63,991 nt of DNA, filler included, from Octopus bimaculoides (GCF_001194135.2; 8 parts of 8 records of this genome joined end to end with filler, not necessarily neighbours in it); one strand, 5' to 3'; positions 1 through 63,991 are shown, counted from the first letter of the whole stretch. Translations and numbers: made by a program. Notes: generated from the sequence alone by a model not told the origin.

Positions 1-36
<36 letters not shown>

Positions 37-63
37 TAGTGAAAGAGGATCAAGGAGAGAGTA

Positions 64-358
64 AAGATAAATGGGAAGACAAAATATGTAGAAATATACA
101 ATCAAATAAATAATATCAGGATGATCAAACTTACAACTCCTCTAATCTGGTAAGATTTTCGAATGATCCACATTCAATAATGGAGATTAAATTATTGGAC
201 ATATTTCTGCAAGATGGAAGAGAAATGGTGAGTAATAATATAGTAAACGATTAGTCACAAAATTTTTAATACGTGGATGCAGATGTAGAAGAAAAGGAAG
301 TAGATGTGCAAGAATTAGATGAAGATGAAGATATAATGAGGAGTGAAGGCTATGGTGA
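64..358 (+). pseudogene. Degenerate coding remnant of unknown origin, copy 1
   Basis: Reads roughly RNIQSNK*YQDDQTYNSSNLVRFSNDPHSIMEIKLLDIFL...acidic tail. Clearly homologous to 2179-2450. Confidence 0.35.
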
Positions 359-360
359 TA

Positions 361-1598
361 TTAGATCATCCCATAAATAATGCGGTCATTTATACATCAT
401 TTATTTTTCAAACAAGATAAACAACGTTATTTTTAGTCTAAAATATACACACGTTCATTTTCTACAATGTTCTTCCTACTATCTGGTAGACGTGCAAGGC
501 TGCTCATTCAAAATCCCCTTGTCCGTCACGGAAAACACTTCTCTAGTACTAACCTCGTCTCGAGAATTCATATATCTTCCATCCAAATGAAGATTACGGA
601 ACAAATCATAATCAGATAGTGTATTGTTTCGCGAATATGGTAAGTGGGGCATCATTTCCCATTCAAACTGCCCCAGCCTTTGGGACATCATTTTTGATAT
701 ATATGGCCTGATGGAAGAACACATTTCGTCTTGAAATTAAAAATGATCATTTTCTTTCTAGCACTGAGTTAAGCCGCTGAAGCTGCCCGTAGTAGTAGAC
801 CTTTTTTTATCGTTTGGTTCGGGCCCAAAGTGAAGTAAGACATTCATATCCCAACAAACGCCTTACGTGTGTGAAAACCATCTCTCGCCTAGATGCCGGT
901 GTTTCTCCTTTCCTATCCACTGTCTTCGGCACTTGAAATTTTTATAGAGAATTCATTTATCATCAACTGTCAATATCTTGTCTATAAAATGTTCATTTGT
1001 GAAAGGTAATGGCAAAGAAGCGCAGTAATTTACCCCCTTCGCGCGATTAAAACTCGGGAAGTTTGTGAGAGACAGAGTCACCTGATTAGCTCATTGTGTC
1101 GATGGCACATAGGTGTCTATGAATGGTTGAATGACCAAATCCAAGCTTCTCTGCTAGTCCCTCGACAGTTACGAAGGGATTTTGTTCCACAAGTGTTTCG
1201 TAGGACGTTCTCGTCGAGCTCTAGAGATCTTCCACAATGAGGCTCGTCTTCTGGGCTATAATTTCCGGCTCTGAATTTCTGAAAAACACCGTTGACACTT
1301 GCTTACGATTATTGTCCGATCCCCATATACTACATTAATATTCCACGCACTTTCCATTGCGTTGTTACATTTATTGAACTCATTACGAAAAATATAACGA
1401 ATATCCTATTTTGTCACTTCTATTAAAGCTTTCAAAAAATACCGTTAAAGTCGAACTGCACTCTACAAAACTTGCACTAAGAATATGTATATGATAAAAT
1501 TACTACCTTCTTTTAATCGCAAGCTCATGCAGTTCGTGTGTCCCTTCCCCTTCCGACTTCTAGTTCATGGAAACTGCATTATGTATGGGATGACTCAA
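361..1598 (-). mobile_element. Full-length decayed mariner (Tc1/mariner) DNA transposon, 1238 bp
   Basis: 26-bp TIRs TTAGATCATCCCATAAATAATGCGGT (361-386) and the reverse complement of 1573-1598 TTGAGTCATCCCATACATAATGCAGT match at 21/26. TA flanks both ends (359-360, 1599-1600). Minus-strand translation gives broken transposase motifs: VYGDRT, GNYSPEDEPHCGR, NPFVTVEGLAEKLGFGHSTIHRHL, IDKILTVDDK*ILY, WEMMPHLPYSRNNTLSDYDLFRNL (cf. HPPYSPDLAPSDYHLF). Multiple stops and frameshifts. Confidence 0.9.
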
Positions 1599-2178
1599 TA
1601 TATATATATATATATATATATATANNNNNNNNNNNNNNNNNNNNNNNNNNNNNNNNNNNNNNNNNNNNNNNNNNNNNNNNNNNNNNNNNNNNNNNNNNNN
1701 NNNNNNNNNNNNNNNNNNNNNNNNNNNNNNNNNNNNNNNNNNNNNNNNNNNNNNNNNNNNNNNNNNNNNNNNNNNNNNNNNNNNNNNNNNNNNNNNNNNN
1801 NNNNNNNNNNNNNNNNNNNNNNNNNNNNNNNNNNNNNNNNNNNNNNNNNNNNNNNNNNNNNNNNNNNNNNNNNNNNNNNNNNNNNNNNNNNNNNNNNNNN
1901 NNNNNNNNNNNNNNNNNNNNNNNNNNNNNNNNNNNNNNNNNNNNNNNNNNNNNNNNNNNNNNNNNNNNNNNNNNNNNNNNNNNNNNNNNNNNNNNNNNNN
2001 NNNNNNNNNNNNNNNNNNNNNNNNNNNNNNNNNNNNNNNNNNNNNNNNNNNNNNNNNNNNNNNNNNNNNNNNNNNNNNNNNNNNNNNNNNNNNNNNNNNN
2101 NNNNNNNNNNNNNNNNNNNNNNNNNNNNNNNNNNNNNNNNNNNNNNNNNNNNNNNNNNNNNNNNNNNNNNNNNNNNNA

Positions 2179-2450
2179 GAAATATAGAATCAAGAAAATG
2201 GTATCAGCGAGACTGATCCAGCTTACAAAATCTTTAAACTGGGTAGATTTTCGAATGATCCTCTTTCGATTTTCGAGATTTTATTGTCTGATAGTTTTCT
2301 GTAAGGATTCATAAGAAATAAAATAGAAGAATTTAGTCATAAAATTTTAAATATCATGTCTAAACAATAAGATTCAGAAATTGAAGAGAAAGAAATAGAA
2401 GATAAAAATACCTTCAACATTAAACAGATGAAAGTGAATGAGAGGTGAAA
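2179..2450 (+). pseudogene. Degenerate coding remnant of unknown origin, copy 2
   Basis: Reads RNIESRKWYQRD/DPAYKIFKLGRFSNDPLSIFEILLSDSFL*. Shares GATTTTCGAATGATCC and other blocks with 64-358. Confidence 0.35.
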
Positions 2451-2893
2451 TTCATAACATTGACAAAGTGATCAACAAATTTTATAAATTCTAAATTCTA
2501 GATTTCTGCTTTTACTCTTTCGGGCACACCTATTGGCTTTCACCTTCTCCTTTTTTCATTTTTTCTCTCTTATGTCTTCATATATAATATTGAAATCTCA
2601 GCAGAATATTCGTTCCTGCTCTCATGGGGTTTATTGCGTATCACCTACCATCCAAATAACTTCAACTACTACACACATCACAAGCACCACTATTTTCATC
2701 ATTATTTTTATTTTTCTCTTAGCGGTTCGGAATACGACACCGATAGAATAAGTACTAGTCTTACAACGAATAAGTCCTGGGGTCGATGTTTTGGAATAAA
2801 CGTGGTGCTGCAGTATGGCCGCTGTAAAATTGCTGAAAGAACTAAATGAATAAATGAATGTACATATATGTTACATATACGTAAACATATATT

Positions 2894-2951
<58 letters not shown>

Positions 2952-4164
2952 TGTGTGTGTGTGTGTGTGCGTGTGTGTGTGTGTCTATCTCTCTGGCGAT
3001 CTATCTACCTACATATCCGGCTATAGATTGATAGATAAATTGATAGAGGGATAGAATGAGAGATAGATAGACGTCCCCCGTTTCACTTTAGTCTTCTTTA
3101 TCTTTTCCATATTTCTCCCTGTCTACTCGTCTTTAATTTTCTTCGTTTTCTCATCCTCCTCTTTTATTATAGTGTTTTTTTTTACTTTCTATATCAGCGT
3201 CCTCCTCCTCATCATAATCACAAGGAATAGCTGCAGCCTCAATAATCCTCCTCCTCCTCCTCCTCGTCGTTGTTGTAGTTGACATCATCATCATCGTGAT
3301 GAGCATCATCGTCATCTTCACCATCCTTATCATCCTTATCCCTCATAAACCAGAGCTTCAATGCGAGCAGACGGAAACAACTTCACCACCACTAAATCCG
3401 TCACCCCCAATGCCATTTATGCTGTCAGTCATGTATATATATATGTGCATTCATATACTCATATATATGCCTGTATTTATATAGAAATACTCGGTTTAAA
3501 AGAACAAGAGAAAGGAACTGATCCTTATGTGAATAGAGCCACACACTTGGGTGTACGCATCGAGAGTTCAACCAACAAGCCAACTCAACCATATATTTAC
3601 AAACACCGGGAACTCATTTAACTTAAAATGTCTTGTCGCTTTGTTAGTAACCGGCTTGAAATCTCTCAAGAACTCAAATTAAGCACAACGAAAAATCATA
3701 CATACATACATACATACATACATACATACATACATACATAACTCGAAGCGACAAGTCGGATGTTTGGAAAACTGAATACTCGTAGAGTAGTTCTGAACTG
3801 TAAGAGGACGTCCTTTATCACAGTCGTGGAACGCATGCGTAAGCAGAATAGCAAAGAATACCGAAAATAGTGTGGGAGTAGGAACATCGATTTGTCAGTC
3901 GGAATTTCGTGAGACAGTTTTCTGTGTAACACAACCCGTGCAACCGCTTAGACATGGAAATTAGAGATGAGTCAATATATATATTGAAAAACAGTCTACT
4001 TGTCTTCATAGCTAGTAACATATCGGCTTCCTTTACTGCAACATAACATGGTGTTTAAAGCCGTGAAATCAACACAATAAGGTATTTGCTTAGAACATAA
4101 TCAATGAGGATTTCAAACACTGAATGTGGAAAATATGTAAAAAAAAGGAATGTCCAATACTTAC

Positions 4165-4362
4165 AATATCCTAACATTCTGGAGAATATTTTCTGGAACA
4201 GAAGTCAAATTGCGATGGTCACAATGTATTCGCAGAACTCCTCCAAAATCACATTGACAAATACTGCAAACGTCTGAACCAGCATGAGCCTCCAAAAGTA
4301 TTCTCATGTACAGTATCAACACAAAGGTGAACATAACATGGAGATTTTGTCGCCACATTAAC
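4165..4362 (-). CDS. Exon encoding signal peptide plus LRR N-terminal cap of a secreted or membrane leucine-rich-repeat protein (LGR/Toll/SLIT-type N-terminus)
   Basis: Acceptor ttttattcttttacag|G at 4362 and donor TT|gtaagt at 4165/4164. ATG at 4358 gives MWRQNLHVMFTFVLILYMRILLEAHAGSDVCSICQCDFGGVLRIHCDHRNLTSVPENILQNVRIL: a hydrophobic leader then an LRRNT pattern (CxxCxC...IxCxxRNLTxVPxxI). The exon ends in phase 2 within the first LRR Leu, as is typical of LRR-receptor genes. Confidence 0.8.
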
Positions 4363-5479
4363 CTGTAAAAGAATAAAATATAAAATATCAGGCACTCCAT
4401 AATTATTTCATTCCTTTTTCAGATTCTATGAAGGACAAAGATTGCTCCCTGTTTCATGCGATGAATTTATNNNNNNNNNNNNNNNNNNNNNNNNNNNNNN
4501 NNNNNNNNNNNNNNNNNNNNNNNNNNNNNNNNNNNNNNNNNNNNNNNNNNNNNNNNNNNNNNNNNNNNNNNNNNNNNNNNNNNNNNNNNNNNNNNNNNNN
4601 NNNNNNNNNNNNNNNNNNNNNNNNNNNNNNNNNNNNNNNNNNNNNNNNNNNNNNNNNNNNNNNNNNNNNNNNNNNNNNNNNNNNNNNNNNNNNNNNNNNN
4701 NNNNNNNNAGCTGCTGCTGACGATCGTTGAGTTTATTTATTTATTTTATTGTCTCGGCTATTTTCCACCTTTTTTTCACATCTACCTATTTACGGTCAGG
4801 AAATTATAATATTAGGTCTCCGATGAAATAACAGCAGCTGTTCAATAGAGATAGCTAAAAATTGGTGGCATAGACAACTTGAAAGATAAAGTTACAGAAT
4901 AGCACCACCAACCGTGGAAATGGTATGTTAAAACATAAAATCAGACAAATTTGTATTTGCTTTTAATAACAAGAAAATAACAATAACAACTAATTATAAT
5001 ACATTGAAAACATTAATGACAGAAACAATTTAAAATATTTTGTTTAAAAAAATGAACAATAAGTTCTAATACGTCGTAAAACATTAACGGAAAACAATTA
5101 AAAACAAATTATATTCGATTGATTAAGCTTTTAGAGATATATTGAGTGAAATATCAGTGACAATGAAACCAACAATAAGTGGGGGGGGATGTTACAAAAA
5201 TAATTTGGCTACCCATTAATTCATTCCTCAAAAGGAATGAATTAATGCATAAAAACAAGTTATTATAGATTTCGTTTTATTTTTCAAAAGCATTATTGAG
5301 TTAACTTATTGATGTAGCGCAGGAAGAAATAAGACATTCATTATAAATAAGGATAGCCAACTTATTTTTTTGTACATTCCGTTATTTTTGGTTTAATTTT
5401 CATTGATGTGTTCCTTGCATGACCCTACAGAGTTCCAAAGTGACCCTCATCTCGCCAAAATTGATTTAGACCAATCTCT

Positions 5480-5850
5480 GGAAATGCCAGTTACTCCGAA
5501 ATGCATTGGAGTACTACCAACTGCCAACAGACATAGTCGGACTAACAATATCCCACATGTATTCGTCGAGGCTGAGATTCTCCGTGGGAAATTTCACCAC
5601 AAAATGGCAGAGTAGGAAAGGGCATTACGGTAGAGTGCACAATTTCCGGGCGCTCTTTGTAGCAGCTACGAACCTATTGCGACTGGTGGTGGGGAGCAGA
5701 GAAGCTGTCCCGAAACTGACGGAAACATACGAAATGCACTATGCAGGGCATTCAGGAAATCCTGCAATTATTGAAGGTAGTAAAATAAAGGTAGAACATC
5801 TACCGTCCTCGCAGCTTTATAGGAACCGTAGCAAAACAATGTTCTGAGAT
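5480..5850 (+). mobile_element. Decayed non-LTR retrotransposon RT fragment (restriction-endonuclease-type clade, R2/NeSL/HERO-like)
   Basis: ALEYYQLPTDIVGLTISHMYSSRLRFSVGNFTTKWQ...LFVAATNLL resembles the RT segment ALxxYxxP..I..LI..YY...RF....TT.WQ.LE.GI..GC..S..LFV.AMN of these elements. No intact YADD motif seen. Confidence 0.45.
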
Positions 5851-6302
5851 CCATACAAACACAAACAACCACCACTAAAAATGGTAATTTATATAAATAT
5901 AATCATAGAAAAAGAAATTTAATTACGAAAAAGGAGCAAAAACATGGAATACAAAACAATTGTAGACTTATTCAACTTCATTAATGATCATTCCTCTGTA
6001 GCATGCTTAAGAAATGTTACGACCGATAATTTAAAATCAGAGAATTTTGGAGGAGTATTTTTCCTATTTCCAGTGTTGTAATTTCAAGTGTTTGAGAACT
6101 GGAATAGTACAAAACGGCGAAAAATACAGAGAAAAAGTAAGATAAGAAAAAGATTCGTTATTAGGAAAAACAAATTTTAGCAAGCATATAATAATTCCAA
6201 AACCGAAAAAAATCTCCTTTGAGTAGATGTGAAATGTAATTTCACAACTAAAACTAAATACAAAATTAAAATTTTTTGAACATATATAAGCAGTGTACTT
6301 AC

Positions 6303-6322
6303 ATGTTCTTCCACAAAGCCAT
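6303..6322 (-). CDS. Candidate upstream start exon of the LRR gene (MALWKNM)
   Basis: ATG GCT TTG TGG AAG AAC AT|gtaagt has a canonical donor in phase 2. It splices in frame onto the acceptor at 4362 (AT|G TTA ATG). Phase agreement alone has about a 1/3 chance of being coincidental. Confidence 0.35.
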
Positions 6323-6590
6323 ACCGAAGTCTTCGATGCCGAACTGAATAATGAAGCTTTGGAGCAGCAATCTATATAGATGTGCGTGTGCGCGCATACA
6401 TCTGTGTCTTTAATGGCAAATGGTCATTGCTAGGTTATCCGGAGAAAATGACCTAAGAGAATTTGAACTAGAGACAATGACTTCTTTCTTTCTATCTATC
6501 TCTTTATCTTTCTGTCTATTTATCGTTATACACGCACACACATACACACGTGTATATATATTAATATGTGTGTGTGTGCGTGACTATCTT

Positions 6591-6649
<59 letters not shown>

Positions 6650-6703
6650 GTCTGTCTATCTATCTCTCTATCTATCTATCAATATATATATATNNNNNNN
6701 NNN

Positions 6704-6741
<38 letters not shown>

Positions 6742-7574
6742 GGATAACTAGAAAGATAGATATACACATATCTACATATACGCATACATAATTAATCAAT
6801 TAATTATGACTTGTACAGGAACTATTTGGGGAGCGTTGGCTTTCATATCTCTTGCTTTTGTTGTTTTTCTTTCCTATGTCCTTTCGCAATTCCCAGAATA
6901 ATTTTAGTTGCTTCTGGGACTGACTAGCTACTTGCAGGCTACTAGCTACTTGCTCTGGGGACTGACTAACTTCAATTAATCGATGCCATCAAAGTAGTGA
7001 AAACTGAATCTGTCACATAAATGAGAATCCGATAAATATTTTAAGAAGTCAGTGTATACTTGTATACTGGGAGAGGACCCCTTCATACAAGATTGCCAGG
7101 ATCGGAATTGGCCTTCTTCTATGAAACACCCGGTGCTCTCTGTTGTAGAGTGCTTCTTGATACCTGGGAGGAGGGCAACAATTGCTACTTTTAATACGCT
7201 ATAAATGTGTGTTTCCATCTGTCTATCTCTCTGACAACAGTGTTTATCAATCTATCAGTCAAATTATCCATGTCTGTCTATCTATCTATCTATATATCTA
7301 TTTATCTGTCTGTCTGTCTGTCTGTATGTCTGTCTGTCTGTATGTCTGTCTGTCTGTATGTCTGTATGTCTGTCTATCTACTTGTCCAGTTATTTTCGGT
7401 TCATCACTCTGTTTCTCTTTTCTGTTTTGTATTTATCTCTCTACCTGTCTATTTGTCAGTCTTATATCTGACTGTATTCTTTTTCTTTTAGACTGTCTTT
7501 GTATCTCCCTATTTCTCGCTGTTTCTCTCTTTTTCTTTCTCTCTCTCTCCCTCTCTCTTTATCTATCTCTGCAG

Positions 7575-8075
7575 GTCTTGGGCAAGTGTCTTCTACTATA
7601 GCCTTGGGCCGACCAAAGCCTTGTGAGTGGATTTGGTAGTGGATTTGAAAGAAGCCCGTCGTATATATGTATATAGGATTAATGTAATGTAATATAAAGC
7701 TGAAGCAAAATAACACCAAATATATAGTGCGTGTGTTTTTATTGGCTAAACTGGCAATATGACCATCCCCAAGTACAACAATATAAATATATATATATAT
7801 ATATACATACATATATATATAAAGCGTGAATGGATTTCGTGGACGGAATCTGAAAGAAGCCCATCATATAGGTATGTGTGTTAAGTGCTTTACCCCCTCA
7901 CCACAGCTTGACAACCGGTGTAGGTGTGTTTACGCATCCGTAACTTTGTCGTTTGAGATAAGAGACCGATACAATGATAGCAGGCTTAACAAAACAAATA
8001 ACAAATGCTAGATTCGATAAACTTGATTAAAATTCTTCAAAGTGGTGCCCAGCATGGCTGAAACATGTAAACAAT
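7575..8075 (+). repeat. SINE family A copy interrupted by AT-rich simple sequence
   Basis: GGCAAGTGTCTTCTACTATAGCC..GGGCCGACCAAAGCCTTGTGAGTGGATTTGGTAG core is shared with 14292, 40421 and minus-strand copies. The 3' part (GAGACCGAT...GGTGCCCAGCATGGC) resumes near 7890. Confidence 0.75.
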
Positions 8076-8899
8076 AAAAGATAACATATATATATTTGCT
8101 AGGGGTGGGGTTATGCTGCGCGTAAATTTACTCACTGCCATGAAATCGACATTACCTGTACAGGTGCAGAAGTATGCCACACGTCAAATATCGAAATGAT
8201 TGCAGAACAACTCGTGTTTTACTGAGTGTAACACCATAACCATTAGGCTATGGTGTGTTTACACCTATGTATTTACAGCGAGAAATTTTCCCCAATATAA
8301 CAATATGCTTTGAACGGCTTTCTTACGGGTTCGAGTAGGCCTCAAGCATATTTGAACTGGTAACAAGCTGGTAATTATACACATTGCTTAGCGCTTTCGT
8401 ATCCTATGTATGCATACACACACACACTCATACACGCACACATATCGTAACATGCTATTTTGTTTTTTGCTTGTTCTTCCGTTTTAATTGTTGTTCTGTT
8501 CGCTCCATGGAAATTATTTATTAATTACTGTGATAATCCCATCGTCGTTATTGTTATTAGAATAAATTCAACATTTCTAGCTTCTAATGTCATCACCGTT
8601 GGCCTGTTTAACTTATTTAATGCCATATTATCTTCTATAGACACACTCCTCTCAACTCGTTTCATTATGTAAATAATAATTTTCTTTATGATTTCCACTG
8701 AGCCTTGTTGCTGTTGTTGTTGTAGGTGTTGTTAATGGCGGTGAGGAATCTTCCTGGTTCTAATCTCAGTGCTATATACAGAGTGTTCGGACTTACTTTC
8801 ATAGTTTGCATAAATGGAAAAGAAAACACAGAATCCCATCCAAAAACAAAATTGTTTGGAAAAAAAAAATATTCGATTATGGCAGAAAGATAAAGTTTA

Positions 8900-9035
8900 T
8901 TTATAGTAGGCGTTCACAGCTTCCACTAAAACGAATCCTGCTGCCACACATATGACATTTCACGAGCAACCTTTCCCGACCAGGGATTGGGCAACAAACT
9001 TCACATAGCTGTCTGAATTTGAGCCTAAGTCCCTT
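8900..9035 (-). mobile_element. Tc1/maT-type transposase fragment
   Basis: Minus-strand ...PNPWSGKVAREMSYVWQQDS resembles the second catalytic-Asp motif (PW...V..GR.YV(F/W)QQDSAP). Short and broken. Confidence 0.4.
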
Positions 9036-9292
9036 TTCACCAATTCTTTCTCGCGCACTGTTTCGCAATCCTGAACACTTCGCATCTCTGAACCTTACAT
9101 TGTACCACACGTGAAAATCACTTCCTTTCTGCTAGACTTTTGGCCACATACATCTGATGTTTAGATACCTTTCTAATAAATAGGTAGTTCTCCCTACAGC
9201 CAACATCATTCCGATCTCTCAGTGCCTGTGTCTTAGCCTTGATTGTTCCATCAATCTTATCCTTCCACCTCCATGTTGCTCTCGCTTGGCTA
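9036..9292 (-). mobile_element. Old RTE-clade LINE fragment (endonuclease-RT linker)
   Basis: ATWRWKDKIDGTIKAKTQALRD...KHQMYVAKSLAERK*F...EVFRIAKQCARKN aligns by eye with 55117-55431 (ALREKKQ...RRQVYLARGEAGKK...EVFRVARHCVRDN). Confidence 0.6.
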
Positions 9293-9336
<44 letters not shown>

Positions 9337-9893
9337 ATAGCTGTTAAGATCAATGTGCAAAGTAGGGTAAATAATACCGTTTAGGCATAAAGATATATGA
9401 TATATGTAGGTAAAAATCGCACAGTAAAAGAGGGAATAAACAAACAAAATATACTACACGAAGTAAGAGAAGCTAAATCAAGATCCTGAAAAGCGTAGCC
9501 AAACAGAACAACAATTAAGCACGTGTACAATAATAGAGGATCATTGGGCGATTTGGGTAACACCTTTTAACAAAGGGAAAGTACAAGAATAGAAAAGAAA
9601 GAGACTTGCCTTAACTTTTACTCTTATGTGATTTTGACACACAGACACTCACTCACTTTCTCTCACACACACATGTATTTGCGTGTGTGTTAAACATAAA
9701 GAAGAATAGAAGAATACAAATGAGGATTTTTTTATTGTCGTTAATGTTATAGTTTAAATATTTCTCAAGTTTGATAAAAAGAAAATCTTATAAAACATGA
9801 TGGAGTTCCAATTCAGATGTGGTTGTTTGGTTTGTGTGATCAGGGGTAGTGCTCTGATTGAACGTGAGTGATAAAGACGAAAACCATTAACTC

Positions 9894-10083
9894 CTAAATC
9901 AGAATATAGGAGTTAATGTGTGATCACTGCTGAAGTTGTACTCCACATTCTTTACAAGTGGTGTTGCCACATTCAAAGACCATGTTTCAACGTAACTCCA
10001 GAAATACTGTACATGTGGTTGTTCTTTGAGCTGCTGGTACTTGGACACCAAAGATGAATCTATGGTATTGACTTGGGGCCCAT
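9894..10083 (-). pseudogene. Decayed terminal exon encoding coiled-coil plus Mind-bomb-type RING finger of the ankyrin gene
   Basis: Acceptor tttactatttcag|AT at 10083 is phase 1, matching the donor at 11318. Reads (Y)GPQVNTIDSSLVSKYQQLKEQ, then after a 1-nt shift TCTVFLELR*NMVFECGNTTCKECGVQLQQ*SHINSYILI*. This follows the MIB1/MIB2 C-terminal RING pattern (KEQTMCPVCLDRLKNMIFxCGHGTCQLCGDRMSECPIC...RILLY), with C>F, H>N, C>stop and one further stop. Confidence 0.8.
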
Positions 10084-11317
10084 CTGAAATAGTAAATATA
10101 GAATTCTATGTCTGTACATTTTATTAGAGATATCAGAATCAGAAAACAGTTAAGAAATATTCAGAATCAGGAAACAGTTAAGAAATATTCTCTAGAAAAG
10201 AATTTAACATTCTTTCTTTACCAAATTTCTTGAAGACTGTCTTTTGTTCTATCTTATGTAATCTGTTTTTAATAATTTTAATTCAAATTTAAATTTGAAC
10301 TTTCCATCTTAATTAGATGCAAGAACCTTTTGTAAAGTCATTTTACTAAATCACTCCAAATTCTTGATTATTTGCGAAATTATTTAACACACAGAGGTAT
10401 TTTTAAAAGTAGTAATATGTTACGAAAAATGAAATGGTTAAAATGGGTTAAATAAAAGTGTGTGTTTATGTATTAACTTTATTTACACGTATATGTTGTG
10501 GACCTCTTTTCCTCTTAAATATAGATTTCCATCTTAGATATTCAAATATAACTCACTGTATCTACAGTAAAATTTTAAAATGTCAACATTTCAGAATATG
10601 GTTAGATGATTCACATTTTATAACCTCACTAATCCTTTAATTAACAACTCATTAATTATCAAAAGTGTTCAGTAAAATCCACAAAAATGGACACATCCAT
10701 AAATCAATAGCTAACATTTTCATATAAAAACTATATTTGTAAACAATAAATGTTTACGTGTACATAACAATTAGTTAATTTGATATAATGGTTCCTTAAT
10801 CAATTTTAATGTATTATTATATAAATGGTTGAGTATTCCACAGACATTTATATCCTGATGCAATATNNNNNNNNNNNNNNNNNNNNNNNNNNNNNNNNNN
10901 NNNNNNNNNNNNNNNNNNNNNNNNNNNNNNNNNNNNNNNNNNNNNNNNNNNNNNNNNNNNNNNNNNNNNNNNNNNNNNNNNNNNNNNNNNNNNNNNNNNN
11001 NNNNNNNNNNNNNNNNAAAGAGACAAAACTAAAAATCGTATGGTAATCATTCTGTATTTACTACAAGGGTCAAAGAAAGGGGTATTTTACGCGAAATGTA
11101 ATGTTTTACATGAACTGAATGAAGTGAAAGAATTTGAACCCATAACACTGAGGTAATAGGTGAGATGAAGTAAAGAATCTACTCAGATACAACAACATGC
11201 TGTAAAAGATAGTCTCACAGCAACCCATGGTGGGATTGTGCAGATAACGACTCAATAAAACTACATTGAAAAGATGAATGAAAATGATTTGGATATTGTA
11301 GATTATTGCTGACTTAC

Positions 11318-11463
11318 AGTAGAAAAGGTAATGCAGAGATGTGGTAATACGATTATCCACGACATTGACTTCAGCTTTTGACAACAAGAGCACTTTCACA
11401 TCGCCTGTGCTTTCCCAACTCATGCCGGATATATATGTGCGACACCATCTTTATTCGCCACAT
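11318..11463 (-). pseudogene. Frameshifted, eroded 21st ankyrin repeat with intact splice donor
   Basis: Restoring one base at TAC AAA CTG AAG TAA gives YK(A)EVNVANKDG. Another frame continues GDVKVLLLSKAEVNVVDNRITTSLHYLFY and ends T|gtaagt (donor at 11317-11312). Confidence 0.75.
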
Positions 11464-13635
11464 TTACTTCAGTTTGTATAGTAGGAGCTGCTTCATCACG
11501 TCTATGTCTCCATTACTACTAGCCAGATATAGAGGTGTCTTACCATCTTTATTCATCGCATCTGTATCAGCGTTAGAGAGTAATAGCTGCTTTACCATGT
11601 CTGTGTGTCCCTGAGCACTGGCTAGATGTAGGGGCGTGTTACCAGCTTTATCCACCGCACTTACATCAGATTTAGAGAGCAATAACTGCTTCACCATGTC
11701 CATGTGTCCACCAAGGCAGGCCAGATGTAAAGGTGTGTTACCATCTTTATCTACAACACTTACATCAGCTTTAGAGAGTAGTAGTTGCTTCACTATGTCT
11801 GTGAGTCCATGAACACATGTCAAATGTAGGGGTGTGTTACCATCTTTATTCGCCACATTGACGGCACCTTTATTTAGTAGGAGCTCCTTCAAGATATCTA
11901 TGTGTCCACGATCACATGCCAAATGTAGCGGTGTGTTACCATCTTTATTCGTGGTATTTACATCAGACTCAAACAAGATTAGCTGTTTCACCATGTCTGT
12001 ATGTCCCCTACGGCACGCTAGAAGCAGAGGTGTGTTACCATCTTTATTCTCCACATTGACAGTAGCTTTAGCTAGTAGGAGCTCCTTCAAGATATCTGCG
12101 TGTCCATGACCACAAGCCACATGTAGAGTTGTGTTGCCATGTTTATTCGCTACATTTACATCAGGATTAAACAGCAGAAGTTGTTTTACCATGTCTACTT
12201 GTCCGTGAACACAGAGCAGAAGTAGGGGCGTGTTACCATCTTTATTCACTACATTCATATCAGGGTCAAACAGTAGTAGGTCTTTCAGTATGTCTCTGTG
12301 TCCACAACGACAAACCAGATGTAATGGTGTGTTACCATCTTTATCTTCCACATTAACATCAGATTTAGAGAATAGGAGGTGCTTAGCTATGTTTGCGTGT
12401 CCATGACCACAGGCCAAATGTAGAGGTGTGTTACCATCTCTATTCACCACATTTACATCAAGTTCAAACTGTAATAGCTGTTTCACTATGTCCGTGTATC
12501 CATCAGGACAAGCCAGGTGTAGCGGTGTGTTACCATCATTATTCAGTACATTTACATCAGGTTCAAGCAGGAGTATCTGCTTCACCATGTCTGTCTGTCC
12601 ACGAACACAGGCCAGATGTAGTGGTGTGTTACCATCAATATTCGCCAAATTTATATTAGGTTTAGATAACAGTAGCTGTTTCACCATGTCTGTCTGTCCA
12701 CGAATACAGGCCAAATGTAGCGGTGTATTACTATCATTATTCACCAAATTTATATTGGGTTTAAATGACAGTAGCTGCTTCACCGTGTCTGCATGTCCAC
12801 GACCACACGCCAGATGTAGAGATGTGTTACCATCACTATTCACTAGATTTATGTCAGATTTAGAGAGCAGTAGCTGTTTTACTGTGTCTGTGTACCCACC
12901 ACGACAGGCCAAGTGGAGAGGTATATTACCATCTCTATCTGTCACATTTACATCAGGTTCAGACGTTAATAGCACTTCAACATCTGTGTGTCCACCAGAG
13001 CAAAACCAATGCAGGGGTGTGTAACCATATTTATCCTCCATATTTATATCAGGTTTAAAAAGTAGTAGCTGTTTAATTAGGCCTGTACTTCCATTAATAC
13101 ACGCCAAATGCAGAGGTGTGTGTTTGTACTTATTCACCAAGTCGACATGAGGCTCTTTTAGTTCTTCCTCATCGTCAGTAATTTTACCACTGTCGAACTG
13201 ATCCGGAGATATTTTCCCACTTTCTTTCAATACAGGATCTTTAGATTTGGATTGTGATTGTTTTTCACCAATGTCTCTGCTTTCATCACTATTGAGCAAA
13301 TTCAGAGTTTTTTTCCATTTATTTTTCACCACAGGAACTCTTGGATTGGACTGTAGTAGTATCTTAGCAGCGTCTTTGTGTTCATTAATACAGGCCAGAT
13401 GTAGGGGTGTGTTCCCATAACTATTCACTACCGTGACATCAGGTTTAGTAACTAGGAGATGTTCGATAACACCAATGCGTCCCCAACGGCAGGCCACATG
13501 TAGAGGAGTGTTACGACCTTTGTCTACCACATTAATATCGGGTTTAAACATTAACATCTTCTTCACTAGGCTCGTGTTCCCAACACTACAGGCCACATGG
13601 AGAGGTGTGTTACCGTGTTTGTCAGGTATAGTGAT
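11464..13635 (-). CDS. Main exon of an ankyrin-repeat protein (20 repeats, 723 codons)
   Basis: Acceptor ttctttctttttcag|ATC at 13635 (phase 0) extends the ORF to ITIPDKHGNTPLHVAC. There are 20 GxTPLHLAC..GH.D.VK.LL repeats at about 99-bp spacing, with a roughly 60-aa non-repeat insert after repeat 3. Stop TAA at 11464-11466. Confidence 0.95.
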   Translation of the reverse strand: MTIPDKHGNTPLHVACSVGNTSLVKKMLMFKPDINVVDKGRNTPLHVACRWGRIGVIEHLLVTKPDVTVVNSYGNTPLHLACINEHKDAAKILLQSNPRVPVVKNKWKKTLNLLNSDESRDIGEKQSQSKSKDPVLKESGKISPDQFDSGKITDDEEELKEPHVDLVNKYKHTPLHLACINGSTGLIKQLLLFKPDINMEDKYGYTPLHWFCSGGHTDVEVLLTSEPDVNVTDRDGNIPLHLACRGGYTDTVKQLLLSKSDINLVNSDGNTSLHLACGRGHADTVKQLLSFKPNINLVNNDSNTPLHLACIRGQTDMVKQLLLSKPNINLANIDGNTPLHLACVRGQTDMVKQILLLEPDVNVLNNDGNTPLHLACPDGYTDIVKQLLQFELDVNVVNRDGNTPLHLACGHGHANIAKHLLFSKSDVNVEDKDGNTPLHLVCRCGHRDILKDLLLFDPDMNVVNKDGNTPLLLLCVHGQVDMVKQLLLFNPDVNVANKHGNTTLHVACGHGHADILKELLLAKATVNVENKDGNTPLLLACRRGHTDMVKQLILFESDVNTTNKDGNTPLHLACDRGHIDILKELLLNKGAVNVANKDGNTPLHLTCVHGLTDIVKQLLLSKADVSVVDKDGNTPLHLACLGGHMDMVKQLLLSKSDVSAVDKAGNTPLHLASAQGHTDMVKQLLLSNADTDAMNKDGKTPLYLASSNGDIDVMKQLLLYKLK

Positions 13636-13808
13636 CTGAAAAAGAAAGAAGACATATTACAAATAATGTCTAGATAGGGTGGTACAAGAACAGAAAGAGA
13701 AAAAGTGAATCAAAGTCATAAACAGGAGTAATGATGATAGTGAGGGAGAAATAGTGAAAAGGTGAGGTTTATATTGTAATTATGCTTAAAAAGGAGCACC
13801 TACATCCG

Positions 13809-13848
<40 letters not shown>

Positions 13849-14291
13849 NNNNNNNNNNNNNNNNNNNNNNNNNNNNNNNNNNNNNNNNNNNNNNNNNNNN
13901 NNNNNNNNNNNNNNNNNNNNNNNNNNNNNNNNNNNNNNNNNNNNNNNNNNNNNNNNNNNNNNNNNNNNNNNNNNNNNNNNNNNNNNNNNNNNNNNNNNNN
14001 NNNNNNNNNNNNNNNNNNNNNNNNNNNNNNNNNNNNNNNNNNNNNNNNNNNNNNNNNNNNNNNNNNNNNNNNNNNNNNNNNNNNNNNNNNNNNNNNNNNN
14101 NNNNNNNNNNNNNNNNNNNNNNNNNNNNNNNNNNNNNNNNNNNNNNNNNNNNNNNNNNNNNNNNNNNNNNNNNNNNNNNNNNNNNNNNNNNNNNNNNNNN
14201 NNNNNNNNNNNNNNNNNNNNNNNNNNNNNNNNNNNNNNNNNNNNNNNNNNNNNNNNNNNNNNNNNNNNNNNNNNNNNNNNNNNNNNNNNNN

Positions 14292-14610
14292 CAAGTGTCT
14301 TCTACTATAGCCTCGGGCCGACCAAAGCCTTGTGAGTGGATTTGGTAGACGGAAACTGAAAGAAGCCTGTCGTATATATGTATATATATATATGTATGTG
14401 TGTTTGTGTGTCTGTGTTTGTCCCCCCACCATCTCTTGACAACCGATGCTGGTGTGTTTACGTCCCCGTAACTTAGCGGTTCGGCAAAAAGAGACCGATA
14501 GAATAAGTACTAGGCTTCTAAAGAATAAGTCCTGGGGTCGATTTGTTCGACTAAAAGCGGTGCTCCAGCATGGCCGCAGTCAAATAACTGAAACAAGTTA
14601 AAGAGTAGAA
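14292..14610 (+). repeat. SINE family A copy (5' part lost in gap) in ankyrin gene intron
   Basis: Near-identical to 40421-40795: CAAGTGTCTTCTACTATAGCC...GGTGCTCCAGCATGGCCGCAGTCAAAT. Confidence 0.85.
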
Positions 14611-14645
14611 TAAAGTCTGAAAAGACAATGTGGAGAGTAGCTTAC

Positions 14646-14729
14646 TTTATCTGGGTTCCTTTTTAGAATTTCGTTAACATAGTCAGTGTCCATTTGCATA
14701 ATTCTCTGCGTAATCAAATCAATTGCCAT
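14646..14729 (-). CDS. Start-codon exon of the ankyrin gene (MAIDLITQRIMQMDTDYVNEILKRNPDK)
   Basis: Strong acceptor at 14748, an in-frame TAA upstream of caacATGG (14729), 28 codons, and phase-0 donor AAA|gtaagc. The join to 13635 gives VNEILKRNPDK-ITIPDKHGNTPLH, which completes an ankyrin-like cap. Full protein 751 aa. Confidence 0.85.
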
Positions 14730-14994
14730 GTTGTTTTATTGAAAGATGCTGAAAAGGAACGAAGGAAAAATAATTTGCAAACGAAGTCTTCTCTTTTGCA
14801 CATTACATCTGATTCCTCTTCTGCACAATTTTTCTCTCAGCATATTTGGAGTTTGTTATGATGCATACTAACATTTAACATGAAGCAATGTGTGTGTGTG
14901 TGTGTATGCATACATACATATAAATATATAAATATAATACATATAGATATATAGTGCAAGTAAATATGTGCGTATGAGTGTGTGTGTGTGTGTT

Positions 14995-15105
<111 letters not shown>

Positions 15106-15554
15106 TCGAAGCTTCGAATTCACTCAAAATACAATTATTGTTAATCATAAATTTGCATTCTATGAAAGTAACTGGATAAATGTCTTTGGATAAATGGAAA
15201 ATTGGTTTCGTTATAACTGAACATAAAAGAAGCACGCACACACATACACGCACACACACTCGCACACGCACACAGACACACACGCACACAGACACACAGG
15301 CACACAGGCACACATAAATGTGAGTGTGTGTGTATAACGTATATATGGTTATGCATATATGCACATATATATGTACGAATATACATGCATATTTATATCA
15401 ACACACACAAAACACACACATACGCACGCACACACAAATAATATGTGTGCGTGTGTGTGTGTGTGTGTTTAACATAGTAAAACTATTCTATTCCCAGAGC
15501 TACATTTAAATCGTGTCCCAGTACAAGAATTAAGAACAAAATATTCCACCTTAC

Positions 15555-15620
15555 CTTAAAACCAGGGAATATTCAGCTGGCTATATCTTTTAAACTTGTC
15601 AGATGCAATTTTGCTTTCTT
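15555..15620 (-). other. Candidate non-coding 5'UTR exon of the ankyrin gene
   Basis: Strong donor AAG|gtaagg at 15555/15554 and plausible acceptor tttcaatcttatag| at 15620. The exon at 14748 needs an upstream exon. Confidence 0.3.
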
Positions 15621-15934
15621 CTATAAGATTGAAATGTGTTGTCTTCGTTTATTCTCAACAAATAAAGCCATTCATTTTAATATTTCCTAAAGTTTTATCT
15701 CCATTTTCCCCTCCGACTTCCAATTCTACTATACCACTTATTCAAAATCTCTTATAATCATTTTTTTTTTCAATTGTATACATTTGTTTAGTCAAGTGTG
15801 AAATTAAATTTGCTTGGAATTTTTTTTGCGAGAAAATATAATTCATTTCATTGACTACAACTAAGCAACCCATACAATGGTTGAAAACCAACAATGTTTG
15901 TATACATACATATATGTATATATGTATGTATGCA

Positions 15935-16006
<72 letters not shown>

Positions 16007-16010
<4 letters not shown>

Positions 16011-16550
16011 GTTGTTTCAAATGAAATTTCGTATTTGAAATAACAATAAAATGTTTCAGAAGTGTTAGAGAACTGATTTATTTCATCAAAGTATGATCCA
16101 TGTTCATTTATGACGTTTACCTAACTTTTCATTATGTCATATGTTCCATCTTTAAAAAGAAAAAATTCATTTTTTGCTGCGATAAACTGTTCGACTGCTT
16201 CAATTACCTCTTCTCTATTTAAAAATGTTTTATTGCTTATGAAAAGCTCAAAATGCTTAAATAAAATGCTGATCAGTAGCAGAGATATCAAGAGAATAGG
16301 GAGGATCTTGAAAAATCTCATAATTCAGGCTTTTCAACTTTTAGACTGTAACTTGAGAAGTGTGAGGAAGTGCATTGTCACGGAGCAAAATTGGGTCATC
16401 TCTATTCACTGGGCTGGGTTGTTTCTTATTCAAATTCTCGTGCATACAATCAATTTCCTGACCATACGATGCTGCTGTTACCGTTGTTCCTTATTGCAAA
16501 AATGAATAATGAATAACTCCCTTCGCAGACCACCATAGAGTGACCACTAA
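16007..16550 (-). mobile_element. Mariner transposase C-terminal half with one TIR
   Basis: Minus strand: LWWSAKGVIH, GTTVTAASY, VNRDDPILLRDNALPHTSQVTV*KLKSLNYEIFQDPPYSLDISATDQHF, KTFLNREEV..AVEQFIAAK. TIR-like TTAGGTTGTTTCAAATGAAAT at 16007 abuts (TA)n. Confidence 0.85.
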
Positions 16551-17233
16551 CATCTTGTGTATGTAAACAACAAAATGAAACCATTGATCATGTAGTTTTC
16601 ATATACAGTCTTCTTGCGCCTACAGAGTATCTCAGAGTATCTGCCCCATGATAAAAACTATTGGGAACACAAGCCACCTCGCGTGCTTGAAAATGACTCT
16701 ATCCCATTCCTCACCGTTCAAACTGGCAGAAAGATAGATGCGAATAGGCCAGACATTACATAAAAGGTCTTCAGACAAAAATCATGCGTCCACATCGATA
16801 TGATTGTCACAATCGACGCACCAAAAACTGAGCAAGCATAAAGTTCTTGAAATAGAAATTGGCAAAATGTGGAGCCTCAAGACTAGAACAATATCTGTTG
16901 TCATAGTTGCCGTAGGAATGATAGCAAAAGGGGCTGATTGCTAGCCCAGCTACCAGGAATTCCAAATATGGTAGAAATCCAAAAGACAGCGCTCTTGGGA
17001 ACTGCCCGTACCCTACGTAAAATACTGCCTATGTAAACTCAAACGTTAAAACAAACTCATAATTTTCTTATGTTTTCTTAAACATTCTCTAGAACAATAC
17101 TTCGTGGAAAACCAAATATATGACACCCTAGGCATAACACCAACTTGAATTTCAAACTTGTTGTCTCTTGAGGTCTCTGGATGAAACTTGGAGCCAACTT
17201 GTACAAATACAAAGCTAAAGTCAAACATATAAC
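16551..17233 (+). mobile_element. R4/Dong-clade LINE 3' end, copy A (restriction-like endonuclease plus 3'UTR)
   Basis: CKQQNETIDHVV...LAPTEYL, WEHKPPRVLEND, RKIDANRPDI, LEIEIGKMWSLKTRTISVVI, EIQKTALLGTARTLRKILPM* (stop 17034-17036), followed by a 3'UTR and an (AAT)n tail. Confidence 0.85.
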
Positions 17234-17734
<501 letters not shown>

Positions 17735-18130
17735 ATGTTATTAAAATTTTCATATGTATCCCCTTCCAACATAAATGACCATGTGTTTGCACCTAGAAAG
17801 TTCCCCTCCGAGGCACAATTCCGGATAAGACCAGCGATTAGATATGCATAGCAGCCATCCCTCGCACGTCACTGTGTCGTGCTCAAGAACACAACAAACA
17901 GCCTGGTGCAGGAATCGAAATATCATTACCTCATGATTGTGAACCCGACGCTCTAACCCCACTGGGCTATGCGATTTCACATGCGTGTGTGTGTGTGCGA
18001 GTGTGTGTATGTGCGTGTCAGCGTGTATATATATATATATATATATAAAAAATTAATTAAGGTACTCAGAAACCTGGATGTTTGTACATTTACAGATTTT
18101 TATTAATGTCACATATTAAATGAAGCGCTT

Positions 18131-18166
18131 TTCACCTAGTCGTGTAAACCTACACGACTAGGTGAA
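18131..18166. repeat. Perfect 16-bp inverted repeat at a contig end
   Basis: TTCACCTAGTCGTGTA-aacc-TACACGACTAGGTGAA, immediately followed by an N spacer. Confidence 0.9.
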
Positions 18167-18266
18167 NNNNNNNNNNNNNNNNNNNNNNNNNNNNNNNNNN
18201 NNNNNNNNNNTTAATTAATTAANNNNNNNNNNNNNNNNNNNNNNNNNNNNNNNNNNNNNNNNNNNN
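18167..18266. other. Artificial 100-bp scaffold-join spacer (N44-TTAATTAATTAA-N44); others near 31571, 40221, 48863, 58426, 61562 and 62841
   Basis: An identical six-frame-stop 12-mer is embedded in N runs seven times. Confidence 0.95.
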
Positions 18267-18930
18267 TATATGCATATGTACTTTTCCTTCTAAATCTTTA
18301 TTTATGTACATATTTGCTTATTCTTACTCTTTGCATTTCGATATGGAACCGAAGAAAGAGAATATTACAAGAAAATCTTGAATATTCGCAGATTCTGGTG
18401 GTGGAGATGATGTTGGCAATGTTAGAAACGAATAGATAAATACATAAGTAAAGGGAAGAATTCTATGCCTGAAGATGAAAGTCTGCGTACAACGAAGATT
18501 TTAGATTTGAAGAATTTGGTAATTTTTTCTTTTTTTTTTTTTCTTTGACTTTTGTAAACTCTTCTTCTTTCACTCGTTCTTCTGTTGCTTGTCATTGGAT
18601 ACACATTTATGGTTGTTATTGATGTTGTTGTTGTTGAAGTTGATGTTTTAGTATTGTAGGTTTTTAGAGTTGGAGATCGAATGATGTTTAAAAAATGGCA
18701 AATAGATTGGGGAAACACGTGTGTGTGTATCTATGTATGTATGTATGTGTGTGTATGTGTATGTCTGTGTGTGTGTGTGTGTGTATACGTACACATATAT
18801 GGTCTAATATTTGAACGTGTACCATATACATATGTAGGCCCATATGGCTATTTTAAACGTACGCAATATGTGTGTGCGTCTGTATGCGGGTGTGTAAAAC
18901 TCAATATGGATATATTCATTAATGTGTACT

Positions 18931-18989
<59 letters not shown>

Positions 18990-20097
18990 NNNNNNNNNNN
19001 NNNNNNNNNNNNNNNNNNNNNNNNNNNNNNNNNNNNNNNNNNNNNNNNNNNNNNNNNNNNNNNNNNNNNNNNNNNNNNNNNNNNNNNNNNNNNNNNNNNN
19101 NNNNNNNNNNNNNNNNNNNNNNNNNNNNNNNNNNNNNNNNNNNNNNNNNNNNNNNNNNNNNNNNNNNNNNNNNNNNNNNNNNNNNNNNNNNNNNNNNNNN
19201 NNNNNNNNNNNNNNNNNNNNNNNNNNNNNNNNNNNNNNNNNNNNNNNNNNNNNNNNNNNNNNNNNNNNNNNNNNNNNNNNNNNNNNNNNNNNNNNNNNNN
19301 NNNNNNNNNNNNNNNNNNNNNNNNNNNNNNNNNNNNNNNNNNNNNNNNNNNNNNNNNNNNNNNNNNNNNNNNNNNNNNNNNNNNNNNNNNNNNNNNNNNN
19401 NNNNNNNNNNNNNNNNNNNNNNNNNNNNNNNNNNNNNNNNNNNNNNNNNNNNNNNNNNNNNNNNNNNNNNNNNNNNNNNNNNNNNNNNNNNNNNNNNNNN
19501 NNNNNNNNNNNNNNNNNNNNNNNNNNNNNNNNNNNNNNNNNNNNNNNNNNNNNNNNNNNNNNNNNNNNNNNNNNNNNNNNNNNNNNNNNNNNNNNNNNNN
19601 NNNNNNNNNNNNNNNNNNNNNNNNNNNNNNNNNNNNNNNNNNNNNNNNNNNNNNNNNNNNNNNNNNNNNNNNNNNNNNNNNNNNNNNNNNNNNNNNNNNN
19701 NNNNNNNNNNNNNNNNNNNNNNNNNNNNNNNNNNNNNNNNNNNNNNNNNNNNNNNNNNNNNNNNNNNNNNNNNNNNNNNNNNNNNNNNNNNNNNNNNNNN
19801 NNNNNNNNNNNNNNNNNATTATGTTTTATATATATATATATATATATATTATTTTGCTTAAAAGAGTTCCAACACTGTCTGTTTTTTATGTTTTATTTAT
19901 ATTCCTGCAGAACTAATGTGGGGTATAGAATATGGAATATACAATATATAATATGATATACAATATATAATATAAAATAAAATAAAATAAAAATGGATGG
20001 CACCATGAAAGAAAGTATTGAATGTAGATGAAATATTGAGTGTTCAATATAAAGGATCAAATATATAAATATATAAATATAAATATATATATATAAA

Positions 20098-20137
20098 GGC
20101 GACTCGAGTTTCAGGGCTATTTCTCTTCGTCATGGCC
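20098..20137 (-). ncRNA. Degenerate minimal type-I hammerhead ribozyme motif (Penelope-type)
   Basis: Minus strand GGC-C(A)TGACGA-AGAG-aaatag-CCCT-GAAA-C-TCGA-G-TC-GCC has a 3-bp stem I, 3/4 stem II, palindromic TCGA in stem III and a GTC cleavage triplet. The core carries one extra A. Confidence 0.55.
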
Positions 20138-20441
20138 GGTATGACAGACTTTAACAGACTGTAATAAGTTGGCTGGTTTTATATATATATATATATGTAT
20201 GTATACATACAGACATATACACATGAATAAATATACATATCAAATATATATACACATATAGAAATAAATACAGACACCGTAGTTTTTGGCGTATAAGTCG
20301 AAATTTTCATACAAAAATTTATAACCAAAAATGTAGGTTGATTTATACACTGACATCTTTGGAGAACCAAGAATTATTTGCATCAGAATTTAGAAAGACA
20401 GTGACCATATTTGAACGTTTACACTACGCCGGAATATATAT

Positions 20442-20499
<58 letters not shown>

Positions 20500-21981
20500 N
20501 NNNNNNNNNNNNNNNNNNNNNNNNNNNNNNNNNNNNNNNNNNNNNNNNNNNNNNNNNNNNNNNNNNNNNNNNNNNNNNNNNNNNNNNNNNNNNNNNNNNN
20601 NNNNNNNNNNNNNNNNNNNNNNNNNNNNNNNNNNNNNNNNNNNNNNNNNNNNNNNNNNNNNNNNNNNNNNNNNNNNNNNNNNNNNNNNNNNNNNNNNNNN
20701 NNNNNNNNNNNNNNNNNNNNNNNNNNNNNNNNNNNNNNNNNNNNNNNNNNNNNNNNNNNNNNNNNNNNNNNNNNNNNNNNNNNNNNNNNNNNNNNNNNNN
20801 NNNNNNNNNNNNNNNNNNNNNNNNNNNNNNNNNNNNNNNNNNNNNNNNNNNNNNNNNNNNNNNNNNNNNNNNNNNNNNNNNNNNNNNNNNNNNNNNNNNN
20901 NNNNNNNNNNNNNNNNNNNNNNNNNNNNNNNNNNNNNNNNNNNNNNNNNNNNNNNNNNNNNNNNNNNNNNNNNNNNNNNNNNNNNNNNNNNNNNNNNNNN
21001 NNNNNNNNNNNNNNNNNNNNNNNNNNNNNNNNNNNNNNNNNNNNNNNNNNNNNNNNNNNNNNNNNNNNNNNNNNNNNNNNNNNNNNNNNNNNNNNNNNNN
21101 NNNNNNNNNNNNNNNNNNNNNNNNATATGATAATAATATTAGGGATAAAAATCCAAATTTACAGGGACAAAATTCAATTTAATTTTCTATATGTGATTGT
21201 GGATTTTCATGGATGAATTCAATAATTGTGGGGTTTTCTTTTCTTTAAATTATATATATATATATATATGACTTCAATTACTGTAGAAATTGACCTGACA
21301 AACGTTCTAAAGTGAAATTTAAAGTTCAATAAAATCACTTATGGATATTTTTTTTTACAAAATATTGGTTTTGTATTTCGCGGAAATAGATTCATATTAT
21401 TTATTTTTTAGTCTAATTTCATAAAAACTATGAAAATTTGCAGACGACACATTTATATCCCCTTCATATACACCCTTGTATTGGAGGCATATAATCGTGC
21501 CTGATTTTGTTTGCGCATATATATATGGTCTGGTATCCTCTGTCAAACATTGCATATACTTTGTCAGAATTTGATACATTTGAAGGTATTGGTTTTTCTA
21601 AGCATTATTCCGTATATGGACAGTTGTGTTGCCCACGTCTTCGGCTGCAACCAGTATTTTTACCGTTTTGGTTCCAAAATTAAAATGTTTACCATTTCAT
21701 GAAGGGATGATTGATTTACTTTAATCTTATCCAAGACTATTTTCGCTAAATTTAATATCAAAATGGCAAAAGTTTCTTATTTTATAAAAAATTTCTCATA
21801 ATTCTTAATTCATTTCAAAATCAATTGAAATTAGTAAATCTAACAGAAGAGGGCTATTAAGACCATTGAAAACAACTGTAAAATCCCGTTGCATCTGCTT
21901 ATACACACACATACGCACACATTATTATTTGTAATATCATATTATCGAACGCCACGCATCCATTTGTAAGTAAGTTTTAAC

Positions 21982-22036
<55 letters not shown>

Positions 22037-22831
22037 NNNNNNNNNNNNNNNNNNNNNNNNNNNNNNNNNNNNNNNNNNNNNNNNNNNNNNNNNNNNNNNN
22101 NNNNNNNNNNNNNNNNNNNNNNNNNNNNNNNNNNNNNNNNNNNNNNNNNNNNNNNNNNNNNNNNNNNNNNNNNNNNNNNNNNNNNNNNNNNNNNNNNNNN
22201 NNNNNNNNNNNNNNNNNNNNNNNNNNNNNNNNNNNNNNNNNNNNNNNNNNNNNNNNNNNNNNNNNNNNNNNNNNNNNNNNNNNNNNNNNNNNNNNNNNNN
22301 NNNNNNNNNNNNNNNNNNNNNNNNNNNNNNNNNNNNNNNNNNNNNNNNNNNNNNNNNNNNNNNNNNNNNNNNNNNNNNNNNNNNNNNNNNNNNNNNNNNN
22401 NNNNNNNNNNNNNNNNNNNNNNNNNNNNNNNNNNNNNNNNNNNNNNNNNNNNNNNNNNNNNNNNNNNNNNNNNNNNNNNNNNNNNNNNNNNNNNNNNNNN
22501 NNNNNNNNNNNNNNNNNNNNNNNNNNNNNNNNNNNNNNNNNNNNNNNNNNNNNNNNNNNNNNNNNNNNNNNNNNNNNNNNNNNNNNNNNNNNNNNNNNNN
22601 NNNNNNNNNNNNNNNNNNNNNNNNNNNNNNNNNNNNNNNNNNNNNNNNNNNNNNNNNNNNNNNNNNNNNNNNNNNNNNNNNNNNNNNNNNNNNNNNNNNN
22701 NNNNNNNNNNNNNNNNNNNNNNNNNNNNNNNNNNNNNNNNNNNNNNNNNNNNNNNNNNNNNNNNNNNNNNNNNNNNNNNNNNNNNNNNNNNNNNNNNNNN
22801 TACATGTATATATATATATCTATATATGTAT

Positions 22832-22867
<36 letters not shown>

Positions 22868-22949
22868 TGCATACGTACTTACACGAACGTGTGTATGTGT
22901 GTGTGTACATACACATCTGTTTTCTACATGTAAATATACATACATGGAT

Positions 22950-22980
<31 letters not shown>

Positions 22981-23792
22981 GCGCGCATACACGAATACTG
23001 TTAGCAAATTTTCTAGATCGAGATCAATATTCTTGTACTGCAAGAAGGCAACAGACGAAATAATCTGAAGAATTGAGGATAAATTTATAATGAACAACAC
23101 ATACAGAAACACACACACACACACACATATGCTCACTCACGCACTCGTGCGCTCGCGCAGGCACACACACAAGCACACACACAATTACACAAACGTACTG
23201 GTGTAGACATAGCCACACGCATTCACTCAACTGACCGACATACGCTTAGTCCCTCTCACACAAACGGATACACTAAAATATGCATGCACACACACACACA
23301 CATTCTTGACGCATACGCACAGCTATATATGTGTAGAAGAATTCTGAAGAGAATGGAAAGGCTTAGAGGTTTTTCACAGACAGACAGACTTCGAAAAGTG
23401 GCAGGGAGAGACCAAAATATTATTGTAGAAACCAGGTAAATACACCAACTGACCACAGATCAGCCGGTCAAAGCAGACACCAACAGATCAACCAGCCTAC
23501 CAGCTAGTCACCCAATCCATTCATGGAAAGAAAAAACATTCGAAAACAGAACAAAAGTCAGCAAAACACCATATTTGTTGTTTTTAATGAATGGCTGTGT
23601 ATATGAGGGAAGTGGAGGAGGAGGAGGAGGAGGAGGGGGAGGGGGAGAGGAGCAGGAGCAGGGGTTGAATAAGAGGAAGGAGGAATGGGGTACGAAGGTT
23701 TGTAGTGAAGAGTACTAGATAAGGGTACACGGGTATTGTTGTTATGACTAGCAGTATTGTGTCAAATAACAGGTGAGAGCATAGAGAGGCGG

Positions 23793-23845
<53 letters not shown>

Positions 23846-52623: not shown

Positions 52624-52787
52624 ATAATCAACCAGACCTTGTTAAATAACAAACAGAGCTACACTGATATTTATACCCAATTACTCCTGGTTAGCATAGA
52701 ACAAGATCGGAAGCATCATTTAAACTGGAAGTCACTCACGACTCTTTGGAAAAACAAGAACATACAGGAAATTCTTGAAAGATTCAG
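52624..52787 (+). CDS. CCDC180: CCDC180-like exon, phase 0-2
   Basis: ttttatttcag|ATA...AG|gttgag; IINQTLLNNKQSYTDIYTQLLLVSIEQDRKHHLNWKSLTTLWKNKNIQEILERF(R) (cf. [20 protein letters not shown]...W..L..TWK). Confidence 0.8.
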
Positions 52788-53105
52788 GTTGAGTTTTTGT
52801 TTTTTGTTTTTTCTTTTGTTTTCTTTTTCTAAGGAAATCTGTAAATAATGCACAAGGAAATTTTTCGGTTTTCATTTCCTCTAATTTATGTGTTGTTTTA
52901 TTGTCTTCTTGTTTTAGTCATTTAACTGTAGCCATTCTAAGGCACTGCTTTTTAGGGCTTTTCCATTAATCACATCAACCCCAGTAATTATTTCAATCTT
53001 ATCATTCTTGGTTTATTGAGTGACTAACTTCAATTTGAATCTAAAGTGATGCAACACTAAGCATTGTTGTATACTAGTATACACATGTACACACATACAT
53101 ACACA

Positions 53106-53499
53106 TGTAGCGAGGCACAAGAAGCCAGCACCATTTTGAATGAGATCTCGCCAGTAGCCATTACCATGTGTAAGACAAGAACGAGATCTCGCCTGCAACC
53201 ATTTGCCATGCGCGAGACGACAACGAGACTCTCGCCAGCAACCAGTATTTAAGCAAGAGAACAACGACATGCTCTCTCTCACTCTTCTCATGTTCAACGC
53301 CGAGAAACACTGTGAAGCCAGCAGCTCACAGCGGATTCTTGTCCTGCTGTGACTCCACATGCTTATCTCCAGAAGTAATGAGACAAACCATAAAGATGGT
53401 CACTGAGAGCAAAGAACATGAACAAGAACTCTGTAAAATAAACAGCTATTGAATTGTACTCCACTTGTGAACTTCATGTTCCAGATCCTTGAAACTACA
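53106..53499 (+). mobile_element. Solo LTR candidate, 394 bp
   Basis: Begins TGTAG and ends CTACA. Three GAGA(T/C)(C/T)CTCGCC-like internal repeats, TATTTAAG at about 53247 and AATAAA at 53437. No clean target-site duplication. Confidence 0.5.
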
Positions 53500-53581
53500 A
53501 AAATGATTATAATGGGAGAGGGAGATACTCCACAGGTATCATAAGCCTTCCATTCCATTATATATATATATATATATATAT

Positions 53582-54075
53582 ATCATCATCATCATCGTTT
53601 AATGTCCGCTTTCCATGCTGGCATGGGTTGGACGATTTGACTGAGGACTGGCGAACCAGATGGCTGCTCCAGGCTCCAATCTGATCTGGCAGAGTTTCTA
53701 CAGCTGGATGCCCTTCCTAACGCCAACCACTCCGAGAGTGTAGTGGGTGCTTTTACGTGCCACCAGCACGAGGGCCAGTCATACGGTACTGGCAACGGCC
53801 ACGCTCAAATGGGAGTTTTTATGTGCCACCTGCACGGGAGCCATTCCAGTGGCACTGGCAACAACCTTGCTCGAATGTTTTATAATGTGCCACTGGCACA
53901 AGTGCCAGTAAGGCGACGCTGGTAACAATCATGTTCAAATGGTGCTATTTACGTGCCACTGGCATGGAAGCCAGACAGCTGCTCTGGCAATGATCACACT
54001 CAGACGGTGCTGTTAGTGCTCCACTGGCACAGGTGCCAGTCATCAAATATGGTTCAATTACGATTTCGATTTATG
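53582..54075 (-). mobile_element. RTE LINE 3'UTR and (GAT)n tail
   Basis: Reverse complement of 36365-36720, with additional internal GGCACGTAAAA..CACC subrepeats. Confidence 0.9.
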
Positions 54076-54080
54076 CTCAC

Positions 54081-54114
<34 letters not shown>

Positions 54115-54838
54115 NNNNNNNNNNNNNNNNNNNNNNNNNNNNNNNNNNNNNNNNNNNNNNNNNNNNNNNNNNNNNNNNNNNNNNNNNNNNNNNNNNNNNN
54201 NNNNNNNNNNNNNNNNNNNNNNNNNNNNNNNNNNNNNNNNNNNNNNNNNNNNNNNNNNNNNNNNNNNNNNNNNNNNNNNNNNNNNNNNNNNNNNNNNNNN
54301 NNNNNNNNNNNNNNNNNNNNNNNNNNNNNNNNNNNNNNNNNNNNNNNNNNNNNNNNNNNNNNNNNNNNNNNNNNNNNNNNNNNNNNNNNNNNNNNNNNNN
54401 NNNNNNNNNNNNNNNNNNNNNNNNNNNNNNNNNNNNNNNNNNNNNNNNNNNNNNNNNNNNNNNNNNNNNNNNNNNNNNNNNNNNNNNNNNNNNNNNNNNN
54501 NNNNNNNNNNNNNNNNNNNNNNNNNNNNNNNNNNNNNNNNNNNNNNNNNNNNNNNNNNNNNNNNNNNNNNNNNNNNNNNNNNNNNNNNNNNNNNNNNNNN
54601 NNNNNNNNNNNNNNNNNNNNNNNNNNNNNNNNNNNNNNNNNNNNNNNNNNNNNNNNNNNNNNNNNNNNNNNNNNNNNNNNNNNNNNNNNNNNNNNNNNNN
54701 NNNNNNNNNNNNNNNNNNNNNNNNNNNNNNNNNNNNNNNNNNNNNNNNNNNNNNNNNNNNNNNNNNNNNNNNNNNNNNNNNNNNNNNNNNNNNNNNNNNN
54801 NNNNNNNNNNNNNNNNNNNNNNNNNNNNNNNNNNNNNT

Positions 54839-55425
54839 TGTAGCAGTTGACTATGGTGCTGCTACACCAGTCATTGGGTATGACTCCTTCGTGTATCACC
54901 TGGTTTACTATATGGGTGACTAAGCTATAGCCGACACTGCCAGATATTTTGAGTATCTCTGCAGTGATTCCTGATGGGCCGGGGGCTTTCTCTGTTTTCA
55001 TACTCTTAATTGCTTCATTTACCATGATACTGTCAACTCGGATAGCTGGCCCCTCTGTTGGGTCGACATTCAGCAGACTCTCTTTCTCCCATTCATTCTC
55101 TTTATTGAGCAACCTTTCATAGTGGCGTCTCCAAACCTCTCTTTGCAGCCACATTTAGTGCAAGTGAACCATCATCCACGCGGACACATTTCTCTCCTAC
55201 AACATCACAATTGTCTCTCACACAGTGTCTTGCAACACGAAATACCTCAAGTCTTTGGTCCTCACGGTGCAGGACACTGGCAGATTTTTTCTTACCTGCT
55301 TCCCCTCTGGCTAAATAAACCTGTCTCCTAGCTTCCCTTCTGGCAGTCTGATACAATTCCATGTGACCACCTTTCTTCCAGTCCTTCGAAGACTGTTTCT
55401 TTTCTCTTAAAGCCCAGTCAACAAC
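54839..55425 (-). mobile_element. RTE LINE ORF fragment (linker plus RT N-terminus)
   Basis: EVWRRHYERLLN...AIKSMKTEKAPGPSGITAEILK...VIPNDWCSSTIVNCY, with a frameshift near 55140. Confidence 0.9.
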
Positions 55426-55427
55426 AT

Positions 55428-55431
55428 GCAT

Positions 55432-55464
<33 letters not shown>

Positions 55465-55636
55465 TTATACATTATATATATATATATGTATATATATTTA
55501 TACATTATATATATATATGTATATATATTTATACATTATATATATATGTATATATATTTATACATTATATATATATATGTATATATATTTATACATTATA
55601 TATATATATGTATATATATTTATACATTATATATAT
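55428..55636. repeat. AT-rich minisatellite, about six units of 30-34 bp
   Basis: ATATATATGTATATATATTTATACATTAT repeated, with a variable (AT) count. Confidence 0.85.
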
Positions 55637-55744
55637 ACTTCTCCTCCCTTTCCCACTTCTCCTTCTCTAGGAACTCTACCAGAAAAATATGAAAAATTTC
55701 TCAGACATCTCAAACGATTCTATTCTAATTCTCATTTTCTCCAG

Positions 55745-55864
55745 ACAATTCATGTTGACCTGTGTCTCTGTCAAACCGAAAGAAGTTGAAATCTTACTTG
55801 ATGAGATAAGCATTAAATTCTCAAATTTATTAAATGAATATAAAGAACATTTACAATTTCTCAG
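55745..55864 (+). CDS. CCDC180: CCDC180-like exon, phase 2-2
   Basis: ttttctccag|A CAA...AG|gtattt; QFMLTCVSVKPKEVEILLDEISIKFSNLLNEYKEHLQFL(R) (cf. EFMASE....P..V...L......HL). Confidence 0.75.
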
Positions 55865-55949
55865 GTATTTTCTACATTTTCATTCATACAAAAACCATTT
55901 GTCATTTTTGTTTTCTGTGTGTAGTTTTCATTTTATTTTGTTTTATTTT

Positions 55950-56340
55950 TTATTCGTTTCAGTCATTAGACTGCAGCCATGCTGGGGCATTGCATTGGAG
56001 AGTTTTTTAGTCGAATGTATTGATCCCAGTAATTATTTTTTTTAAAGCCTGGTATTTATTCTGTCTGTCTCTTTTGCTGAACCACTAAGTTATATAGACA
56101 TAAACACATCAGTACCAGTTGTCAAGTGGTGGTGCAGGACGAACACACACACACACATACATATGTGTGTGTCTGTGTGACGGGCTTCTTTCAGTTTCTG
56201 TCAACCAAATCCACTCACAAGACCTTGGTCAGGCTGAGGCTATAGTAGAGGACACTTGACCAAGGTTCCACACAGTGGGATTGAAACCAGAACCATGTGG
56301 TTGGGAAGCAAGCTTTTACCATACAGCCATGTCTTTTTTT
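55950..56340 (-). repeat. SINE family A copy
   Basis: Reverse complement of 40341-40795. Further minus copies at about 49730-49910, 56900-57235 and 58060-58380. Confidence 0.8.
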
Positions 56341-57840
56341 TTTTTTTCTTGATTTCCACCTAACAATAATTAGTTCCTGTTTATATTGACAGACTGATTT
56401 TAATTTGAGTCAAATGCTGAAGAATCATGGAGCAGATATTGTTATGGCTACATGGTTACACATATTGGTTTTGCCACTTTTGAGTTTTGGTTTCAGTCCC
56501 ACTGCACAGTACTTTGCACTCTTAAACATAGTCTTGGGTTGACTAATACATGTATGGACACCTTTTGTATGTGTGTGAGAGAGAGAGAGACTGCATTGTT
56601 AAAATGAGGGTTGTTGTGTTTTGTGTTGCTTTAGCTGTGTCTTTTGTCTGATCTGATCAAGAGCATGTTTTAGGCTCACATTATAGTAGTGTCCTAAATC
56701 ACCCTTCAGCACTAATCCTGCAACACCGTTCTAGAAACACCATATCTTTCTTCCGGCTATAATGTTTCTAGTTGCTGGGGATTTTTCCATGTTTGAGTAA
56801 ATGGTCGTTTATGAGACAAAATCTCGGTTGTGCACAAGGTTGATTTCTATGTGGCAAAATGTGGGATCAAACCCAACACTATAAAAGGCTTTTAGTCAAA
56901 CAAATCAACCCCAGTATTATAGTTTTTTAAACCTGGTACTTATTATATCCATTTCTTTTGCTGAACCACTAAATCATGCAGATGTAAACAAACCAACACC
57001 AGTTGTCAGATAGGAAAAGAAGACAAACATGCACACACCCAAAACACACGCACACACGTATGTATATACACACAACAGGATTCCACACAGTTTTTGTCTA
57101 CCAACTACACCTGCATGGCATTGGTTGACCGAAGGCTATAGTTGAAGACATTTGTGCAAGATGTCACACGCTGGAACTGAACCTGGAATCAAACGGTTGC
57201 AAAGTGAGCATCTTAACCACACAGCCATATCTACACCTGTGTATATATATCTGTGAATGTGTGTGTGTGTGTGTGTGTAATGATTGTGCATGTGTGTGTA
57301 TATAATGAGTGCATGTGTGTCTGTGTATATGAGTTTGTATGTCTGTGTGTATAATGAGTGTGTGTATAAGTGTGTGTGTGTATGTCTGTGTGTGTGTCTC
57401 TGTACAGTGTGTGTGTATGTCTGTATGTGTGTGTATAATGAGTGTGTATGTGTAGATATATACACATACATATACTTTTTTTTTGTACGATGGTATTGTA
57501 GTTGTCAGCACTGATTGAGCAGGCCTTTAATCAAAGACATTCCATCCTTGACCATTCCATTTGTTGTATATCTAGGACTACACTGTCCAATATGTCCTTC
57601 CTGTTTTAAGATGGTAGGATATAATTTAAGGAAGTCTGACTCTTGTTACTAGCAGACTGAGCACACACACCCCCATAGGGACTTGTGATCATGCAATGGT
57701 TAGTACACCCACATTGTACCCCCACATCGTTGTGGTATTGTAGCAATGGTGTAGACATGTCTGGGTCATGAAATAAGCATATAAAAATGTTTTAAAATAT
57801 ATTTGATATTGTAAACCTGTTTTATTTTAAATTTAAATAG

Positions 57841-57920
57841 GAATTTCTTGCCACCGAAATGCACAAAAGGTCTTGTTGAAGAATGGTATGGAAAAATAAA
57901 CGAGGTAACTGAAAAACTAA
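57841..57920 (+). CDS. CCDC180: CCDC180-like exon, phase 2-1
   Basis: atttaaatag|G AAT...CTA A|gtaagt; NFLPPKCTKGLVEEWYGKINEVTEKL (cf. [26 protein letters not shown]). All five exons join in one open frame. Confidence 0.8.
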
Positions 57921-58754
57921 GTAAGTAACAAGATTTTGATGTAATAAAGAGTAAAAGTTTCTATTCATTACTCATGAACACACATACCCTTCATCATATA
58001 TGTGTGTGTTTGTGTATATGTGTGTGTGTATATGTGTGTGTGTATATATATATATATACTCTTTTACTTGTTTCAGTCATTTGACTGCGGCCATGCTGAA
58101 GCACCACCTTTAGTCAAGCAAATCGACCCCAGGACATATTCTTTGTAAGCCTAGTACTTATTCTATCGGTCTCTTTTGCCGAACCGCTAAATTACAGGGA
58201 CGTAAACACACCAGCAATGTTAGGGGGGGACAAACACAGACACACAAACATACACACACACACACACACCCACACACACACACACACACATACACACACA
58301 CATATATATATATACATATATACGACAGGCTTCTTTCAGTTTCTGTCTGTCAAATCCACTCACAAGGCTTTGGTCGACCTANNNNNNNNNNNNNNNNNNN
58401 NNNNNNNNNNNNNNNNNNNNNNNNNTTAATTAATTAANNNNNNNNNNNNNNNNNNNNNNNNNNNNNNNNNNNNNNNNNNNNATTATATAAGCTTTTCATA
58501 AAAGAGTACTAAGATTTGTTTTTAAAAATGTTTATGTGTCGTGTTGTGATTTTGGTTGAAGAAGGCGTTTAACGCGGTGAGTTCTCTAATTTGCGTTCTG
58601 TTGAAATTGTTTTAAGAACTATTATTGTGTCATGTTTTGAAGGAGCGCATGAGTAGAAATACGTTGTAGGAATTTGTTGAGGAACTATTATTATATTGTT
58701 GCCGTTTTGTTGGAATTGTTTCGTTGTTGAAAGCCGTTGCTGAGGGGGTTTAAT

Positions 58755-60118
58755 ATGACTACCAGCTACGCAGCTGCAGCTAGCAGCGGCCGGCCGACCA
58801 GCGACACGGGAATGAGAGAGGTGAAGGTGGAAATGGAAAATCTGAAGAAGGAGGGAGACTGTTTGCGGGTTGACCCACCCAAAGAAGTGATGGAAGAAGC
58901 AGAAAAGAAAATTATCACATATAAAACTTTAAAAATTGGCTCCAAGAAAATAGAAATTGCGGAGACTGAAATGATTGAGAAGTGTCTGAAGGAAATCACA
59001 GAGGAAGTTGTGCTGTTTATGAGAGGAAAGAAATACGGAACGGTGAAGGTGTATTTCAAGACGAAGCAAGGAGCGAAGAAATACTCTACAATGCCTCTGA
59101 GTACGGAAGAGTGGGCCCTTTTACCAGTATATTGCGGTAGAAGGGCGGCGAGAGTGAGGATTGGTAGAGTACCGTTGGAGATATGAAATGGTTGGTGTCA
59201 GCAGTAATATATAAATGCAAAGACAAGGTGGATATCATTAAAGTGGAGAGGTCAAGAGAAATCGAATGGTGGGGTTTTGGGGTAGAAATTCTAGCCCATA
59301 TTACCATACCGGACCTGCACAACATTGCTGAGGAATTAGTGCTTCCCGATGACACTCGTTTACAGATCGTGGTGGAGGGAAGGCAACCCGTATGCTACAA
59401 ATGCAGAAGTAGAGGATACATGCAAGCGGTGTGTCCTCGCAGAGAAATAATCGTAGAAGAAGACGAAGTAAAAGAAACAGAGGTCTGTGAGGAGGAAATG
59501 GTGGAGACCGAACAGGAAGAGGAAGAAGAAAAGCAGGAAGAGACTGAGGAGCATGGGGGGAAAAAACGTATGCGGACTGAATCGCCGCCAAAGTCGCCAA
59601 AAAGAAAGAAAAGGGGAAAGGAAAAAAAGATGACGGAAGATGGAAATGATAGCGAGGAACCGAACGTAACTAAGAAAGATGGAAATTATAGCGAGGAACA
59701 GAACGTAACTAAGATTGAAACCCAAGATACAAAGCAGGAAAAACAGTTGACAAGACAGGAGAGGTGGCTAAAGTGGTGGACTGCGATGATGGAACAGAAG
59801 GAAAAGGCGAAGGCAGAAGGAAGGATAATCGGAAAGGTAGATTTTTAAAATATTAGAACAATACTTTTCTACAGTAGGAATTTAGAAACGGAAAAAACGA
59901 TAGCCAAGATAAAAGGATTGGTACGACTGAAATTAGAACCCAGAACGTTTGATGATGAAACGAAAGCAGTAGTGGTGGAGGAATGGATAGCGAAGAAGCT
60001 GCGAGAAATGAACAGATTTGATTTCCAACTAAGTGGGTTATATGTGGGCTACAACACTTTGCCAAGCGTCGTAACGGCGGAGGAGCTGAAACCATACATA
60101 ACAACGAAAGAATCATAA
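58755..60118 (+). pseudogene. Gag/LINE-ORF1-like zinc-knuckle ORF, copy 1 (one frameshift, one in-frame stop)
   Basis: ATG 58755 MTTSYAAAAS..., frameshift at about 59183, knuckle CYKCRSRGYMQAVC, acidic/basic linker. TAA at 59846 is followed in frame by 89 more codons to TAA 60116. AATAAA at 60287. No endonuclease or RT follows. Confidence 0.75.
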
Positions 60119-60513
60119 AAAGAAAAAGAAAAATGAATAAGAACTGTATAAGAAAACTGCTAAATGAAACTGCATCATATTGTAATTTACTCATTTCATC
60201 TCATAATTCGATCTATGTACCCCACGTTTTGTGTTGTCTGTCCTTGTAATGTCCCCCTTCTTTGTAAATGAGGCCTTTGTGCCTGTAATAAAGATTTAAA
60301 ATTTTGATATTTCTCCTGTTTCCCCGTTTATTCTGACGTGGGGGTCATCGCCATGTTGAGCACCAGTTTTTTTTGGAATTTGAGTTGTCGATGACGTAGA
60401 GTTTTTTATGTGAGTTACAAAGTTGAGTATTTTTTTGTTGAAAAATTGAGTGTTAATTATTGCTGTTAATTGTTGATATTGTTCGTGATTTTTGTGTCTT
60501 CCCGTTGTGGAAA

Positions 60514-61320
60514 ATGGAGAAAGCACCGGTGGGTGGCCAGAGTCATGCGGCCGCGACTGCAAAAGGAACAGAGGATGGAAAGCTGGAAATAATCGAAATT
60601 AAGGTTGATCCGAAGAAGATGAAAGAATGTGAGAAGTTGCTAGCGAAGGTCGGAGACACGCTGACGTTGACACCGCCTGTGGAACTGACAGAAGGTGTAA
60701 GAAAGAGAACTGTGGTTTTTAAAACCATGAAGGTGGCAACTAGAAAGATAGAGCTCGCGACAGTTGAGATCGAGGAGTGCCTGAAAGGTATCAGAAAGCA
60801 AACAACTTTTGTAACTAGAGGAAACAAATATGCCACTGTGAAGATACGCTTTGCAACAGAAATAGAAGCAATTAAGAACTCTACGGAAGCTATACGATCG
60901 GAGGAATAGGTGCTGTTGCCGTCGGACTGTGGCAAACGTGTGGCCAGAGTGCGAGTAGGCAAAGTACCCCCAGAACTAGATGAAGCATGGCTTATGACAG
61001 CAATAAAGTACAATATGAAAGAAGAGGCCAAGATATTGAAGGCCACAAGAACACAGAGTGTGGATTATTGGGAATATGGAATCGAACTTACTATCCAGGC
61101 AACAGTGGAAGACCTAAATAGAATTGATGAGGAGATAGCGCTACGAGACGACCAAAGATTAAGAGTGAAAGTGGAGGGCAGGCCGCCTACATGTTTTGCA
61201 TGTGGCGAGAAAGGCCACATGAAGGCGAGATGCCCGCAGAGAGAACCAACAGGAAGACACGAACCAGGTAGTACAGACAGAGACAGAAGAAAATACAGAG
61301 GCAACACACGTCTTTTTCTT
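60514..61320 (+). pseudogene. Gag/LINE-ORF1-like zinc-knuckle ORF, copy 2
   Basis: ATG 60514, homologous to copy 1 throughout (PPVELTEGVRKRTVVFKTMK vs PPKEVMEEAEKKIITYKTLK). TGG>TAG stop at 60907. Canonical CX2CX4HX4C knuckle CFACGEKGHMKARC, then a frameshift in the acidic linker. Confidence 0.75.
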
Positions 61321-61786
61321 GTGCTAAGGAGGATAATTAATTTTTCCATCGAGATTTTGTTTGCTGTTGCGGTGTGAGTTCGTGTCTGTCTAACTCTCTG
61401 TATTGTACAACTGTTTAAATAACTGTTGGTATACAGTTATTTTCGCCCTACGGGGCGAAAAAAATTCCATGTAAAAAACTTTATTTGTGTTTTTGTCTTT
61501 TGACAAATATGGCTACTNNNNNNNNNNNNNNNNNNNNNNNNNNNNNNNNNNNNNNNNNNNNTTAATTAATTAANNNNNNNNNNNNNNNNNNNNNNNNNNN
61601 NNNNNNNNNNNNNNNNNCGGTACTCCAGCATGGCCGCAGTCAAATGACCGAAACAAATAAAAGAATAAAAAGAATACATAATATGCACCACTACATTTAG
61701 TAATGTGCACTCTCTTTTCCCTTTACGTGTACACGTGTGTGTTCAAGTGTTTGTGTTTGTGTGTGTGTATGTCTTATAAGATTGTG

Positions 61787-62060
61787 AGGCCGCCTGGCCT
61801 TATGGTTAGAATGTTGCATTCACGATCGCTAGATCGTGGTTTCAATACCCAGACCGGGTGATGCGTTGTGTTCTTGAGCAAAACACTTCATCTCACGTTG
61901 CTCTGCAATCACTCTGTCATGGTTCACCTTAGTTCACCGTGCACCCGTACAGGCAATATTGATTTGATAGAGCGATTGAACTAATGTACAGCACATACAT
62001 TTGGCTACTATGAATAAATCATTTGTACAGGTTGCTCAGCAAGAGACTGCAAAGCCGTTT
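61787..62060 (+). repeat. tRNA-derived SINE family C copy
   Basis: TGGCCTTATGG A-box-like and GTTTCAATACC B-box-like, then a TTGTGTTCTTGAGCAAAACACTT core as at 24235. Confidence 0.65.
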
Positions 62061-62619
62061 TTCTCCGATCACGAGAGACTATCGTCATTCTTATAGGAAA
62101 AGCGCATAAATTTCGACCAATTTGCATCCATCTTTAGAAATCTTCAAAATTCAACAAGAATTAAATTGGTAATAGAAGGAAGACAACAAAATATAAAATT
62201 TTTCAACTTATAAATATAAAACAGAAATATATTCGAGGCGATGAAAATTCGATTTCCGAAATGTCCAAGATATTGAAGAGATATCTCATATTTGCCAATT
62301 CTTTATGAGAAATTTATTAAAATAGAGGAACCTCATCCCTTAGAGTCTTCGAATCGTAGTATATATAAATGGAATTGTGTCGACACACGTGAACATTCTA
62401 AAAAGATGAAACCAAATTGGTCCGGGAATGGTTTTCTGTTCGAAAATATTTCTCTTAGAAAATATTTCTCTTAGAAAATATTATTCTCTACTTTGCTCTC
62501 TGTCTTATAAATGGAAGAATATATTTAATATATATCTTGTCTCTATTTATATTACCAAACACATAGACAACCTGACAGACACACAGACAGACAAATAGCT
62601 AGCTAGCTAGCTAGCTAGC

Positions 62620-62680
<61 letters not shown>

Positions 62681-62896
62681 GGATGGATGGATGGATGGAT
62701 GGATGGATAAACAAACAGACAGAGAGAGAGAGAGAGAGACAAACATACAGACAGACAGATAGATAGATAGATACATTTCTTTTATTAGCCACACAGNNNN
62801 NNNNNNNNNNNNNNNNNNNNNNNNNNNNNNNNNNNNNNNNTTAATTAATTAANNNNNNNNNNNNNNNNNNNNNNNNNNNNNNNNNNNNNNNNNNNN

Positions 62897-62957
<61 letters not shown>

Positions 62958-63321
62958 CTATCTATAAAAATGTATGTACATATTTATAGATTCTAATATG
63001 TAAATATGTAATTATTTGCATATAAACATATCTATACATCTATATGTATTCGTATATCTATATGTGCTTCGGTACATTTATATTTTACACCTGCCTCTCT
63101 ATGTATGTATGTATGTTTGTATGTATGTATGTATGTATGTATGTATGTATCTATCTATCTATCTATCCTTCCCTCAATAGTACATACATGCATACATACA
63201 ATTTATATTTATATATAAAAGTAAGTACATATCTACATATATTTATATACATATATATATACACACACACACAAACACATATATGTGTGTGAGTGTGTCA
63301 GAGAGAGAGAGAGAGAGAGAG

Positions 63322-63363
<42 letters not shown>

Positions 63364-63484
63364 CGTGTGCGTGTCTGTGAAGGTGCGTGGCCTCGTTTCA
63401 TAATCAGAGAGTCGTTGGTTCGGTTTGCACATAATTTCACGTTGCTTCAGGTGACTGAAGAGGTTTCTTCCTGCAATCCCCTAA

Positions 63485-63650
63485 TCAGGTGTTCTGGTTG
63501 AATTTCGAACCCAACCTTTTATTTGACTAATGAGTTAAATTGTTCTCATTCCTAAGGTAATTTGCTGATGTTATTTTTTTGTTAATATTATTTTTTAAGT
63601 CCTTGCCTGGGATTCAAATACTAGGTTTATAAGCCCTAAAATTCACTCTA
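63485..63650 (-). repeat. Inverted, more decayed copy of the same SINE
   Basis: 63485-63614 is the reverse complement of 63718-63840. Its hammerhead core reads CTGATTA. Confidence 0.8.
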
Positions 63651-63656
63651 TAATTG

Positions 63657-63950
63657 CCCCACGGCATATAGCGTAGCGGAGAAGTGCGCGGGCTACCAAC
63701 CTTCGGATTCTAAGTTCAATCCCAGGCAGGGACTTGAAAAATAAACAGAAAAATATCAGCAACATACCTTAGGAATGAGGAAAGTGTACCCCATTAGTCA
63801 AATAAAGGGTTGCATTCGAAATTCTACCAGAACACCTGATGAAGGCTGGAGAGTACACCAGTCGAAACGTTGCGATAACAACAGACAAGATGAGGACACC
63901 TATCCATCGATTGTAAATAATGTACATAATTCCACATCCCCAAAATATAC
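63657..63950 (+). repeat. tRNA-headed SINE carrying a minimal hammerhead motif
   Basis: A box TAGCGTAGCGG (63669-63679) and B box GTTCAATCC (63714-63722). The body is shared with an inverted copy at 63485-63650. Confidence 0.75.
63831..63876 (+). ncRNA. Minimal type-I hammerhead ribozyme motif (Penelope-type)
   Basis: AACAC-CTGATGA-A-GGCTGG-agagtaca-CCAGTC-GAAA-CGT-T-GCGAT: intact core, 6-bp stem II, palindromic ACGT stem III and 3/5 stem I. Confidence 0.65.
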
Positions 63951-63991
63951 AATAGTATTATCCGTATACATATATATATATATATATATAT

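What the first reader, a model, noticed from the sequence alone, without database searches (positions are those of the whole stretch)
9894..14729. Ankyrin gene appears to be a former ANK-RING E3 ligase that lost its RING but kept a long intact ANK ORF
Seen: the 751-aa ORF has clean splice signals but ends at a 1-nt frameshift in repeat 20/21. Past the stop are an eroded repeat, a GTAAGT donor (phase 1) and, 1.2 kb on, a phase-1 acceptor exon encoding a coiled coil plus a Mind-bomb-like RING with at least five lesions (frameshift, two stops, C>F, H>N). Known: MIB1/MIB2 are ankyrin+RING E3 ligases whose substrate-binding MZM/REP modules lie N-terminal. Here an in-frame stop upstream of the ATG excludes those modules, so the ancestor was a cap+ANK(20+)+RING protein. 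Inference: heavy decay confined to the catalytic exon, while 723 codons stay open, suggests selection for a ligase-dead ankyrin scaffold or decoy derived from a lineage-specific ANK-RING family.
Basis: partly seen in the sequence, partly recalled or inferred. Interest (0 to 1): 0.82.

Follow-up and report, generated by a model that had tools for sequence, protein, structure and literature searches.

The report
Ankyrin gene with dead RING exon
An intact 751-residue ankyrin-repeat gene still carries, just past its stop codon, the decayed last exon of a Mind-bomb-type ubiquitin ligase, so it is most likely a former ligase that lost its catalytic module but kept its repeat scaffold; this is a tidy but not surprising case of domain loss.

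Summary
On the minus strand, a 28-codon ATG exon (14729-14646) joins a 723-codon exon (13635-11464) to give a 751-aa protein with 20 ankyrin repeats. A 1-nt deletion at 11472/11473 creates the TAA stop. Downstream lie an eroded repeat 21 (TGA in place of Cys, second 1-nt deletion), a phase-1 GTAAGT donor (11317) and a phase-1 acceptor exon (10083-9894). That exon's frame-joined, unrepaired translation hits the MIB1 coiled-coil/RING3 structure best (E=8e-7). An intact homologous exon in another genome (L001) has the same acceptor and phase, and it pins the lesions: a 1-nt deletion, Cys2>Phe, Trp>stop, His>Asn, a broken Cys7 codon, lost Cys8 and an early stop. Both N gaps lie in introns of this model. 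All six frame-breaking lesions sit in the last 340 of 2593 nt (P about 5e-6), and the repeats are old (dS 0.73, dN/dS 0.36). The ankyrin part therefore looks maintained while the catalytic part decayed. Not shown: expression, any orthologue or ANK-RING paralogue, the source organism, the claim that the ancestor lacked MZM/REP, or a decoy function. Verdict: a real feature, a truncated derivative of a Mind-bomb-like E3, of moderate interest.

The parts
14646..14729 (-). Exon 1: ATG (14729-14727), 28 codons encoding the N-terminal cap of the ankyrin domain. Donor is AAA|GTAAGC, phase 0. An in-frame TAA lies 9 nt upstream of the ATG, and an acceptor-like ttccttttcag lies 19 nt upstream.
13636..14645 (-). 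Intron 1. It contains the N gap 13849-14291 and a SINE-like interspersed repeat (14292-14640).
   Evidence: The exon 1 and exon 2 junction rebuilds one continuous ankyrin period, so a hidden coding exon is unlikely.
11464..13635 (-). Exon 2: 723 open codons plus TAA. It encodes 3 ankyrin repeats, a 64-aa degenerate linker and 17 repeats of 33 aa (one of 32 aa; the last cut short after its second helix).
   Evidence: (99-nt period)
13153..13344 (-). K/E/S-rich linker (residues 126-189). It derives from two ankyrin units that lost the motif but stayed in frame.
   Evidence: alignment score 13 versus -39 +/- 6.7 for 500 codon shuffles
11464..11475 (-). First frameshift: one C missing at 11472/11473, in the loop that follows helix 2 of repeat 20. 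It brings TAA (11466-11464) into frame.
11318..11463 (-). Relic 3' end of the ankyrin exon. It holds the rest of repeat 20, repeat 21 (11446-11349) with TGA at 11422-11420 in place of Cys and a second 1-nt deletion at 11398/11399, and the part-repeat ITTSLHYLFY.
   Evidence: (pN 0.37 versus 0.14 in intact repeats, Fisher P=4e-6)
11312..11317 (-). GTAAGT donor of the former last intron, phase 1 in the ancestral frame.
10084..11311 (-). Former last intron. It contains the N gap 10867-11016. No coding relic was detected in the readable part.
9894..10083 (-). Relic coiled-coil + RING3-type exon with a phase-1 acceptor ctatttcag|AT. Lesions: 1-nt deletion near 10017-10019; Cys2>Phe TTT at 10004-10002; TGA at 9989-9987 (TGG in L001); His>Asn AAC at 9965-9963; TGA at 9926-9924 (1-nt insertion in TGT CAC, or Cys7>stop); Cys8 lost; shortened end with TAG at 9896-9894.

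Best explanation
This is a two-exon gene for a 751-residue, cytosolic ankyrin-repeat protein. It descends from a Mind-bomb-like E3 ubiquitin ligase gene in which a long ankyrin exon was spliced (phase 1) to a last exon encoding a coiled coil plus a RING3-type RING finger.

The catalytic exon and the last 1.5 ankyrin repeats have since been disabled and are decaying. A 1-nt deletion now ends the protein just after the second helix of repeat 20.

Shown: the gene structure, the homology of the relic exon, the list of lesions, and their confinement to the 3' end.

Inferred: the ankyrin part has stayed under selection for an open frame and so still makes a protein. That protein could bind partners through its ankyrin groove but could not recruit an E2 or dimerise through ccRING3. 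It would then act as a non-catalytic binder, either a scaffold or a competitor of RING-bearing relatives. This last step is speculation.
For: - **Gene model and repeats:**
- **Relic exon is MIB RING3-type:**
  - The unrepaired peptide hits 8v0d_B (UbcH5B-MIB1 RING3) at E=8e-7, followed by BIRC7/3/2 RINGs.
  - It is 54% identical over 39 aa to an intact exon (P0309 / L001 10229-10345), including CG[H/N]TTCKECG.
  - The DNA alignment shows an identical acceptor CTATTTCAG|ATGG and the same phase.
- **Phase compatibility:** the frame-corrected ankyrin tail ends in a phase-1 GTAAGT donor that matches the phase-1 acceptor.
- **Architecture has precedent:** MIB-like proteins with ankyrin repeats followed directly by a single ccRING3 exist (P0302/L005, P0360).
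- **Constraint on the ankyrin part:**
  - Six frame-breaking lesions all fall in the last 340 of 2593 nt, P=(340/2593)^6=5e-6. At the relic's lesion density, 33-40 would be expected in the ORF.
  - Repeats differ by 28% at the DNA level, with dS 0.73, dN 0.27 and a ratio of 0.36. They are therefore old and evolved under purifying selection, not recently homogenised.
  - Relic repeat 21 has pN 0.37 against 0.14 in intact repeats (P=4e-6).
  - Framework positions (G1 N2 T3 P4 L5 H6 L7 A8 C9 G12 D15 K18 L20 L21) are almost invariant, while positions 10, 11, 14, 25 and 30 vary.
  - A strongly diverged two-unit stretch stayed in frame.
- **Loss of RING3 means loss of ligase activity:** in MIB1, ubiquitin transfer relies solely on RING3 and ccRING3 drives dimerisation (PMC10925295).
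Against: - There is no evidence of transcription or translation.
- No orthologue or close paralogue was found, so dN/dS across species could not be computed. The dN/dS among repeats reflects the whole history, not only the time since RING loss.
- The stop lies 146 nt upstream of a still consensus GTAAGT donor. If that intron is still spliced, the transcript could be a target of nonsense-mediated decay.
- The ORF is absent from the 15-billion-protein collection, so nobody has annotated or called it there.
- The two closest loci found with this RING3-type exon (L001, L002) each have another RING exon just upstream and no ankyrin array within 10 kb. The direct ANK-to-RING3 junction is therefore inferred from splice phase, not seen intact in a close relative.
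- Gene conversion of the ankyrin exon from an unseen intact paralogue could also keep it open.
Confidence: 0.62

Rival explanations
1. The whole locus is a dead pseudogene. The ankyrin ORF is open only by chance or because the gene died recently, and it makes no functional protein.
For: There is no expression evidence, no annotated or called protein identical or close to it, and no orthologue. The stop lies upstream of an intact donor. The 3' part of the gene is clearly decaying.
Against: Six frame-breaking lesions are all confined to the last 13% of the coding sequence (P about 5e-6). With the excess divergence seen in relic repeat 21 (about 0.2 per site), a neutral 751-codon ORF would stay open with P below 1e-4 even ignoring indels. 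Framework residues are intact in all 20 repeats. A highly diverged internal stretch stayed in frame.
Confidence: 0.2
2. The ankyrin exon is kept open not by selection on this gene but by recent gene conversion or duplication from an intact ANK-RING paralogue. That copy was pasted onto an older dead locus, so the 3' relic is much older than the ankyrin exon.
For: There is a sharp boundary between intact sequence and decayed sequence within repeats 20-21. Synonymous divergence of relic repeat 21 from the consensus (0.53) exceeds that of intact repeats (0.29; P=0.03). That is unexpected if both had the same neutral history.
Against: No paralogue was found in the window or in any searched collection. 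Repeats within the array are 28% diverged with no sign of homogenisation. Terminal capping repeats are commonly atypical, which could explain the higher divergence.
Confidence: 0.1
3. The gene is still an active ligase or has another 3' end. One route is that the lesions are assembly or sequencing errors. The other is that a donor upstream of the frameshift (for example GGTAAG at 11544, phase 1) splices to an intact exon hidden in a gap or beyond the window.
For: This is a draft assembly with five N gaps in 18 kb, one of them (10867-11016) inside the relevant intron. The phase-1 GGTAAG is unique to repeat 20.
Against: At least nine independent lesions are present, including substitutions at four zinc ligands. 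None lies in a long homopolymer or close to a gap edge. No intact RING motif exists in any frame of the readable 18 kb.
Confidence: 0.05
4. The ankyrin gene and the RING relic are unrelated neighbours. The relic would be the last exon of an older Mind-bomb-like gene whose other exons are gone.
For: In L001 and L002 the homologous exon is preceded by another RING exon, not by ankyrin repeats. The ankyrin array is no closer to MIB ankyrin domains (25-35% identity) than to ankyrin-1 or other generic arrays.
Against: Both parts share strand and order and lie 1.2 kb apart. A phase-1 donor at the end of the decayed ankyrin tail matches the phase-1 acceptor. Decay runs continuously from repeat 20 through the RING exon. 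No MZM, REP or RING1/2 relic occurs anywhere in the window. MIB-like proteins with ANK directly followed by one ccRING3 exist.
Confidence: 0.05

Closest known systems
Mind bomb E3 ligases MIB1 / MIB2 (ccRING3 module)
   Same: The relic exon aligns best to the coiled-coil + RING3 of MIB1: VN..L...Q.KEQT.C.V.L...NM.F.CG..TC..CG. The module is C-terminal and lies downstream of ankyrin repeats. In MIB1 it is the only catalytically required RING and it is the dimerisation element (PMC10925295).
   Different: There is no MZM (MIB_HERC2/ZZ) or REP (SH3_15) in the ORF or anywhere in the window, and no RING1/RING2. It has 20-22 consensus-like ankyrin repeats in one exon, against about 9 in MIB. The RING is dead.
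MIB-like proteins with a single C-terminal RING (unnamed; P0302/L005 from SRR31023092, P0360)
   Same: Ankyrin repeats are followed, after a linker, directly by one ccRING3-type RING, which is the architecture inferred for the ancestor.
   Different: They carry REP (SH3_15) domains N-terminal to the ankyrin repeats and only about 6-9 repeats. Ankyrin identity to the window protein is about 28-30%.
Intact RING3-type exon in ENA assembly ERZ21867824, contig ctg122245l (L001 10151-10393; P0309)
   Same: It is the closest relative of the relic exon found. The acceptor CTATTTCAG|ATGG and the phase are the same. Identity is 54% aa over 39 aa across the RING core.
   Different: It is intact (all eight ligands, ends KKILLY*). 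It is preceded 3 kb upstream by another RING exon, with no ankyrin repeats within 10 kb. It shares no nucleotide similarity or interspersed repeat with the window, so it comes from a different lineage.
Long consensus-type ankyrin solenoids (ankyrin-1 membrane-binding domain, NOMPC, ANKRD28/44/52 PP6 regulatory subunits)
   Same: These are the best matches of the ORF by sequence: ankyrin-1 at E=7e-151 in the PDB, and PP6 regulatory ankyrin subunits at 25-30% identity over more than 90% of the query. All are non-catalytic protein-binding scaffolds.
   Different: The similarity is generic repeat similarity (at most 40% identity). The N-terminus, linker and relic RING are not shared.
RING-deleted Mind bomb variants (experimental)
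   Same: Removal of RING3 abolishes ligase activity, and in flies it gives dominant-negative behaviour (as summarised in PMC10925295). This is a precedent for a RING-less derivative acting as an antagonist.
   Different: Those variants keep the MZM/REP substrate-binding region, which this protein lacks. Here the truncation is natural and its effect is untested.

Membership tests
Ankyrin-repeat proteins (Pfam Ank / Ank_2) | Tandem 33-residue repeats with the TPLH motif and a helix-turn-helix framework, scoring above the Pfam thresholds | tested here: met
   PF00023 at E=9e-155 with 20 stretches; PF12796 at E=2e-171. The 99-nt period is confirmed.
Mind bomb family (MIB1/MIB2) | N-terminal MZM module (MIB_HERC2 - ZZ - MIB_HERC2) | tested here: not met
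   No Pfam hit in the ORF. tblastn with nine MIB proteins found nothing outside the ANK and RING regions in 18 kb, even at E<5. Exons beyond the window cannot be excluded for the ancestor. The present ORF cannot extend upstream, because an in-frame TAA lies 9 nt before the ATG.
Mind bomb family (MIB1/MIB2) | REP (Mind bomb SH3 repeat, PF18346) domains | tested here: not met
Mind bomb family (MIB1/MIB2) | Central ankyrin-repeat domain | tested here: met
   However, the array is no closer to MIB ankyrin domains (25-35% identity) than to generic ankyrin proteins.
Mind bomb family (MIB1/MIB2) | C-terminal coiled coil + RING3-type zf-C3HC4_3 RING | tested here: inconclusive
   It is present only as a decayed relic outside the ORF. 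Homology is significant (E=8e-7 to MIB1 RING3; intact homologous exon), but the domain is not encoded by the present gene.
RING-type E3 ubiquitin ligases (zf-C3HC4_3, PF13920) | Eight intact zinc ligands (C3HC4) in one open reading frame, scoring above Pfam's gathering threshold | tested here: not met
   Ligands 2, 4, 7 and 8 are destroyed, and there are two stops and a frameshift. PF13920 scores 12.9 bits against a threshold of 27 on the unrepaired peptide.
Unitary pseudogene (entire gene neutral) | Disabling lesions scattered over the whole former coding sequence | tested here: not met
   0 lesions in 2253 nt of ORF against 6 in the last 340 nt, P about 5e-6.

The most novel reading that the evidence does not exclude
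A lineage-specific family of ligases made of a long ankyrin array plus ccRING3, without MZM/REP, exists in this animal's lineage. This locus would be a member that was converted by a frameshift into a RING-less, monomeric ankyrin solenoid. It would be retained by selection because it competes with its ligase paralogues for the same substrates, making it a naturally evolved dominant-negative or decoy regulator.
Probability: 0.15. Interest if true: 0.55.

Novelty: new variant of a known kind. Interest (0 to 1): 0.35.

Why it matters
If the ankyrin protein is expressed, this locus records an enzyme turning into a non-catalytic binder. The discarded catalytic exon is still readable next to it, so both the ancestry and the order of events can be reconstructed from one sequence. 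Such cases help explain where RING-less, ligase-like regulators come from. They also give annotators a concrete warning: the gene should be called as an ankyrin protein ending at 11464, not merged with or 'repaired' into a ligase. Beyond that it is one locus in an unidentified draft genome, with no comparative or expression data, and domain loss by frameshift is a familiar process.

Tried and rejected
- **Full ORF search** against 5.8 billion proteins: only generic ankyrin proteins at 25-40% identity, none with a RING. The result list is dominated by long repeat proteins.
- **Exact look-ups** of the 751-, 723-, 710- and 697-aa products: none is in the collection.
- **RING-exon peptide as a word-index query**: no candidates.
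- **Profile of the peptide, two repaired variants and human MIB1 RING3**: it returned only short last-exon fragments of MIB1 orthologues.
- **Exhaustive HMMER profile search**: 4110 hits, of which only the top 150 can be seen, mostly MIB1/MIB2. It did yield P0309/L001 and the single-RING MIB-like proteins.
- **L002-L004 (P0361)** are another MIB-like gene with no ankyrin repeats within 10 kb.
- **Metagenome scan with the ORF**: one generic 40% hit.
- **Weak second 'RING' hit at 1259-1369**: rejected, because it is a decayed mariner-like transposase HTH.
- **AlphaFold single-sequence model** of the exon-2 product: mean pLDDT 41, uninformative.
- **Rfam and tRNA scans**: nothing.
- **Literature searches**: nothing specific on molluscan or cephalopod ANK-RING expansions, and no match to the SINE-like sequence.
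- **Pfam on a hand-repaired RING** (protein 3) passes the threshold, but this is circular and was not used as evidence.

Full report
**1. What is in the sequence**

The feature lies on the minus strand.

- **Exon 1.** An ATG at 14729-14727 has a good context (aacaacATGG) and an in-frame TAA 9 nt upstream. It opens a 28-codon exon that ends AAA|GTAAGC at 14646/14645.
- **Exon 2.** After an intron of about 1 kb, a strong acceptor (ttctttctttttcag|ATC) at 13635 opens a 723-codon exon that runs to TAA at 11466-11464.
- **Product.** The spliced product is 751 aa. Pfam finds 20 ankyrin repeats and nothing else (PF00023 E=9e-155).
- **Layout.** The protein is an N-terminal cap, three repeats, a 64-residue K/E/S-rich stretch, then 17 repeats of 33 residues (one of 32; the last cut short). 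At the DNA level this is a 99-nt period.

**2. The assembly gaps**

The gap at 13849-14291 lies inside intron 1. The gap at 10867-11016 lies inside what used to be the last intron. Neither interrupts coding sequence in this model, so frame continuity across them does not arise.

For the first gap, the end of exon 1 and the start of exon 2 together rebuild a single ankyrin period. Compare ...TDYVNEILKRNPDK|ITIPDKHGNTPLH with the consensus ...TDMVKQLLLSKPDV|NVVNKDGNTPLH. The two exons therefore belong together, and a missing coding exon is unlikely.

For the second gap, a small hidden exon cannot be excluded.

**3. The 3' end of the ankyrin exon**

Each unit was aligned to the consensus 99-nt repeat.

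- **Repeat 20** lacks one C at 11472/11473 (AAA-CTGAAG against AAACCTGATG). That shifts the frame and gives the TAA. The protein therefore ends ...DVMKQLLLYKLK, just after the second helix of repeat 20.
- **Repeat 21** (11446-11349), read in the shifted frame, is GVAHIYPA*VGKAQAM. It has the same length as GNTPLHLACxxGHxDM, with TGA (11422-11420) where all intact repeats have Cys.
- **A second 1-nt deletion** (ATG-TGAAAG, 11398/11399) leads into VKVLLLSKAEVNVVDNR and a part-repeat ITTSLHYLFY.
- **The exon then ends** T|GTAAGT at 11318/11317, which is phase 1 in the ancestral frame.
- **Divergence.** Repeat 21 differs from the consensus at 39 of 98 positions, against 12-23 for intact units. Its non-synonymous divergence is 0.37 against 0.14 (Fisher P=4e-6).

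**4. The RING exon**

At 10083 an acceptor (ctatttcag|AT) opens a phase-1 exon. It reads (Y)GPQVNTIDSSLVSKYQQLKEQ, then after a 1-nt deletion near 10017-10019, TCTVFLELR*NMVFECGNTTCKECGVQLQQ*SHINSYILI*.

- **Pfam.** The frame-joined but otherwise unrepaired peptide gives only sub-threshold hits to four RING models (E 0.03-0.1).
- **PDB.** Against all PDB sequences its best hit is the UbcH5B-MIB1 RING3 fusion 8v0d_B (E=8e-7), aligned through both coiled coil and RING. The BIRC7, BIRC3 and BIRC2 RINGs follow.
- **Exhaustive profile search.** Searching 1.84 billion representatives gave one relative that is closer than MIB1: P0309. Its locus L001 (ENA ERZ21867824) holds an intact exon ...DGSQFKH...KLQELEEQYMCSICMERHWNMAFVCGHTTCKECGDVLKQCHMCRKPIQKKILLY*.
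- **DNA alignment.** It shows an identical acceptor, CTATTTCAG|ATGG, the same phase, and clear nucleotide similarity across the RING core.

That alignment also fixes the lesions in the window:

| Lesion | Position |
|---|---|
| 1-nt deletion before Cys1 | near 10017-10019 |
| Cys2 TGC>TTT (Phe) | 10004-10002 |
| TGG>TGA (stop) | 9989-9987 |
| His CAT>AAC (Asn) | 9965-9963 |
| TGT CAC > TGA TCA C (1-nt insertion rather than a simple nonsense change) | 9926-9924 |
| Cys8 lost | - |
| Shortened end, TAG | 9896-9894 |

No other ankyrin or RING coding sequence exists in the readable 18 kb. A weak second 'RING' hit at 1259-1369 is a decayed mariner-like transposase.

**5. Are the two parts one former gene?**

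The evidence says yes:

- They have the same strand and order and lie 1.2 kb apart.
- The donor and acceptor are both phase 1.
- Decay runs continuously from repeat 20 to the end of the RING exon.
- No relic of MZM, REP or RING1/2 is present that would point to a separate Mind-bomb gene.

One caveat applies. In L001, and in a second MIB-like gene (L002-L004), the RING3-type exon is preceded by another RING exon rather than by ankyrin repeats. However, MIB-like proteins in which ankyrin repeats are followed directly by a single ccRING3 do exist (P0302/L005 and P0360). Those proteins carry REP domains upstream.

The stop describes only today's gene, and only 3.4 kb upstream of the ATG is in the window.

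**6. Is the ankyrin part maintained?**

- **Placement of lesions.** Six frame-breaking lesions (three 1-nt deletions, two in-frame TGA stops, and a third TGA that is a 1-nt insertion or a nonsense change) all fall in the last 340 of the 2593 nt of ancestral coding sequence. If the whole gene were neutral, the chance of that placement is (340/2593)^6 = 5e-6. At the relic's lesion density, 33-40 lesions would be expected in the ORF.
- **Age of the repeats.** They are not recently homogenised. Pairwise DNA identity is 72%, with dS 0.73, dN 0.27 and a ratio of 0.36.
- **Framework residues.** Positions G1 N2 T3 P4 L5 H6 L7 A8 C9 G12 D15 K18 L20 L21 are almost invariant, while positions 10, 11, 14, 25 and 30 vary. 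This is the usual pattern of a working ankyrin solenoid.
- **The 64-residue 'linker'.** At the DNA level it aligns to two consensus units (score 13 against -39 +/- 6.7 for 500 codon shuffles). So two repeats lost their motif yet stayed in frame.

Together these favour selection for an open ankyrin frame. They do not prove expression. The dN/dS among repeats covers the whole history of the array, not just the period since RING loss.

Three points count against the idea or remain open:

- The stop lies 146 nt upstream of an intact GTAAGT donor, which may expose the transcript to nonsense-mediated decay.
- No identical or close protein exists in any searched collection.
- Gene conversion from an unseen paralogue is possible.

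**7. Mechanism**

In MIB1, ubiquitin transfer depends solely on RING3, and the coiled coil plus RING3 drives dimerisation. A single Cys-to-Ser change in RING3 kills activity. RING-deleted Mind bomb behaves as a dominant negative in flies (PMC10925295).

The module lost here is exactly that one. The present protein, if made, cannot be a ligase of this type and has lost the ccRING3 dimerisation element. What remains is a 3 + 17-repeat ankyrin solenoid, whose closest solved relatives are ankyrin-1 and NOMPC. A non-catalytic binder, either a scaffold or a competitor of RING-bearing relatives, is the natural reading. It is inference only.

**8. Comparison and novelty**

The relic is a member of the MIB RING3-type RING group by homology. 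The gene fails the defining MIB features (no MZM, no REP, no intact RING) and should not be filed as MIB1 or MIB2. It is best described as a truncated derivative of a Mind-bomb-like ankyrin-ccRING3 gene with an unusually long, consensus-like ankyrin array.

Domain loss by frameshift with a readable relic is a known kind of event, and this is a new variant of it. The source organism could not be determined. The sequence is AT-rich with canonical GT-AG introns, many microsatellites, a SINE-like repeat and a mariner relic, so it is from an animal.

**9. Verdict**

Interest is moderate to low (0.35).

Noticed in passing
window 13153-13344 (-): The 64-residue K/E/S-rich 'linker' between ankyrin repeats 3 and 4 aligns at the DNA level to two consensus 99-nt ankyrin units. 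It appears to be two repeats that degenerated into a probably disordered segment while staying in frame.
   Followed up: yes
window 14292-14640, about 2640-2990 and about 7640-7990: There are three copies (about 77-79% identical over 65-131 nt) of a SINE-like interspersed repeat. Each sits next to a microsatellite or an N gap, and one sits in intron 1 of the gene. There is no tRNA or Rfam match, and no match in the paper library.
   Followed up: partly
window about 1100-1400 (-): This is a decayed mariner-like transposase N-terminus (HTH region ...VEQNPFVTVEGLAEKLGFGHSTIHRHL...) split over several frames. It produced a spurious weak RING-like hit.
   Followed up: partly
window 11539-11544 (-): Repeat 20 alone starts GGT AAG instead of GGT AAC. 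That creates a donor-like G|GTAAGA in phase 1, upstream of the frameshift and compatible with the phase-1 acceptor at 10083. Its use is unknown.
   Followed up: no
window 11450-11455 (-): An AATAAA lies 9 nt after the TAA stop and could end transcripts before the old donor. The same hexamer occurs 8 times inside the coding sequence (Asn-Lys codons), so it is not distinctive.
   Followed up: partly
window 11834-13024 (+): Long antisense ORFs (91-198 aa) run across the ankyrin array. They are by-products of the repeat unit lacking stops on the opposite strand, not genes.
   Followed up: no
L001 10001-10591 and 6970-7377: The ENA gene call P0309 reads TGA as Trp, so its 66-residue C-terminal extension is an artefact. 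The real exon ends KKILLY* at 10393. A second RING exon (RING1/2 type) lies 3 kb upstream, so L001 carries a multi-RING Mind-bomb-like gene.
   Followed up: partly
window 1625-2177, 4471-4708, 6694-6703, 10867-11016, 13849-14291: All N gaps that were inspected are flanked by (TA)n, (CA)n or similar microsatellites. This is typical of short-read scaffolds breaking at simple repeats. Gap lengths are estimates only.
   Followed up: no
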